Both the position numbers and the translations under genes were made by a program. A stretch of 63,918 bases of DNA, the filler included, from an uncultured bacterium (lineage in GTDB: Bacteria; CAZSTA01), in the NCBI GenBank assembly GCA_964609495.1. It is 3 parts of 3 records of this genome, joined end to end, with 100 filler letters (N's around TTAATTAATTAA, not from the genome) between each part and the next. Parts side by side here need not be neighbours in the genome. Positions count along the whole stretch, not along the records: positions 1 to 26,008 come from CAZSTA010000029.1; 2 more parts are not named here. The stretch is one strand, 5' to 3'. This document shows positions 1 through 63,918 of the stretch, one piece after another. Every line of letters begins with the position of its first letter. Position 1 is the first letter of the stretch. The notes under the pieces are model-generated. The model saw only the letters and a program-made list of their open reading frames with translations. It ran no database searches and was not told the origin of the DNA.

Positions 1-2
1 AT

Positions 3-173
3 ACGGGAGAGGAGATAGAAGTTAGCATAAATTATAGGGGGGCAGGAGAGTTCAGCCCTACTTATATAATGATCGGCTGGAATCCTAAATATGGTATCCC
101 TCCGGGGGGGCGCTATTTCAACATTAAGCTACCAGCAGGAGCATCTTATGAATTAGTAAAATATAAAGATTAA
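3..173 (+). CDS. 3' end of a third paralog of the PKD-lipoprotein family (partial, runs off window start)
   Basis: Manual translation TGEEIEVSINYRGAGEFSPTYIMIGWNPKYGIPPGGRYFNIKLPAGASYELVKYKD* matches the C-termini of 293..1948 (YVMIGWNPKYGLPPGG) and 1982..3646 (YIMFGWSPKYGTPPGG). Confidence 0.85.
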   Translation, partial: TGEEIEVSINYRGAGEFSPTYIMIGWNPKYGIPPGGRYFNIKLPAGASYELVKYKD

Positions 174-292
174 TATAGAGTAGGATTTCCAAGTAGGAGG
201 TGATGCTCCCATTTAAATCTTAGGATGTTTGAGTAGCCGTTTCTTTGAAATCTCAGAAAAAATTACTATAGAATTTAAGGAGGGTTTTACCG

Positions 293-1948
293 GTGCTAAA
301 GAGAAGTTTGTTAATTTTGATCGTGATATCTATGATCTCTGCAGCTCTCTCCGGTTGCGAGCGGGGTGGAGGTGGTGGAAGTGAAACAGATACCCCTCCT
401 CCATTTGAGGTCTCTACCCAACTTACCAATTCCTGCGGGAAAGCGGTTTTTCTCACCAGTGAGGAGGAGATGGTAGTTCTTCAATTAGTTAATGAAGATA
501 ATGAACCTATCAAGGGACTCCAGGTAACTGCCTTCACAGATGAGGTTGGATATGAAGGTATGCTCTTGGTAGTCACAGACCCAGCCAATAACTATTTAAT
601 CTATATGTTCTCTCCTGGGGATAATGAGAGTGGAGAAGCGGAGTTCGTAGATTGTCCCGAGGAGGAAGCCGAGGATCAAGCCTTGACAAAACATTATATC
701 CTCCGTAGAATGATAACTCTGGATTCAGCTTTAGAGAGGGGAACATATATAAATCCAGTGTTTCAGGAGAGGGTGGAGAATTTTGAAAAATACCTCTTTG
801 ATCCTCGTTATGGATATTATGAGATTAACTTTACCTCATCCTTAACCGAGATCGATGCTAAGCTAAAGGATGCTTGGATGGAGAGCGGATTAGATGATGA
901 GATCTGCTTGATATCCGGAGAGGACAGCTATTTAGGAGCTATAGCTTTTTATTATGGTAATTCAGGACAGGAGGTAAGTCCAGATCCAGAGACTATCGAT
1001 TATAGGCTGAATATCTTTAAGGTTGTCGAGGTTACGCAGGGACAGGAGTACCTACGTGGTGGATACGAAGCCGATCAGATCTTTGACGTGTACTTCCCAA
1101 GATGGGGGCTGTGGACCTCAATGCCCTTCCCCGTGATCAAGCCTCATCAAGGACCAATCAACAGTCCTCCTCAACTCACAGTAAGCGCAGAACCAGCAGA
1201 GGGGAAAGCACCTCTAACTGTTAAATTCACAGCAGAGGCAGAGGATACAGATGGAACGGTTGTATCTTATGAGTGGGATTTCGGTGATGGAGAGACCAGC
1301 ACCGAACAGAATCCAACCCACATCTATAAGAAAGGCAAGAAAGAAGGAGAGATCTATACCGCTACCTGTAGGGTGGTTGATGACGATGGTGCTATGGCTA
1401 TCGCTTCAGTGGATGTAAACGTCATATACACTACTACAGGAGATGAGGGGAGATACTTGGTTTATAAGATATCCCCCGGTCCTACGAGTGGAAAGGTAGA
1501 ATTTGACGTTACAGGACTATCAGCCGCTGGTACTGCTAAAGATATCGTTCTTGTTCTGGGAAAGGGGCTGACCAAGAGTAGCTATGAAAATTGGAGAATA
1601 GATATCAGAAAATATGCAGATGGACGAGACCTTATGAAGACCACCATAGTCCAGCAACCCAGAGCTATAGAGGCTTATTGGCTGAACAGAAGCCTGATAT
1701 TCTGGAATCCAGGCCATACCTATCACTTCACTGCAACCTGGGGAGACGGCGTCTTCCGAGCTACCCGCGAGGATAAAACAACCGGGGGAACCATAACCTT
1801 CGTTGCGAATTACGCCAGTGTAGGGGTATTTGATCCCACCTACGTAATGATCGGTTGGAATCCGAAGTATGGGCTTCCCCCTGGAGGCTACTACTCCAAT
1901 GTGAAACTGCCTCAGGAAGTAGAATATACGTTGGTTATGAAGGACTAG
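293..1948 (+). CDS. Lipoprotein with PKD domain and conserved uncharacterised N- and C-terminal domains
   Basis: Signal peptide with lipobox LSGC; PKD motif APLTVKF..SYEWDFGDGETSTEQNPTHIY; paralog of the next gene. Confidence 0.8.
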   Translation: MLKRSLLILIVISMISAALSGCERGGGGGSETDTPPPFEVSTQLTNSCGKAVFLTSEEEMVVLQLVNEDNEPIKGLQVTAFTDEVGYEGMLLVVTDPANNYLIYMFSPGDNESGEAEFVDCPEEEAEDQALTKHYILRRMITLDSALERGTYINPVFQERVENFEKYLFDPRYGYYEINFTSSLTEIDAKLKDAWMESGLDDEICLISGEDSYLGAIAFYYGNSGQEVSPDPETIDYRLNIFKVVEVTQGQEYLRGGYEADQIFDVYFPRWGLWTSMPFPVIKPHQGPINSPPQLTVSAEPAEGKAPLTVKFTAEAEDTDGTVVSYEWDFGDGETSTEQNPTHIYKKGKKEGEIYTATCRVVDDDGAMAIASVDVNVIYTTTGDEGRYLVYKISPGPTSGKVEFDVTGLSAAGTAKDIVLVLGKGLTKSSYENWRIDIRKYADGRDLMKTTIVQQPRAIEAYWLNRSLIFWNPGHTYHFTATWGDGVFRATREDKTTGGTITFVANYASVGVFDPTYVMIGWNPKYGLPPGGYYSNVKLPQEVEYTLVMKD

Positions 1949-1981
1949 AGGAGTTGTAGTTCAAAATAAAGGGGGATAATT

Positions 1982-3646
1982 ATGTTTTCGAGAAGGAATA
2001 TAGCGATTTTGATGTTATCCATCGCTCTTATTGGACTGACGGTAGGATGTAGTAGGGAGAAAGGGGGAGGGGTTGTTTCTCCTCCCTTTACAGCGATATC
2101 CGATATCACCAATAGCTGTGGTAAAGCTGTCTTCTCTGTCGGCAAGGGTGAGATATTAATATTGAAGTTAGTAGATGAGGGAAGTAATCCGATTCAGGGG
2201 CTCGATGTTCTCTGCCTCTCTGATGAAACTGGGGCTGAGAATGTCCTCTTAATTGTCACTGATCCCGATGATAGATACTTAACTTATATGTTCTCTCCTC
2301 AAGCGGCGGAGTTAGAGAGCTATGCGGGAGAGGTATTCTCAGGGTGTGAAAGTAGTTCAGCTCTAGAGAGTGAGAACTTTGAAAAGAGATACCTGCTGAA
2401 GAAAATGATGAGCTTCTCCTCGGTTATAGATGAGGATGAGAAAGAAGGATCTGCGTATTACGATAAAGTGGATAAGGTCAATAAATATCTCTTCGATCCT
2501 GAATATGGTTACTATGAAGCTCTTTTCTCTTCAGACCTGGAGAATCTAGACTCCAAATTGAAGGAATATTGGGACGAGTTCGAATTTGGAAATAGGACTG
2601 GATTAACCAGAGATGGATACTTAGCTCATATAGCCGTATATGATGATGGGTCTCCAGCGACGATAAAGCTCAATATATTCTCCAAGGATCAAACAAATCA
2701 AAAGGGAGATTATCTTAAGAATGGCTATGCTGTGAGTCAATTCTTCGAGGTATATCAACCTAAGATCAAGATGTGGGAGGGGATAGAGCCCTTCCCCCTC
2801 ATCAAACCTCTGAGTGGTCCTACTAATACACCTCCTACAGTGAAGATCTCCGCTCTGCCCACGGAGGGATTACTCCCTCTTGAGGTTAGCTTTAAGGCTG
2901 AGGCAGACGATCGGGATGGAACGGTCGTATCTTATGAGTGGAACTTCGCTGATGGAGAGACCAGCAACGAGCAGAATCCAACTCATATTTATCGAATCGG
3001 GGGAACGCATAAGGTAGTGTGCAAGGTTACCGATAACGATGGCGCGGAGGGCTCCGATTCAATCGAGATATCGGCATCTACTCCGCCCACGGGAGATTCG
3101 GGAAGTTATCTAGTATATAAGCTATCCTCCGCTATAAACGGAGGAACTATAGAGTTCGATGTCAAGGGATTAACCAATATGGGCTCTACTAATTCCCGAG
3201 TCTCTGGCAAGGATGTCCTATTCTGTATGACTAAGGGAATGACACTCGCAAATTATGAAGGATATCGTTGTGACATCAGGAAGTATGGCTCTAACTATAC
3301 TGGGCAAAATGCTAACACTTTGCAGACGGTCATAACCACTGGACTCTCGAAGTGGGTGGAGGAAACTTGGCTCGATAGCAAAATGATAAACTGGGATAGG
3401 GACCATACTTATCATCTCACCATTATCTTTGGTGATTTCCAGTTCAAAGCCTTTCGCTTGGATAAAGATACTGGGGAGCTCATAGAGTTCAGCGCCTCCT
3501 ATGAGGAGGCGGCTCCAAATGGATTATCGTTTACTTATATAATGTTCGGCTGGAGCCCGAAATATGGCACTCCTCCCGGCGGGACATTCTTCGATGTCAG
3601 ACTGCCCTATGGGGTTGATTACGAGCTAGTCAAGAGTGCGCCCTAA
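1982..3646 (+). CDS. Lipoprotein with PKD domain, paralog of 293..1948
   Basis: Lipobox TVGC; YEWNFADGETSNEQNPTHIY PKD motif; shared TNSCGKAVF, KYLFDP.YGYYE and GW.PKYG.PPGG motifs. Confidence 0.8.
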   Translation: MFSRRNIAILMLSIALIGLTVGCSREKGGGVVSPPFTAISDITNSCGKAVFSVGKGEILILKLVDEGSNPIQGLDVLCLSDETGAENVLLIVTDPDDRYLTYMFSPQAAELESYAGEVFSGCESSSALESENFEKRYLLKKMMSFSSVIDEDEKEGSAYYDKVDKVNKYLFDPEYGYYEALFSSDLENLDSKLKEYWDEFEFGNRTGLTRDGYLAHIAVYDDGSPATIKLNIFSKDQTNQKGDYLKNGYAVSQFFEVYQPKIKMWEGIEPFPLIKPLSGPTNTPPTVKISALPTEGLLPLEVSFKAEADDRDGTVVSYEWNFADGETSNEQNPTHIYRIGGTHKVVCKVTDNDGAEGSDSIEISASTPPTGDSGSYLVYKLSSAINGGTIEFDVKGLTNMGSTNSRVSGKDVLFCMTKGMTLANYEGYRCDIRKYGSNYTGQNANTLQTVITTGLSKWVEETWLDSKMINWDRDHTYHLTIIFGDFQFKAFRLDKDTGELIEFSASYEEAAPNGLSFTYIMFGWSPKYGTPPGGTFFDVRLPYGVDYELVKSAP

Positions 3647-3743
3647 CTCTATAGTCCAGGCTATAAGTGATCAATTTGAGCGGGGAAGACAAATAATTTT
3701 ATAGCTGGTTTTCAACCTTCCTCGCTCAATTTATGAAGAACTT

Positions 3744-5015
3744 ATGTTTTTTAGCAAGATAGAGCATTTCTGCTTAATTATACCAAAGATACTTATCTTC
3801 TCGGTTTTGGCTATCTTTCTAGGGAGTTGCTCATCGAGCTCGCTCGAGGCAGATAGCTTTATATTTTATAAGAATGATTTCTCCGAGGGGCTTCCGGAGG
3901 GAGAATGGGCTGTTATCAACTCTCCCCAATTGGAACCGGTTACTGAAGTTATAAATATAAAGGAGGATTTTGACTCCCTAAATACTGCCCTTTGGGAGCA
4001 GATAAGCAGAGGGACAAAAATCACAATAGCTAACGGAATATTAGAGTTAGGCGGAGATACCTCAAACAGGGATGATATGATCGGTATCTCCACTCCGTAT
4101 TTCCCTAAGCAGAGTTATCTTGCTAAAATAGATTTTCGGATTCCCCGGGGAAAGAGCCATCTGACTTTCAGATTGACCTCGGGTGAGGGGAGCTATTTTT
4201 CAGTTCTTTATGATTCCGATAAATACAGTCTCGATTGGTCCGAGGGAAGAGAGGGAGAATGGGGACGAGAGGAGATAGATTCTTGGGGGGATGAGAAGAG
4301 CAATTTTCATACCATGACCATAATCTATAATTCTACAAACGGCGAGGTCTCTGGATATATCGATCGTTACTTCTTAGGTAGCGCCTTCGTTGCCCTCTCT
4401 TCCGATCTAAAGTTCGAGATAACAGCCTCCAGATCTCCTTCGGATGATACCCTGGTCCTCCTTGATAATTTCTACTTGACCACTCAGCTTGGCCTGAAGA
4501 TCCGAAGCGAAGACGGAATGGTATCGGTCTCAGGGATAACAGTAGGCCCGGGAAGGGATGTAACGGGATTAATAACTACCCGGACTTTCTCCCAACAACC
4601 CTGTACAATAGGGATCAGCTTCAAACTACCTTTCACTGATTGGGATAGGAAGGAGACTGTTCAACTGGCTTTAGAGGATAGCAGAGGATATTTCTTCGCT
4701 GTTCAGTACAGCCCCAGTGGATATGGATACCGAATAAGCTGGCTGGATAGTGAGGGATGGGGAAGCTTCCACCCCTGGATACCTGCGGAAGGAACTGAGG
4801 GGAGGAGATTTCAACCCTTGGCTATAACTTATGATCCATCTACTCAGACAGCTAGAGGTTTTACCTCTGGTCATAATTTGGGAAGCCATAAGATAGATCT
4901 TAAGGGTTTTAAGGTCAAGTTTTACTATTATATTGAACCCCGAAGGGGAGGAAGTTATGTCAATTGTCAGTTCGACGATTTTATGATGATCTTGGAAGAA
5001 GAGAATGCTCGATGA
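3744..5015 (+). CDS. Putative lipoprotein with two beta-sandwich (ConA/LamG-like) repeats
   Basis: Lipobox LGSC; two internally similar segments ending LDNFYL and FDDFMM. Confidence 0.55.
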   Translation: MFFSKIEHFCLIIPKILIFSVLAIFLGSCSSSSLEADSFIFYKNDFSEGLPEGEWAVINSPQLEPVTEVINIKEDFDSLNTALWEQISRGTKITIANGILELGGDTSNRDDMIGISTPYFPKQSYLAKIDFRIPRGKSHLTFRLTSGEGSYFSVLYDSDKYSLDWSEGREGEWGREEIDSWGDEKSNFHTMTIIYNSTNGEVSGYIDRYFLGSAFVALSSDLKFEITASRSPSDDTLVLLDNFYLTTQLGLKIRSEDGMVSVSGITVGPGRDVTGLITTRTFSQQPCTIGISFKLPFTDWDRKETVQLALEDSRGYFFAVQYSPSGYGYRISWLDSEGWGSFHPWIPAEGTEGRRFQPLAITYDPSTQTARGFTSGHNLGSHKIDLKGFKVKFYYYIEPRRGGSYVNCQFDDFMMILEEENAR

Positions 5016-5727
5016 GGTGATATCTATAGAATCTAGGGTCAGAAGTATATCAGTCTGCCTTCCCGCCTATAATGAAGAAGGAAATATAGAAAATGCTATA
5101 TCAAAAGCCAGGGAAGTGTTAAAAGATATATGTGATAGATATGAGATCATCGTGGTAGATGATGGTAGTATTGATAATACCGGAAAGATTATAGAGGAAT
5201 TAGCCAAAACTAATACCTCACTCAGGGTTTTCCATCACGAAAGTAATCAGGGATATGGAAGCGCGCTAAAGACTGGATTTTACAAAGCTAAATGTGAGCT
5301 GGTCTTCTTCACCGATTCCGATAATCAATTTGATATAGCTGAGATAAGTAACTTAACACCCTTGATCGAGTCTGCTGATATAGTAGCTGGATACAGAATA
5401 AAGCGGAATGATCCCTTCCTCAGATTATGGAATGCTAAACTCTTTAACCTTCTGATCAGGCTCCTCTTCGGGTTAAAGGTTAGAGATCTTAATTGTGCTT
5501 TCAAACTTTTCAAAAGGTGTATCCTCGATGAGATCAACTTAGAATCTACCGGAGCGTTAATTAATACCGAATTTCTTATAAAGGCTAAAAAGAGGGGCTA
5601 CAAGATTGTGGAGGTGGGAGTTAATCATTATCCTCGAGAAGTGGGAGAACAAACTGGAGCCAATCTCAAAGTAATCATTCGAGCTTTCGTTGAACTTTTT
5701 AAGATGTGGAATATTTTAAGAAGATAG
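5005..5727 (+). CDS. GT2 glycosyltransferase, polyprenol-phosphate sugar synthase (DPM1-like)
   Basis: PAYNEE, VVDDGS, NQGYG, TDSDNQF, DLNCAFKLF motifs. Confidence 0.9.
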   Translation: MLDEVISIESRVRSISVCLPAYNEEGNIENAISKAREVLKDICDRYEIIVVDDGSIDNTGKIIEELAKTNTSLRVFHHESNQGYGSALKTGFYKAKCELVFFTDSDNQFDIAEISNLTPLIESADIVAGYRIKRNDPFLRLWNAKLFNLLIRLLFGLKVRDLNCAFKLFKRCILDEINLESTGALINTEFLIKAKKRGYKIVEVGVNHYPREVGEQTGANLKVIIRAFVELFKMWNILRR

Positions 5728-5754
5728 GTTATTTATTTTTAATTTCTACTTGAG

Positions 5755-7533
5755 GTGATTTATATGGGATATAACAATTCTTCTCGAAGACGCACTTCTG
5801 TTTTTATAATTATCCTCATATTTGCGGTGCTTATCTCTATGCGAGCTGTTCATCTAGTCGCCGATTCGCCGAAGAATCTAAGTAAGAGTGGAGGCATCTT
5901 TGGTGATGAAGGGTGGGAAGCTCATAACGCCCGAAATAAGGTTCTCTTTGGGAACTGGAAGTATGATGATTATATGCTTATGTATGTCAGTCCAATAATA
6001 AATTATGCCCTCTACCTATCCTTTCGTGTTATGGGAGTCGGGCTGAGACAGACTCGATATGTCGCTCTATTCTTTAGTCTTCTCACCTTACTCTTCTTCT
6101 ATCTAGCTATTAAAGATGAGTTCGGAAGAGGAAGAGCCGCATTCTGCACTCTCATATTGGGTGTTAATTACATATTCATTATGTATAATCGGCTTTCTAT
6201 AATGGAGACGGAGGCGGTCTTTTTTATAGTCCTATCTATGTTCCTTTTCCAGAAGGGTTTAAGAGATAGATTTTTTCTCTTCCTCTGTGGAGTAAGTGGC
6301 TTTGTAGCTTTCATCTCCAAATCGATCGCTATTTTCGCTTTGATAACCCCGATCTTAGTTCTGCTTTGGTATCTCATAAGGGAGTTCGTCGAGCGCAAAG
6401 AGGAGGAAGGAGAAAGAGTTTTCCCCCTCAATCCCTTGGTCATTCTGAGAGCCATCTTTCATCCCTCTATGCTTTCCCTACTTGCTGGTATGCTGGTCAC
6501 CTTTTTGATCTGGTATTATCCCTTCTTCTCAAAGCACGTTGCGGAGATCGCCCCTTACACTGCTTATACTAAAGGTCTGCTTTTCCCCTACTCCTTCCGA
6601 AAGTTAGTCAGCAATATCGCTTCTCACCCACTCATAGAATATTTTTATAAGTCTCCGATAACTCTGTTTGCCACTTTTATCGCCTGTTTCTCGATAATAT
6701 ACCTTCTTCTGAAGGACTGGCGAAATACGAATCCTCTGATATTCTTTGCCTTCTGGTGGCTTATAATAGGGGGATTATCATACTCCGCCTTCAGCTATAG
6801 ACCCCTGAGATATTATATCTTGTTAACGCCACCCTTATGCTTCCTAGGGGCTTCAGCTTTGTTGGGGATAAGGGATTTTAAAGCGAAAGAAAAGCTCAAG
6901 ATGACACCCCTATTCTTCATAATCTTCTTTATCTTGCTCTTCATCATTCTGATTCCTCCAGCTCGCATTCTACTTCTTCGCCTCTCATCTCCCGTAATAT
7001 CAACAGAAGCGGAGGAGTTCAGCTTAGCTCTAAAGGCCTCTCTTCTCTCCTTAGCCTTCACGCTTTTCGTAGTCTTAGTGATACTAGCTTTAAGAGGCAA
7101 AGTCTTTGCGCTCTCAACAAGACGACCTAGATTCTTCTATTACCTATTCATCCTTTTAGTAACAGTAGCTTTGGTGATAAATGCATCTCAATACCTACTT
7201 TGGGCTGCCTTTCCCCAATATAAGATCTACACGATCTCTAAGGATCTAGGAGAGGAGTTAGATAACGCAGTGATAGCTGGATCTTGGTCGATGGTTATCT
7301 CCCTGGAGAACGAGCATCATGCTCTACCTATTTGGATGAACCATTCAAATTATAAGGATCCCTTCCATAAATATAAGATCACCCATCTCTTCTTAACTGA
7401 ATATAACGATGAGCCCGGATTATATAAGGAGTGGTTTCCAGAGGAGATGAGACACGTCGAGGTTATAAAGGAATATGATATTGGGATGACAAGGGTGAAA
7501 CTTTATAAGGTAAATATCGACTATAATTTATGA
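5755..7533 (+). CDS. GT-C membrane glycosyltransferase (ArnT/PMT-like, GT83/GT39)
   Basis: Many TM helices; conserved DE dyad (FGDEGW) after TM1; RY motif; soluble C-terminal domain. Confidence 0.75.
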   Translation: MIYMGYNNSSRRRTSVFIIILIFAVLISMRAVHLVADSPKNLSKSGGIFGDEGWEAHNARNKVLFGNWKYDDYMLMYVSPIINYALYLSFRVMGVGLRQTRYVALFFSLLTLLFFYLAIKDEFGRGRAAFCTLILGVNYIFIMYNRLSIMETEAVFFIVLSMFLFQKGLRDRFFLFLCGVSGFVAFISKSIAIFALITPILVLLWYLIREFVERKEEEGERVFPLNPLVILRAIFHPSMLSLLAGMLVTFLIWYYPFFSKHVAEIAPYTAYTKGLLFPYSFRKLVSNIASHPLIEYFYKSPITLFATFIACFSIIYLLLKDWRNTNPLIFFAFWWLIIGGLSYSAFSYRPLRYYILLTPPLCFLGASALLGIRDFKAKEKLKMTPLFFIIFFILLFIILIPPARILLLRLSSPVISTEAEEFSLALKASLLSLAFTLFVVLVILALRGKVFALSTRRPRFFYYLFILLVTVALVINASQYLLWAAFPQYKIYTISKDLGEELDNAVIAGSWSMVISLENEHHALPIWMNHSNYKDPFHKYKITHLFLTEYNDEPGLYKEWFPEEMRHVEVIKEYDIGMTRVKLYKVNIDYNL

Positions 7534-8489
7534 GGATAATCAATATGAGGGATATTCTAGTTACTGGAGGGGCAGGATTCATCGGGTCTAATCTTGTAGC
7601 CCATCTTCTAGGTAGAGGGGATCATGTCGTCTGCCTCGATAACTTTGATGACTACTATGATCCCAGGATAAAGCGCAATAATATCGCCCCTTACTTAAAA
7701 GATGAGAACTTCACCCTAGCGGAGGGTGATGTGAGGGACACCGCTCTTTTAAGGGAGATATTCGATAAGGGAATCGATAAGGTAGTTCACTTAGCCGCGA
7801 GGCCTGGGGTAAGAGGCTCTTCAGATTCTCTTCTTTATGAGGACATAAACTTGAAGGGAACTTTAAATCTCCTGGAAGTATGCAAAGATTATGATATCGA
7901 GAACTTCATATTTGGCTCTTCCTCCTCCGTATATGGCACTAACGAGAAAGTGCCATTCGGAGAGGAAGATCGTATCCACAAGACTATATCTCCTTACGCG
8001 GCCTCTAAGAGGGCGTGTGAGTTATTCTGCTATATGTTTCATCACCTATATAATATTCCGATCGCTTGTCTTCGCTTCTTTACCGTCTATGGCCCTCGCC
8101 AGCGACCGGATATGGCTATCCACAAATTCACTCGCTTGATAGACGAAGGGAAGGAGATAGCGATATTAGGAGATCCTGCCTCTAAGCGAGATTACACCTA
8201 TGTAACGGATATAATTGAGGGAGTAGTTAGCGCCCTAGATAAGAACTTCGCCTTTGAGATCTTTAATCTAGGAGATTCGAATACCGTCGAATTGCGCTAT
8301 CTAGTATCTATCATAGAGGGAAGTTTGGGAAAGAAAGCCGAGGTCAAATATTATCCTCCGCATCCGAGCGATGTTCCCATCACCTATGCGGATATAAGTA
8401 AATCGAAGAGGATACTGGGTTATGAACCAAAAGTGAGTATCGAGGAGGGAATAGATAGATTTATCTCTTGGTTTAAGTATAACAAATGA
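7530..8489 (+). CDS. NAD-dependent epimerase (UDP-glucuronate 4-epimerase-like)
   Basis: TGGAGFIGS, SSSSVYG, PYAASK, RFFTVYGPRQRPDMA. Confidence 0.9.
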   Translation: MRIINMRDILVTGGAGFIGSNLVAHLLGRGDHVVCLDNFDDYYDPRIKRNNIAPYLKDENFTLAEGDVRDTALLREIFDKGIDKVVHLAARPGVRGSSDSLLYEDINLKGTLNLLEVCKDYDIENFIFGSSSSVYGTNEKVPFGEEDRIHKTISPYAASKRACELFCYMFHHLYNIPIACLRFFTVYGPRQRPDMAIHKFTRLIDEGKEIAILGDPASKRDYTYVTDIIEGVVSALDKNFAFEIFNLGDSNTVELRYLVSIIEGSLGKKAEVKYYPPHPSDVPITYADISKSKRILGYEPKVSIEEGIDRFISWFKYNK

Positions 8490-8504
8490 TAGACGATCGA
8501 GGGG

Positions 8505-9533
8505 ATGATAGCGATGGGCGAGGATATCGAGAATTTAGAGAGCATATCGGTAGTGATCCCCATCTTGAACGAGGAAGGAAATATCAAATCTCTCTATCCT
8601 CAATTAAAGCAGGTTTTGGATGGATTGGGGAGGGAATATGAATTAATTTTTGTGGATGATGGCAGTATCGATGGCACTTTCCCTCTGCTCAAGGAGATTG
8701 CCGCTCAGGACGATAAGGTTAAGATAATAAGATTTAGGAAGAACTTCGGTCAGACTGCAGCTATATCCGCGGGCTTCGATTATGCTACAGGGGATATTAT
8801 AATCACCTCGGATGGAGATCTCCAGAACGATCCAGAGGATATTCCTAAGTTGATAGCTAAAGTAGAAGAGGGATATGATGTGGTAAGTGGTTGGCGTAAG
8901 GACAGGAAAGAGCCATTTCTAACGAGAATTCTACCCTCTAAGATCGCCAATTCATTGATCTCCTTCTTAACCGATGTTAAATTACATGATTATGGCTGTT
9001 CCTTGAAAGCATATCGAAGGGAGGTAGTGAAGAATATAAATCTTTATGGGGAGATGCACCGTTTCATCCCTGCCCTGGCAAGCTGGATGGGTATCTCCGT
9101 GGCGGAAGTTCCAGTGAACGATCGAGCGAGAAAGTTCGGAAAATCGAAATATGGATTATCTCGAACGACCAAGGTGCTTCTAGATCTAATAACGGTTAAA
9201 TTTTTGCTGAGATATTCTACCCGACCTATTCAGATCTTTGGCTTTTTAGGGTTAATTTCAACCCTCGTTGGCTTCCTTATGGCTTTATATCTTTCCTATG
9301 GGAGATTGTTCAAGGGCCAGAGTTTAGCGAACAGACCTATTTTACTGCTAGCTGTTCTATTAATATTCATCGGTATTCAACTCATCACTATGGGATTGTT
9401 AGGAGAGATGATAGTTAGGATCTATCATGAGGCGCAAGGAAAACCAATCTATGTGGTTAGGGAGTTGATCGAAGGGAAAAAGAGAACAGGATATAAGGAT
9501 AAATATACTCAGCTCCAGCGATTTATTTCCTGA
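8505..9533 (+). CDS. GT2 glycosyltransferase, ArnC/GtrB-like with 2 C-terminal TM helices
   Basis: VDDGSID, RKNFGQTAA, DGDLQNDPEDIP, YGEMHRFIP. Confidence 0.9.
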   Translation: MIAMGEDIENLESISVVIPILNEEGNIKSLYPQLKQVLDGLGREYELIFVDDGSIDGTFPLLKEIAAQDDKVKIIRFRKNFGQTAAISAGFDYATGDIIITSDGDLQNDPEDIPKLIAKVEEGYDVVSGWRKDRKEPFLTRILPSKIANSLISFLTDVKLHDYGCSLKAYRREVVKNINLYGEMHRFIPALASWMGISVAEVPVNDRARKFGKSKYGLSRTTKVLLDLITVKFLLRYSTRPIQIFGFLGLISTLVGFLMALYLSYGRLFKGQSLANRPILLLAVLLIFIGIQLITMGLLGEMIVRIYHEAQGKPIYVVRELIEGKKRTGYKDKYTQLQRFIS

Positions 9534-9571
9534 TAGGATGATAATTATTTATCCTTCCGAAGTGGTGATTT

Positions 9572-10768
9572 ATGAGGATATTAATGCTTACTCCAGAACC
9601 ATTTTTCCAACCCAGAGGCACTCCCTTCAGCGTGTATCATCGTGCTGAGACCCTGGGAAAGTTAGGATATGAAGTCGATATATTGACCTATCCCCTTGGT
9701 AAAGACGTAAAATTAGAGAATGTCAACATCTATCGTATTCCCAAGATCCCCTTCATAAAGCACGTCAAAGTGGGGCCTTCCTTAACTAAATTACCTTTAG
9801 ATTTCCTCCTCTTTATCGAGGCTTTTGTCAAGCTCCTTTCCGGGAAATACGATTGTATTCACTCCCACGAAGAGGCGGTCTTTATCGCCTCGCTCCTGAA
9901 GATCATCTTCGGAAAACCTTCGGTCTATGATATGCACTCCAGCCTACCTCAACAGTTGGAGAACTTCGATTTCATCCGTAATAAAACGATCATCAGGATA
10001 GCTAAAGTGCTAGAGCGATGGGCCTTAAAGATATCGGACATTACTATAGTTATCTGCCCTGCTCTGCGCGATACTGTCCGCAATATCGCTCCTACAAAGC
10101 AGGTGATACTGATCGAGAATGTTGCGGGAAGCGATGATTGTGAGGTGCCCCCATCTGTTTTGAAAAAGATCCGAGAGGAATTAGGGATCGATAGCCAACC
10201 AGTGATACTGTATGCGGGAACTTTTGAGCCATATCAGGGATTAGATATTCTGATCGGAGGTATTCCCCTGGTTGTTAGAGATTATCCTCAGGTGAGATAT
10301 GTATTGGCTGGAGGCGATCCCCATCAAGTGGAGGAGATGAAGAGATTAGCCGAATCTCTCAAAGTCGGCGATAATGTCCTCTTCTTAGGGAAGAGACCCC
10401 CTGATGATATACCACCTCTCCTGGCTATGGCTGATATCTTAGTATCCCCTCGCAAGAAAGGTACCAACACTCCCCTTAAGATCTACTCCTATCTTCGTTC
10501 GGGGAAGCCTATCGTAGCGACCGATCTCTCCACTCATACTCAGGTTTTAACCAAGGAGACTGCGATACTGACCGAACCTGAGGCGAACTCTTTTGCTCAG
10601 GGGATCATAGATCTACTAAAAGACGAGGAGTTAAGAAAAACTATCGGTAGAAGAGGAAGAGAATTAGCAGAGACCGAATATAGCTATGAGATGTTTGTTA
10701 AGAAAACCGAGCTGGTATATGAATATATCGAGGGTTTAATTAGTAAAGGTTATAGAGAAAATGAATGA
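9572..10768 (+). CDS. GT4 glycosyltransferase
   Basis: GT-B motifs YAGTFEPYQG, PLKIYSYLRSGKPIVATD. Confidence 0.9.
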   Translation: MRILMLTPEPFFQPRGTPFSVYHRAETLGKLGYEVDILTYPLGKDVKLENVNIYRIPKIPFIKHVKVGPSLTKLPLDFLLFIEAFVKLLSGKYDCIHSHEEAVFIASLLKIIFGKPSVYDMHSSLPQQLENFDFIRNKTIIRIAKVLERWALKISDITIVICPALRDTVRNIAPTKQVILIENVAGSDDCEVPPSVLKKIREELGIDSQPVILYAGTFEPYQGLDILIGGIPLVVRDYPQVRYVLAGGDPHQVEEMKRLAESLKVGDNVLFLGKRPPDDIPPLLAMADILVSPRKKGTNTPLKIYSYLRSGKPIVATDLSTHTQVLTKETAILTEPEANSFAQGIIDLLKDEELRKTIGRRGRELAETEYSYEMFVKKTELVYEYIEGLISKGYRENE

Positions 10769-13460
10769 AGAGAATAGTATCGAAGAACTCTCCCAATTAG
10801 ATATAGATAGAGTTATTCGTATGAGTAGCGGTAGAGTCGAGGAAAACGTCAAGATAAAAATTATAATTCCTCTTCTGAAGATGTTAGGATATGATGTTAA
10901 GAGAGATATGGATTTCGAGCATCATGTCAGAAATGGAAGAGCGGATATAGCTTTGATATTCGAAGGTCAACCCAAGTTAATTGTGGAAACAAAGGATCTC
11001 GATGAAAATTTAGATAATCATATAGAACAAGCGCTCGATTATGCCTTTAAGAAAGGAGTGGATTGGGTATTATTAACTAACGGGATTGAAACAAGGCTAT
11101 ACAAATCTTACATATCAGGAGTTCTTCCAGAAGATAGATTGCTCTTTTCTACTAGGCTAAATGACCTTCCTCAAACTTTCTCAGAACTCTGGGATAGAAT
11201 ATCGAAGGAAAATTTACCAACTGCTGAGAGGATAACAAAAGAGGCAGAGTATATCAGAGAAAGGATAACTGCTAAAAGTTTGATAAGAGATCTAACAGAT
11301 TGTAAAGATATACTATTCCAAGATCTTTTTGAGCAGTTTAAGGACAGATATGACAAAGAGGAGGATTTTAGAGATCTGATAAATAATTGGGCTGAGAAGG
11401 TAAAGATGGATATTAAAGATCCTCAGTTTATTGATAATCTTTGCAAAGAAGGTGCTTATACCCTAATAAATAGGATATTATTCTTGAGGATTTGTGAGGA
11501 TAAAGGGTATATAAAAGCTAAATTGAGTAAGGAAAACATAGCTGATTTGAGGCGAATGGTCGAGAAACCTATCAGAATTCTAAATTTAGCTTTTGAAGAG
11601 GTCGGAGATAGATTCGAAAGATTATACAAATCTCCTCTATTTGATAACATAAACTTTGATACTATTAGATGGAACGAAAAAACTATCAATTATATCTTAG
11701 ATAAACTGGGAGAGCACGATTTCAGCAGAATTAGTAGAGATATATTAGGGATGGCTTATGAACAACACATAACTGGAGAGGAAAGGAAGCAGTTGGGACA
11801 ATTCTATACTCCTGATTTCGTAATTGACTATATCCTAGATAATACCCTGAATATAGTTCTTAATGAGAAATCGGTGGAAGATATAAAGATATTAGATCCC
11901 GCTTGTGGTTCAGGAGGTTTTTTGATAAGAGCGTATAATAGGCTTAGAGAACGATATAGAGAAGAGAGATGGGCTGAGGAGGTGATTCATGAGCAGATAT
12001 TGAAGAATAATATACATGGGATCGATATTAATCCATTCGCCACCCAATTAACGGTGATGAATTTATTGCTCAAGGATCTCGATCACCCCACTGGAGAGAT
12101 CAACATAGTTGAAGGAGATAGTTTAGATAAAAGATTTGACAATTTCTTAGACCTAGATGCTTTTAATAATGATGCTCCGATCACCAAAGTTGTGAGAGGG
12201 AATAAGAAGAGTTCTTTAGTGAAGTTACTCCAGAAGCGCCCTTTTGATATTATTATAGGTAATCCTCCTTATATCGGTAAAAGAACCTATCTCCTCCCTA
12301 GTGATAAAAAGAGATTCAAGCAACAGTATTACTGCGCTCAAGGGAGATATGAGATCTATCGCTTTTTTATCGAGCGAGGCATCGAGTTGTTAAGAGATGG
12401 CGGAATGCTAGGTTTTATTGTGCCTCATACCTGGTTGGTGCTGGAGCAAGCAGAGAAACTCAGGAACTTTGTATTAAATAATTGCAAGATAATTTCAATA
12501 GCAACTTTATCGGTTAAAGCGTTTGAGACAGTAGTGGATAATATAATTATTATATTACAGAAGGAAGCTGAAGCAAAAGCTCGAAAAACTAATAAAATAG
12601 AGATCAGAGTTCTGGGTCTCAATGGTTTAAGAAAGGATCGCAATATCTCTCAGGAAAAGTGGTGCGTTAATAAAAATCAGATTTTCGATATCTATAGTGA
12701 TGATAGGACTTCGGAATTGATTGCAAAGATAGAGCAAGGTAGTCTGAAGTTAGAGAGCATCGGTGATGTCAGAGATGGAATAATAGTTGGAAGAATTAAG
12801 GATATAGCCTTTTCTGATAAGAAACTTGATAGCGCCTATCAAAAAGTTCTATTCGGAAGAGATATTGAAAGGTATAGCAAACGTTGGGGAGGTATGTTCG
12901 TTTGTAGAGATAAGGATAGACTATTAAGGATTGAGAAAGAAAGAGTCGGAGAAAGAGAAGTTGGACTTAGGTTGAGAGAGGAAAAAATATTCAAGAGAGA
13001 GAAAATACTAACTAGAAAAACTGCTGATCGCCTAATCGCTTGTTATGATAATGAAGGGCATTATTACGATCATAGTTTGCATGGAACTTCAGTAACTTCG
13101 GATGATTTTGAGATAAAATATATCCTGGCTCTATTAAACTCTAAGCTCTTAGAGTGGTATTATAAAAGCGATCCCTTCCAGAAGAAGCGAACTTTTCCTC
13201 AAGTTAGAATCAGCAAGTTAAAGAGCTTACCCATAAGGAAGGCATCACCAGAACAGCAGAATGAAATAAAACTATTAGTAGATAAAAATTTGGTGTTGAA
13301 TGAACAGTTATGTGATCCTGCCTTTGGGGAAAAGAGAGCGGACATCCAAAAGGAGATAGAGCTTATAGATAAAAGGATAGACGAGAAAGTATTCGAGTTG
13401 TATGAGATGACTGAAGAGGAGAGAGAATTTATCAGAAGAGATTTAGCAGAGGGCGAATAG
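10761..13460 (+). CDS. Fused restriction-modification enzyme (Type IIG/IIC-like: HsdR_N-like nuclease, N6-adenine MTase, TaqI-like TRD)
   Basis: N-terminal PD-(D/E)xK-like EENVK..RADIAL..VETK..QALDYA..LTNG; GQFYTP, DPACGSGGFL (motif I) preceding NPPY (motif IV), i.e. gamma class; C-terminal LALLNSKLL TRD. Confidence 0.9.
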   Translation: MNEENSIEELSQLDIDRVIRMSSGRVEENVKIKIIIPLLKMLGYDVKRDMDFEHHVRNGRADIALIFEGQPKLIVETKDLDENLDNHIEQALDYAFKKGVDWVLLTNGIETRLYKSYISGVLPEDRLLFSTRLNDLPQTFSELWDRISKENLPTAERITKEAEYIRERITAKSLIRDLTDCKDILFQDLFEQFKDRYDKEEDFRDLINNWAEKVKMDIKDPQFIDNLCKEGAYTLINRILFLRICEDKGYIKAKLSKENIADLRRMVEKPIRILNLAFEEVGDRFERLYKSPLFDNINFDTIRWNEKTINYILDKLGEHDFSRISRDILGMAYEQHITGEERKQLGQFYTPDFVIDYILDNTLNIVLNEKSVEDIKILDPACGSGGFLIRAYNRLRERYREERWAEEVIHEQILKNNIHGIDINPFATQLTVMNLLLKDLDHPTGEINIVEGDSLDKRFDNFLDLDAFNNDAPITKVVRGNKKSSLVKLLQKRPFDIIIGNPPYIGKRTYLLPSDKKRFKQQYYCAQGRYEIYRFFIERGIELLRDGGMLGFIVPHTWLVLEQAEKLRNFVLNNCKIISIATLSVKAFETVVDNIIIILQKEAEAKARKTNKIEIRVLGLNGLRKDRNISQEKWCVNKNQIFDIYSDDRTSELIAKIEQGSLKLESIGDVRDGIIVGRIKDIAFSDKKLDSAYQKVLFGRDIERYSKRWGGMFVCRDKDRLLRIEKERVGEREVGLRLREEKIFKREKILTRKTADRLIACYDNEGHYYDHSLHGTSVTSDDFEIKYILALLNSKLLEWYYKSDPFQKKRTFPQVRISKLKSLPIRKASPEQQNEIKLLVDKNLVLNEQLCDPAFGEKRADIQKEIELIDKRIDEKVFELYEMTEEEREFIRRDLAEGE

Positions 13461-15363
13461 AAGGGGGATTATCCTTGCGAGAGCAGACGGAGTTATTAGC
13501 TACTCTATTCGATAACCTAAACTTTGATGATATTAAATGGAGCGAGGAAACTATCAACTATATCTTAGATAAGCTGGGAGGGAATGATTTCAGCAGGATT
13601 AGTAGGGATATATTAGGGATGGCTTATGAACAACATATAACTAGAGAGGAAAGGAAGCAATTAGGACAATTCTACACTCCTGATTTCGTAATTGATTATA
13701 TTCTAGATAATACCCTAGATGTAGTTCTTAATGAAAAATCGATAGAAGATATAAAGATATTAGATCCAGCCTGTGGTTCAGGAGGTTTTCTGATAAGAGC
13801 GTATAATAGGCTTAGAGAACGATATAGAGAAGAGAGATGGGCTGAGGAGGTGATTCACGAGCAGATATTAAAGAATAATCTCTATGGGATCGATATCAAT
13901 CCCTTTGCCACTCAATTAACGGTGATGAATTTATTGCTTAAGGATCTCGACCATCCCACTGAAGAGATCAATATAGTTGAAGGAGACAGTTTAGATAAAA
14001 GGTTTGACAATGCCTTAGACTTAGATACCTTTAATAATGATGCTCCGATCACCAAAGTTGTCAGAGGGAATAAGAGAGGCTCTTTAGTGAAGTTACTACA
14101 GAAACGCCCCTTTGATATTATTATAGGCAATCCTCCTTATATTGGTGGGAAGACTTATATACTCCCTAGGGAGAAAAAGAGATTCAAGCAACAGTATTAC
14201 TGTGCTCAGGGTATGTATGAGATCCATCGCTTTTTTATCGAGCGAGGTATAGAATTATTGAGAGATGGCGGAATGCTAGGTTTTATCGTGCCTCATACCT
14301 GGTTGGTGTTGGAGCAAGCAGAGAAACTTAGAAATTTTGTATTGAATAATTGCCGAATAATTTCAATAGCAACTTTATCGACTAAGGTATTCGATGCTTC
14401 AGTAGATACCATAATTGTTATATTAAAGAAGGAGGCAAATCCAGAAGAGCGGACAGCTAATGAGGTAGAGATTATAAGCTTAGAGCAAAGCGAGGTTAAG
14501 GAGGAGCGTAGAATATCTCAAAAGAATTGGCTCTCCACTAATAAGCAAGTTTTCGATATCTATAGCGATGATAGAACTTCGGAATTGGTCGCGAAAATAG
14601 AGCAAGGTAGTTTGAAGTTGGAGAGTATCGGTGATGTCAGAGATGGAATAATGGCTGGAAGAATTAAGGATATAGCTTATTCCGATAAAAAGCTGGATAG
14701 CACCTACCGAAAAGTTCTATTTGGAAGGGATATAGAAAGATATAATAAACATTGGGGAGGTATGTTCGTTTGTAGAGATAAGGATAAGCTATTAAAGATC
14801 GAGAAGGAAAGAGTTGGAGAAAGAGAAGTTGGACTTAGGCTGAGGGAAGAGGAGATATTCAAAAAAGAGAAGATTTTAACTAGAAAAACTGCTGATCATC
14901 TAATCGCTTGCTATGATAATGAGGGATACTATTACGATCAAAGTTTGCTTGGAGCTTGGGTAACTTCGGATGATTTTGAGATAAAATATATCTTGGCTCT
15001 ATTTAATTCCAAACTCTTCGAGTGGTATTATAAAAGCGATCCCTTTCAAAAGAAACGAACTTTCCCTCAAATTAGAAATAGCAAGTTAAAGAGCTTACCC
15101 ATAAAGAAGGCATCACCAGAGAAGCAGAATGAGATAAAACTATTAGTAGATAAAATTTTAGTATTGAACGAACAATTATACGATCCTACTTCTGAGGAGA
15201 AGAAAGCGGATATCCGAAATGAGATAAAGCTTATAGATAGAGAGATAGATGAGAAAATATTCGAGTTGTATGGGGTGATTGAAGAGGAGAGGGGATTTAT
15301 CAGAAGAGATTTAGCAGAGGGCGAATAGAAGGGGGATTATCCTTGCGAGAGCAGACGGAGTTA
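11635..15363 (+). repeat. 1868-bp imperfect tandem duplication (about 11635-13495 and 13503-15363), including a 69-bp identical segment (13427-13495 = 15295-15363)
   Basis: Homologous landmarks offset by exactly 1868 nt at both ends (ctctatt at 11635/13503; stop TAG at 13460/15328). Confidence 0.95.
13475..15328 (+). CDS. Nuclease-less paralog (N6-adenine MTase + TRD) of the upstream RM enzyme, formed by tandem duplication
   Basis: Colinear with the C-terminal ~610 aa of 10761..13460; intact GQFYTP, DPACGSG and NPPY; N-terminal MREQTEL identical to the acetyltransferase start. Confidence 0.85.
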   Translation: MREQTELLATLFDNLNFDDIKWSEETINYILDKLGGNDFSRISRDILGMAYEQHITREERKQLGQFYTPDFVIDYILDNTLDVVLNEKSIEDIKILDPACGSGGFLIRAYNRLRERYREERWAEEVIHEQILKNNLYGIDINPFATQLTVMNLLLKDLDHPTEEINIVEGDSLDKRFDNALDLDTFNNDAPITKVVRGNKRGSLVKLLQKRPFDIIIGNPPYIGGKTYILPREKKRFKQQYYCAQGMYEIHRFFIERGIELLRDGGMLGFIVPHTWLVLEQAEKLRNFVLNNCRIISIATLSTKVFDASVDTIIVILKKEANPEERTANEVEIISLEQSEVKEERRISQKNWLSTNKQVFDIYSDDRTSELVAKIEQGSLKLESIGDVRDGIMAGRIKDIAYSDKKLDSTYRKVLFGRDIERYNKHWGGMFVCRDKDKLLKIEKERVGEREVGLRLREEEIFKKEKILTRKTADHLIACYDNEGYYYDQSLLGAWVTSDDFEIKYILALFNSKLFEWYYKSDPFQKKRTFPQIRNSKLKSLPIKKASPEKQNEIKLLVDKILVLNEQLYDPTSEEKKADIRNEIKLIDREIDEKIFELYGVIEEERGFIRRDLAEGE

Positions 15364-16107
15364 CAAACTCATTTGCTAGATAGGAAGAAATCGAATTTAG
15401 CTAAATATCAGGATATGGTGATAGGTAAACCTGGTCTGGCAGACTTACTCAAATATGAGCTGATGACTTTCCTTCTAGCTCCTATGCCCGGGGCTTTGGG
15501 ATTGTGGTTGAGGGGGAAATTATATCCGCATCTGTTGGGAAAGATAGGGCGAAATATCATTATGGGAAGGAACATCACTTTAAGACACCCTCATAAGATC
15601 AGATTGGGAAGTAATATAATCATTGATGACAATTGTGTCCTGGATGCTAAGGGAGAGGAGAACGAAGGGATAACCATAGGTGATAATGTATCTATAAGCA
15701 GAAATACGATTCTTGCCTGTAAAAATGGGACTATCGAGATTGGGGAGGGCTGTCTTATTGGGATTAACTGTATGATCCATTCGGAGAAGATGGTCAAATT
15801 GGGGAAGTATGTCCTGATCGCCGCTTATTGTTATATAATCGGGGGAGGAGATCATAATTATGATCGAACTGATATCCCGATTATGGCTCAAGGAACCGTT
15901 TCAAAGGGGATCGTTATAGAGGATGATGTTTGGCTTGGCGCAGGAGTGAAGATATCGGACGGAGTTACTATAGGGACTGGAAGCATCATCGGAACTTCTG
16001 CGGTGGTCCTTAAGGATATACCGCCCTATAGCATAGCCTATGGAGTGCCGGCTAAGGTTATAAAGAGTAGAAAGCCCAGAGAAGATGAGTTCGTGGAGCA
16101 AAGTTAG
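15343..16107 (+). CDS. Hexapeptide-repeat (LbH) sugar acyltransferase
   Basis: IxIGxx hexapeptide repeats, IEDDVWLGAG, GVPAKVIK; TTG start after GAAGGGGG. Confidence 0.9.
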   Translation: MREQTELQTHLLDRKKSNLAKYQDMVIGKPGLADLLKYELMTFLLAPMPGALGLWLRGKLYPHLLGKIGRNIIMGRNITLRHPHKIRLGSNIIIDDNCVLDAKGEENEGITIGDNVSISRNTILACKNGTIEIGEGCLIGINCMIHSEKMVKLGKYVLIAAYCYIIGGGDHNYDRTDIPIMAQGTVSKGIVIEDDVWLGAGVKISDGVTIGTGSIIGTSAVVLKDIPPYSIAYGVPAKVIKSRKPREDEFVEQS

Positions 16108-16143
16108 CTCCTCAATCCTCATTCATCATATTCTTAAATACAC

Positions 16144-16172
16144 TTGTCTATTAGCTATAAATATGTTAAAAT
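16144..16172 (+). promoter_or_regulatory. sigma70/sigmaA-type promoter
   Basis: TTGTCT-17-TAAAAT with TG extension, upstream of 16235. Confidence 0.55.
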
Positions 16173-16234
16173 ATAATTGGTGATAAAAATAGAGAGGCTA
16201 GAAGAAATTCTATCCTCTAGTCAGGATAGTTGTT

Positions 16235-17059
16235 ATGGAAGTATATGCTCTAATTGGGGAGACGGGAACTGGAAAGAGCCACAACGCTCTAACAGTAGCC
16301 AATAAATACAATATCGATGCTATAATAGATGATGGGCTATTGATTCGCGATAGCCTTATCCTAGCAGGTTATTCGGCTAAAAGAGAATCCAATAAGATTC
16401 AAGCCATTAAGAGAGCTCTCTTCCTCGAACGATCTCATTGTGAAGAGGTCAAAAACGCCATCAAAGAGTTTAACCTCTCCAAGATTCTCATCTTAGGAAC
16501 CTCCAGGAAGATGATAGATAAGATCGTGGATGTTCTGGAGTTACCTGTCCCTTCCACCTTTATTGATATAGAAGATGTATCCTCTAAGGGTCAGATCGAA
16601 GAGGCAAGGAGAGTAAGGCTCTCAGATGGAATACATGCTGTCCCTGTTCCTAGGATCCAGGTTAAGAAAAAAATCCCTTTCTTTCTGTTGGATTCCTTGT
16701 ATAGCTTTTACAGGAAGAATCCAACCTCAAAACGACGGACGAGGTCGGAGAAATCGATTGTTCGACCTCCCTTCAGTTATCTAGGTAAATTGGTGATCTC
16801 TGATGATGCAGTTATCACTATAGTTAAGAAGTGCCTTGAGAGCCATCCTAATCTAGCGAATCTAGAGCAGGCAAAAGTGGAGCTTAAGAATGACGGATTA
16901 GTGATAAATCTCTCTATAATAGTGGATTATGGCATCAATGCTACCAGGGTCGCCCAGAGGATTCAGTATAAGGTTATAGATGAGGTTGAGCATCTAACTG
17001 GTTTAAATGTTATAAGGGTAAACGTTACCGTTCGAGGATTTGGCTCCCCTAATAGTTAA
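16235..17059 (+). CDS. P-loop NTPase fused to Asp23/Gls24 domain
   Basis: GETGTGKS, IIDDGLLI; C-terminal VEHLTGLNVIRVNVTV Asp23 signature. Confidence 0.8.
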   Translation: MEVYALIGETGTGKSHNALTVANKYNIDAIIDDGLLIRDSLILAGYSAKRESNKIQAIKRALFLERSHCEEVKNAIKEFNLSKILILGTSRKMIDKIVDVLELPVPSTFIDIEDVSSKGQIEEARRVRLSDGIHAVPVPRIQVKKKIPFFLLDSLYSFYRKNPTSKRRTRSEKSIVRPPFSYLGKLVISDDAVITIVKKCLESHPNLANLEQAKVELKNDGLVINLSIIVDYGINATRVAQRIQYKVIDEVEHLTGLNVIRVNVTVRGFGSPNS

Positions 17060-17098
17060 AGGGGAGATCGTCGCTTCTTCAGAGTAATACGAATTTCC

Positions 17099-17593
17099 TT
17101 GGTTATGAAGGAGAAGATAGCTATGGAAACTACCTTTGTTATGATCAAACCAGATGGAGTGCAGAGGAACTTAGTTGGAGAGATCATCTCTCGCTTCGAG
17201 AAAAAGGGTTTGAAGATAGTCGGGCTAAAGATGTTGATGCTCTCAAGGGAGATGGCAGAGGAACTCTACGATGAACATCGGGATAAATATTTCTTCAAAT
17301 ATTTAATCGAATTTGTAACCTCAGGGCCAGTCGTCGTTTTAGCTCTCTGGGGAAAAGGGGCAATCGGTATGGTTAGAGCTATGATGGGAGCTTTGGAACC
17401 TCTGGAAGCCGCTCCTGGAACTATAAGGGGAGATTACTCCCTTGATATAAGATATAATCTTATTCATGGCTCCGGCACCGAGGAAGAAGCGTTAAGAGAG
17501 CTAGCTATTCTCTTTCCCGAGGGATTGATTACTTATGATAAAAGTGAAACCGAATGGCTGAATTTGAAAGGTGAGGAGGTGAGTTTAGAATGA
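17099..17593 (+). CDS. ndk: Nucleoside diphosphate kinase (start possibly 17105 or 17123)
   Basis: TFVMIKPDGVQR, PGTIRGD, NLIHGS. Confidence 0.95.
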   Translation: MVMKEKIAMETTFVMIKPDGVQRNLVGEIISRFEKKGLKIVGLKMLMLSREMAEELYDEHRDKYFFKYLIEFVTSGPVVVLALWGKGAIGMVRAMMGALEPLEAAPGTIRGDYSLDIRYNLIHGSGTEEEALRELAILFPEGLITYDKSETEWLNLKGEEVSLE

Positions 17594-18240
17594 AGATAAA
17601 ATGGTGGGGACATTCCTCATTTTTAATAACTTCCGATGAGGGAGTAAGGATTCTTACCGATCCTTATAAGACTGGGGGATCGATGGGATATTCGAGGATT
17701 ACAGAAGAGGTAGATATAGTTACGATAAGCCATGAGCATTCAGATCATAACTATACAGCCGACTTAAAGGGAAGACCTCAGCTAATTAGAGGAGGCGGAA
17801 CTAAGAAGGCTGAGGGTATCTCTTTTAAGGGAGTTCAGGCTTATCACGATCCGAATAAGGGTAAGATAAGGGGAGCTAATACCATCTTTTCTTGCGAAAT
17901 CGATGGGGTAACCTTCTGTCATCTAGGAGATCTAGGACATACCCTCTCTGATAAACAAGCGGAGGAAATAGGCAAGGTGGATATCTTATTTGTTCCGGTA
18001 GGAGGGCATTTCACCATTGATGCCCAAGAGGCAACTCAAGTCGTCGAAAAATTAAAACCAAAGATAGTTATACCTATTCACTATAAGACCAAGGTTTCAG
18101 GATTTCCCATAGCTTCTGTAGATCCTTTTCTAAAAGGAAAGGATAATGTTCGAAGAATAGATTCGACTGAGGTAGAATTTAGCAGAGATGAGCTTCCTGA
18201 TGAGACTGAGATCTGGGTTTTGAAATACGTTGGTCAGTAA
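17590..18240 (+). CDS. MBL-fold metallo-hydrolase (Lactamase_B_3)
   Basis: WWGHSSF, SHEHSDH, HLGDLG, IPIHY. Confidence 0.9.
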   Translation: MKIKWWGHSSFLITSDEGVRILTDPYKTGGSMGYSRITEEVDIVTISHEHSDHNYTADLKGRPQLIRGGGTKKAEGISFKGVQAYHDPNKGKIRGANTIFSCEIDGVTFCHLGDLGHTLSDKQAEEIGKVDILFVPVGGHFTIDAQEATQVVEKLKPKIVIPIHYKTKVSGFPIASVDPFLKGKDNVRRIDSTEVEFSRDELPDETEIWVLKYVGQ

Positions 18241-18258
18241 TGAGGAGGAAGAAGTTTA

Positions 18259-19560
18259 ATGCCTATAGTTAGATACACTAAAGAGGAGGCTTTAAATTAT
18301 CATCGAAGTAATTTCTCCGGGGGAGGAAAGATCGAGGTTATGAGCAAGGTTCGGGTCGAAGATGCCAAGGACCTAACCTTAGCTTATACCCCTGGAGTAG
18401 CCGAGGTTTGCCGTGCCATCGCTGAGGATATCGAGAAGATCCATGACTACACGACTAAAGATAATATGGTAGCTGTGGTAACCGACGGAACAGCGATCTT
18501 AGGATTGGGAGATATTGGACCTGAGGCTGGCTTACCAGTTATGGAGGGAAAAGCCGTTCTCTTTAAGATGTTAGCTGGGGTCGATGCTTTCCCTATCTGT
18601 CTGAGAACTAAGGATCCAGATAAGATAGTTGAGATAGTCAAACTTATGGAACCTAGTCTGGGAGGGATAAACCTGGAGGATATCTCGGCTCCAAGGTGCT
18701 TCGAGATCGAGCGACGCCTAAAAGAGGAGATGGATATCCCTGTATTCCATGACGATCAACATGGAACTGCGGTAGTGGTTCTTTCCGCTCTTATCAACGC
18801 TCTCAAGATCGTTGACAAGAAGATGGAGGATATCAAAGTAGTTGTGAATGGCGCAGGAGCAGGCGGGATAACGGTCTCTAAACTCATCTTAAACGCTGGC
18901 GTTCAGAATATAATTCTGTGCGATAGCAAAGGAGCGATCTATAAGGGAAGAGAGGAGGGGATGAATCCCTTCAAGGATGAGATCGCTGAGATCACTAATC
19001 AAGATATGGTAAAGGGAACTCTAGCTGAGGCTATGAAAGGTGCTGATGTCTTCATTGGCGTATCGGTAGGAGGACAGGTTGATCAGGATATGGTTCGCTC
19101 CATGGCCAAAGATTCCATAGTCTTCGCGATGGCTAATCCTGATCCTGAGATACTTCCTGAGGCTGCGAAGGAAGCTTATGCCAGGATCGTTGCTACTGGA
19201 CGAAGTGATTATCCCAATCAGATAAACAACGTTTTGGGATTCCCAGCGATCTTCAGAGGAGCGCTCGATACCAGAGCGAGCGATATCAACGAGGAGATGA
19301 AGGTAGCGGCCTCTCACGCCATCGCTGATCTAATCAAGGATGAGGAGTTAAGCGAGGATTATATCATCACTACTCCGGTAGATCCTCGGGTTATGCCCGC
19401 TGAAGCGGCTGCGGTGGCAAAAGCCGCGATGGATAGCGGGGTAGCCAGAATCAAAGTTGATCCTGCGGAGGTCTATCGCAGGACTGAGACTTTAGCTAAG
19501 ATAAATAGAGAGAGATTCGAGGTCACCAGAGAGCTACTGCTGGAAGGAGTACTTTCCTAG
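18259..19560 (+). CDS. NAD(P)-dependent malic enzyme
   Basis: AYTPGVA, PVMEGKA, FHDDQHGTA, GAGAGG, TGRSDYPNQINNVL. Confidence 0.95.
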   Translation: MPIVRYTKEEALNYHRSNFSGGGKIEVMSKVRVEDAKDLTLAYTPGVAEVCRAIAEDIEKIHDYTTKDNMVAVVTDGTAILGLGDIGPEAGLPVMEGKAVLFKMLAGVDAFPICLRTKDPDKIVEIVKLMEPSLGGINLEDISAPRCFEIERRLKEEMDIPVFHDDQHGTAVVVLSALINALKIVDKKMEDIKVVVNGAGAGGITVSKLILNAGVQNIILCDSKGAIYKGREEGMNPFKDEIAEITNQDMVKGTLAEAMKGADVFIGVSVGGQVDQDMVRSMAKDSIVFAMANPDPEILPEAAKEAYARIVATGRSDYPNQINNVLGFPAIFRGALDTRASDINEEMKVAASHAIADLIKDEELSEDYIITTPVDPRVMPAEAAAVAKAAMDSGVARIKVDPAEVYRRTETLAKINRERFEVTRELLLEGVLS

Positions 19561-19612
19561 AGTGATAGATCGAATAAGTCCAAAACTCAAATGGCTGGGA
19601 TCTCCCTTCGGG

Positions 19613-19641
19613 AACTATCAGATCTAAAAGATCTGATAGTT
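19613..19641. terminator. 13-bp perfect hairpin downstream of malic enzyme (possible terminator)
   Basis: AACTATCAGATCT-AAA-AGATCTGATAGTT. Confidence 0.45.
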
Positions 19642-19676
19642 GTATGAAATTATAGGCGTCGGGTCTGATGATTTGA

Positions 19677-19885
19677 GGAAGCGTGTAAAATTTCGTCTTT
19701 AGCTTCCTCTTCTTTCTACCATCTCGCTTTACCTCCCCTCCCCCAGCTCTCACATCTTATCTCTCCTATCCCTATCTCTCCCTATCTCCCTCATTGCCCC
19801 CTTATGCTCTCCTCCATATCTTCTAAGCTCCCCTCGAGGCTAATGCCTCCTTTAAAATCTACTAGCACAAAGTTTTAATGCTTAC
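19677..19885. mobile_element. Degenerate MITE-like element, same end family as 52224-52429
   Basis: Left GGAAGCGTGTAAAATTTCGTCTTTAG and right CTACTAGCACAAAGTTTTAATGCTTAC resemble the TIRs at 52224/52429; pyrimidine-rich interior; no TSD seen. Confidence 0.45.
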
Positions 19886-19976
19886 AAGTGTAGTAAATAA
19901 CCGCTAAGATATAATCTAGGTCGAATTCTACTGAAACCAATTTCATCTATTTGCGTATTTAAGATTAGAGTCACAC

Positions 19977-20005
19977 TTGACAAAATTATCTCTATAAGTT
20001 AAAAT
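19977..20005 (+). promoter_or_regulatory. sigma70/sigmaA-type promoter
   Basis: TTGACA-17-TAAAAT. Confidence 0.7.
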
Positions 20006-20036
20006 ATAGCTAACCTAAACTTAAGGGATTGGTGAT

Positions 20037-20969
20037 ATGAGAGACGATATAATAATCGAAACTTTTGATCTAACTAAAGATTTCGGACGCCATCGAGTTG
20101 TAGATCATCTCGACCTAGAGGTTCATCGCGGCGATGTATTTGGATTTTTAGGGCCTAATGGCGCGGGAAAGACAACCACTATCCGGATGCTTGTGGGTCT
20201 CATCAAACCCACCAGAGGTCGGGCAGAGATTCTCGGCTATGATATTCAAAGGAATTATATCAAAGCTATAAACAAAGTGGGTGCGCTAGTCGAGACTCCT
20301 CAATTTTACGAATATCTCTCTGGACGTGAGAATCTCAGGATATTAGGAACGATGTCCGGGGGAGTTGATGATAAAAGGATCGATGAGATTTTAGATCTGG
20401 TCGATCTCTTAGATCGTGGTAAGGATAAAGTGCGAAAGTATTCTCATGGAATGAAACAGCGATTGGGGATCGCTCAGGCGCTCCTTTCCAAGCCCGAACT
20501 CATCATTCTAGACGAGCCGACCAGTGGACTCGATCCCCAAGGGATGAAGGAGATTCGCGATCTAATCAAAAATCTCACGGAGATGGAACAGTTGACCATC
20601 TTCATCTCTAGCCATCTACTTCATGAAGTAGAGCAGATCTGCAACCGAGTTGCTATAATCAATCTCGGAAAGCTTATCACTCAGAGAGGAATTGATAAGC
20701 TCTTCGAGGGGGAAGAGGAGATAATAAAGGTTCGAGTCTCCGATAGGGAGGAGGCTCTGGCTCTTTTAAGAGAACAGGATTGGATAGAAAATGTTCGTCT
20801 AAATGAACAGAACCTAGAAGTTAGGATAGGTGCTTCTAAGATAGCTGATATGAATGCCCTATTGGTCCAGAATGGATTTAAGGTCTCCGCGCTTATTCCA
20901 GAGAGGGGAACCTTAGAGGATTATTACATTAAGATTATGGAGAAGGAGAACGATGCTCAATCTCATTAA
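20037..20969 (+). CDS. ABC transporter ATP-binding protein (BcrA-like exporter)
   Basis: GPNGAGKT, YSHGMKQRL, LDEPTSGLD. Confidence 0.95.
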   Translation: MRDDIIIETFDLTKDFGRHRVVDHLDLEVHRGDVFGFLGPNGAGKTTTIRMLVGLIKPTRGRAEILGYDIQRNYIKAINKVGALVETPQFYEYLSGRENLRILGTMSGGVDDKRIDEILDLVDLLDRGKDKVRKYSHGMKQRLGIAQALLSKPELIILDEPTSGLDPQGMKEIRDLIKNLTEMEQLTIFISSHLLHEVEQICNRVAIINLGKLITQRGIDKLFEGEEEIIKVRVSDREEALALLREQDWIENVRLNEQNLEVRIGASKIADMNALLVQNGFKVSALIPERGTLEDYYIKIMEKENDAQSH

Positions 20970-21777
20970 ATTAGAACTTATGAAGATGTTTCATAAGAAG
21001 AGAACCTATCTGGGATTCATCGGCTTGGTCGGGATCCCCATTTTGATAGGTGTTGGAATGAAGTATGGCACGAAGTTCGAGGGAGTAGATATAAATTATA
21101 TGCGGGCGATGCTCAATGGCTATGTCCTCATCGCTTTCGCTACGTTCGTGGGGATGCCCTTCTTCGCTCCCCTCTTCGTATCTCTCGTCTCAGGGGATAT
21201 GATCGCCGGTGAAAGTGGGGCGGGAACGCTTCGAACCATCCTCGTAAGGCCAGTAGGCAGAGGCAAGTTACTCCTGAGTAAATTCATAACTGCCCTTATT
21301 TATACCGCTATTCTAATGGCTCTTATGGATTCAGCCTGCCTCCTTGCTGGGAAGATATTATTCGGCTTCAACGCCTCCATTCTAAATATACTCCTATCTC
21401 GATCTCAGCCTGAATTCCTCGGTCCCATCGCCGCATTGCCCCAAAGTATAAAGAGCGTCCAATTGGGATTCCTATTCGCAGTCCTCTCCTTATCCGTGAT
21501 CGTTAGCCTAGCTATTCTTATCTCGGTCTTGACTGATAATAGCCTCGGAGCCACCGCGGGAACGATAGTGATCTTCTTGATCAGTAGTTCGCTTAGTTAC
21601 TATGATAAAGTCAAGCCCTATCTGTTCACCACCTACCTAGATGTGTGGCAGAAGATGTTTCGCAATCCAATTCCCTGGTCCAATGTTTATAAATCGCTAG
21701 CTATACTTTCTGCATACGAGTTGGGATTCCTGATCTTGGCGCTAATTATATTTAGGAGGAAAGATATACTTTGTTAA
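20953..21777 (+). CDS. ABC-2 type permease
   Basis: About 6 TM helices; IAGE..GTLRTILVRPVGR..KF motif. Confidence 0.85.
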   Translation: MLNLIKLELMKMFHKKRTYLGFIGLVGIPILIGVGMKYGTKFEGVDINYMRAMLNGYVLIAFATFVGMPFFAPLFVSLVSGDMIAGESGAGTLRTILVRPVGRGKLLLSKFITALIYTAILMALMDSACLLAGKILFGFNASILNILLSRSQPEFLGPIAALPQSIKSVQLGFLFAVLSLSVIVSLAILISVLTDNSLGATAGTIVIFLISSSLSYYDKVKPYLFTTYLDVWQKMFRNPIPWSNVYKSLAILSAYELGFLILALIIFRRKDILC

Positions 21778-21789
21778 ATGGAGTGAGCG

Positions 21790-22383
21790 ATGCCAGGCGA
21801 TATATCAGCGATTATCCTCGCGGGCGGTAAGAGCAGCAGAATGGGGGTGAATAAAGCCTTACTCAGGCTGGGCGGCAGATCAATTGTTGAGATCATCATT
21901 GACAAGCTAGCCGATATATTCGAGGAGATCATAGTCACCACTAAATCTAAAGATCTTTATTCCCCCCTGAAGGTGAAAGTCGTAGAGGATATGAGCGCCG
22001 ATTACAACTCGCTTCTGGGAATCCACACTGGCTTGCTCAATTCCGATAATTTCTATAACTTCGTGATAGCTTGTGATATGCCCTTCCTTAATCCTCCCCT
22101 TATAAGATATATGATAAAGCAGAGAATAGGTTATGAGGTCATAATACCCAAAATAGACGAACACCTAGAACCATTACATGCCATCTATTCGAAGGAATGC
22201 CTAAAGCCCATCGAGGGATTATTATCGAATGGCGATCTAAAGATAATAAACTTCTTTCCCCAGGTCAGAGTAAGATACATAAGTAGGGATGAGATAATCT
22301 GCTTTGATCCTGAGTTTAAATCCTTCTTCAACCTGAATACAAGCGAGGAATACGAAAAAGCGAAGTTATTATCTTGGGAATAG
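21790..22383 (+). CDS. mobA: Molybdenum cofactor guanylyltransferase
   Basis: ILAGGKSSRMG.NK, ACDMPF, EPLHAIY, FFNLNT. Confidence 0.9.
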   Translation: MPGDISAIILAGGKSSRMGVNKALLRLGGRSIVEIIIDKLADIFEEIIVTTKSKDLYSPLKVKVVEDMSADYNSLLGIHTGLLNSDNFYNFVIACDMPFLNPPLIRYMIKQRIGYEVIIPKIDEHLEPLHAIYSKECLKPIEGLLSNGDLKIINFFPQVRVRYISRDEIICFDPEFKSFFNLNTSEEYEKAKLLSWE

Positions 22384-22450
22384 TTGCTATATTAGGGATA
22401 GGACAAAACTCAGGCTTATAAAATGGAGAAAGGTGAGAGTAATCCTCTAA

Positions 22451-23407
22451 ATGATGAATGAAATAATAAATAAAATTGTGTGGGGAGATGCTAGGGATGT
22501 GCTAGATAGAATTGAAGATAATACCATAGATCTTGTATTGACAGATCCCCCCTACTTTTTAGATAAAATGGATAATAACTGGAATCACGAAACTGTCTCG
22601 AGCACAAAGTATCAACACACCGTTAAGTCTCTCCCCGCGGGAATGAAATTTGATAGAGAACAAGGAAAGCGATTTTACACCTGGTATTTAGAAATATCAA
22701 GAAAACTCCACCGAGTAATAAAGCCTGGGGGGTTCTTCTTCTCATTTTCGAGTCCAAGATTATATCATAGAATGGCTTGTGCGATAGATGATGCTGGTTT
22801 TTTGATACGAGATTGCTTTATCTGGCTTTATACCCAAAATCAAGTAAAGGCGATGAGCCTGGATCACTTTATTGACAGATTGGATACTGATGAAAAAACC
22901 AAAACTAAATTGAAGGAGAGATTGAATGGTTGGAAAACTCCCCAGATAAAATCGTGCTTTGAACCAATCGTAATGGCTCAAAAACAATATGAGAAAACAT
23001 TTCTAAGGAACATATTAAAGAACAATGTTGGTCTCTTTAATACAACAGTTCGGATAGGCGAGAATATGTTTCCCTCAAATGTCCTAACGATAGAAGGAAT
23101 TGATGAAGTTATAGACAAATATTTTCTTCTGCCAAAACCGACAAAGGAGGAAAAAGGGGAATACAACACCCATAGAGCGGTAAAACCATTGGCAATATGT
23201 GAATATATAATTCAACTATCAACCTTTTCCGATGATGCTATTGTCTTAGATCCGTTTGTAGGAAGTGGAACAACCGCGGTCGCCGCAAAGAGATTGGGGA
23301 GAAGATTTATCGGGATTGACATTAATCGTGAGTATGTGGATATCGCCTTGAAAAGATTAGAAGATGTAAGAATTGAAAGGAAATATAAGAATAAAAACAT
23401 ATCTTGA
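22451..23407 (+). CDS. Orphan beta-class N4/N6 DNA methyltransferase
   Basis: TDPPY near N-terminus; H..VKP and LDPFVGSGTT near C-terminus; AT-richer than neighbours. Confidence 0.9.
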   Translation: MMNEIINKIVWGDARDVLDRIEDNTIDLVLTDPPYFLDKMDNNWNHETVSSTKYQHTVKSLPAGMKFDREQGKRFYTWYLEISRKLHRVIKPGGFFFSFSSPRLYHRMACAIDDAGFLIRDCFIWLYTQNQVKAMSLDHFIDRLDTDEKTKTKLKERLNGWKTPQIKSCFEPIVMAQKQYEKTFLRNILKNNVGLFNTTVRIGENMFPSNVLTIEGIDEVIDKYFLLPKPTKEEKGEYNTHRAVKPLAICEYIIQLSTFSDDAIVLDPFVGSGTTAVAAKRLGRRFIGIDINREYVDIALKRLEDVRIERKYKNKNIS

Positions 23408-23495
23408 AAAAAAATAAGCAATAAAATGATATTCCCACCAAAATATCGTGGATTTTAATAAATATGCTATATAGCATTAAAAGAGGATTTTACTT

Positions 23496-24470
23496 ATGGT
23501 AAGGATATATTTATTTAAAAGGGACGAAACCCTGGAGAAGGATATACCCATAGAGCAATTAGCTCAGGTACTCGAAGATGCCAAAAGAGAAGGACATATC
23601 CTCTGGATGGATATTGAAGCTCCTACAGAAGATGATTTTGGTATCTTAGCGGAGGTCTTCAAATTCCATCCCCTCTCGATCGAGGATTGCCACTATTACT
23701 CGGAGTTTCCCAAGATCGACGAGTTCCCAGATCACATCTTTGTTGTAATTCACGAGGTGGCTCAACTCACCAGTGAGGAGCGAATGATGACGGAATTAGA
23801 TATATTCTGTGGGAAGCATTTCATAGTGACAGTTCATATCTCTCCAGTAAAAGCGATCACTGCCTGTCAGGAAAAATATGAGCGGAATCCTCGCTTGATA
23901 CGACGATCTGCGGATTTTATCCTTCATGGTATCCTAGATGTGTTGATAGACAGCTACTTTCCCATTCTCGATTATTGGGATTACAGAATAGATCAAGTGG
24001 AGGATGATATCCTAGGGGAGGAAGGTGAGGATGTCTTAACAGAGATGATCTTAATCAAACGTAATATCTTGGCTCTAAGGAGAAGCCTCGCTCCTCAACG
24101 AGATGCGATCAACCGCCTAGCACGAAGGGAATTTGCCTTCATCTCTCCTCAAGCTTCCATCTACTTCCGAGATGTATCAGATCATATGATGCAGATCTAC
24201 AATGCGCTCGAGTCCTACCGTGATCTCATATCTAGCTTATTCGAGGTTCACACATCTATGATCTCCAACAAGATGAATTCGATTATGCAGAGGCTAACCA
24301 TCATCGCCACTATCTTTATGCCTTTAACCTTCATCGTCGGAGTCTATGGGATGAACTTCAGGTATATGCCAGAATTAAGATGGAAAGTGGGCTATCTTGT
24401 GGTGTGGATGGTGATGATAATCTTAGGCGTAGGGATGTATGTATATTTTAAGAGGAAAGATTGGATATGA
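23496..24470 (+). CDS. corA: Magnesium/cobalt transporter CorA
   Basis: HPLSIED, YGMNF..MPEL motif, 2 C-terminal TM helices. Confidence 0.95.
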   Translation: MVRIYLFKRDETLEKDIPIEQLAQVLEDAKREGHILWMDIEAPTEDDFGILAEVFKFHPLSIEDCHYYSEFPKIDEFPDHIFVVIHEVAQLTSEERMMTELDIFCGKHFIVTVHISPVKAITACQEKYERNPRLIRRSADFILHGILDVLIDSYFPILDYWDYRIDQVEDDILGEEGEDVLTEMILIKRNILALRRSLAPQRDAINRLARREFAFISPQASIYFRDVSDHMMQIYNALESYRDLISSLFEVHTSMISNKMNSIMQRLTIIATIFMPLTFIVGVYGMNFRYMPELRWKVGYLVVWMVMIILGVGMYVYFKRKDWI

Positions 24471-24485
24471 CTGGAGGCATAGTAA

Positions 24486-25691
24486 ATGCTTAAAGTTTCT
24501 CAAGCGCTAGAACTTATTCTAAACAGGACTAAAACTCTAGGTAAAGAAAGAGTGGAACTTCTCTCCTCCCTAGATAGAACGCTGGCTGAAGATATTTATT
24601 CCGATATCCGAATCCCTCCTTTTGATTTCTCATCCCTAGATGGTTACGTGGTCATATCCTCAGACGTAAAGGGAGCTTATCAGGAGTATCCTAAGACTTT
24701 AAGGGTGATAGGAGAGCTTCCCGCAGGCTCGATCTTCCCTCGGACACTTTCCTCCGGGCAGGCTATCAAAATTATGACCGGGGCTCCTATTCCAGAGGGT
24801 GCAGATGCAGTTGTAGGGGTGGAGAACACTGAAGCTGAAGGGGAGATGGTCAGAATCTTTGAAAAGGTAAGTCCTGGTAGTAATATCCATTATGCAGGGG
24901 AGAGCGTGGAGATCGGGGAGAAGGTCCTAGCAAAAGGAGATATTATAAGTGCCGCTGAGATCGGGATGTTAGCCTCCCTGGGACGAGGTGAGGTGGAGGT
25001 GATCAGAAGGCCCAAGGTGGCTGTGATCGCCACTGGTGATGAGCTAGTAGAGATAGATGAGGAGTTAGCAGATGGCAAGATCAGAGGGAGCAATAGCTAC
25101 TCTTTGACCGCTTTGCTCCTGAAGTATGGAGGGATACCTATCAGGTTAGGGATAGTCGGCGATGACAAGGATAAATTGCGAGAGAAGATAGAGGAACATC
25201 TCGATCAAGTCGATATGATAATAACCTCTGGTGGAGTCTCGATGGGCGAGTATGACATCGTTAAGGATGTCCTTAAAGAGATGGGAGAGATATTATATTG
25301 GGGCGTGGCAATGCGACCTGGCACCATGAACGCTTTTGGGATTATCGAAAATAAACTATTCTTTGGCTTGCCGGGTAATCCAGTCTCATCTATGATATCA
25401 TTCCTCCAATTCGTGCGGCCAGCGATAATGAAGATGTCTGACTTGCCCCCGCGACCTCTTCCTGAAGTTCAAGCAGTGTTGGAAGAGGAGCTACTCGTGA
25501 GAAAGGGATACAGATATTTCGTGAGAGTCCATCTGAGACAGAGGGGAAGTATATATCATGCTAGTCAGAAAGGTCCTCGAGGAACAGAAATACTTAAATC
25601 TATGGTTATGGCGGGCGGATTGCTCGTAGTTCCTGAAGATGTAGATTTCATCCCAGCTCATGAAATGGCTAGGATCCAGTTAATAAGGTGA
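24486..25691 (+). CDS. moeA: Molybdopterin molybdotransferase MoeA
   Basis: PPFD.S.LDGY, IMTGAPIPEGADAVV, TGDEL, SGGVSMG, GLPGNPVS. Confidence 0.9.
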   Translation: MLKVSQALELILNRTKTLGKERVELLSSLDRTLAEDIYSDIRIPPFDFSSLDGYVVISSDVKGAYQEYPKTLRVIGELPAGSIFPRTLSSGQAIKIMTGAPIPEGADAVVGVENTEAEGEMVRIFEKVSPGSNIHYAGESVEIGEKVLAKGDIISAAEIGMLASLGRGEVEVIRRPKVAVIATGDELVEIDEELADGKIRGSNSYSLTALLLKYGGIPIRLGIVGDDKDKLREKIEEHLDQVDMIITSGGVSMGEYDIVKDVLKEMGEILYWGVAMRPGTMNAFGIIENKLFFGLPGNPVSSMISFLQFVRPAIMKMSDLPPRPLPEVQAVLEEELLVRKGYRYFVRVHLRQRGSIYHASQKGPRGTEILKSMVMAGGLLVVPEDVDFIPAHEMARIQLIR

Positions 25692-25795
25692 TAACACAAT
25701 ATAAGTTCTTCTGAGAGACAGTTACAAGCTAGGAGATTCTGTTAACTACTCCCCATTTCTGCAAGGAGGCTTGTCCCTCATTTAAGGTTAAAAAA

Positions 25796-26008
25796 ATGAA
25801 AGGAGAATATACTGTATCAGCAGAAGAAAACAAGGCTATAGTCCGCCGTTTCATCGAGGAGGTCTTTAATAAGAGGAACCTAGACGTACTAGACGAGATT
25901 GTCGATCCCGATTATGTCTTCCACTTTCAAGATCCCACTATGAACCCTATACACGGCGTTGAGGAATTCAAACAATTCATGGCCGCGATACACACCGCCT
26001 TCCCCGAC
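25796..26008 (+). CDS. SnoaL-like ester cyclase (partial, cut by contig end)
   Basis: SAEENKAIVRRF.EE.FN..NLD..DE..AFPD. Confidence 0.75.
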
Positions 26009-26108
26009 NNNNNNNNNNNNNNNNNNNNNNNNNNNNNNNNNNNNNNNNNNNNTTAATTAATTAANNNNNNNNNNNNNNNNNNNNNNNNNNNNNNNNNNNN
26101 NNNNNNNN
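26009..26108. other. Artificial contig spacer
   Basis: 100 nt of N around TTAATTAATTAA (stops in all six frames). Confidence 0.97.
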
Positions 26109-26163
26109 AACCCCGAGAACGACTAAGATCAAACCTATCTTGGTTCTATCGTTCATCTCCATT
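26109..26163 (-). CDS. 5' fragment of a membrane/secreted protein running off the contig
   Basis: GGAGGT RBS, then MEMNDRTKIGLILVVLGV on the minus strand. Confidence 0.5.
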
Positions 26164-26310
26164 ATACTTACCTCCTTGTTGCATATCTCTTAAAGTTATA
26201 TATTAATACGTAGCGGAGGTGATTAAGTTGCAAAAAGTTGGAAATAAAAATCTTCAAGTTCGCTTATAATTGTGATTCTATCATTTATCTCCTATTTCTT
26301 AAAGGATGAC

Positions 26311-26541
26311 TAGTGTTGGAAAGAAACAGCGATTAAGCGAGGTAAGGAACGATATTCCGAAGATTAGATCGACGCAATTTTCCGCTAAGATTTCTTTGGT
26401 AATTTCTTTCAAGATGTCAAAGAGCTGTTTTAGCTTTAACAGTAGCGATCATTCCTTCCAGAGAAAGAAGTAAAATGTTATGATCTATTTTACTCTATCT
26501 CTGGAATTATCGCCACTTTCTTATCATTCTTTCCAACACTA
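26311..26541. mobile_element. MITE-like element with 15-bp perfect terminal inverted repeats
   Basis: TAGTGTTGGAAAGAA (26311-26325) / TTCTTTCCAACACTA (26527-26541); non-coding interior. Confidence 0.6.
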
Positions 26542-26576
26542 TAATAAAAAATATTGGGTGATGAAAACTGAGAATA

Positions 26577-26605
26577 TTGACTTTTGAAGCTGAATAGCTT
26601 ATAAT
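26577..26605 (+). promoter_or_regulatory. sigma70/sigmaA-type promoter
   Basis: TTGACT-17-TATAAT. Confidence 0.7.
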
Positions 26606-26641
26606 CTCATTATAATTTATTATGAAAGGAGAATTAAAATT

Positions 26642-29600
26642 ATGAGTTATGACTCGACAATACCCGAGGAATTTTGGGAATTTAAACGGAATCTGTATAA
26701 CTTTTTCGCGGAATCAGGGAGGAGAGCCCATATATTATGGCGCCTGGATGGAAGCTATGGAGGATTACAAGAGGTATCGAAGGAGATCGTAAATCCTCCG
26801 GGAGGAGGGAGCGAAGGAATCTGGGTTGAACCTCTTAAACTTATGGACTACCTTCATTTCCATCTCTGGACTGAGGAGAGCGGGCTTGTTCCAGTGGAAA
26901 GTTATCCTAAAGATTATATTAAGCGAGTCGGATATAGCGAGATATTGTATCAATTTTCCACCATCAGATATTTGGATATAGTAAAGAGAGTTTGGGTTCC
27001 GCTTGATTTAGAAGCGGTGGTAATTGAGGTAGAGCTAATAAATAAGATCGATGAGGATAAGGAGGTGAGGCTCTTCGCGGTGGGAAAATCTCGCCTCACT
27101 CTGGGATGGCCTCGTCGAGAATCGGGGATCGATAGCTGTCGATATGACGAATCTCAGAGAGGTGTTATCATCCACTCCACCGCTAGAGTGGAGTGGACCG
27201 TTATCTGGGGAAGTGATCTTGAGCCAGTAGCTTATCATCTAGGGGATTTCCAACCCTATATGATAGGAAAGGGAGGGTTAGAGGATAGAGGAACTATCGA
27301 TCCTGCCAAGGGAATATCTTGTCTCCAATATAACTTAAAGCTTCCTGCTAATGAGCATCAAAAGATATCCTTCTTCGTCACTGGTTCTGATGAAGGTGAG
27401 AAGAAAGCGAGGAAGATTTATTCTTATGCTTTGGGACACAAAGATGATTTATTCAAGGAGAAAGTCGATCACTATACTCGCATCTTTGAGGATACCACTC
27501 AAATAGAAACTCCTGACTTCGCCTTTGATAAGACCTTCCTCTGGGCTAAGATCGCCCAAGAGGATTTCAAACATTATGATCCCAACCTCGGCTTATGCTA
27601 CTTCGCGGGCTATCCCGCCTATAACTTCTACTTCGCTGGCGACAGTATGAGGGTTATTCAAGGCACAACTTGCTTTGGCGATTTCGAGGATATAAAGAGC
27701 ATCCTGCGGATGATCACCAGCTACCAGGCTACCACCAAGACTAGAGACCAGTTGCCAGGTGAGATCTGGCATGAGATGAGCACCACTGGCGATACTATCT
27801 CCCCCAATTTTGTCACCCTCGAATTTCCTCAACTCCTCAAGTATTTCTATGACTGGAGTGGCGATCGGGAATTTCTGAGGGAGATGTATCCCAAAGTTCA
27901 ATCAGCTATGGATTGGGCTTATCTCAATGATCTGGATGGCGACGGCTTACTTGAGAACTATCCTGAGGGCGAGATGGCGGATACTGCCTTTGAGGATACT
28001 AATATGGAGGGATCGCACTACGGAGTCAATCTGCATTGGTTCTACGCTCTTAGGACAAGTGCAGATATAGCCGAGGAGTTGGGAGATGAGAAGAGCGCTA
28101 CCAAGTGGAGAAAGACCGCCGATGCTCTTAAACCGAAGCTGAATACTATCTATTGGAATGAGGTGGAAAAGAAGTTTGAGGAGACCATTCGCCCCGAAGG
28201 GGTTCTCGACTCGAGTATAAGAGGGGTTAAAAACGCTGATCCAGAGGTGGTGGATGAGGGAAAGGCTGTTCTGAATTTGGAGATGATCGCCAGAGCGGAG
28301 GAGAGGTTAACCACCCTGGAGGGATTCCTAGCTACTAAGAGAAAGGAGAGCACCTTTGGCACTTGGCGAAGCTTTATGTCATACTACGTTATGGCTAGAG
28401 GAGGTCAAGCAGGAGAGCTAATCAAAAGCCATTTAGCCCAGACTGGTTTCAAGGCTCTAAAGGAGATAGCCAGGATTCCTTTTCATTGGGAAGTGCCCGG
28501 CTTCTTCCCCGAGGTTATGGGGATAGTTGATCCAGCCACCCAAATAGTTCGAGGATGCTTCCATCAAGCTTGGTCTCCCACCTATGGCTTCGTCTATCCC
28601 GTGATCGATGGGCTAGTGGGAATCAAGCCAGATGCCCCTCGTCATTCGATCACTATCGATCCTCATCTGCCTTCGGAGTGGCAATACTTTAAAATCAAGA
28701 AACTAAGGTTAGGTGAGCATTTGTTAGAGATCTCCTATGAAAAGAGGGATAATCATGCTGAAGTCTCGATATATAATGACTCTGAGGAAGATCTTCAAAC
28801 TATAGTGGGCTTTGCTTTTCCTCAATCCTTTCTATTATTCTCGGTTAAGGTTGGAGATAAGGTCTTAGCTCTTGATGACGAAGCGATATCGAGAAAGACA
28901 ACTCCCTATGATACTCACCTCTATGTTAAAGCGAATGTTTCGGCTGGGGATAAGACCATAGTGAGAATCGAGTATGCACCCGCTAACATATCCCTAAAAG
29001 GCGAACGTTTCCTAAAGCGAGTGTCAGCAGGGGAAAAGGTAGCTGTTCCTCTAACTGTTGAGAATCGATCTTTCGAGGCTCTAAGGGGGAAGCTAGCGAT
29101 AGCTCTTCCCGAAGGATGGAGGGGGATGATACTAGAGCAGGAAGTCGAGATTCCCCCAGGGGAAGAGAAAGATCGGACTTTCCTCTTCGAAGTTCCCTCC
29201 CTAGCTGAGGAATTATACTATACCTTGAAAGCGACCTTGACCGCTCCTAATGGTCTCTTGGTGGAGAAGTTGATTTATCTACCTGTCTATCAGGCTCTAG
29301 CCTTCGGCGTTGATGGTCGAAAAAAGGCTAAAGTTGGTAAGGAATATGTGTTGACAGTAAAGGCGAGTAATTTAAGCGAGAGCGATCTTCAAGCCAAAGC
29401 TGAGTTGACTCTGCCCGATAGATTCTCCTGCGCCTGCGAATGGGAAGTGGAGGCGGAGCGAACCTCTCAAGCTCTATTTAAAATAATCCCCTCCCAAGCA
29501 GGTGAATATAAATTCGTAATTCATACCCTTGATGAGAGGAATAAAGTTCCTGCCGATTTTGAACATATAGTGAAAGTGATCGGAGAAGATCGCCTCTTCC

Positions 29601-30220
29601 TTCTCTACTCAGGCTTCCTAGGCTGTCCGATAGAGAGCGGAGAGGAGTGGGAAGTTGTTAATATGCCTGCTAACTATGCTCTACGCAAGCCCTATATCCT
29701 AGAGCAGTTACTTCCCCACGCTGATCTATTCTTGACCAGTGATCAGCACGATGCAATATTCAGTCCCGAGCAGATAGATGAGATCATCGAATATGTAGAG
29801 AATGGAGGGAGATTGATTCTCTTCTGCTATTGGTCCTCGCCCTGGGGAAGAGGTTTTTGTGATACCTACGGGAATGTGGCTTCCAGCCGATTAGTCGATA
29901 TCCTACCTCTTAGAATGAAGAAGATCATCGGACAAGCCGAACGGATAATCATAAAACCAGAGGGAGAAGCTATATATAAAGATATAGCTTGGGATACTTG
30001 CCCCCCTTATGATTTCAACTTAGCGGAATTGAAAGATGCCACGAGGTTGTTAGCGGAGACGGAACGGGGAGAGCCGCTTATCGCTTGGTGGAGCTATGGT
30101 AAGGGGAGGGTGATGACTATCGCTATCGACTGCTTCGGTTATGGCAGTTATGGGAGCTTTATCTGGTGGAATGGACAGAGGAAATTAATCGAGGATAGCA
30201 TAAGGATGATAGCCAGTTGA
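26642..30220 (+). CDS. Large multidomain six-hairpin glycoside hydrolase (amylo-alpha-1,6-glucosidase/GDE-like) with Ig-like (NEW3) and C-terminal GATase1-like domains
   Basis: YFAGYP..FAGD, PGEIWHE, DLDGDGLLE, FPEV..GCFHQAWS; LPEGW NEW3-like motif; YVENGGRL..YGKGRV GATase-like end. Confidence 0.7.
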   Translation: MSYDSTIPEEFWEFKRNLYNFFAESGRRAHILWRLDGSYGGLQEVSKEIVNPPGGGSEGIWVEPLKLMDYLHFHLWTEESGLVPVESYPKDYIKRVGYSEILYQFSTIRYLDIVKRVWVPLDLEAVVIEVELINKIDEDKEVRLFAVGKSRLTLGWPRRESGIDSCRYDESQRGVIIHSTARVEWTVIWGSDLEPVAYHLGDFQPYMIGKGGLEDRGTIDPAKGISCLQYNLKLPANEHQKISFFVTGSDEGEKKARKIYSYALGHKDDLFKEKVDHYTRIFEDTTQIETPDFAFDKTFLWAKIAQEDFKHYDPNLGLCYFAGYPAYNFYFAGDSMRVIQGTTCFGDFEDIKSILRMITSYQATTKTRDQLPGEIWHEMSTTGDTISPNFVTLEFPQLLKYFYDWSGDREFLREMYPKVQSAMDWAYLNDLDGDGLLENYPEGEMADTAFEDTNMEGSHYGVNLHWFYALRTSADIAEELGDEKSATKWRKTADALKPKLNTIYWNEVEKKFEETIRPEGVLDSSIRGVKNADPEVVDEGKAVLNLEMIARAEERLTTLEGFLATKRKESTFGTWRSFMSYYVMARGGQAGELIKSHLAQTGFKALKEIARIPFHWEVPGFFPEVMGIVDPATQIVRGCFHQAWSPTYGFVYPVIDGLVGIKPDAPRHSITIDPHLPSEWQYFKIKKLRLGEHLLEISYEKRDNHAEVSIYNDSEEDLQTIVGFAFPQSFLLFSVKVGDKVLALDDEAISRKTTPYDTHLYVKANVSAGDKTIVRIEYAPANISLKGERFLKRVSAGEKVAVPLTVENRSFEALRGKLAIALPEGWRGMILEQEVEIPPGEEKDRTFLFEVPSLAEELYYTLKATLTAPNGLLVEKLIYLPVYQALAFGVDGRKKAKVGKEYVLTVKASNLSESDLQAKAELTLPDRFSCACEWEVEAERTSQALFKIIPSQAGEYKFVIHTLDERNKVPADFEHIVKVIGEDRLFLLYSGFLGCPIESGEEWEVVNMPANYALRKPYILEQLLPHADLFLTSDQHDAIFSPEQIDEIIEYVENGGRLILFCYWSSPWGRGFCDTYGNVASSRLVDILPLRMKKIIGQAERIIIKPEGEAIYKDIAWDTCPPYDFNLAELKDATRLLAETERGEPLIAWWSYGKGRVMTIAIDCFGYGSYGSFIWWNGQRKLIEDSIRMIAS

Positions 30221-30252
30221 GAAGAATGATGATTGGTAATTTGAATGGGGAA

Positions 30253-30277
30253 GGGGAAACCCGCGTTGGGTTTTCCC
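30253..30277 (+). terminator. GC-rich hairpin after the glycoside hydrolase
   Basis: GGGGAAACCC-GCGTT-GGGTTTTCCC; weak U tract. Confidence 0.4.
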
Positions 30278-30286
30278 TATTACTAA

Positions 30287-31603
30287 TTGAGGGAGAGATA
30301 TATCTTGAACACAAAAGCGAAAGCTGATAGATCATTGAAGAAGATAGTGAATATCCAGAAGGACAAGATGGCCAATATGTTCAGGGCTGTTAAAAGTAAC
30401 GCCAAGATCTTGATCTTAACTGAGCCCTTGTGGAGTATTCCTACTATTTGGTTTATGATTTATACCCCTTTGTATATGCTCGCCGTAGGTGTTACCAAGA
30501 TGCAGGTCGGTTGGATCAGTTCGCTTTTCATGTTAATGCAGATGATAGGCACTAGCTTGGGGGGATACCTCGCTGATAAATGGGGACGAAAAAAGACTGT
30601 CCTTATCTTTGATGCGATAGGTTGGCTTATTCCAATGATACTCTGGATAATGGCTAAAAATGTCTGGTACTTTGTGATCGCGGCGTCGATAAATGGATTT
30701 GTCTATATCGTGATTCCTTCCTGGAATTGCCTCTTCATTGAGGACATCGCTCCGAAGGATCGTCCCTCGCTCTTCGCGATATTACAGATAGTCTTCTATG
30801 GAGCCGGACTCTTTACTCCTCTAGGTGGACTTATGGTCAGGAAATTCGATATGATAATCGCGGGAAGGGCTATGTATGCGATCGGCTTCATATTTGCCTG
30901 CAGCGCCATTATCCTGCGATGGATATATCTCAAGGAGACCGAGGTTGAACGAGCAGTTCTCTCCGAGACTAGGGATAACTCTTGGCTAGAGGTGTTGAAG
31001 GATTATAAAAACTCTTTCTTGATCCTGATGAGATCGATCCCGATGCGAACCCTCTTTCTAATCCAGGCTCTTCTGCTATTCCGAGATACTATCTGGAACA
31101 CCTATTCCTCAATATACATAGCTGATAGTGCCGGACTAGGATTAGACAAGTCCCTGATCTCGCTTCTCCCTATGGTATCCTCAGTGGTGATGATAGTTAT
31201 GTTGCTCCTGATCGTCCCTCATCTAAAGGGAGATATACTCGATTTAAGAAGATATATTATATTAAGCACCTTTACGATGCTAGTATCCACCGTTGTATTC
31301 CTAATATCTCCTGCTAAAACGATCTACTTCATATTGCTCTCCAGGACGATCTGGGCTTTCGGATTCGCAATTTTTTATCCCAGTAGGGAGACATATTGGG
31401 CTAATGTTATAAGCAATAGAAACAGAGCTAAGACAATAGCGATCACCTCTACTTTGATCTTCCTATCATCTGTCCCTGCTGGTCCTATAAGTGGATATCT
31501 ATACTCCTTCTTACCTAAAGCTCCCTTCATCCTGATGGGAGTTCTGCAACTGGCTTGTATCTTGCTGATACTGGGAATGAAGGATAAAGGAGTTGCAACT
31601 TAA
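30287..31603 (+). CDS. MFS transporter (likely start 30368)
   Basis: GYLADKWGRKK motif A; about 12 TM helices. Confidence 0.9.
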   Translation: MRERYILNTKAKADRSLKKIVNIQKDKMANMFRAVKSNAKILILTEPLWSIPTIWFMIYTPLYMLAVGVTKMQVGWISSLFMLMQMIGTSLGGYLADKWGRKKTVLIFDAIGWLIPMILWIMAKNVWYFVIAASINGFVYIVIPSWNCLFIEDIAPKDRPSLFAILQIVFYGAGLFTPLGGLMVRKFDMIIAGRAMYAIGFIFACSAIILRWIYLKETEVERAVLSETRDNSWLEVLKDYKNSFLILMRSIPMRTLFLIQALLLFRDTIWNTYSSIYIADSAGLGLDKSLISLLPMVSSVVMIVMLLLIVPHLKGDILDLRRYIILSTFTMLVSTVVFLISPAKTIYFILLSRTIWAFGFAIFYPSRETYWANVISNRNRAKTIAITSTLIFLSSVPAGPISGYLYSFLPKAPFILMGVLQLACILLILGMKDKGVAT

Positions 31604-32511
31604 TTAGGTTCGCACTCCGCGAATATAACTTTCCGTTCCTTCTCAAATCCTAATTTCTCATAAATATGTATCGCTGGTGTATTATCCGCTACTACAAATA
31701 GACTAATTATTGGGATGTTGGAGGAGCTAAGATCATCAGCTACAGCCGCAGTGCAAGCGGTAGCAAAGCCCTTGCCTCGATAGGCAGGAGCAGTCAGGAC
31801 ATTACCTATCTGGGCTACAAAAGGATTGACGAAGTGGACCCCTGCGGCACTTATGATCTCCCTTTTCTGCCTAATGCAATAGTAAGGACCACACTCCAGC
31901 ATAACAGGATTCCAAGCATGAGCCTCGTTATCTCTATAGAAGCGATCTAGCTCCTCGATCTCTCCGCCTCGAACTCTCTCCACCGGATATTTATCCCACT
32001 CGAAGGATATATTCCTCCTTAATAGCATTTGATACTCGTAGTGCCTGCTCTTGATCTGGGCGATCTCTTCAAAAACGGAGAGCTTATCGGGAGATGATAT
32101 AGTAACAAAATTCCCATCTAAATTCTGAACTATAAAGTTTAGTAACTCTCGCTCCACCGCCTCCTCATCTCCAAGAACGATTACTGATGGGAGAGCGAAT
32201 CCCCTAAATATTACACAAATACCTACTAGGTGCTCATCCTTATCGAGCCTCACATAAATTTCGCTTAAATTAAGGAGAGGATCATACAAATCAGCTAGAG
32301 TTATCAGATTTATATTAGGTTTATCGCTAGCGTAATTCCGACAAGCGTCGATTAAATTAGAATCGCCTTCTACCCTTATTGTATTCATGATGGCTTCTCC
32401 CAACTGATAAGTCCATCTCAGAGAACTTCCGACAAAACTAAAGTCGTCAAGCGGAAGTTTGACAGCTTTATAATCGCAGACTATATATGTCCCATCCCTC
32501 TTTCTAATCAC
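31600..32511 (-). CDS. GNAT acetyltransferase (FR47-like C-terminal domain)
   Basis: IGNVLTAPAYRGKGFA, NTPAIHIYEKLGF. Confidence 0.85.
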   Translation of the reverse strand: MIRKRDGTYIVCDYKAVKLPLDDFSFVGSSLRWTYQLGEAIMNTIRVEGDSNLIDACRNYASDKPNINLITLADLYDPLLNLSEIYVRLDKDEHLVGICVIFRGFALPSVIVLGDEEAVERELLNFIVQNLDGNFVTISSPDKLSVFEEIAQIKSRHYEYQMLLRRNISFEWDKYPVERVRGGEIEELDRFYRDNEAHAWNPVMLECGPYYCIRQKREIISAAGVHFVNPFVAQIGNVLTAPAYRGKGFATACTAAVADDLSSSNIPIISLFVVADNTPAIHIYEKLGFEKERKVIFAECEPN

Positions 32512-34909
32512 CTTGCTCCTCTAATTTCAAATTGCTTATAGCTGTTTCTACATCTCTCTTCATCTTTAAGATATCTTTCCAGCCAAGGATAATCCTAGAG
32601 AATATCTTGTTCTCAGGGACAGGCAATTTCTCATATATCACTCTCTCTAGGGTTTCAAGAGAAGAGATGAGCAGAGATAACTCCGAGACTATATCATCCT
32701 GAGAATCACCTAAGATATCCCTAACTCCATTGGAGATAGGCTCTAACTCCCTTAGGATCTCCAACTCCTTCTCCTCCAGAATTTCCCCCAAGCTATAGAG
32801 CTCAGAAAGTTCTTCCCCAGCTTCCGCTATATCATTAATGGAGTTGAAAGATAGCAACTTATGAACTACATCATAGAAAAGTTGAATTTGCTCTCTCTTC
32901 GGCCAATCGGGCTTTTCCTCGAAGAATCTATAAGCAGATTTAAGATTTTCTCTTAAATCATCTCGAGAAGAGGAATCAGCTATATTCCGCCATAAGTTGA
33001 TAAGCTCTTTGATATCTTTGTTATTAGACATATCCACCGCTAGATGGAGTAGGGATAGACTGCCCTTCCTCCTTATGACATCTATCTCCTCAACTAAGGT
33101 TTCCACCGGTAAACGATCGAAGAGATGCCCAATGGAACTTATGGTCGCCAGCTTAGTGGGTGAGTTCTCCTCTCCTAGAGATTGAATTAGGAAAGAAATG
33201 CTTCCCCTACCCCCCACCTTTCCCAGAACGGAGATAGCAGTCCTTTGCACATCATAATCGGAATCGCTAACAAAAGTTTTAAAAGCATCTATCACCTTCT
33301 GCCCATCACCGATCTGACCAAGAATTATGAGTATCTCTCTTCTCAGCGTCCTATCAGGATCATCGGATAATTTTTCGATCAACTGTTCTACAACCTCAGC
33401 ACATTTATTCTCAACTAGAGAGTTTTCGATACCTCTGCGCATCTGGGGATCGGAGATCGAGATATGCTCTACTAGAGCTTTTATAGATTCCTTCGTCTTC
33501 ATCTTCCCCAGGGCATAGATCACCGCTTTTTTAAGTCTGAAGGGAGTCCTGGTATCGGAAAGGAGAGAAACTAAAATCGGAACTGTCTCCTCTCCCATAA
33601 CTTGAAGGGCGGTAAACACGGCATCCTGAACCCTCCAAGAAGAGCTTGTCAATCTATAGGCTAAAAGTCTAACTACTCTAGGAGTGCAAAGCTTTTTGAG
33701 AAATATTTCAGCATCCTTTCTTACTTCCTCCTCCCCAGCAGACTCATTATATTTAAGAACCAAGGGATTGATAACTCTGGTAATTAAATTGAAATCATAT
33801 CCACTTCTATCCAAAGAGGCTTCTACCTTAGCAGGTATGATTCTCTCAAGGAGTTTAGTTGCGATCTGTCTCATCTTCTCCTCTGGTGAGTCCAATCTCT
33901 CTATAAGCGATTTTACCAGATCCCTTATATCTAAATTCCTCAGGATAGCGGTCGCAGTCTTTCTAACTCCTTCATCTGGATCTAACAAGCTATCTAATAT
34001 GACATCCTTAGCTAGTCTGCTGTCGCTTCTTCCTAAGCCGAGAAGAGCAGCATTTCTCACCTCGGGATCATCATCCTCTAACTTTTTCAGCAGTAGTTTG
34101 ACGGCTTCATCTCCATCCAATTTGATGGATAACACGGCCGCTGAATAGCGAATTCGCTCATCCTCATCATCTAACTTCGAGAGCAGACCTTCTCTAGCTT
34201 TCTCTCCTCCTATCCTCCCTAGAGCCTCACAAGCGGCTTTTCTCACCTCCCATCTCTCATCATCCAAAGCCTTGAGCAAGGGTTCGATAACCTCTTCACC
34301 CCTTAAATCTCCGAGAGATTTGACAGCCGCTATTCTAATCCTCCAATCGGGATCCTCAAGAGCCTTCAATATCGGCTCTATCGCCTTCTTATCCCTGATT
34401 TTGCCTAAAGCTCTGATTATAGCTCTTCTAACCTTAGGATCAGGGTCGTCCAACTTATCCAAGAGAGACTGAACTGTCCTATACACCTTCAACCTACCCA
34501 GAGCCCTAGCGGCAGCTTCCCTTACCCTCTCATCCTCATCATTTAATAGAGAAATTAAGACTGTTGCTCCTTCCCTGTAACCAAGCAACCCTAAAGCATT
34601 GGCGATGGCTATCTTCATAATACCCTCTTGAGCTTTTAGGTTGTCAGCTAGAACTAGAGCCGATTCCCTATCCCTTATCCTCTCCAGCCCTCTCACCGCG
34701 GATAATCTAACTTTTAAGTTTGGGTCTTGCAGTTTTTCTTGTAAGTATCCGATCACAGAAGAACTTCTCAATTTAGAAATTTTATTTACAGCTTCTTCCC
34801 TAACTCTCCAATCCTCATTATTCAATTTCTCTTTAATCTCTTCAATTTCTATTTGAATCACTTCCCCTATGTTTATTTCCAGCCTATATAAGGAAACTTT
34901 TGCAGGCAA
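32504..34909 (-). CDS. HEAT-repeat protein (likely start GTG at 34861)
   Basis: Many L.D.D..VR..A..ALG repeats. Confidence 0.9.
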   Translation of the reverse strand: MPAKVSLYRLEINIGEVIQIEIEEIKEKLNNEDWRVREEAVNKISKLRSSSVIGYLQEKLQDPNLKVRLSAVRGLERIRDRESALVLADNLKAQEGIMKIAIANALGLLGYREGATVLISLLNDEDERVREAAARALGRLKVYRTVQSLLDKLDDPDPKVRRAIIRALGKIRDKKAIEPILKALEDPDWRIRIAAVKSLGDLRGEEVIEPLLKALDDERWEVRKAACEALGRIGGEKAREGLLSKLDDEDERIRYSAAVLSIKLDGDEAVKLLLKKLEDDDPEVRNAALLGLGRSDSRLAKDVILDSLLDPDEGVRKTATAILRNLDIRDLVKSLIERLDSPEEKMRQIATKLLERIIPAKVEASLDRSGYDFNLITRVINPLVLKYNESAGEEEVRKDAEIFLKKLCTPRVVRLLAYRLTSSSWRVQDAVFTALQVMGEETVPILVSLLSDTRTPFRLKKAVIYALGKMKTKESIKALVEHISISDPQMRRGIENSLVENKCAEVVEQLIEKLSDDPDRTLRREILIILGQIGDGQKVIDAFKTFVSDSDYDVQRTAISVLGKVGGRGSISFLIQSLGEENSPTKLATISSIGHLFDRLPVETLVEEIDVIRRKGSLSLLHLAVDMSNNKDIKELINLWRNIADSSSRDDLRENLKSAYRFFEEKPDWPKREQIQLFYDVVHKLLSFNSINDIAEAGEELSELYSLGEILEEKELEILRELEPISNGVRDILGDSQDDIVSELSLLISSLETLERVIYEKLPVPENKIFSRIILGWKDILKMKRDVETAISNLKLEEQGD

Positions 34910-34997
34910 CAGAACTCAAGGTAAAAAAGTTTCCTTTAGATAGAACCAACCAGTCAAATCACACCGACTATATCTTCTCTTACCTATCTGATTTTTC

Positions 34998-35663
34998 CTA
35001 CTTTTCCTCTTCTAAATTCACTACTTTAGTGATCACCTCCTTGGAGATCGCCCCTGCTCGCAAGATCTTCGGAGGTAGGGAGGTTAAATCGAGCAAAGTT
35101 GACGGTTTAACTCGGGGTAGCTCGCCCTGATCGAGAAAGAGGCTGATCTCTTGCGCCTTCTTGCCAAATTGAGCTGTGATACTCCTTAAACTATAAGGCT
35201 CCTCACCTCCGCTTAGATTAGCGCTGGTCGCCGTTAGGGGCAATTGCGCTTTAGCAGAGAGGCTTCTAGCTATGTAATTAGCAGGAATTCTCATTCCCAC
35301 CAGCGAACCTCCTCCTACCAAGAGGGAAGGGATTATATCTCTCTTCTTTAAAACTAGGGTCAGTGGTCCTGGCCAGAATTCTCGACTTAGAAGTTCTGCC
35401 TCCTCAGTCCAACAGGATATATCCTTAGCCATCTCAATATCTGCTATTATAACGTGGATGGGTTTTTTAAAGGGCCTCCCTTTTAACTCGAATACTTTTC
35501 TTATGGCTCTAACATCTAAAGCATTGGCGGAGAGCATATAACTAGTGTCAGTAGCCACCACGACTAATTTGCCAGCCCTGATCAATTCGGAGGCCTTATC
35601 GAGTATCTCCTCATTTGGATTAACAGGGTCTGTCTTTACTACTCTATCCCTTTCAAAACACAT
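34998..35663 (-). CDS. tsaC: L-threonylcarbamoyladenylate synthase (YrdC/Sua5 N-terminal domain)
   Basis: TDT.Y, KGRP..KP, FWPGPLT, ATSANLSG. Confidence 0.9.
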   Translation of the reverse strand: MCFERDRVVKTDPVNPNEEILDKASELIRAGKLVVVATDTSYMLSANALDVRAIRKVFELKGRPFKKPIHVIIADIEMAKDISCWTEEAELLSREFWPGPLTLVLKKRDIIPSLLVGGGSLVGMRIPANYIARSLSAKAQLPLTATSANLSGGEEPYSLRSITAQFGKKAQEISLFLDQGELPRVKPSTLLDLTSLPPKILRAGAISKEVITKVVNLEEEK

Positions 35664-36645
35664 TGGCTCGAGCCTCGAGATCCAATCCCGATACGATTCC
35701 CATCCTTAGTTTATGATACCCTAAACCAGCGATCATAGCCGCATTATCAGTGCATAATTCGAGGGGGGGATAAATCACCTTTATACCTACTGAGCTTCCC
35801 TCCTCGCTTAAATTTCTCCTTAAAGCGCTGTTAGCGGCGACCCCTCCTCCTAAAGTGATCGTCCTTACCTTCTTCTCCTGAGCCACTCTGATAGCCTTAA
35901 TCGTTAGCACCTCAATTATCGCCTGCTGGAAACTTGCTAATAGATCGACTTGGTCTATCTCCTCACCTCGTTTATCAGCTTTGCGAACGTAGTTTATAAC
36001 AGCGGTCTTTAATCCGCTGAAGCTGAAATCTTCCCTATCTAAGATCGGGCGGGGGAAAGCTATCGCCGATGGATCCCCATCCCTTGCTAACTCGTCGATT
36101 ATAGGTCCTCCAGGGAAGCCTAATCCTCGAAATTTAGCGATCTTATCGAAGGCTTCTCCTGCCGCATCATCTAAGGTAGATCCTAAGATCTGACAGTTGA
36201 GAGGGGATTCAACGGACGCAAGTAAAGTATGACCTCCGGATACTACTAGGCTTATATGAGGGGTTTCCAAATCTGGATTCCCGAGGAAGTTAGCATATAT
36301 ATGCGCCTTGATATGATTAATGCCGATAAGCGGTAGGTCACAGCAATAGGCGATAGATTTAGCTGCCGCAAGCCCAACTAATAACGCCCCTATCAATCCT
36401 GGTTCGTTAGTGACCGCAACTCCATCTATGTCAGCCAACTTGACTTGGGCGGTCTCTAAAGCCTCATCTATAATATAGTTGATAAGTTCGATATGCTTAC
36501 GGGAGGCTATCTCTGGAACTATGCCCCCATATTTGCTGTGTATGTCTATTTGCGAGGAGATAATATTTGATAATATCTCGCATCCGTCTCTAACAACCGC
36601 CGCACAAGTATCATCACAGGAGGTATCAATACCTAGGATAAGCAC
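35653..36645 (-). CDS. tsaD: tRNA threonylcarbamoyltransferase TsaD
   Basis: GIDTSCDDT, PEIASRKH, SGGHT, DDAAGEAFDK, CTDNAAMI. Confidence 0.97.
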   Translation of the reverse strand: MLILGIDTSCDDTCAAVVRDGCEILSNIISSQIDIHSKYGGIVPEIASRKHIELINYIIDEALETAQVKLADIDGVAVTNEPGLIGALLVGLAAAKSIAYCCDLPLIGINHIKAHIYANFLGNPDLETPHISLVVSGGHTLLASVESPLNCQILGSTLDDAAGEAFDKIAKFRGLGFPGGPIIDELARDGDPSAIAFPRPILDREDFSFSGLKTAVINYVRKADKRGEEIDQVDLLASFQQAIIEVLTIKAIRVAQEKKVRTITLGGGVAANSALRRNLSEEGSSVGIKVIYPPLELCTDNAAMIAGLGYHKLRMGIVSGLDLEARANVF

Positions 36646-36649
36646 TGTA

Positions 36650-37444
36650 TCAACTCTCTTCCTTCTTAATCTTTCGACGCTCTTCCCATTTTATCTCCGC
36701 CTCGGGGCGTCTGATATATAGAGGAATTAAGGAGAAATAGTCATGGCTTTCTCCTTGCTCAAATCTCTTCCCCCCCAAACCAGCCACTACCGTCCCTCGG
36801 GGATAACTCTTAGTAACATCAGCAAAGAGCGCTTTACCCTTAAGTTCCGCTGCTATAACCTCTCTATATCTGATAGCACCATCACCTAAGAAGATCGTAG
36901 GTTCGGGAGAACTCATCCTCTCTCCTTTAAGGGATAAATCTCCTCTTAGGAGAGGATTGTCCGAAGGATAGGGCGAGGTAACAAGATGAGATATAAGCTC
37001 CGCAGGCTTGAGAACCTCGTAATCACTCAATCTCTCAATATCTTCCCCTCGACTTCTATACAAAGCGGTATATACCTCCCCCTTCCTAGCGTCTATCAGA
37101 GGGCAGATCAATCCCTTGGCAAAGGGGATATTATGAGCTAGGATATCTAGGGTGGGTAAGCCAATTAACGGTTTCTTGAGAGCATAAGCTAGGCACTTGG
37201 CAGTAGTTACCCCAATACGCAATCCAGTCCAAGAGCCAGGTCCCCGAGTCACCGCTATTAGATCGATATCCCTTATCGCTATCTTCGCTCTTCCCAAGAT
37301 CTCATCTATGATTGGCATCAGTAATCTTGAGTGCGAGGAATGTTTCTCCTTTGTATTTAAGGTGAACTCAGCGATAAGAAGACCCCCATCTACTATTCCC
37401 ACGCAGACTGCTCTGGTAGAGGTGTCAAGTCCTAATATCTTCAT
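36650..37444 (-). CDS. tsaB: TsaB (YeaZ) with a ~25-aa internal insertion
   Basis: LGLDTS, GPGSWTGLRIG, IDARKGEVY, PLYIR.PEAE. Confidence 0.93.
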   Translation of the reverse strand: MKILGLDTSTRAVCVGIVDGGLLIAEFTLNTKEKHSSHSRLLMPIIDEILGRAKIAIRDIDLIAVTRGPGSWTGLRIGVTTAKCLAYALKKPLIGLPTLDILAHNIPFAKGLICPLIDARKGEVYTALYRSRGEDIERLSDYEVLKPAELISHLVTSPYPSDNPLLRGDLSLKGERMSSPEPTIFLGDGAIRYREVIAAELKGKALFADVTKSYPRGTVVAGLGGKRFEQGESHDYFSLIPLYIRRPEAEIKWEERRKIKKEES

Positions 37445-37447
37445 TTA

Positions 37448-37876
37448 TCAGCTATTCCTATTCACTAACTCTATTCTTCGAACTGTATCATCGATCCAAG
37501 TCAGCTCTATCCTAATATATTCCTCAGGCAATAGTAGCTCTATCTTCTCCGCCCATTCGATGATCGTTACTCCATCTCCATAAAAGTAATCCTCAAATCC
37601 CAGATCGAACATCTCCTCGATATTTCTCAAGCGATAGACATCGAAGTGATAGAGAGGATATTTACCCCGATATTCATTTATCAGCGTGAAGGTGGGGCTA
37701 TTGACCGTCTGATCAGAACGAACCTCCAATCCCTCAGCTATGCCTTGAGTTAAGCATGTCTTCCCAGTTCCCAAAGATCCGATAAGGGCTACCACATCGC
37801 CTGGCTTCAATCTCCCACCTATCCGTCGCCCCAAATCATGAGTCTCAGTTGGACTCTTAGTCACATAAATTGTCAT
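37448..37876 (-). CDS. tsaE: TsaE ATPase
   Basis: GSLGTGKT, NSPTFTLINEY, HFDVYRL, IEWAE. Confidence 0.95.
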   Translation of the reverse strand: MTIYVTKSPTETHDLGRRIGGRLKPGDVVALIGSLGTGKTCLTQGIAEGLEVRSDQTVNSPTFTLINEYRGKYPLYHFDVYRLRNIEEMFDLGFEDYFYGDGVTIIEWAEKIELLLPEEYIRIELTWIDDTVRRIELVNRNS

Positions 37877-37887
37877 TTCTGCTTCTA

Positions 37888-38829
37888 CTATAGCCCTGGA
37901 GGAAATAGTCTGCTAATGCTAGTGCGTTCATGAATGGACAAGATAGCCTCCCCAAAGAGAGGGACTACAGATAAAACCTCGATCTTTTCGCCTAACTCCC
38001 CAGAAGAATGTTCTATAGTGTCGGTGATAATCAGTTTCCTTATCGGGCTATCGTTGATCCTCTCTACCGCCCCGGCGGAAAGAACCCCATGGGTTACTGC
38101 CGCTTGGATATCACAAGCTCCTTTGCGCTCCAGCACCTTAGCGACTTCCACTAGGGATCTACCTGAGATGGTGAAATCATCCACTATCAAAGCGTTCTTT
38201 CCTTCCACCTCTCCTATTACCTGAAGTATCTCCGCTCTTTCATCATGTCTAGGTCGCTCTTTAGTGCCAATAGCAACTGAAGCGGATAGTTGAATAGCAT
38301 ATTTACGCGCTTGTTTTCCAAAGCCAAGGTCAGGGGAAACAACGACTAGATCGTTATCCATACCCTCTTCTTTAAAGCGATCGCATATCACGGGAAGAGC
38401 ATATAGATGATCCACTGGAATCTTGAAGAAGCCTTGAATCTGAGGACTGTGGAGATCCATCGTCAGAACCCTATCAGCTCCTGTCACCTCTATAGCATCT
38501 GCGCAGACTCTAGCTCTAATCGATACCCGAGGCTCGTCCTTCTTATCTCCTTTAGCATAACTGAAGAAGGGCACCACTACCGTCACCTGATCGGCGCTCG
38601 CCCTCTTAAAGGCGTCTATCCAGAAGAGAAGCTCCATAAAGTTATCGTTTACTGGATAACATATCGACTGAACTATAAATATATCACGTCCTCTGACGTT
38701 CTCCTTTATCCTTACGAATATATTCCCCTCGGAGAAATTTATAGTCTCCGAATCCCCCAATTCGATCTTTAAATATTCGCATATCGCTTTAGCTAATTTG
38801 TGACTGGCGCTTCCTGCAAATATCTTCAC
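37888..38829 (-). CDS. prs: Ribose-phosphate pyrophosphokinase
   Basis: ENVRGRD, MDLHSPQIQGFF, VVSPD.G, THGVLS. Confidence 0.92.
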   Translation of the reverse strand: MKIFAGSASHKLAKAICEYLKIELGDSETINFSEGNIFVRIKENVRGRDIFIVQSICYPVNDNFMELLFWIDAFKRASADQVTVVVPFFSYAKGDKKDEPRVSIRARVCADAIEVTGADRVLTMDLHSPQIQGFFKIPVDHLYALPVICDRFKEEGMDNDLVVVSPDLGFGKQARKYAIQLSASVAIGTKERPRHDERAEILQVIGEVEGKNALIVDDFTISGRSLVEVAKVLERKGACDIQAAVTHGVLSAGAVERINDSPIRKLIITDTIEHSSGELGEKIEVLSVVPLFGEAILSIHERTSISRLFPPGL

Positions 38830-38837
38830 TCTTCTTT

Positions 38838-39704
38838 TTACTCCGCCAATTTATAAGCTGATATTACCCGTTCTATCTCGGAATAGTCCTCGATAACCTC
38901 CAATTTCGAAAAGCCATCTCCTCGCAAAAAATCCTTCACTTCCTCCGCCTGTCCATATCCTACCTCTAAGGCGATCGCTCCTCCATAGGATAGAAGTTCA
39001 AAAGCCTGTCTGGATAAGGAACGGATGAGCTTTAATCCCTCTTTATCACCATCCAGGGCTAAATCGGGTTCATAATCGCGCACCTCTGGAGGAAGATCCC
39101 CCATCTCCTCTCTGGAGATATAGGGCAGATTAGCAACCACTAAATCGAGTGAAATATCTTGCAGAGGATCAAGAAGATTCCCTTCCAGAAATTCGATCTT
39201 ATCCGAAACTCGGTGAAACTCCCCATTTCTTTGCGCTACCTCTAAAGCTGAGGAGGAAATGTCCAGAGCGTATATCGAGCAATCCGAGCTCAGATATTTC
39301 GCCAAGCTTATAGCTATAGCTCCGCTTCCGCATCCCACATCTGCTATGGTAATATATCCTTTCTCCTTGCCGATTTGTGAAGTTATCTTCAAGCCTTTTT
39401 CCACCAGGAACTCCGTCTCAGGTCGAGGTATAAGGGTGCTCTCATTAACGAAGAACTTGAGACCCATAAATTCCTTATAACCGATGAGGTAAGCTACAGG
39501 CTCCCTCTTCTCCCTTCTCTCGATAAGAGCCTTAAAGGTCTCAAGATCTACCTCAGCAAGAGGAGAGGAAAATTCGATATATAACTGAACTCGTTCCGAA
39601 TTCAGAATGTGTTTTAATAGCACCTCAGCGTCTAAACGAGCGCTATCGATTCCCTTGTTCTCCAGACGCGTTGTTGCCCATCGTAAAGCTTCGCTTATAG
39701 TCAT
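38838..39704 (-). CDS. prmC: Release factor glutamine methyltransferase
   Basis: LIPRPETE, DVGCGSG, NLPY; adjacent to prfA. Confidence 0.95.
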   Translation of the reverse strand: MTISEALRWATTRLENKGIDSARLDAEVLLKHILNSERVQLYIEFSSPLAEVDLETFKALIERREKREPVAYLIGYKEFMGLKFFVNESTLIPRPETEFLVEKGLKITSQIGKEKGYITIADVGCGSGAIAISLAKYLSSDCSIYALDISSSALEVAQRNGEFHRVSDKIEFLEGNLLDPLQDISLDLVVANLPYISREEMGDLPPEVRDYEPDLALDGDKEGLKLIRSLSRQAFELLSYGGAIALEVGYGQAEEVKDFLRGDGFSKLEVIEDYSEIERVISAYKLAE

Positions 39705-39710
39705 AAGGAT

Positions 39711-40778
39711 TTAAGCCGCTTGTCCCAACTTCTCAGCTTGATCAGCCGCCCTCAAGCTATCGATCAGTTCATCTATATCCCCGTTCAATATCGATCCTAG
39801 TCGATAGAGGGTAAGGTTGATACGATGATCGGTCACTCTATTCTGAGGAAAATTATAGGTCCTGATCTTCTCGCTCCTATCACCGGACTTTATCTGCGAT
39901 CTCCTCTCCTCAGTTATCTTCTCATGCTGTTCCTCTTCCTTAACAGCGAGGAGTCTGGAGCGCAGGACTTGCATCGCTCGGGCTTTGTTCTTGAGCTGAG
40001 ATCTCTCATCCTGACAGGAGACGACTATCCCCGAGGGAAGATGAGTGATACGCACTGCTGAGGCGGTCTTGTTCACACACTGACCACCTGGTCCAGAGGA
40101 ATGGAAGATATCGATCTTCAAATCTTTGGGATCGATATCCACCTCGACCTCCTCAGCTTCAGGAAGAACTGCGACTGATGCGGCTGAAGTGTGGATTCGT
40201 CCGCTAGATTCGGTAACTGGAACGCGTTGGACTCTATGCACTCCACTCTCGAATTTGAGCCTACTATAGGCCCCTTTTCCTTCTACAAGGAAGATGATCT
40301 CTTTAAACCCACCTATTCCGGTAGGATTGGAGTTCAGAACCTCTATCTTCCACCCCATCCGCTCTGCATAGTAGCTATACATTCGGAATAGATCCGCGGC
40401 GAAGAGAGCGGCCTCCTCCCCTCCCGTTCCTGCTCTTATCTCTACGATAGTATTCCTTTCATCATGGGGATCTTTAGGGAGAAGAGCAACCTTTAACTCG
40501 TGAATAAGTTCCTCTTTCTTATCCTCTAGCAGGTCTAACTCATCCTGAGCCATCTCCTTTAGCTCTTGATCCGATTCCTCCTCCAATATATCTTGAACCC
40601 CAGCGATCTCTGCCTCAATGTTCTTATAATCCCTATATTTGTTCACAACTTCCTCTAATTGAGAGAGTTCTCGAGTATACTTCTGATATTCACCTTGATT
40701 GGAGATGATCTCGGGATCGCTCAGCAACTTGATAATTTCGTTATATCTATCTTCAATAGATTGTAGTTTCTCGATCAT
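39711..40778 (-). CDS. prfA: Peptide chain release factor 1
   Basis: PVT anticodon motif, [13 protein letters not shown]. Confidence 0.97.
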
Positions 40779-40875
40779 TTTAATCCAACCTATGATTATA
40801 GTCGAATGGAGAAGAAGAATCTCCCTTAACCCCTCTATAATAGGTAAGAGATCTTCTCCTGCTCTCTCTAATTCA

Positions 40876-41774
40876 TCACTCGACGGAAGTTAGAGAACCT
40901 TCTTTGACACTAATAGCCGCATTTAAAGCCGCTATGGCCACTTCTATCTGATCATCAGTTGGCTCCCTAGTGGTCAATTTCTGTAACCACAGTCCGGGGA
41001 GGGTGATCCAATGAACAACTTTCGAATCCCTATTCTTCCCCGCCCAGCGAATAACCTCGTAAGATAGACCAGCGATTACGGGAAGAAGAAGTATGCGGGA
41101 GGTTATCCGTAATAATATCCCCGGCTTTCCCAACAGGGAAAAGATGAAGATGCTAATTACAAGGACGAAGAGAAGAAAAGCAGTTCCACATCTAGGATGA
41201 AGACAACTATACCCCCGCGCTTCTTCAACAGTTAGTGGCCTACCCGCCTCAAAAGTATATACGGTCTTATGCTCCGCCCCATGATATTGAAAAATACGCT
41301 GAAAATCCTTGTAACGAGAGATAATTATCAGATAGAGCAGAAAGATTAGGATGCGGATTATCCCCTCCAGGAGGACTGAGACCCAGGCGTGCTGTATTCC
41401 AAAATCAAGACGCCGGACGATCAATACCGGCAGAACCGCGAATAACACCACTGCTAAACCTATGCCAGCCAGCATCGTGAGAGCAAGGGTAGTGTCGCTT
41501 AACTTCTCTTCTTCCTCCTCCAAGGCTTGGCTTGCCGAGTAGGAAATACCTTTTAAACCTAGCACTAGTGATTCTATGAGAATCACCACTCCGCGAATGA
41601 GAGGACGCTTTCTCCATCTTTGCTTGGAGGAATCAAGGACTTGTNNNNNNNNNNATGGATAGCTATCTGACCATTATTCTTGCGGACTGCGATAGCGTAT
41701 CCCTCCGGAGCGCGCATCATCACTCCCTCAATTACCGCCTGTCCTCCCACATTGAAATTTTTCTTTCTATCCAA
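40876..41774 (-). CDS. DUF1385 (YqhQ-like) membrane protein; one gene split in the ORF track by a 10-N scaffold gap at 41645-41654
   Basis: [12 protein letters not shown]-terminus; [21 protein letters not shown]. Confidence 0.88.
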
Positions 41775-41821
41775 GAAACTCCACTTCCTCTATTAAAATA
41801 TAAATCACTTGATTCCCTGGT

Positions 41822-42445
41822 TCATCGCCCCGATTTCCGCTTTCCATCCTCTAAACTTCCCTTCTTTCCCGGAACCTCATGGCAACGACGACATCTAGCC
41901 TCATATACATCCTGAGCCCCTACTAGGATCACTGGATTATTATAATGAGCTGGCTTGCCATCGATGAGACGCTGAGTTCTGGTAGCTGGGTCACCACAGA
42001 TCACGCAGATAGCCTGTAATTTATCGACATATTCCGCTATAGCCAGCAGGTGAGGGACTGGGCCAAAGGGCTCTCCCCGGAAATCCAAATCCAGTCCAGC
42101 AACGATCACCCTTTTACCCTCATCAGCCAATTTTTGACAAAGCTCTATGATACCCTCATCCAGGAATTGCATCTCATCTATAGCTACTACCTCGACTTCC
42201 GAGTTGATCTTACTGGCTATATCACTTGAAGTTCTCACGCTTATAGCCTCTATCTGGCGACCATCATGAGAAGCTATATTTTGCTCAGAGTATCGGCTAT
42301 CGAGCTCTGGCTTGAATACCTGAACCTTCTGTTTAGCCAACTGAGCCCTTCTGACTCGACGTATCAGCTCCTCACTCTTGCCGGAGAACATACTACCGCA
42401 TATCACCTCTATCCAACCTGAACTATGTCTGGGTGGTAATTTCAT
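41822..42445 (-). CDS. tdk: Thymidine kinase (start chosen at 42445 after GGAGGGGG)
   Basis: [37 protein letters not shown]. Confidence 0.95.
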
Positions 42446-42671
42446 CCCCCTCCTCTCCCGCTCTCTCGGAATCTTCCAATCCATATTTCTTCCTGAATCT
42501 CTCTACCCGACCACTAGTGTCTATTATCTTCTGCTGACCCGTGAAGAAGGGATGACACTTGGAGCAAAGCTCCACCCTTAGATTCTCTTTAGTAGAGAGA
42601 GTTTCAAAGGTCTCCCCACAAGCACAGGTAACAGTGGTTTTGAATAGTTTGGGATGGATCCCCTTTTTCAT
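42423..42671 (-). CDS. rpmE: 50S ribosomal protein L31 (Zn-binding type)
   Basis: [27 protein letters not shown]. Confidence 0.97.
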
Positions 42672-42810
42672 AATTTCACCTCTTTTCGGTCATCGAACCT
42701 CTATTTTGCTATATATTATTATATTCTCAGGCTTCTGAATAGTTTCAAAAATCCTGGTGGTATAATAGCCTCCTAAAACTAGAAATACTATAATCACATC
42801 TAAACCCAAT

Positions 42811-42850
42811 TCTAGCTAAATGCGAGCCTAGTGACTTACATTTAGCTAGA
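42811..42850. terminator. Hairpin downstream of the LysM-M23 gene
   Basis: TCTAGCTAAATG ... CATTTAGCTAGA 12-bp inverted repeat. Confidence 0.4.
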
Positions 42851-42884
42851 TCATAGTCACTTTTGGGATTTTGAAGAAAAATGA

Positions 42885-44660
42885 TTATCTCAGAAAAGAA
42901 AGTGGATTAAGAGCTTTTCCATCTTTCCTTATCTCAAAGTGGACATGTGGTCCAGTTGCCCATCCAGTGCTCCCCACCTTAGAGATAGCCTGTCCCTTCT
43001 TCACATAGTTACCTTTTCTCACCAGAAGCTGAGAGTTATGCGCATATCTCGTAGTATAGCCATCTCCGTGATCTATGATTACTATATAGCCATAATATCT
43101 CATCCAGCCAGAGTATATAACTTTTCCCTCCCGAGAAGCCTGCACAAGAGTTCCGGTAGGAGCTGCTAGATCGATCCCCGTGTGGAAATATTTACCTCTC
43201 CAGCCAAAGCCGGATGTCAGCCTCCCCTTTATAGGCCATCCAAACTTAGTATCTGAGGATCGTTCAGAGCTTCGAGAGGGACTCACCACCTCTTCCTTCC
43301 CAGAAGATGTCTTGAGTTTTACACCAGGGATAAGTAGCATCTGACCTAGAGATAATCTGCTAGGGTTGCTCAAGTTATTGGCCTCAATGATCTCGCTTAT
43401 CTTGATTCCGTAGGATTGAGCTATCAGAGATAGATTCTGTCCTTGCTGAACCTTATGCATAACCCCTTTTGCAGGAGGAATATTCAATTCCTGTCCGACT
43501 CGCAAGGAATTGGGATTTCTCAGATTGTTGGCGGCCAGAATGGTGTCTTCATCTAAACTATACTCTCTAGCTATCAACCACACGGATTCCCCGGGTCTTA
43601 CCTTATGAACCACGATCCCTGTTCTTTGAGAACTCTTTTGACCTGCAGTGAGGAAAGGATCGATGATGAGCTTCTGACCGATCGAGAGGATACCCCTGGT
43701 ACTTAGATCATTAGCCGCACATAAGGAGGAGATGCTGATATCATACTTTCTAGCTATAGTCCAAAGAGATTCCCCCGAATGGACCTCGTGAATAACCTTT
43801 TGTATCTTAGGTTTAGTAATATCGCCAGCTCCCTCCTCTAAAGTAGCTCTTATCTGAGCCAGCTCCTTCACCGTCTCGGAGTTCAACTTCCTCCCATCTT
43901 TGAAACCAACGATCAGTTTCTGACCGATACTTAAAGTGCTTGAAGTACTTATAGAGTTAGCATCCGCCAGAAACTCTACTGAAGTATTGTATCTCCGAGC
44001 TATCGTCCACAAACTATCGTTCTTCGCCACTGTGTAGAAAGCGATATTTTCTACGGGTAGAGTTTTCTCTCCAGGAACATCCATCTCCGTTAGGGAAGGG
44101 GTTTCAGGCTGAACTATAAGGAGTTTCTGACCTATCCTAAGAGTATCAGATAAGTTAAGCTTGTTAGCCTTCGCTAATTCTTCCACCGTGGTCCCGTATT
44201 CCTTCGCTATCGTCCACAAACTATCGCCCTCCGCCACTATATAGTAGGTGACCTCCCCCTCATCGGTACCATCATATTCCCCGAGTTGTTGAGGTTGAGC
44301 AATAACTAATTTCTGTCCACCTCTCAATTCCTCGGTAAGCTTAATCCCATTGGTCTGAACCAGAATCTCGGGAGCAATTTTATAATTCTCCGCTATAGAT
44401 TCTAAGGTCTCCCCCTCTTTAGCAATATGTATTATAGCTTCTCCCTCATCTATATCTTCTTCTCCAATCTCTGGTTCCACCTCTATAGGCTCCCCTAGAG
44501 GTTTGACTGGCTTCCCCTCACCAGCACTGCCAAGGAGTAGAGAAAAGATAGATATTAAAAGAGTAGGAATGAGCAATAACTGAGAAAGGCGCTTTGAGAG
44601 GGGGCGAGAGATCGATTGTGATCCCTCTCCTCTTACCCTCCTTTTTCCCCTCTTGTTCAT
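42885..44660 (-). CDS. Six-LysM peptidoglycan-binding M23 metallopeptidase
   Basis: Six Y/H.V..G(D/E)SLW.IA repeats; HTGID, YAH, TGPHVHFE. Confidence 0.92.
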   Translation of the reverse strand: MNKRGKRRVRGEGSQSISRPLSKRLSQLLLIPTLLISIFSLLLGSAGEGKPVKPLGEPIEVEPEIGEEDIDEGEAIIHIAKEGETLESIAENYKIAPEILVQTNGIKLTEELRGGQKLVIAQPQQLGEYDGTDEGEVTYYIVAEGDSLWTIAKEYGTTVEELAKANKLNLSDTLRIGQKLLIVQPETPSLTEMDVPGEKTLPVENIAFYTVAKNDSLWTIARRYNTSVEFLADANSISTSSTLSIGQKLIVGFKDGRKLNSETVKELAQIRATLEEGAGDITKPKIQKVIHEVHSGESLWTIARKYDISISSLCAANDLSTRGILSIGQKLIIDPFLTAGQKSSQRTGIVVHKVRPGESVWLIAREYSLDEDTILAANNLRNPNSLRVGQELNIPPAKGVMHKVQQGQNLSLIAQSYGIKISEIIEANNLSNPSRLSLGQMLLIPGVKLKTSSGKEEVVSPSRSSERSSDTKFGWPIKGRLTSGFGWRGKYFHTGIDLAAPTGTLVQASREGKVIYSGWMRYYGYIVIIDHGDGYTTRYAHNSQLLVRKGNYVKKGQAISKVGSTGWATGPHVHFEIRKDGKALNPLSFLR

Positions 44661-44742
44661 AGATAGATTCTCCCCTTTCGCATTGATTTAACCCAGTCAA
44701 TCTGCCCACTTCGAAATCGAATAGCATCCCCCCTCTGTTCCT

Positions 44743-45999
44743 TTAATCTAACTTGGAACTATTGGCCATCAAAATCATAAAATCCTTATTACTATTTGTC
44801 TGACGAAGTTTATCTATCAATAGCTCGGAAGCTTCCAAGGAATTTAGAGAATCGAGACTCCTCCGCAAAGCCCAGATCTTCATAAGATCATCGGGAGGTA
44901 GAAGCAATTCTTCCTTACGAGTCCCCGATTTTTGAATATCTACTGCGGGGAAGACTCTCCTCTCAGCTAGCTTGCGGCTCAAGCTTATCTCCCAGTTTCC
45001 AGTTCCCTTGAACTCCTCGTAGATCACATCATCCATCCTACTCCCCGTCTCAATAAGCGCGGTAGCGATGATCGTTAAACTTCCTCCCTCCTCCACATTG
45101 CGCGCGGCCCCGAAGAAACGTTTAGGACGATGAAGAGCAGTTGGATCAAGTCCCCCGGAGAGAGTCCGGCCACTGGTAGGAATGATCAAGTTATGAGCTC
45201 GCGCTAATCGAGTAATGCTATCGAGCAGGATAACCACATCTTTGCTATACTCCACGAGGCGTTTAGCCCTCTCCAAGACCATATCAGCCACCCTGACGTG
45301 ATTGGTAGGAAGCTCATCGAAGGTCGAGCTTAATACCTCTCCCTTCACCGATCTCTCCATATCGGTTACTTCCTCAGGCCGCTCATCCACCAAGAGGACC
45401 ATAAGATGAATATCGGGATAGTTGGTCGTTATGCCATTAGCGATATTCTTAAGGAGAGTGGTCTTACCAGCCATAGGAGGAGCAATGATCGTCCCCCTCT
45501 GCCCTCTCCCCAGAGGAGCGATCATATCGATCAGCCGAGTAGAGATCTCATCAGGCGTGGTCTCCAGCACCATCCTATCCATAGGATAGATAGGCGTTAG
45601 CTTCTCAAAGCTCCTTCTCCTCCTAGCTAACTCCGGATCGGCTCGATTTACGGCTTCCACTCTTAACAGAGCGTTGTAATTCTCGTTCTCCTTAGGAGAT
45701 CTCACTTGTCCAGAGACCAAATCCCCGGTCATTAAGCCGAAACGCTTTATCTGAGTAGGAGAAACATAGATATCCTCTTGACTAGGGAGATAATTCTTAC
45801 CTCTCAGGAAGCCATATCCGTCGGGTAGCACTTCCAGGACTCCCTCTCCGAAGAACAATCCAGCTTTATTAGTCTGGGCCTCCAGAATAGCGAAGACGAG
45901 TCCCTTCTTCTCCATCCTCTCAACGTTGGGGATATCCAATTGATGAGCTATATCTGTAAGCTCCGGTAATGGTTTAGCCTCTAATTCTGCTATATCCAC
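44743..45999 (-). CDS. rho: Transcription termination factor Rho
   Basis: [30 protein letters not shown]. Confidence 0.98.
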
Positions 46000-46163
46000 A
46001 AGATCACCTCTTGCTTGGCAAGAGTAAAAAGGTACTCTCTCTAATTACCTTTAGTCGGAAATTATTTACTCTCTAACCAAAAGTCCTCTTTATTATATCG
46101 AATTAAGTTTGGGAAGGCATATCCGGAAAGTATCTCTAAGGGAGAGATATCTTAACTATGAGT

Positions 46164-46191
46164 ATTATAACATTTATTGGGGGATTGTCAA
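46164..46191 (-). promoter_or_regulatory. Promoter for rho
   Basis: TTGACA-16-TATAAT on the minus strand. Confidence 0.6.
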
Positions 46192-46211
46192 GCATCATTT
46201 TCAAAGATCGC

Positions 46212-48164
46212 TCAGTTCCCATCGATCTCTTTCCTAACTGCCAAGGCCACTATCTTTTCATAACAGCCGATCTTCTGAAGTAATTTCCAAGAATTATCCA
46301 CCCTGTATATCCAACCATCGAAGCCGTAAGCAAGATAGAAGCTTTCCCTATCAGAGGCTATATGGGAGAGAGAGCCAGATCTTTCACTTCGGAACTCCTC
46401 AGTCTCAAAGGTATCAACTAATTCTCCCCCTCCATCTAGCTTCCTCACCTTAGAGTTCTTGACATCCACCACATATAGGAAATCATCTTTGTCAACTGCC
46501 ATATTTCCTATCCTACGCAGAGGTTGTCCATCATCCCCCCTAACTTTGAGTTCCTTAACGAAGTGCCCTTGCGAACTGAACTTTTGAATTCGCCCATTAT
46601 CCCTGTCCACCACGAAGACATAGCTCGCACTATCTATCGCTAAAGCAGAGGGGGTTTTAAATTGTCCTTCCCCGCTTCCCCTCTCTCCGAAGCTCAAGCG
46701 ATATATACCTTCCTCGTCGAATTTCTGGATAGAATGAGTCTCCCCATCAGCAACGTAGACGAATCCTTCTTCATCTAAGGCTATGGCTGAAGGAGAGAGA
46801 AATTCCCCCTTCCTAGTCCCATATCCTCCGAACTTCAAGAGAAGACGACCTCGGGAATCATACTTCTTAACCATTCCCACCCCGCCTCCTGACATCGCGG
46901 TATCATCGAAGGTTATGATATAGATATTACCTTCAAGATCGACGGCTATCCCCGTAGGAACTTTGGAGAACATGTTGCTCCCTACCCCATAATTCCCAAA
47001 ACCTCTTATCAGGTCTCCCTCTAAACTATACTCTCGGATCATATCCTTGCGAGTATTGAGAACCACAAATATCTTCTCTGGAGCCTCCACTATCCTTCTC
47101 AATCCTACCGCGGTCGCCCCTGCTTCGAAGTCCTCCAAATCTCTGAGAACATCTTCTATAGATTCGTATCTTTCCTTGAGATCCTTCCTTAGCATCTTGA
47201 GTATTATCGCTTCTATCGCCGCTGACATTTCGGGATTTATCGCCCGAGGGGGTCGAGGATCATCATAGATGTGTCGATGCATAACGGTCATATCATCACC
47301 CTTAAAGGGCAAAGTTCCAGTTAGCATTTCGTATAGGATAAGTCCCAGCGAATATATATCGGCCTGAGGGCTCACCTTATCACCCCTAGCCTGTTCTGGA
47401 GACATATAAATCGGAGTCCCCAACCTGGCTCCGGTCACTGTAAAACCGGTAACAATCTGATCTCTGGCTACGCCTAAATCCATCAGCTTCGCAGTTCCAT
47501 CCCTGATGATCATAATATTGCTGGGCTTTATATCACGATGGACGATCTTGCGTCTATGCAGATGGGCCAAAGCCCCCCCGATCTGTTTCATTATGTCTAA
47601 AGCTTCCGTAATAGATAAAGTTTTCTTCTGTTTAAGTATATTATCCAAGGTTACCCCGTCCAGAAACTCCATAGCCATATAGAGAGTATCCCCAGAGCCA
47701 GTACTGCTGCTGTCTAAAACCTTTACTATATTAGGATGGGATACATTCTGAGATATCCTAGCCTCTCGACGAAACCTCTGCACGAACTGAGGGATATGTA
47801 TAAATTGCTCAGAAGGGATCTTCAAAGCGGCAACGATATCAAGATTATCCTCTCCGATCCCCATCGCTTTATAGACCGTCGCCATACCTCCACCGCCTAT
47901 CCTCCCCACGATCTTCCAATCACCAATGATCTTCCCTATATATCTCTTAGAATCAGGAGTTGATTTACGAGAGGTTATAGTTAAAGTGCCATCCTTAAAG
48001 GTGTGTCCCTTCTTAGTGGGTAAAGGGCGGCTAGCTCTGATAGTTCTATCGCCCCTAGCTAACTTTCTTCTAGTAGAGATCATTACTAAGATTACAATAA
48101 CTAAAATTATCCCTATACCAACTGCGGCCACAACAATTAAATTGGAATCTGGCATATACCTCAC
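46212..48164 (-). CDS. Hanks-type Ser/Thr kinase with N-terminal TM anchor and C-terminal NHL beta-propeller
   Basis: GGGGMATVY, HRDIKPSN, DLG, GTPIYMSPE; NHL repeats F..P..IA.D..G.VYV.D. Confidence 0.9.
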   Translation of the reverse strand: MRYMPDSNLIVVAAVGIGIILVIVILVMISTRRKLARGDRTIRASRPLPTKKGHTFKDGTLTITSRKSTPDSKRYIGKIIGDWKIVGRIGGGGMATVYKAMGIGEDNLDIVAALKIPSEQFIHIPQFVQRFRREARISQNVSHPNIVKVLDSSSTGSGDTLYMAMEFLDGVTLDNILKQKKTLSITEALDIMKQIGGALAHLHRRKIVHRDIKPSNIMIIRDGTAKLMDLGVARDQIVTGFTVTGARLGTPIYMSPEQARGDKVSPQADIYSLGLILYEMLTGTLPFKGDDMTVMHRHIYDDPRPPRAINPEMSAAIEAIILKMLRKDLKERYESIEDVLRDLEDFEAGATAVGLRRIVEAPEKIFVVLNTRKDMIREYSLEGDLIRGFGNYGVGSNMFSKVPTGIAVDLEGNIYIITFDDTAMSGGGVGMVKKYDSRGRLLLKFGGYGTRKGEFLSPSAIALDEEGFVYVADGETHSIQKFDEEGIYRLSFGERGSGEGQFKTPSALAIDSASYVFVVDRDNGRIQKFSSQGHFVKELKVRGDDGQPLRRIGNMAVDKDDFLYVVDVKNSKVRKLDGGGELVDTFETEEFRSERSGSLSHIASDRESFYLAYGFDGWIYRVDNSWKLLQKIGCYEKIVALAVRKEIDGN

Positions 48165-48982
48165 CCTTGATCGTCAAGATTTGCTTGGTTATAGAGAGTC
48201 TCATTTAACTCGTCAAAAGGCACCACGATAACTGTTATATTATCGATGCCACCTCTCTTGTTCGCCAGATCCACCAAGATATCACAAGCCTTCTGAGACT
48301 TATGAGAGGTGGCTATCTCGCTTATCTCATAAGCGGTAACTAAGTTAGATAATCCATCACTGCATAGAACGAGGATATTATCTGGGGCAATTTCCTTCAC
48401 CGAAAAATCTACCTTCACCTCATTTCTCGATCCCAGCGCCCTCGTAATAACATTTCGCCAGGGATGGGAAAAACTCTCCTCCTCGGTGAGAAGACCACTT
48501 TTTACCTGCTCAGCGACCCAGGAGTGGTCCTCGGTGAGCTGATCTATCCCATTATCCCTTATCAAATAAGCCCTACTATCGCCCACATGCGCTATATATA
48601 ACTCATCACTTCGAACTATCGCGGCGGTCAGGGTAGTCCCCATACCCCTATACTGCTGATGCTTGAAGCTCATAGTGTATATCTCGGAATTAGAGATAGT
48701 AAAGGCTCTCTTAAGACCCTCTAAAATAGAATCGCTCGAATGTCTGCTATCTCTCCTCAGGGTAGAGGAGAGAACCTTCTGCAAAGTCTTCACCGCAAGA
48801 GAGCTAGCCATCTCCCCGGCGGCATGTCCACCCATTCCGTCCGCCACCGCAAATAAAAATTCTACATTTTCTCGACTGAACCAGGGAGGAGAGATATTAG
48901 CTATACAATAGTTATCTTCATTGACCTGTCTAGCTCTTCCCACATCGGTTCTTACTCCGACCCTATCCTCCGGCTTGATCAC
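48161..48982 (-). CDS. PP2C-family Ser/Thr phosphatase (PrpC/Stp1-like)
   Basis: R..NED, VADGMGGH, GDSRAY, CSDGL, DNIT. Confidence 0.95.
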   Translation of the reverse strand: MIKPEDRVGVRTDVGRARQVNEDNYCIANISPPWFSRENVEFLFAVADGMGGHAAGEMASSLAVKTLQKVLSSTLRRDSRHSSDSILEGLKRAFTISNSEIYTMSFKHQQYRGMGTTLTAAIVRSDELYIAHVGDSRAYLIRDNGIDQLTEDHSWVAEQVKSGLLTEEESFSHPWRNVITRALGSRNEVKVDFSVKEIAPDNILVLCSDGLSNLVTAYEISEIATSHKSQKACDILVDLANKRGGIDNITVIVVPFDELNETLYNQANLDDQG

Positions 48983-48995
48983 CGTTTTCCACCTC

Positions 48996-49916
48996 TTATT
49001 TTACAAAGGTAAGCCATCCATATTTATCCTCTTTACCCGATGTGATCCTGAAGAAAGCCTCCTGGAGCTCTTTAGTGATAGGACCTCTCTCTCCACCTCC
49101 GATTTTGATCCTATCGATCGAGTTGATAGGAGATATCTCAGCCGCGGTCCCGGTGAAGAATACCTCGTCAGCGATATATAACATCTCCCGAGGGATAGGC
49201 TCTTCCTTCACTCCATATCCCAGATCCTTAGCGAGAGTGATGACCGAATCTCTAGTGATCCCTGGTAAGATCGAGGCATAAAGCGGAGGGGTATAGATCT
49301 TACCCTCTAAAACCAGAAAAATATTTTCTCCTCCTCCTTCAGAGACATAACCAGAGGTATCCAGGGCTACAGCCTCCGAATAACCATCTGCTAGCGCTTC
49401 CATCTTCATCAGTTGGGAGTTTATATAATTACCCCCCAATTTAGCTAGGAAGGGAAACGTGTTAGGGGCCATCCTGTTCCAGGAGGATACTTTAACCGCA
49501 ACGCCCTTCTCTATAGCCTCCTCTCCCAGATACCTTCCCCACTTCCAGGTGGCGATCACCATCTCTACTGGACAGGGGTGAGGATTAACTCCTAGCGAAT
49601 CATAACCTCGAAAAACCAACGGTCTAATATAACACTCCTCCAAATTATTGGCCTTTATAGTGTCTATTATAGCCTGCTTGATCTCCTCTATAGAATAGGG
49701 GAGCTCTATTCGATATATCTTACAAGATCTGAGCATCCGCAATAGATGGGCTTTCAATCTGAATATCGCTGGTCCCTTCTCGGTCTTATAGCACCTGATC
49801 CCCTCAAATATGCTTGAGCCATAATGTAAAACATGGGACAAAACATGGATCTTAGCCTCATCCCAATCCACCAGTTTCCCATTAAACCATATCTTAGCTT
49901 CCTTCTCTAGTGTCAT
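48996..49916 (-). CDS. ilvE: Branched-chain amino acid aminotransferase
   Basis: [30 protein letters not shown]. Confidence 0.95.
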
Positions 49917-49947
49917 AATAAATCATTCCCGCTCCTTTCTTCGCGAT

Positions 49948-50679
49948 TTACCTCGATCCCTCGATTATCTCCTTGATTCCCTCGATGTAATCACCGATAT
50001 CCTTATCCTCGATCTGCTCACCTTTGAGAAGAGCCTCATATAAAGTTTCCGCTTTAGTTAGCAAACGTTTATCTCTACTATCTATAACACCTGCCTTCCC
50101 CAATTCATCGATTAGGGGATATATACCCTCTTCTTGGGGTAAGGAGATCTCTTCCGCCTCGATTGAGGTTTTAAGCCAATATTTTAGAGCTGTTCCCATC
50201 AAGAGTCCTGCGGATTTATTCTCTTCTCTCTTCAGCAACTGCTCTGCTTCATCCAGAAGGGTTAAGCTCAACTCCTCTGCTAGCGTTCGCTTCAGATCAA
50301 GCTCCCTTATCTCTAAGCTATCCGGTAAAGAGACTAATAATGCCAATTGAGTGGTAAAATACTTCTTAAAGTTACCATAAGCACCCGCGCTGGGATCATC
50401 CAAAAAGGTCTTAATATTCGGATATTGTCCCGGATAGAGGGAGAAATCCCTCTTATCATATAGATCGGCGAACTCAGAAGCCCTAGCAGGATCGATAGCG
50501 ATCAATTCCCTTCCCTTTCTGTACCAGCTCTGATATAGTCCAATGAGTTTAATATGAGCCTCGGGATCAGGAGTATATTTCTGGCTAGCCCTATCCGCCA
50601 ATTTCAATATCTCCTCCGCTTGCCTCTGCAACTCCTCTACTATGCCCTTTATCCTCGCCACTCTCCGACTCATCATCAA
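49948..50679 (-). CDS. Hypothetical helical protein, C-terminal half resembles HEPN/DUF4145-like fold
   Basis: LLDEAEQLL..SAGLLMGTAL pattern; no RxxxxH motif. Confidence 0.4.
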   Translation of the reverse strand: MMMSRRVARIKGIVEELQRQAEEILKLADRASQKYTPDPEAHIKLIGLYQSWYRKGRELIAIDPARASEFADLYDKRDFSLYPGQYPNIKTFLDDPSAGAYGNFKKYFTTQLALLVSLPDSLEIRELDLKRTLAEELSLTLLDEAEQLLKREENKSAGLLMGTALKYWLKTSIEAEEISLPQEEGIYPLIDELGKAGVIDSRDKRLLTKAETLYEALLKGEQIEDKDIGDYIEGIKEIIEGSR

Positions 50680-50683
50680 CCTC

Positions 50684-51751
50684 TCAATTCAACCTCTTCT
50701 TAGATTTTTTATGGAAGATATGAATTTTGTCAAGCTCGAATTTCATATAGGTCACTACTCCCACCTCTATCGGGGTGTCTATTGTGGCTTGGGCGAGACA
50801 CTTCCTCCCTCCCAAATCGAGTTCCACTAGAAGCTCTGGTAAGATGGGTTGAATACTCTCGACCACTGCCCGCGTAGTATCCTTCTCCCTCTCAGTAGTT
50901 AAGTGGATATGTTCGGATCTAATACCCAAAATACAATCCTCCCCATCCTCGACATCATAAGGAAGAGCGAATCTTATCCCCTCTCCAGAGAAATTCCCCT
51001 TCTTCACTTTTCCCGGGAAGAAATTAATAGGAAGGAGACTCGTGAAATCAGCAACAAAGACGCTATTTGGTCTCTCATAAAGCTCCTGAGGAGTCCCCAC
51101 CTGCTCTAATCTCCCCTCGTCCATCACCCCAATCCTCTTCCCCAAAGCGAAAGCTTCCCTAGGATCAGGAGTTACATATATAGCCGTTGTATTAAGCTCG
51201 GTAACTAATTTCTTTAACTCGATCTTGGTTCTAGCCCTGATCTTCGCATCCAGATTCGTTAGAGGCTCATCCAAGAGCAATACCCTAGGTTTACTTCTGA
51301 TGATGGCTCTTCCCAGAGCGACTCGCTGTTGATGTCCCGCGGATAATTGCCTCGGCATTCGATCCAAGACCAGGGAAACTCCTATATCCAGAGCCTCTAT
51401 AGTCCTAGCTAGACGGGCATCGATCTCCTCACCCACTAATTTCCTGACTACTAAAGGGAAAGTTATATTATCCTTGACATTCATATGAGGAAATAACGCG
51501 AAGTTTTGAAAGACCATCGCTATATCTCTCTCCGAAGGAGGGAGATTAGTTACATCCTCACCATCGAATATAACCATTCCATAATCGAGGTTATCTAACC
51601 CGGCTACCAAGCGTAACAAGGTGGTCTTTCCGCATCCTGATGGACCTATCAAGCAAAAGAACTCCCCATCCTCGATGTGCAAGGATACATCATCGATGAT
51701 CTTCAAGTTACGGATATATTTAGTTATACCCTGCAAGATGATAGAGGCCAT
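50684..51751 (-). CDS. Sugar ABC transporter ATP-binding protein (MalK/MsmX-like)
   Basis: GPSGCGKT, MVFQNFALFPHM, LDEPL; C-terminal TOBE domain. Confidence 0.92.
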   Translation of the reverse strand: MASIILQGITKYIRNLKIIDDVSLHIEDGEFFCLIGPSGCGKTTLLRLVAGLDNLDYGMVIFDGEDVTNLPPSERDIAMVFQNFALFPHMNVKDNITFPLVVRKLVGEEIDARLARTIEALDIGVSLVLDRMPRQLSAGHQQRVALGRAIIRSKPRVLLLDEPLTNLDAKIRARTKIELKKLVTELNTTAIYVTPDPREAFALGKRIGVMDEGRLEQVGTPQELYERPNSVFVADFTSLLPINFFPGKVKKGNFSGEGIRFALPYDVEDGEDCILGIRSEHIHLTTEREKDTTRAVVESIQPILPELLVELDLGGRKCLAQATIDTPIEVGVVTYMKFELDKIHIFHKKSKKRLN

Positions 51752-51905
51752 GATACCAACTTTTTGGCTCGGTCCCAGGAGGAACTAGAGCTGATTATAA
51801 AGCCCCTAATAATTTAGGAAAGAAATATACGAGAAGAGTCCCCTATTATATATTCCCGATTCGATATGAAATTAGACCTATCACTCGGATATAATAGTTG
51901 TTTAT

Positions 51906-51934
51906 ATTGTAGCAGAAAATCTAAAACTTGTCAA
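51906..51934 (-). promoter_or_regulatory. Promoter for the minus-strand operon
   Basis: TTGACA-17-TACAAT with TG extension. Confidence 0.65.
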
Positions 51935-52005
51935 CTATTTTCCTTGTAAAGGATGCATATAGAATCGGGGATCAAAATGATTTCAGATCGAATTATAACT
52001 CCCCC

Positions 52006-52105
52006 NNNNNNNNNNNNNNNNNNNNNNNNNNNNNNNNNNNNNNNNNNNNTTAATTAATTAANNNNNNNNNNNNNNNNNNNNNNNNNNNNNNNNNNNNNNN
52101 NNNNN
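52006..52105. other. Artificial contig spacer
   Basis: 100 nt of N around TTAATTAATTAA. Confidence 0.97.
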
Positions 52106-52179
52106 GAAGAAGCCTGCGGAATTATGCTCGGCTCGAATTGAGGCTGAAGCTCTCAAAACATTAAGTTTTCCCTGTTCAC

Positions 52180-52208
52180 ATTATAGCAGAAGGAAGGCCT
52201 TTTGTCAA
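52180..52208 (-). promoter_or_regulatory. Perfect consensus promoter firing toward the contig end
   Basis: TTGACA-17-TATAAT with TG extension. Confidence 0.75.
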
Positions 52209-52223
52209 ATCCTCAAGAGAAGC

Positions 52224-52429
52224 TGTAAGCATGTAGAATATTGTGCTAGCGGTTTGAACTCATATAAATCACCCTCCCCTAACCCCTCCCGTCAAGGGAG
52301 GGGGAAATAAAGAGAGTAGTCTTATCTCGATGTTCCCTCTCCCCTCGTGGGAGAGGGATAGGGTGAGGGGGAAATCATATCTTGACTTCTTAGTAAAAAT
52401 CTACTAGCACTAAATTTTACATACTTCCA
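52224..52429. mobile_element. MITE with imperfect ~30-bp TIRs, 7-9-bp TSD and internal REP-like palindromes
   Basis: GAGAAGC at 52217-52223 and 52430-52436; TIRs TGTAAGCATGTAGAATATTGTGCTAG / CTAGCACTAAATTTTACATACTTCCA. Confidence 0.75.
52271..52374. repeat. Paired REP-like palindromes (CCCTCTCCC..GGGAGAGGG..GGGTGAGGG type)
   Basis: Two GC-rich hairpins; 52323-52374 is an inverted copy of 55888-55939 with 1 mismatch. Confidence 0.85.
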
Positions 52430-52436
52430 GAGAAGC

Positions 52437-52465
52437 TTGACAACTATATCTAAAAATGCTATAAT
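52437..52465 (+). promoter_or_regulatory. Consensus promoter for darA
   Basis: TTGACA-17-TATAAT with TG extension. Confidence 0.8.
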
Positions 52466-52587
52466 ATGGCTGGAATCAATCCCTATGCTACTCACCTCAG
52501 AGCATACTATCCCTAAATTATGAGGCTGTAGCATTTACACTCCTTGTCTATCATAGATCAAAAACATTACTAATGGATGGCTCTATG

Positions 52588-52616
52588 GAGTCGGAGGCTG
52601 TATCTCTGACTCTTTT
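52588..52616 (+). terminator. Terminator-like hairpin in the darA leader
   Basis: GAGTCGGAG-GCTGTAT-CTCTGACTC-TTTT. Confidence 0.5.
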
Positions 52617-52657
52617 CATAATACATCTATTATCTTGAGAAAACGGAGGCGATAAGG

Positions 52658-52975
52658 ATGAAGCTTATAATAGCGATAGTTCATGATGAAGACGCTAATA
52701 AATTATCTCTAGCTTTAGCCAAAGAAGGTTTTCAATCGACTAAATTAGCCAGCACTGGAGGTTTTTTAAGAAGAGGTAATACCACGATATTTATAGGTAT
52801 AGAGAAGGAAAAAATTGATAAGATATTCGATATTATAGAGAAAACTTGTCGAACTAGAGAATATTCTCCTGCTTCTTCTCTACCCTCGGACGTCTCTGCT
52901 TTTGTTCCCAGCGGAGTAAAGATAGGAGGGGCAACTGTATTTGTTCTTGATGTTGATAGGTATATTACCGTATGA
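52658..52975 (+). CDS. darA: Cyclic di-AMP receptor, PII-like (DarA/PstA/YaaQ)
   Basis: MKLIIAIVHDED, TKLASTGGFLRRGNTT, GGATVFVLDV. Confidence 0.92.
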   Translation: MKLIIAIVHDEDANKLSLALAKEGFQSTKLASTGGFLRRGNTTIFIGIEKEKIDKIFDIIEKTCRTREYSPASSLPSDVSAFVPSGVKIGGATVFVLDVDRYITV

Positions 52976-53001
52976 GATCATAAATAACTGTGATTGATCC
53001 C

Positions 53002-53760
53002 TCAGACACCAAATATCTCTCGAGTATTATCTCTGACCGCAGAAGCCACCGTTTGCAAATCGAGTCCTTTTATCTGAGCGACCTTCTCAGTTACATATCG
53101 AACATAAGCTGGTTCATTCCGTTTGCCACGCCTAGGAACTGGGGCCATATAGGGACAATCCGTCTCCACTAGTAATCTCTCCAGCGGTGTTATTTCTACT
53201 ACAGAGGGGGCTTTCTTGGCATTAGGGAAGGTAATAGGACCGGCAAAGGATATGAAATATCCCTTATCGAGATAATATTTAGCTAATTCAGGATCTCCTG
53301 AGAAACAATGGAGAACAACTTTTTCAGCTTCTTCGTCCTCCAATATCTTTCTAGTATCTTTGTGAGCCTCTCTACAATGAACTATGATGGGTAGGTCCAG
53401 CTCCTTAGCCAAGTTTATCTGGCGATAAAAAACTTTCTTCTGAATATCTCGAGGAGAGAAATCATAATGATAATCCAGACCGATCTCTCCAATAGCTACT
53501 ACTTTCCCCTCTCCAGCTAAATTTTTTAACTCTTCATAGAAGCTCTCCTCAGCATCTTTAGCCTCGTGAGGATGAATACCCACAGCGGCATAGATAAAGG
53601 GATATTCAAAAGCGAGTTCGAGCGAGAATCTGCTGGTCTCGAGATCTGAGCCGATATTTATAATTAGCTCCACTCCGCTTTCCTCGGCTCGCGTGATGAC
53701 CTCTTTCCGATCTCCATCAAATCTTTTCGAATCTAGATGCGCGTGGGTATCTACAAACAT
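53002..53760 (-). CDS. tatD: TatD family DNase
   Basis: DTHAH, GIHPH, IGEIGLDY, HCF, ETDCPY. Confidence 0.95.
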   Translation of the reverse strand: MFVDTHAHLDSKRFDGDRKEVITRAEESGVELIINIGSDLETSRFSLELAFEYPFIYAAVGIHPHEAKDAEESFYEELKNLAGEGKVVAIGEIGLDYHYDFSPRDIQKKVFYRQINLAKELDLPIIVHCREAHKDTRKILEDEEAEKVVLHCFSGDPELAKYYLDKGYFISFAGPITFPNAKKAPSVVEITPLERLLVETDCPYMAPVPRRGKRNEPAYVRYVTEKVAQIKGLDLQTVASAVRDNTREIFGV

Positions 53761-53865
53761 TTATCTTCCTCATCTTCTCTCAGATGTCCTACTTTCTCTC
53801 ACAATCTATCTTTCGCCTTATTCAAGATATATTTGTTTCCCCTACATCTGAAACAAACCGACAGA

Positions 53866-55770
53866 TCATTGAACTCTACTTCCTAGCTCAATATCCCGAT
53901 CTAAAATCAACAAAGCCAAATCATTCCCCTTAACCGCCGCTAGAAGCATACCATTCGATTCGATACCGCGAATGGTAGCTGGTTTGAGATTAGCCACTAT
54001 GATTATCTTCTTACCAATTATCTGAGAGGGAGAATATTGTTTAGCTATGCCTGCTACGATAGTCCTTCTCTCCTGACCCAGATCGATCTCCAACTTCAGG
54101 AGCTTATCCGCTCCAGCCACCTTCTCCGCACTCACTACCTCAGCAACGCGAAGCTCCACCTTTTCGAAATCTTCATAACTTATCCTATTATCACTCTTAG
54201 CCACTGCCTCCTCCTTCCTTCCTCTTTCTGCTAAGGCTTCGTCTTCCTTCCTAAGTCGCGGGAATAGGGGACCAGCTCGCTTGACCTTCGTTCCAGGGGG
54301 AAAGCCCCCCCATCTTTCGAGCTTGCTCCAATCTCCTTTACGTATTTTCTCTTCAATACCTAACTGAGCCAGCATCTTGGAGACAGTCTCGGGAATAAAG
54401 GGAGAAAGTAATATCGAGGTGAAGCGAAGGGCCTCCGCGAGATTATAAAGGACTGTGGCTAAGCGCTCCTCCTTATTCTTCGCTAGACTCCAAGGCTGAG
54501 TCTCCTCCACATATCTATTGGCTCGACGCACTAAGGTCCATATCTCCTCTAAAGCACCGCTTAAATTTAACTCCTCCATAGCTTTGTCAACTCGCTCGAC
54601 AGTCTCCAAAGCGGTATTTCTCAAATCCTCATCTACAGCTTCCTCTTCGCCAGATCTCGGTATCTCACCTCCGAAGCTACGTTCGATCAGCACTAGAGTT
54701 CTATTCAATAGATTGCCCAGATCATTAGCTAAATCTGCATTATAGCGATCTATGAACTTCTTCCAAGAGAAATCTCCATCTTTACCAAAGGTGATCTCCC
54801 TTAAGATAAAGTAGCGAAACGGATCCGCTCCGAAACGATTGGCTGTATCGAGAGGATCGACGATGTTGCCCAAAGTCTTGCTCAAACGTTCCCCTTCGAA
54901 GTAGATAAAACCGTGCCCGAAGATGGTCTTAGGTAGCTCTAATCCAGCGGACATCAGCATTGTTGGCCAGATAATACAGTGGAAACGAGTTATATCCTTC
55001 CCGATCAAATGAATGTCCGCTGGCCAATAATGGGTAAATTTATCGTCATCACCCGCATAACCGATGCCGGTGATATAGCTTAGAAGGGCGTCAAACCAGA
55101 CATAGATAACATGAGAGGTATCAAATGGCACTGGAATCCCCCAACTGGTAGAGGAACGAGAGAAGCTCACATCCTCTAATCCTCCCTTAATAATGTTTAA
55201 TATCTCATTACGTCGAACCTCGGGCTGGATGAACTCAGGATGTTTCTCTATATGTTCTAGGAGTCGATCTTGGTAGCGAGAGAGGGTGAAGAAGTAATTC
55301 TCCTCTTCAATCCAGTCGGGCTTCCGATTGTGATAAGGGCATTTCCCCTCGACTAGATCCTTCTCCCGAATAAAAGCCTCGCAGGATACACAATACCAGC
55401 CTTTATAGGTGCCTTTGTAGATATCACCATTATCGTAGATCTTCTGGAAGAATCTTTGAACACTGTGGAAGTGCCTCTTCTCGGAAGTGCGGACGAAATC
55501 ATCATAATTGATATTGAGCTTTCTCCACACGTCCTTGAACTTCTCAACCATCTGGTCAGAATATTCCTCTGGCGATAGATTCATCTTCTTAGCTTTTCGG
55601 GCCGCATTTGTGCTATGCTCATCAGTTCCCATCACCAGAAAGGCATCATATCCCTTCAAACGTTTATAACGAACTACAGCATCGGCTTGAATCTTCTCCG
55701 AAGCAGTTCCTATGTGAGGAATATCGTTATTATAATCTATAGCCGCAGTCATATAGAATTTTTCAGCCAT
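53866..55770 (-). CDS. metG: Methionine--tRNA ligase with C-terminal tRNA-binding domain
   Basis: HIGT (HIGH), GTDEH, CxxC knuckle, YVWFDAL, RLSKT (KMSKS), Trbp111-like C-terminus. Confidence 0.97.
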   Translation of the reverse strand: MAEKFYMTAAIDYNNDIPHIGTASEKIQADAVVRYKRLKGYDAFLVMGTDEHSTNAARKAKKMNLSPEEYSDQMVEKFKDVWRKLNINYDDFVRTSEKRHFHSVQRFFQKIYDNGDIYKGTYKGWYCVSCEAFIREKDLVEGKCPYHNRKPDWIEEENYFFTLSRYQDRLLEHIEKHPEFIQPEVRRNEILNIIKGGLEDVSFSRSSTSWGIPVPFDTSHVIYVWFDALLSYITGIGYAGDDDKFTHYWPADIHLIGKDITRFHCIIWPTMLMSAGLELPKTIFGHGFIYFEGERLSKTLGNIVDPLDTANRFGADPFRYFILREITFGKDGDFSWKKFIDRYNADLANDLGNLLNRTLVLIERSFGGEIPRSGEEEAVDEDLRNTALETVERVDKAMEELNLSGALEEIWTLVRRANRYVEETQPWSLAKNKEERLATVLYNLAEALRFTSILLSPFIPETVSKMLAQLGIEEKIRKGDWSKLERWGGFPPGTKVKRAGPLFPRLRKEDEALAERGRKEEAVAKSDNRISYEDFEKVELRVAEVVSAEKVAGADKLLKLEIDLGQERRTIVAGIAKQYSPSQIIGKKIIIVANLKPATIRGIESNGMLLAAVKGNDLALLILDRDIELGSRVQ

Positions 55771-55814
55771 ATCTAATTTCTCCTTCTCTCACGATCTTTC
55801 TTAGCGTCTTTGTT

Positions 55815-55843
55815 ATTATACTATAGTTATATACATAAGTCAA
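55815..55843 (-). promoter_or_regulatory. Promoter for metG
   Basis: TTGACT-17-TATAAT on the minus strand. Confidence 0.65.
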
Positions 55844-55887
55844 GAGAGATTAAGTAGTTTCCAAGTAAATAGCTTATTATCTTTAGT

Positions 55888-55984
55888 TTTCCCCCTCACC
55901 CTATCCCTCTCCCACGAGGGGAGAGGGGACATCGAGATAGAGCTGATCTCTTTAGTTCCCCCCTCCCTCGATGGGAGGGGGGAA
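55888..55984. repeat. Paired REP-like palindromes, inverted copy of 52271-52374
   Basis: CCCCCTCACCCTATCCCTCTCCCACGAGGGGAGAGGGG..CCCCCTCCCTCGATGGGAGGGGGG. Confidence 0.85.
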
Positions 55985-56039
55985 CTACTTAAGCTATTCC
56001 CAGTATAAATTTTTAATGCTTGAAATCCTCAAAAAAAAC

Positions 56040-56068
56040 TTGCCTTAAAGCAAATAAATTGCTATAAT
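56040..56068 (+). promoter_or_regulatory. Promoter for the ERCC4/ABC operon
   Basis: TTGCCT-17-TATAAT with TG extension. Confidence 0.6.
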
Positions 56069-56074
56069 ATATAA

Positions 56075-56761
56075 GTGGCTTTCTTTAAGGAGAGCAGTAT
56101 GAGCTCCTCAAAAGTTGTTACTATATGTGCTGACTACCGAGAACGAGGTTCAAAGGTCGTTACCGAACTCCTCTCTTGTCCTGAGGAAGTGAAAGTTGAA
56201 ATCAAACCTCTGGAGGTTGCGGATTTCATAGTAAGCGACCGAGTTGGAATAGAGCGAAAGTCAGCAAATGATTTTATTCAATCGATAATAGATAGGCGCC
56301 TATTCAAACAGATCGAACAACTGAAGGAGAGCTTCTCTCAACCAGCTTTTATTATCGAAGGGGAAAGTTTATATAGGATTAGGGATATCCACCCTAACGC
56401 GGTGAGAGGAGCGCTTTCCTTCATTGCTATTTTAAATGGCATACCGGTATTGAGAACTGTGGATGAAGAAGATACCGCCGCTATGCTCATCATAATGGCA
56501 AGGCAAGAACAGTTAGATCTAGGACATAATATATCCCTTCGCCCCAAAAGAAAACCTCTTAGCTTAGACGAACAACAAAGGAATATCATAGAGTGTTTGC
56601 CCAATATAGGTCCTATCCTCTCTCGTTATCTCCTAAAACACTTTGGCAATATCGAGAAAATTATGCTTGCTAGTGAAGAGGAACTTAAACAGGTGAGATT
56701 GATAGGCAAAGTAAGAGCGCATAGGATAAAAGAACTCTTACTAGCCGATTATGTGGAATGA
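56075..56761 (+). CDS. XPF/ERCC4-family structure-specific nuclease with tandem HhH (likely start 56099)
   Basis: ADYRE, ADF..GIERKS..DF..SI.D.RL..Q, IIEG; LPNIGP and VRLIGK HhH motifs. Confidence 0.88.
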   Translation: MAFFKESSMSSSKVVTICADYRERGSKVVTELLSCPEEVKVEIKPLEVADFIVSDRVGIERKSANDFIQSIIDRRLFKQIEQLKESFSQPAFIIEGESLYRIRDIHPNAVRGALSFIAILNGIPVLRTVDEEDTAAMLIIMARQEQLDLGHNISLRPKRKPLSLDEQQRNIIECLPNIGPILSRYLLKHFGNIEKIMLASEEELKQVRLIGKVRAHRIKELLLADYVE

Positions 56762-56817
56762 AGGATGACAAAAAGTGAAAGTTATATCTCAATAAAAATC
56801 TTAGAGGGTGATCTTTT

Positions 56818-58557
56818 ATGCAACACTTGAAGAAACTGAAAAAATATCTTATCAGGCATAAAAAGGAGCTAATCTTCGCGCTCTTTCTGGTTCTCGTTAC
56901 TAATGCCTTTGCCCTCATAACTCCCTGGATATTACGTCTCACTATAGATGATCTTCAGCAGGGATTAACTCGAGGAAAATTGATACAGTATGCGGCTCTT
57001 ATAGTGACTATTGCGATAGTCCAAGGCATATTTCGCTTCTTTCAGAGAAGGACTATAGGAGGTGTGTCGCGCACTATTGAATATGAACTGAGGAACGATA
57101 TCTTAAGTCAACTGCAGAAGCTATCCGCATCCTATTTCTACGATATGCCCACTGGCGATATCATGGCCAGAGCAATAAAGGATGTCCATGCTGTGCGCCA
57201 CCTAGCAGGGATGGGATTGATAAGCCTCTTCAGCACTTTCACCCTACTCTTCGCTTCTATAGCTTTGATGTTATCTATAAATGTGAGATTGACCTTATAT
57301 TCCTTGCTCACCTTGCCCTTTCTCTCCATCATTGGTACCGTCTTGGGAAGAAGGCTCTTCAAGCAATTCCGAACGGTTCAGGAGCACTTCTCACTCATAA
57401 GCACTATGGCTCAAGAAAATTTCTCCGGGATCAGAGTAGTTAAGGCTTATACTCAAGAGAATAATGAGATCAAAGGATTTAAGAGCCTCAACAGAGAATA
57501 CTTCGGGAAGAATATGGATCTAGTGAAGACCTGGGGACTTCTCTTCCCTCTGATGGGCATGGTCTCTGGAGCAATAGGAGTCATTCTCCTCTGGGTAGGT
57601 GGTAAAGATGTTATATTTGATAAAATGACTTTGGGACAGTTAGTTCAATTCTATGGATATTTGATGACCCTCACTCAGCCGATGATGGCTCTAGGTTGGG
57701 TTATTAACATCTTTCAGAGGGGAGCGGCCTCCTTAGAGCGTATCGCCCAGATCACGGAGCGGGAGCCAGATATTAAGGATGAACCTGATGTTTTAGATAT
57801 TGACACTATCGAAGGAGAGATCGAATTTAGGAATTTGAACTTCTCCTATGATGGAACACCTATCCTTAAAGATGTAAACCTGAAAATAGAGAAGGGGAAA
57901 ACCCTCGCTATCGTCGGTCCCACTGGAGCAGGGAAGAGCACCCTGGTTAATTTGATCCCCAGGATATTTGATGTCCAAGAGGGCGAATTGATGATAGATG
58001 GGATCGATATTAAGCGAATTCCTCTCAAAACTCTACGGGAGAATATCGGATATGTGCCTCAGGAAACCTTCCTCTTCTCCGATACCCTCAGGGAGAATAT
58101 AGCTTATGGAGTAAATAATGCGAGCGATGAGGAGGTCGAGAAAGCGGCGGAGATATCTCAAATAGCTAAGGATGTCGAAGATTTCCCGAACAAATATGGG
58201 ACAGTATTGGGGGAGAGAGGAGTTACCCTCTCAGGAGGACAGAAGCAGAGGACCGCTATCTCCCGCGCCGTGATCCGTCAGCCAAAGATATTGATCTTAG
58301 ATGATGCCTTATCGAGCGTTGATACCTATACCGAAGATGAGATATTGAGGAGGTTGAGGGAGGTTATGAAGGATAGGACAAGCATCATCATTTCTCACCG
58401 TATCTCCACCGTCAAGAATGCTGACTTAATAGTTGTTCTCGATGATGGACGGATAGTTGAGAGAGGCACTCATGAGGAATTAGTAGCCTTAGGCGGGATA
58501 TATGCTAATATGCATCTAAAACAGCTTTTATCCGAAGAACTTGGAATTGAAAATTAA
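56818..58557 (+). CDS. ABC exporter half-transporter (MdlA-like)
   Basis: TMD + NBD; GPTGAGKS, LSGGQKQR, degenerate LDDA. Confidence 0.92.
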   Translation: MQHLKKLKKYLIRHKKELIFALFLVLVTNAFALITPWILRLTIDDLQQGLTRGKLIQYAALIVTIAIVQGIFRFFQRRTIGGVSRTIEYELRNDILSQLQKLSASYFYDMPTGDIMARAIKDVHAVRHLAGMGLISLFSTFTLLFASIALMLSINVRLTLYSLLTLPFLSIIGTVLGRRLFKQFRTVQEHFSLISTMAQENFSGIRVVKAYTQENNEIKGFKSLNREYFGKNMDLVKTWGLLFPLMGMVSGAIGVILLWVGGKDVIFDKMTLGQLVQFYGYLMTLTQPMMALGWVINIFQRGAASLERIAQITEREPDIKDEPDVLDIDTIEGEIEFRNLNFSYDGTPILKDVNLKIEKGKTLAIVGPTGAGKSTLVNLIPRIFDVQEGELMIDGIDIKRIPLKTLRENIGYVPQETFLFSDTLRENIAYGVNNASDEEVEKAAEISQIAKDVEDFPNKYGTVLGERGVTLSGGQKQRTAISRAVIRQPKILILDDALSSVDTYTEDEILRRLREVMKDRTSIIISHRISTVKNADLIVVLDDGRIVERGTHEELVALGGIYANMHLKQLLSEELGIEN

Positions 58558-58572
58558 GGGAGGGAAGCACAA

Positions 58573-60387
58573 TTGAACGATTTTTTCCAAGAAGACGAGA
58601 TATTGGGGAAAGCTTATGATAGCCGTTTGATGAAGCGATTACTTAAATATCTAGGTCCATATAAGCTATATACGGCTGTTGCAGTTGGTCTTTTATTGAT
58701 CGGCTCTCTGGTTGATTTAGCTGGACCTTACCTGATGAAGCTAGCTATAGATGTTCATATAGCCAATAAAGATATAAGCGGTTTAAGTAAAGTGGCTCTC
58801 CTCTTTCTAGGAGTTTTAATCGCGAGCTTCATAATAAGATATACCCAAATCTACATAATGGAATATATGGGCCAGAGAGTTATGTATGATATGAGAGTTC
58901 AGATCTTCTCGCACTTACAGGAGATGTCCCTTTCCTTCTATGATAAGAATCCAGTGGGAAGATTGATAACTCGTCTTACCTCCGATGTAGAAGCCCTAAA
59001 CGAAATGTTGACCTCGGGAGTCATAACGATCTTTGGAGATATATTCACTCTTATGGGGATTATGGTAGTTATGTTGTTGATGAACTGGAAGTTGGCTCTA
59101 GTCACCTTTTCCATCCTACCCCTCCTTTTCTATGCCACGATCCTCTTCCGCCTCAAAGTCAGGGATACCTACCGAGCGGTGCGTCTTAGGATCGCTAGGG
59201 TGAACGCTAATCTGCAAGAGAATGTAACTGGAATGAAGATAGTTCAGCTCTTTAACAGGGAGAAGAGGAACTTTGACAGGTTCGATGAGTTAAATATAGA
59301 TCACTTAAACGCCCTTCTGAGAGCCATCTTTTACTATGCTGTTTTCTTCCCAGTTGTAGAAGTGATGGGCGCAGTGGCTATGGCTCTGATTATATGGTAT
59401 GGTGGTGGGGAAGTGATAAGAAATGCCCTTACCATAGGAGTTTTAGTCGCCTTTATCCAATATGCGAATAGGTTCTTCCGTCCCATCAGGGATTTAAGCG
59501 AGAAGTATAATATTATGCAAGCGGCTATGGCTGCCTCAGAGAGGATCTTTAGTCTATTAGATACCCCAATAGATATCAAGAACCCAGAGGAGCCAGTTAT
59601 ACTAGAGGATAGATTTAAAGGAGATATCGAGTTCAAAAACGTGTGGCTCGCCTATGCTGATGATGATTACGTTTTGAAGGATATGTCCTTCAAGATCAAA
59701 AGTGGAGAGAGCGTAGCTTTCGTAGGAGCTACGGGAGCAGGCAAGACCTCGATCATCAGCCTCCTTGCCCGTTTCTATGATATCCAGAAGGGTGAAATAC
59801 TCATCGATGGCGTGGATATCAGGAAGATGGACAAGCACCAGTTACGAAGCCATATCGGGGTGGTTCAGCAGGATGTATTCCTCTTCTCGGGAAGTATTGA
59901 GAAGAATATAAGGCTAGGAAATGAGGATATAGATGATAGAAGAGTTAGGGATGCCGCTCGCTATGTGAACGCTCACAAGTTCATCCAGAGATTGCCAGAT
60001 AGATATAGACAAAAGGTGAAGGAGAGAGGAGCAACGCTTTCCGTAGGACAGAAGCAGCTTCTAGCCTTCGCTAGAGCTTTAGCTTTCAATCCAGATATAC
60101 TTCTAGTTCTAGATGAAGCCACTTCGAGCGTTGATACTGAAACGGAGTTTCTTATCCAGGATGCTCTGGTTAAATTGATGAAGGGTCGCACTTCGATAAT
60201 CATCGCGCACCGTCTTTCAACGATAAAGAGGGTTGATAGGATAATAGTCATCCACAAAGGAGAGATAAAGGAGGTAGGCACTCATCAAGAGCTATTGGAT
60301 AAGAGAGGAATCTACTATCGCCTCTATCAATTGCAATATAAGGAACAAGAGGCAATGGCAGAGAGAGAACTGAGCAAGATCATTTAA
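58573..60387 (+). CDS. ABC exporter half-transporter (MdlB-like), heterodimer partner
   Basis: GATGAGKT, LSVGQKQL, LDEATSSVD. Confidence 0.92.
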   Translation: MNDFFQEDEILGKAYDSRLMKRLLKYLGPYKLYTAVAVGLLLIGSLVDLAGPYLMKLAIDVHIANKDISGLSKVALLFLGVLIASFIIRYTQIYIMEYMGQRVMYDMRVQIFSHLQEMSLSFYDKNPVGRLITRLTSDVEALNEMLTSGVITIFGDIFTLMGIMVVMLLMNWKLALVTFSILPLLFYATILFRLKVRDTYRAVRLRIARVNANLQENVTGMKIVQLFNREKRNFDRFDELNIDHLNALLRAIFYYAVFFPVVEVMGAVAMALIIWYGGGEVIRNALTIGVLVAFIQYANRFFRPIRDLSEKYNIMQAAMAASERIFSLLDTPIDIKNPEEPVILEDRFKGDIEFKNVWLAYADDDYVLKDMSFKIKSGESVAFVGATGAGKTSIISLLARFYDIQKGEILIDGVDIRKMDKHQLRSHIGVVQQDVFLFSGSIEKNIRLGNEDIDDRRVRDAARYVNAHKFIQRLPDRYRQKVKERGATLSVGQKQLLAFARALAFNPDILLVLDEATSSVDTETEFLIQDALVKLMKGRTSIIIAHRLSTIKRVDRIIVIHKGEIKEVGTHQELLDKRGIYYRLYQLQYKEQEAMAERELSKII

Positions 60388-60414
60388 GGGCTAGATCCTT
60401 ATTCAATCATTTTC

Positions 60415-60440
60415 ATGGTCATCAGGAGTCTGATGACCAT
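60415..60440. terminator. 11-bp hairpin after the ABC pair
   Basis: ATGGTCATCAG-GAGT-CTGATGACCAT. Confidence 0.4.
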
Positions 60441-60485
60441 CTCAGATAAGCAAAATGAGATTTTATGCGGCCCGAGCTATAGGCC

Positions 60486-61799
60486 TTGATTGTGGTGAGA
60501 GGGTGGGGTTGGAAAGCAAATTTTTTCAGATATTATGGTGATTCTTCTAAAGAGACCAAAATCGCTGAGGATGGTGATCAAATGAAAGAGGCTTTCCCTC
60601 AACCCGATCCTGAAGAGAAGAAGACAAGAGATCCAAGAAAGCCTATCGCGGTCATCCTAAGTATTATCATTGTGCTTCTCCTCGTTTCCTATTTAGTTCA
60701 TCTATATTGGGAATATAGGAAGAGCGCGCTCGCCATCTCCCACTACAAACGGGGAGTAGAGTATTACAACCAAGATCAATTTGATAAAGCTATAACAGAG
60801 TATAAGCTATCCTTGAAGTTAAATCCTAAATACAAGGATACCTACACTAGTTTAGGATTAGCCTATTTCTATCAGGGAAGATGGGAAGATGCTATCGAGA
60901 AGTACCGATCTGCCCTCATCCTCGATCCCAAGGACATAGACATATACAATAATCTAGGGACTATCTATCTGAATCAGAGTCGCCTAGACCAAGCCGCCGA
61001 AGAATATAAGGCGGCCCTTAAGATAGCCCCTGATGATGCGGTAACGCATAGTAATCTAGGGCAAGTCTATTTCCATCAAAATAAGTTGGAGGAAGCTCAA
61101 GTGGAGTATGAGACCGCTCTCAAACTTGATCCCAATAACTATAGAATCCATAGTAACTTAGGGCAAGTCTATTTCTACAGGGATGAGCTGGAGAAGGCTA
61201 TAGTTGAGTTCAAAACTGCTATTCAACTTAAGCCAGATAGCCCTATGGCTCATGATAATCTGGGATTGGTCTATTTTTATCGGGGTAGGATAGAGGAGGC
61301 TGCCGAGGAGTATAAGCTCGCTATTCAAAACGATCCCAGTTATGCTAATGCTTATAGCAACTTGGGAAATGTCTATTTCTATCAAGGTTCACTAGAGGAG
61401 GCTCAAGAGGAGTATAATAGGGCTATTCAACTTAATCCCGATGACGATGTAGCTCATAATGGCCTGGGCAGTATCTATTATGAGCAAGGCAGATGGGGAG
61501 AGGCCTTGATAGAGTTCAAGCGGGCTCTCAAGATAAACCCCGATTTCGCTGTAGCCCATAGCAATCTAGCCGGGGTCTATTACGAGATGAATATGATGGA
61601 TGAGGCGATATCTGAATACTTAACTGCGTTAAAGCTCGATCCTTACCATATCTCAACCCGCTACTATCTGGGATTAGTTTACAAAGATAAGGGAGAGGTA
61701 GAAAAAGCGATAGAGCAGTTTGAGGCTATATTAAAGTTCTCAGATGATCCTACCCTTCAGGAGGAGATCAGAGATAGCTTGAGAGGAATGGAGAGGTGA
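60486..61799 (+). CDS. Membrane-anchored TPR protein (likely start 60582)
   Basis: One TM helix, then about 10 TPR repeats (NLG.VY..G..EEA..EY..A..L.P). Confidence 0.9.
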   Translation: MIVVRGWGWKANFFRYYGDSSKETKIAEDGDQMKEAFPQPDPEEKKTRDPRKPIAVILSIIIVLLLVSYLVHLYWEYRKSALAISHYKRGVEYYNQDQFDKAITEYKLSLKLNPKYKDTYTSLGLAYFYQGRWEDAIEKYRSALILDPKDIDIYNNLGTIYLNQSRLDQAAEEYKAALKIAPDDAVTHSNLGQVYFHQNKLEEAQVEYETALKLDPNNYRIHSNLGQVYFYRDELEKAIVEFKTAIQLKPDSPMAHDNLGLVYFYRGRIEEAAEEYKLAIQNDPSYANAYSNLGNVYFYQGSLEEAQEEYNRAIQLNPDDDVAHNGLGSIYYEQGRWGEALIEFKRALKINPDFAVAHSNLAGVYYEMNMMDEAISEYLTALKLDPYHISTRYYLGLVYKDKGEVEKAIEQFEAILKFSDDPTLQEEIRDSLRGMER

Positions 61800-61859
61800 T
61801 GATTTTTAAACTTTGAAGCCATAATACAGGGTTTTTGCTCTGCTCGAACTTTACGAGTT

Positions 61860-62246
61860 TCATCTCCACATAACGTCTTTCCTATCTTTATCTCCCTCCC
61901 AAAGATTTTTTCTTACAAAAGCTTCCGCCTCCTCAAGCGAGTGAAAAGGAAGCTTTTGTAAGAAAAAATCTTTGGGAGGGAGATAAGGATATAGCCCTAT
62001 AGTCTCAACCTCATATACCTCGATGAACTCAGCAAGCTGTCTAGTCTGCTTAGGTAATATATAGAGAATAGATTTGTTCCAGCTCTTAGGTTTGCCTTCC
62101 CAGACTACAATAGAAGGGCTATCTTCTGACAGGTAGAACATAGAGTCTTTCATCCATATATCTCTTTCTACCTGCTCATCAGAGAGATATATTATCACCC
62201 AACAGACAACCAGGAGACTTATAACAACAATAAGGGTACGTTTCAT
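61860..62246 (-). CDS. Hypothetical protein with N-terminal TM/signal segment
   Basis: 128-aa ORF, hydrophobic N-terminus, no recognised motif. Confidence 0.5.
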   Translation of the reverse strand: MKRTLIVVISLLVVCWVIIYLSDEQVERDIWMKDSMFYLSEDSPSIVVWEGKPKSWNKSILYILPKQTRQLAEFIEVYEVETIGLYPYLPPKDFFLQKLPFHSLEEAEAFVRKNLWEGDKDRKDVMWR

Positions 62247-62348
62247 CTTAATATCCTATAATGCCACACACTATGAATCTTATTTCCTACGTTGATATTT
62301 CTAATCACTTTAGATAACATTTAATCATTTGTAAAGAGTATCCTAATT

Positions 62349-63716
62349 CTAACTCCCCATTTTTAATGCGCCACTAGAGTAACATTTTGTAAAAATAAAT
62401 ATCTCTCGACATACTATCGCCTCTTTATCCTCACGATCGTATAATAATCCTCCTTGTGGAGTAACTTTACATACTGAGAAGTTAGCGATATTCGGAGGAA
62501 ATGGCTTCTCGTATTTGTAACCAAGAGAGGTGATATCGTCAACTATATCTAAGGATAAATCGCTTATTAATATTGAATTAAGTTCCGATTGGGGAGTTTG
62601 CCTCCCCACTGATATTCGATAATAAGGGAAAGATATGACTATCCTTCCCTCATCTTTTAGGACCTTGCGAAGTTCACTAAAAAAGGATATGTATAATTCC
62701 CTCATCTTAGTTACAAGCTTTCTCATAGAAATCTCATCAGTCGCCAGAGAATCGGCTAAAGGTCCTAAATATCCTTCGGTAACAACTGCTTCGATAGAAG
62801 CAGGAGGAAGATGTTTCGATATCTCACGGGCATCGGAGATGAATATATCACCGATAGCTCCTATATCTTCTCTGGAGTTTATGATATCTTCCTGTTTTAA
62901 GAGCCAATTCAAATTATCCTTAGTAGCTTCCACCTCCTCAAGAGAGAGATCAGAGCCTTTCACATTCTTCCCCCTAAGTAAGGCTTCTTGGAGGATAGTT
63001 CCACAGCCACAGAAAGGATCATATATCTCACTTATATCATTAGGAGCTAAGAGATTCAGCATAATCTGAGCTACTCTAGGTGGAAGTATCCCTACCTCTG
63101 GCGTCCTCTTTGGTCTCTCATAATCCCTTTTATGATAACCTTTATAATCCTGAACAGCTAGAGTCTTAGCGAAATATATCCTCTTCTCATCCACTACGAT
63201 CGTTATCTCCGCTCCCTGATCCAAGAGCTTCTCTGCTACGAATTTGGTAGGGAGATGTTTCACTCCGGCTCCTATGAATTTAGAATTTATCCCTCTAGCC
63301 TTTAACCCTTGCTTGATCTCAGAACCTAAAGCTCTGGTGAATTTGGATAAGGTCCTGATATCTATCGAGCTATTCAAGGTATAAGAACTGAAGCCAAAAT
63401 TGACTTTAGTTCTATTGAGGAGATAATTATTGAGAAGGTTATCTAGGCTTAAAGTATTTCTTATAATATCCTGCCAGTTAGTTCCAAATAAATGCTCGTC
63501 TATGATCTCCCCGATCTTACTCGATCCTCCCAGATCGAGGATCACTCTCTCTGGCTCGAAATCTTCCTCTATCCTCATCAGAGCGAGATCGGAGTTCGGC
63601 TTCAACGGGGAATAGTCAAGATTATTATCCGCTAGATATGAACAGAGCTCGGCTATAGATAGGGTTGGTTTGCGTCCCAATATAAAGAGATAATCCCTTA
63701 GCGCTCCCCTCGCCAC
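62349..63716 (-). CDS. Trm11/TrmG10-like SAM-dependent RNA methyltransferase (THUMP-like N-terminus)
   Basis: RDY.RP..GILPPRVAQIMLNL, YDPFCGCGTIL, SDAR, VTEGYLGP. Confidence 0.65.
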   Translation of the reverse strand: MARGALRDYLFILGRKPTLSIAELCSYLADNNLDYSPLKPNSDLALMRIEEDFEPERVILDLGGSSKIGEIIDEHLFGTNWQDIIRNTLSLDNLLNNYLLNRTKVNFGFSSYTLNSSIDIRTLSKFTRALGSEIKQGLKARGINSKFIGAGVKHLPTKFVAEKLLDQGAEITIVVDEKRIYFAKTLAVQDYKGYHKRDYERPKRTPEVGILPPRVAQIMLNLLAPNDISEIYDPFCGCGTILQEALLRGKNVKGSDLSLEEVEATKDNLNWLLKQEDIINSREDIGAIGDIFISDAREISKHLPPASIEAVVTEGYLGPLADSLATDEISMRKLVTKMRELYISFFSELRKVLKDEGRIVISFPYYRISVGRQTPQSELNSILISDLSLDIVDDITSLGYKYEKPFPPNIANFSVCKVTPQGGLLYDREDKEAIVCREIFIFTKCYSSGALKMGS

Positions 63717-63918
63717 TTCTTCAGTCTCTCCTTGATCTCCTTCTCATATCCATTATCGCTAGGTTCATAATACCTCCTCTTCTCAGGGATATACTCCTGT
63801 TCGACGAAATGCCCCTCGTAATTATGAGGATATTTATATCCCTCTCCGCGAGATAAATCCTTAGCAGACTTGTAAGAGCTACTTCGTAGATGAAGGGGAA
63901 CAGGCATCGTTCTATCAT
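63698..63918 (-). CDS. rarA: C-terminus of replication-associated recombination protein A (partial)
   Basis: PVPLHLR..GEGYKYPH....VEQEY.P MgsA/RarA C-terminal signature. Confidence 0.85.
   Translation of the reverse strand, partial: DRTMPVPLHLRSSSYKSAKDLSRGEGYKYPHNYEGHFVEQEYIPEKRRYYEPSDNGYEKEIKERLKKWRGER

Follow-up and report, generated by a model that had tools for sequence, protein, structure and literature searches.

In a Type IIG restriction-modification (RM) gene we identified a partial tandem duplication of considerable age, which has placed a nuclease-less copy of the methyltransferase (MTase) and target recognition domain (TRD) directly downstream of its parent. We favour, with moderate confidence, the view that the product is a chimeric stand-alone MTase acting as a modification-only partner of the RM enzyme, at its recognition site or one very similar, and providing nuclease-free protection. 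The locus (Table 1) lies in a window of 63,918 nucleotides, filler included, which is the whole stretch of DNA analysed from assembly GCA_964609495.1 of an uncultured bacterium. The two copies form an ungapped direct repeat at an offset of 1868 nucleotides, with 262 mismatches in 1864 nt (85.9% identity), and the repeat unit covers the MTase and TRD part of the RM gene, as the first-pass annotation of this DNA had described.

Table 1. Features of the duplicated Type IIG locus (positions count along the window).
Feature	Position	Strand	Evidence
GT4-type glycosyltransferase gene, end overlapping the ORF1 start by 8 nt	9572..10768	+	Glycos_transf_1 2.1e-27, Glyco_transf_4
ORF1, 899 aa, single-chain Type IIG RM enzyme: nuclease, helical connector, gamma-class N6-adenine MTase, TRD	10761..13460	+	PADLOC top hit REase_MTase_IIG 4.4e-54
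ORF1 nuclease domain, aa 27-115, D62...E76-x-K78	10839..11105	+	HSDR_N_2, HSDR_N above Pfam cut-offs
Repeat copy 1	11632..13495	+	Direct-repeat comparison
ORF1 MTase domain, aa 325-632; motif I ILDPACGSGGF, motif IV NPPY	11733..12656	+	N6_Mtase 8.1e-32, Eco57I 1.6e-33
67-nt tract (ORF1 aa 388-410) identical to 13791-13857, upstream of every divergent recognition patch	11923..11989	+	P=0.006, codon-position-preserving shuffle
Hyper-divergent segment, motif VIII loop and beta-hairpin; counterpart 14378-14563	12510..12695	+	35/62 residues differ; third-position mismatches peak at 22/38 codons; dS saturated
ORF1 target recognition domain TaqI_C, aa 695-825	12843..13235	+	TaqI_C 3.2e-23
69-nt tract identical to 15295-15363: MTase ORF end, stop, spacer, start, 7 codons	13427..13495	+	P=0.006, uniform shuffle
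Shine-Dalgarno-like GGGGGA, TTG start of ORF2 and the 6 nt between them	13463..13477	+	Identical to ORF3 initiation region 15331-15345
ORF2, 617 aa, TTG start, stand-alone MTase and TRD; codons 1-7 from ORF3, remainder from ORF1 about codon 291-292 onward	13475..15328	+	ORF and domain comparison, AF2 pLDDT 88, fold match
Novel junction TTAG	13496..13499	+	Unlike sequence before copy 1, unlike ORF3 continuation; bridged by X3 contig
Repeat copy 2	13500..15363	+	Direct-repeat comparison
ORF3, hexapeptide-repeat (WcaF-like) acetyltransferase from which the ORF2 start was taken	15343..16107	+	Profile matches

By its domain content, ORF1 is classed as a single-chain Type IIG RM enzyme. A PD-(D/E)xK-type nuclease lies at the N-terminus, followed on the same chain by N6_Mtase, Eco57I and TaqI_C, all above cut-offs. 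The nuclease domain scored 31.3 bits against HSDR_N (cut-off 25.1) and 28.8 bits against HSDR_N_2 (cut-off 25), and D62, E76 and K78 sit at columns that are almost invariant across the family. Type IIG enzymes recognise an asymmetric site and, depending on SAM, cut the DNA a set distance away from it. Searches for BREX PglX or MADS MAD2 membership of the MTases gave scores below cut-off (BREX_1 167 bits against 500; MAD2 102 bits against 720).

Both copies are intact ORFs with catalytic motifs and the second lacks a nuclease, a prior claim that was borne out here: the 899-aa and 617-aa frames are open, N6_Mtase, Eco57I and TaqI_C are common to both, and HSDR_N is found in ORF1 only. The two proteins align without gaps and share 506 of 609 residues. 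ORF2 is co-directional with ORF1, and 14 nt separate the ORF1 stop from its predicted start; its GGGGGA-N6-TTG initiation region is identical to that of ORF3, whose own TTG start is backed by homologue N-termini. Moreover, the QTELQ motif in the ORF3 N-terminus is conserved and 40/40 homologues reach at least 24 residues upstream of M25; therefore, the first codons of ORF2 derive from ORF3. The first-pass annotation was silent on this start having been taken from the downstream gene. ORF1 and ORF2 probably share a transcript, on which translation of ORF2 would begin at the borrowed start; we infer co-transcription from the 14-nt spacing, because a scan of positions 9000-17500 gave no more promoter (20) or terminator (5) sites than shuffled sequence would be expected to give (22.0 and 5.5).

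The AF2 model of ORF2 (pLDDT 88, pTM 0.85) has a complete MTase and TRD fold and no other domains, with pLDDT below 50 for residues 1-19 and averaging 62-70 for residues 21-60. Foldseek matched it at full length, over ~600-630 columns, to CamA (TM 0.68/0.75) and M.BseCI (TM 0.66/0.72), and the family profile matched CamA with E=2e-63. All SAM-binding and catalytic residues of the family are kept in ORF2 (20 invariant columns). Its architecture is that of a stand-alone gamma-class N6-adenine DNA methyltransferase with predicted activity. Both the nuclease and the helical connector are missing, and without the connector the protein might fold less well.

The copies are by far each other's closest relatives: they are 83% identical, whereas the next-best of 940 hits reaches 57%. 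Both are under purifying selection (dS 0.56, dN 0.085, omega 0.15) and at similar rates: lineage-specific changes number 21 and 30 with P0006 as outgroup (chi-square 1.6, not significant), and columns conserved in at least 90% of the family are kept by both copies in 71/71 cases, those conserved in at least 80% in 114 and 115 of 118. From this divergence we judge the duplication to be old. The scaffold regions had been called near-identical, which does not hold at the DNA level, where third codon positions carry 154/262 of the repeat differences. A check on dN/dS and on the evenness of the differences had also been proposed and came out divided: most differences are synonymous, yet the amino-acid changes are strongly clustered (chi-square 72.7 across four regions).

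None of the seven loci with a near-full-length relative carries a second copy, and only 5/7 extend at least 3.8 kb downstream. Like ORF1, almost every relative (~880 aa; HSDR_N, MTase and TaqI_C) is a single-chain enzyme and lacks a homologous companion. One nuclease-less family member, P0097, stands alone among housekeeping genes, and the order of an RM gene followed by an M gene was found in 6/90 related loci. Among 60 other genomes, all graded 'same domain', there were no close relatives and three had distant matches only (E<=1e-30, 28-32% identity).

To relate the differences between the copies to DNA recognition, base contacts were mapped by profile alignment to the CamA-DNA and BrxX-DNA structures, and the map is an alignment only. 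We relied on the family profile here, as a TRD-only sequence search of solved structures had given a single spurious match (E=0.023). For the BrxX TRD the alignment is weak (domain i-Evalue 1.7e3), and its extension to BrxX residue 598 (N594/T312) presumes no indel. The six substituted patches quoted previously are all present as written, but they hold just 21/102 amino-acid differences and omit the densest cluster at aa 584-645, where the clustering chiefly lies; it is less marked in the TRD proper. The placing of the patches in DNA-contact loops was partly upheld. Four (NPPYIG-K/G, GI-I/M-V/A-G, D-H/Q-SL.. and PQ-V/I-R-I/N-S) coincide with base-contact residues or adjoin them. A fifth corresponds to the motif VIII loop, which in BrxX reads the sixth base pair and here differs at 6/10 residues. 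Only 4/14 contact-equivalent positions differ, however, namely K507/G225, R508/K226, I675/M393 and H771/Q489 (ORF1/ORF2), and the other 10 are identical in both copies. The first of these changes replaces K with G in ORF2 at the position of CamA His171, with loss of the basic side chain, and the H/Q pair occupies the column of CamA Ala473 and BrxX Gln784. The enrichment of differences at contacts is marginal (Fisher P=0.049; P=0.09 within +/-2 residues). Therefore, the re-tuned recognition region proposed in the first-pass annotation is plausible rather than proven.

Given the four contact-equivalents and the motif VIII loop, ORF2 may read a different site, uncoupled from ORF1. A rival reading is an orphan-type MTase that has drifted to a distinct site unrelated to ORF1 restriction and serves gene regulation or protection against other nucleases. 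We regard this as unlikely, if the most credible of the alternatives. It would accommodate the K to G and H/Q substitutions and the changes derived in ORF2, for which both outgroups agree with ORF1 (LHGTSV to LLGAWV and PQVRIS to PQIRNS). P0097 is moreover a true orphan, as is the best structural match, CamA, according to the available text of PMC8187626. However, ORF1 carries derived changes as well (VFDA to AFET and Q to H771), and the divergence is therefore not one-sided. Ten of the contact-equivalents are unchanged, with enrichment at the margin of significance, and the two genes have stayed tightly linked and kept their shared initiation region.

Two identical tracts, of 67 and 69 nt, bracket the entire variable recognition part and hint at occasional exchange between the two copies; both are longer than in shuffles, and third-position divergence along the repeat is heterogeneous (chi-square 40.3, df 15, P=4e-4). 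One contig from run X4 (record 27, 230 nt, depth 2.57) differs from copy 2 at nine sites. Five of these (13742-13790) all carry copy-1 letters and the other four we infer to be the remaining copy-1/copy-2 sites at 13717-13735, near the contig end, whilst 9/9 sites at 13858-13912 have the copy-2 letter. The change from one copy to the other therefore falls within the 67-nt tract, and the contig has the form expected of a hybrid gene with the recognition module of ORF2. However, the tract exceeds the 31-letter word of the assembler, and at 2.6x depth the contig can therefore be an artefact of the graph; comparison of per-run contigs with the locus gave no joints in 4/4 runs.

These signatures bear on the suggestion that the second copy is a specificity donor or reservoir, in which ORF2 explores or stores an alternative recognition module that crossover or gene conversion at the identical tracts grafts onto the nuclease. 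The tracts and the hybrid contig speak for it, but we consider it rather improbable. Frequent homogenisation fits poorly with a dS of 0.56 along most of the repeat, crossover would delete one copy irreversibly, and the contigs cannot prove a recombinant. Nor is the second copy a silent cassette: ORF2 is a full ORF with a predicted start of its own, of the kind that is expressed. We found no pairs of inverted repeats of at least 30 nt within 9000-17000, no simple-sequence phase-variation tracts at the locus and no recombinase gene among the neighbours, which are glycan-synthesis and housekeeping genes. A little more doubtful still is a recombinase-free 'safe switch', whereby the nuclease-less copy would evolve an altered module and pre-methylate the genome, after which the tracts would let conversion or crossover graft that module onto the nuclease without self-restriction. 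The X4 contig could be such a recombinant.

That ORF2 is a functionless passenger, either an undecayed by-product of the duplication or a nuclease-less protein competing with or modulating ORF1 without methylating, seems to us very doubtful. The family is normally solitary and the N-terminal 19 residues are disordered in the ORF2 model, as such a passenger might have it, but with omega at 0.15 and dS at 0.56 neither copy can have evolved neutrally. Moreover, the frame of 617 codons is uninterrupted, the two copies show no asymmetry in rate, and the strongly conserved columns that are kept include the SAM-binding and NPPY motifs.

Lastly, the junction is genuine. A 275-nt contig from a separate per-run assembly (X3 record 22) spans 13391-13665 with 0 differences, and the duplication is therefore no mis-join; the concern that two strain alleles had been mis-joined at 13495-13503 is answered by the same contig. 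Copy-1-specific and copy-2-specific contigs are both present in run X2, of another year and another study code, and depth in X1 is similar for the two copies (5.2 against 5.43). Upstream of 11632 there is no similarity able to mis-join a k-mer graph, and the fusion preserves the reading frame and takes over an initiation region in full. Stretches of the locus without cover in X2-X4 carry no meaning at 2-4x depth, and a scan of metagenomes for the 36-nt stretch 13460-13495 returned 0 matches. The source metagenome-assembled genome comprises 349 contigs with 4.3% contamination and the 14% copy difference is within the range of strain or species alleles, but in the face of this evidence a head-to-tail joining of two strain alleles of one gene is extremely improbable.

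The modification-only companion remains the reading that fits best, with purifying selection on both copies at similar rates and a predicted start of its own for ORF2. The 1,868-bp duplication would have run from about codon 291 of the Type IIG gene to codon 7 of the acetyltransferase gene, fusing the acetyltransferase ribosome-binding site, TTG and first seven codons in frame to the MTase and TRD two-thirds of the RM gene. ORF2 would be translated from this borrowed start, probably off a transcript shared with ORF1. If expressed and catalytically active, it would methylate the site of ORF1 or a close variant (e.g. the other strand, or a relaxed form) and so presumably protect it without a nuclease, reaching an Eco57I-type gene order by an independent and much younger route; the two copies would occasionally still exchange sequence. 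The nuclease-less P0097, the 10/14 shared contacts and the RM-then-M order elsewhere support a companion role, whilst the 0/7 loci with a second copy speak against it, as the ORF1 family normally works alone.

The locus is a natural case of the proposed step by which R and M genes separate, at a point where its history can still be read: one can make out the breakpoints, the parent gene and the start codon that was borrowed, and selection has maintained both copies. Given 83% identity and a handful of differences at base-contact-equivalent positions, the pair is matched for specificity studies and therefore offers a compact test of specificity-setting residues in a large uncharacterised Type IIG family. 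Whether a nuclease-free partner is of advantage to a fused enzyme could be learnt from the same pair.

Among known systems, the closest in gene order are those of Eco57I type, in which a gene with an Eco57I/N6_Mtase core is followed by an abutting, co-oriented and shorter gamma-class MTase gene (the 6/90 related loci, ~1000 aa and ~540 aa). M.Eco57I methylates both strands of its asymmetric site. The analogy drawn in the first-pass annotation is limited to this order. In Eco57I-type pairs, M and its RM partner share 24-31% identity over 98-242 aa, against 83% over the whole MTase and TRD here, where the companion arose by a traceable partial duplication. The M protein of such pairs has a C-terminal PF22837 M_Eco57I_C domain (1.8e-35 and 1.3e-37 in true pairs at loci L072 and L046), whereas ORF2 has TaqI_C and no M_Eco57I_C match; the ORF1-ORF2 pair is not of this type, because the ORF2 recognition domain is of a different kind.

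Phase-variable systems, namely Type I hsdS invertons and simple-repeat Type IIG genes, likewise hold extra recognition modules beside an RM gene that can potentially recombine. A Campylobacter Type IIG enzyme gene is reportedly controlled by simple repeats and phase-variable. In contrast, this locus has no inverted repeats, invertase or simple-sequence tract, and its extra copy is a complete gene in direct orientation. The ORF2 model matches CamA-DNA and M.BseCI-DNA at full length (TM 0.63-0.75), and also M.TaqI, and shares their two-domain plan of ~560-620 aa; identity to them is 16-20%, and unlike the orphan CamA, ORF2 adjoins the RM gene from which it arose.

According to the accessible part of PMC4081073, the number of separate MTases that go with a Type IIC/IIG enzyme ranges from zero to two, Eco57I being accompanied by one and MmeI working without. 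The same part describes MmeI-type specificity changes that affect R and M together through amino-acid pair switches. ORF1 and nearly all its relatives resemble MmeI-type enzymes in being single-chain without a homologous companion, but similarity to MmeI is confined to the MTase core (E=2.2e-5) and this locus adds a separately encoded MTase and TRD paralogue. A literature search of limited depth, largely of partial texts, found no Type IIG partial duplication giving a nuclease-less paralogue, which is weak evidence of absence; in the available portion of a paper on Bacteroides methyltransferases, 'tandem duplication' refers only to assembler artefacts. As far as the accessible text of Bower et al. 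2018 (PMC6158711) goes, separate R and M genes have been proposed, as a model, to be products of fused enzymes through duplication and domain loss. ORF2 is just such a copy. The model is theoretical, whereas at this locus ORF1 keeps its MTase domain, leaving no R-only gene, and the nuclease was lost in the duplication itself.

ORF1, a Type IIG restriction-modification (RM) gene, is directly followed by ORF2, a nuclease-less copy of its methyltransferase (MTase) and TRD. Both lie on a single 26-kb contig (C29, window 1-26008), the remaining window being other contigs joined by N runs, and the source is a metagenome-assembled genome of 349 contigs (99.45% complete, 4.26% contamination). No close relative is present in the species collection, where all 60 'relatives' share only the domain. 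The tandem duplication proposed in the first-pass annotation is borne out by an ungapped direct repeat and two open ORFs, with 262 mismatches in 1864 nt. The proteins are identical at 506 of 609 residues, again gap-free, and contain all six divergent patches quoted by that annotation. N6_Mtase, Eco57I and TaqI_C domains are common to both, ORF2 having these three only. PADLOC's best models are REase_MTase_IIG for ORF1 and MTase_II for ORF2, and NCBIfam BREX/MADS matches all fall far under their cut-offs.

Coordinates of the duplicated RM locus and of related features
Feature	Position	Strand	Remarks
ORF1	10761-13460	+	899 aa, open frame
HSDR_N/HSDR_N_2	ORF1 aa 27-115		not in ORF2
ORF2	13475-15328	+	617 aa, open frame, TTG start
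ORF3	15343-16107		hexapeptide-repeat, WcaF-like acetyltransferase; start lies in second 36-nt occurrence
Direct repeat, copies 1 and 2	11632-13495 vs 13500-15363		offset 1868
Fusion junction	13496-13499		4 nt
Identical tract	11923-11989 = 13791-13857		67 nt
Identical tract	13427-13495 = 15295-15363		69 nt, partly non-coding bases
Hyper-divergent segment	12510-12695 vs 14378-14563		dS 1.8 to undefined (saturated)
N6_N4_Mtase gene	22451-23407		1.8e-37
Adjacent PKD genes	293-1948; 1982-3646		551 and 554 aa
Further core-bearing frames	C11:14069-15802; C18:29589-30794; C51:11922-12305; C263; C119; C325; C95; C92		contigs of this genome
P0097	L103:5977-7800		599 aa, nuclease-less

An identical 36-nt stretch follows both the ORF1 stop and the ORF2 stop; it consists of a AAGGGGGA site and, after a spacer of 6 nt, TTG and six and two-thirds codons. 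The N-terminus of ORF3 (REQTELQ...) lies within a motif conserved in its homologues, and 40/40 aligned homologues extend 24 or more residues upstream of Met25. Therefore, TTG 15343 is the real ORF3 start and the initiation sequence belongs originally to ORF3, which makes ORF2 a chimera: the ORF3 initiation region and 7 codons are fused in frame to ORF1 from approximately codon 292. Such a product is expected from a tandem duplication whose two breakpoints fall in adjacent genes, one in each.

The RM pair sits within one co-oriented, close-packed glycan-synthesis run (GT2, PMT_2-like, epimerase, GT2, GT4, then the acetyltransferase), where the ORF1 ATG overlaps the GT4 gene end by 8 nt and no promoter or terminator signal stood out. 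G+C is 0.35-0.38 in the pair versus 0.40-0.45 in the flanks. We infer an old insertion that is now part of the operon. Elsewhere in the window, two adjacent genes of similar size, each with a single PKD domain in an equivalent position, are probably another tandem pair. Our best inference, held with modest confidence, is that ORF2 is an active enzyme, expressed together with ORF1 and serving as its modification-only partner.

An uncoupled, orphan role for ORF2 is less probable, though the module can live in this way: in an unrelated MAG, P0097, a 36% identical family protein, is encoded on its own, with a purL-like gene on one side and fusA on the other. P0097 has the look of an orphan methyltransferase that arose from the Type IIG family of ORF1. 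Separately, an N6_N4_Mtase gene lies 7 kb downstream, where G+C is low (0.37-0.38), and neither neighbour was recognised as a nuclease gene. The methyltransferase core of ORF1 and ORF2 recurs, at 24-42% identity, in at least 8 other long open frames of the genome (608-1076 aa), whose Type IIG-like gene set is unusually large.

That ORF2 serves as a specificity reservoir appears unlikely. Codon-position-preserving shuffles attain the 67-nt identical tract in 0.6% of trials, as does a uniform shuffle for the 69-nt tract, and we read both as putative short gene-conversion tracts; the 3′ one may alternatively reflect constraint on the initiation region. Record 27 of sequencing run X4 (13709-13938, 230 nt, depth 2.57) departs from copy 2 at 9 sites, of which the five listed all carry copy-1 letters and the other four are presumably the remaining copy-1/copy-2 sites. 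Eighteen sites tell the copies apart here, nine either side of the 67-nt tract, and the record has copy 2 at the nine right-hand sites; from left to right it therefore changes from copy 1 to copy 2, inside the tract. This is either a recombinant haplotype, by crossover or conversion, or a word-graph artefact; a 31-letter word graph crossing the 67-nt repeat at low depth equally gives such a contig, and we regard it as a lead rather than evidence. None of the four runs compared yielded a joint. In the 2025 run X2, a G>A variant at 14852 changes copy 2 to the copy-1 letter, and a second, at 15154, is not toward the copy-1 letter.

Still less probable is that ORF2 is a passenger or modulator. Nei-Gojobori analysis of 608 codons gave 145 synonymous and 117 non-synonymous differences (dS 0.56, dN 0.085, omega 0.15), so the dN/dS comparison suggested in the first-pass annotation finds both copies constrained; third codon positions hold 154/262 nucleotide differences. 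Against outgroup P0006, ORF1 has 21 lineage-unique changes and ORF2 30 (chi-square 1.6), and three further outgroups are concordant. Columns conserved at 90% or more among 109 other family members are kept by each copy in 71/71 cases, and those at 80% or more in 114 and 115 of 118. Neither copy is decaying, which argues against a passenger, and neither is racing ahead. The next-nearest proteins among 940 matches, fused enzymes of ~890 aa, are 57% identical, and ORF1 and ORF2 are therefore sisters. As far as database sequences indicate, the duplication is specific to this lineage. A second copy is absent from all 7 loci that hold a near-full-length relative, 5 of which reach at least 3.8 kb downstream.

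Part of the stretch was found in 15 public runs, and contigs of four (X1-X4) were compared; X1 is possibly the source sample, and a single campaign may have produced the 2019 runs. The junction marked for checking in the first-pass annotation (13495-13503) is bridged by a 275-nt X3 contig spanning 13391-13665 with 0 differences, and the ORF2/ORF3 boundary by X4 record 30 (15295-15520). X2, of a different year and study code, has difference-free contigs specific to copy 1 (11723-11929, 11970-12214) and to copy 2 (13735-14035, 14070-14545), and X1 depth is alike for the two (5.2 and 5.43). The sequence upstream of 11632 bears no resemblance to that before the junction, so a word-graph mis-join is without basis. 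An assembly artefact is highly improbable.

Substitutions between the copies are clustered as first proposed, but the main cluster lies outside the TaqI_C domain: aa 584-645 (the motif VIII loop and next beta-hairpin) hold 35/102 amino-acid differences in 62 residues, compared with 17 in 69 for the C-terminal helical part, 27 in 292 for the MTase core and 23 in 185 for the TRD (chi-square 72.7). Divergence at third positions likewise varies along the pair (chi-square 40.3, df 15, P=4e-4), with its peak of 22/38 codons within aa 584-645 and its minimum at the 3′ end. Even and mainly synonymous differences had been named as counting against the original proposal; synonymous changes are the majority, but evenness is not observed. 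The hyper-divergent segment contrasts with a dS of ~0.5 in the remainder; rapid evolution would account for this, as would import of the patch from a more distant allele.

The ORF2 model (pLDDT 88, pTM 0.85; residues 1-19 <50) gives full-length matches to CamA-DNA and M.BseCI-DNA complexes, and the family profile aligns with CamA across both domains (E=2e-63). CamA base-contact residues, as given in PMC8187626, were transferred through profile coordinates; 14/15 could be placed, R425 lying in a CamA insertion. ORF1 and ORF2 differ at the equivalents of His171 (K507/G225), Lys172 (R508/K226), Ile349 (I675/M393) and Ala473 (H771/Q489), and are identical at the other ten. This 4/14 compares with 46/463 other core and TRD positions (Fisher one-sided P=0.049); within +/-2 residues of contacts, 8/46 differ (P=0.09). 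The suggestion that the patches occupy DNA-contact loops is partly upheld. In E. coli BrxX, according to bioRxiv 10.1101/2024.04.12.589305, a base is read by Gln784 and the sixth base pair by loop 587-601, which surrounds motif VIII Phe592. Gln784 aligns weakly with the H771/Q489 column, that of CamA Ala473, and Phe592 with F588/F306 at the head of patch VKAFETVVDN/TKVFDASVDT. Polarity is mixed with outgroups P0006 and P0007, ORF2 being derived at IG-G, G-M-YE, LLGAW and PQIRNS and ORF1 at AFET, GIIVG and H771. To judge from the alignments, the two recognition surfaces are largely shared, and each copy has a few changes at positions that plausibly contact DNA; the recognised site may have shifted by one or two base pairs, and identical sites would be likewise compatible.

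A family-profile scan yielded 80 loci; with earlier ones 94 were screened, 90 having an MTase-core match. Two separate MTase cores occur in 8/90, and in 6 of those an RM gene of ~1000 aa is abutted by an MTase gene of ~540 aa (L046, L059, L065, L072, L074 and L076; 839-1042 aa, five of them 993-1042, and 536-549 aa). Their source MAGs include Bacteroidales, Lachnospiraceae and Gallionella, and the partners share 24-31% identity across 98-242 aa. This is the Eco57I arrangement, and in the two pairs tested (L072 and L046) the small protein has M_Eco57I_C, not TaqI_C. Gene order at the ORF1-ORF2 locus is the same, but ORF2 carries TaqI_C and not M_Eco57I_C; the locus is predicted to work like an Eco57I-type pair without being one. 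In the model of Bower et al. (PMC6158711), separate R and M genes are proposed to need duplication of a Type IIG gene, the MTase copy losing its nuclease domain and retaining its TRD. ORF2 is a natural example of this duplication and nuclease-loss step.
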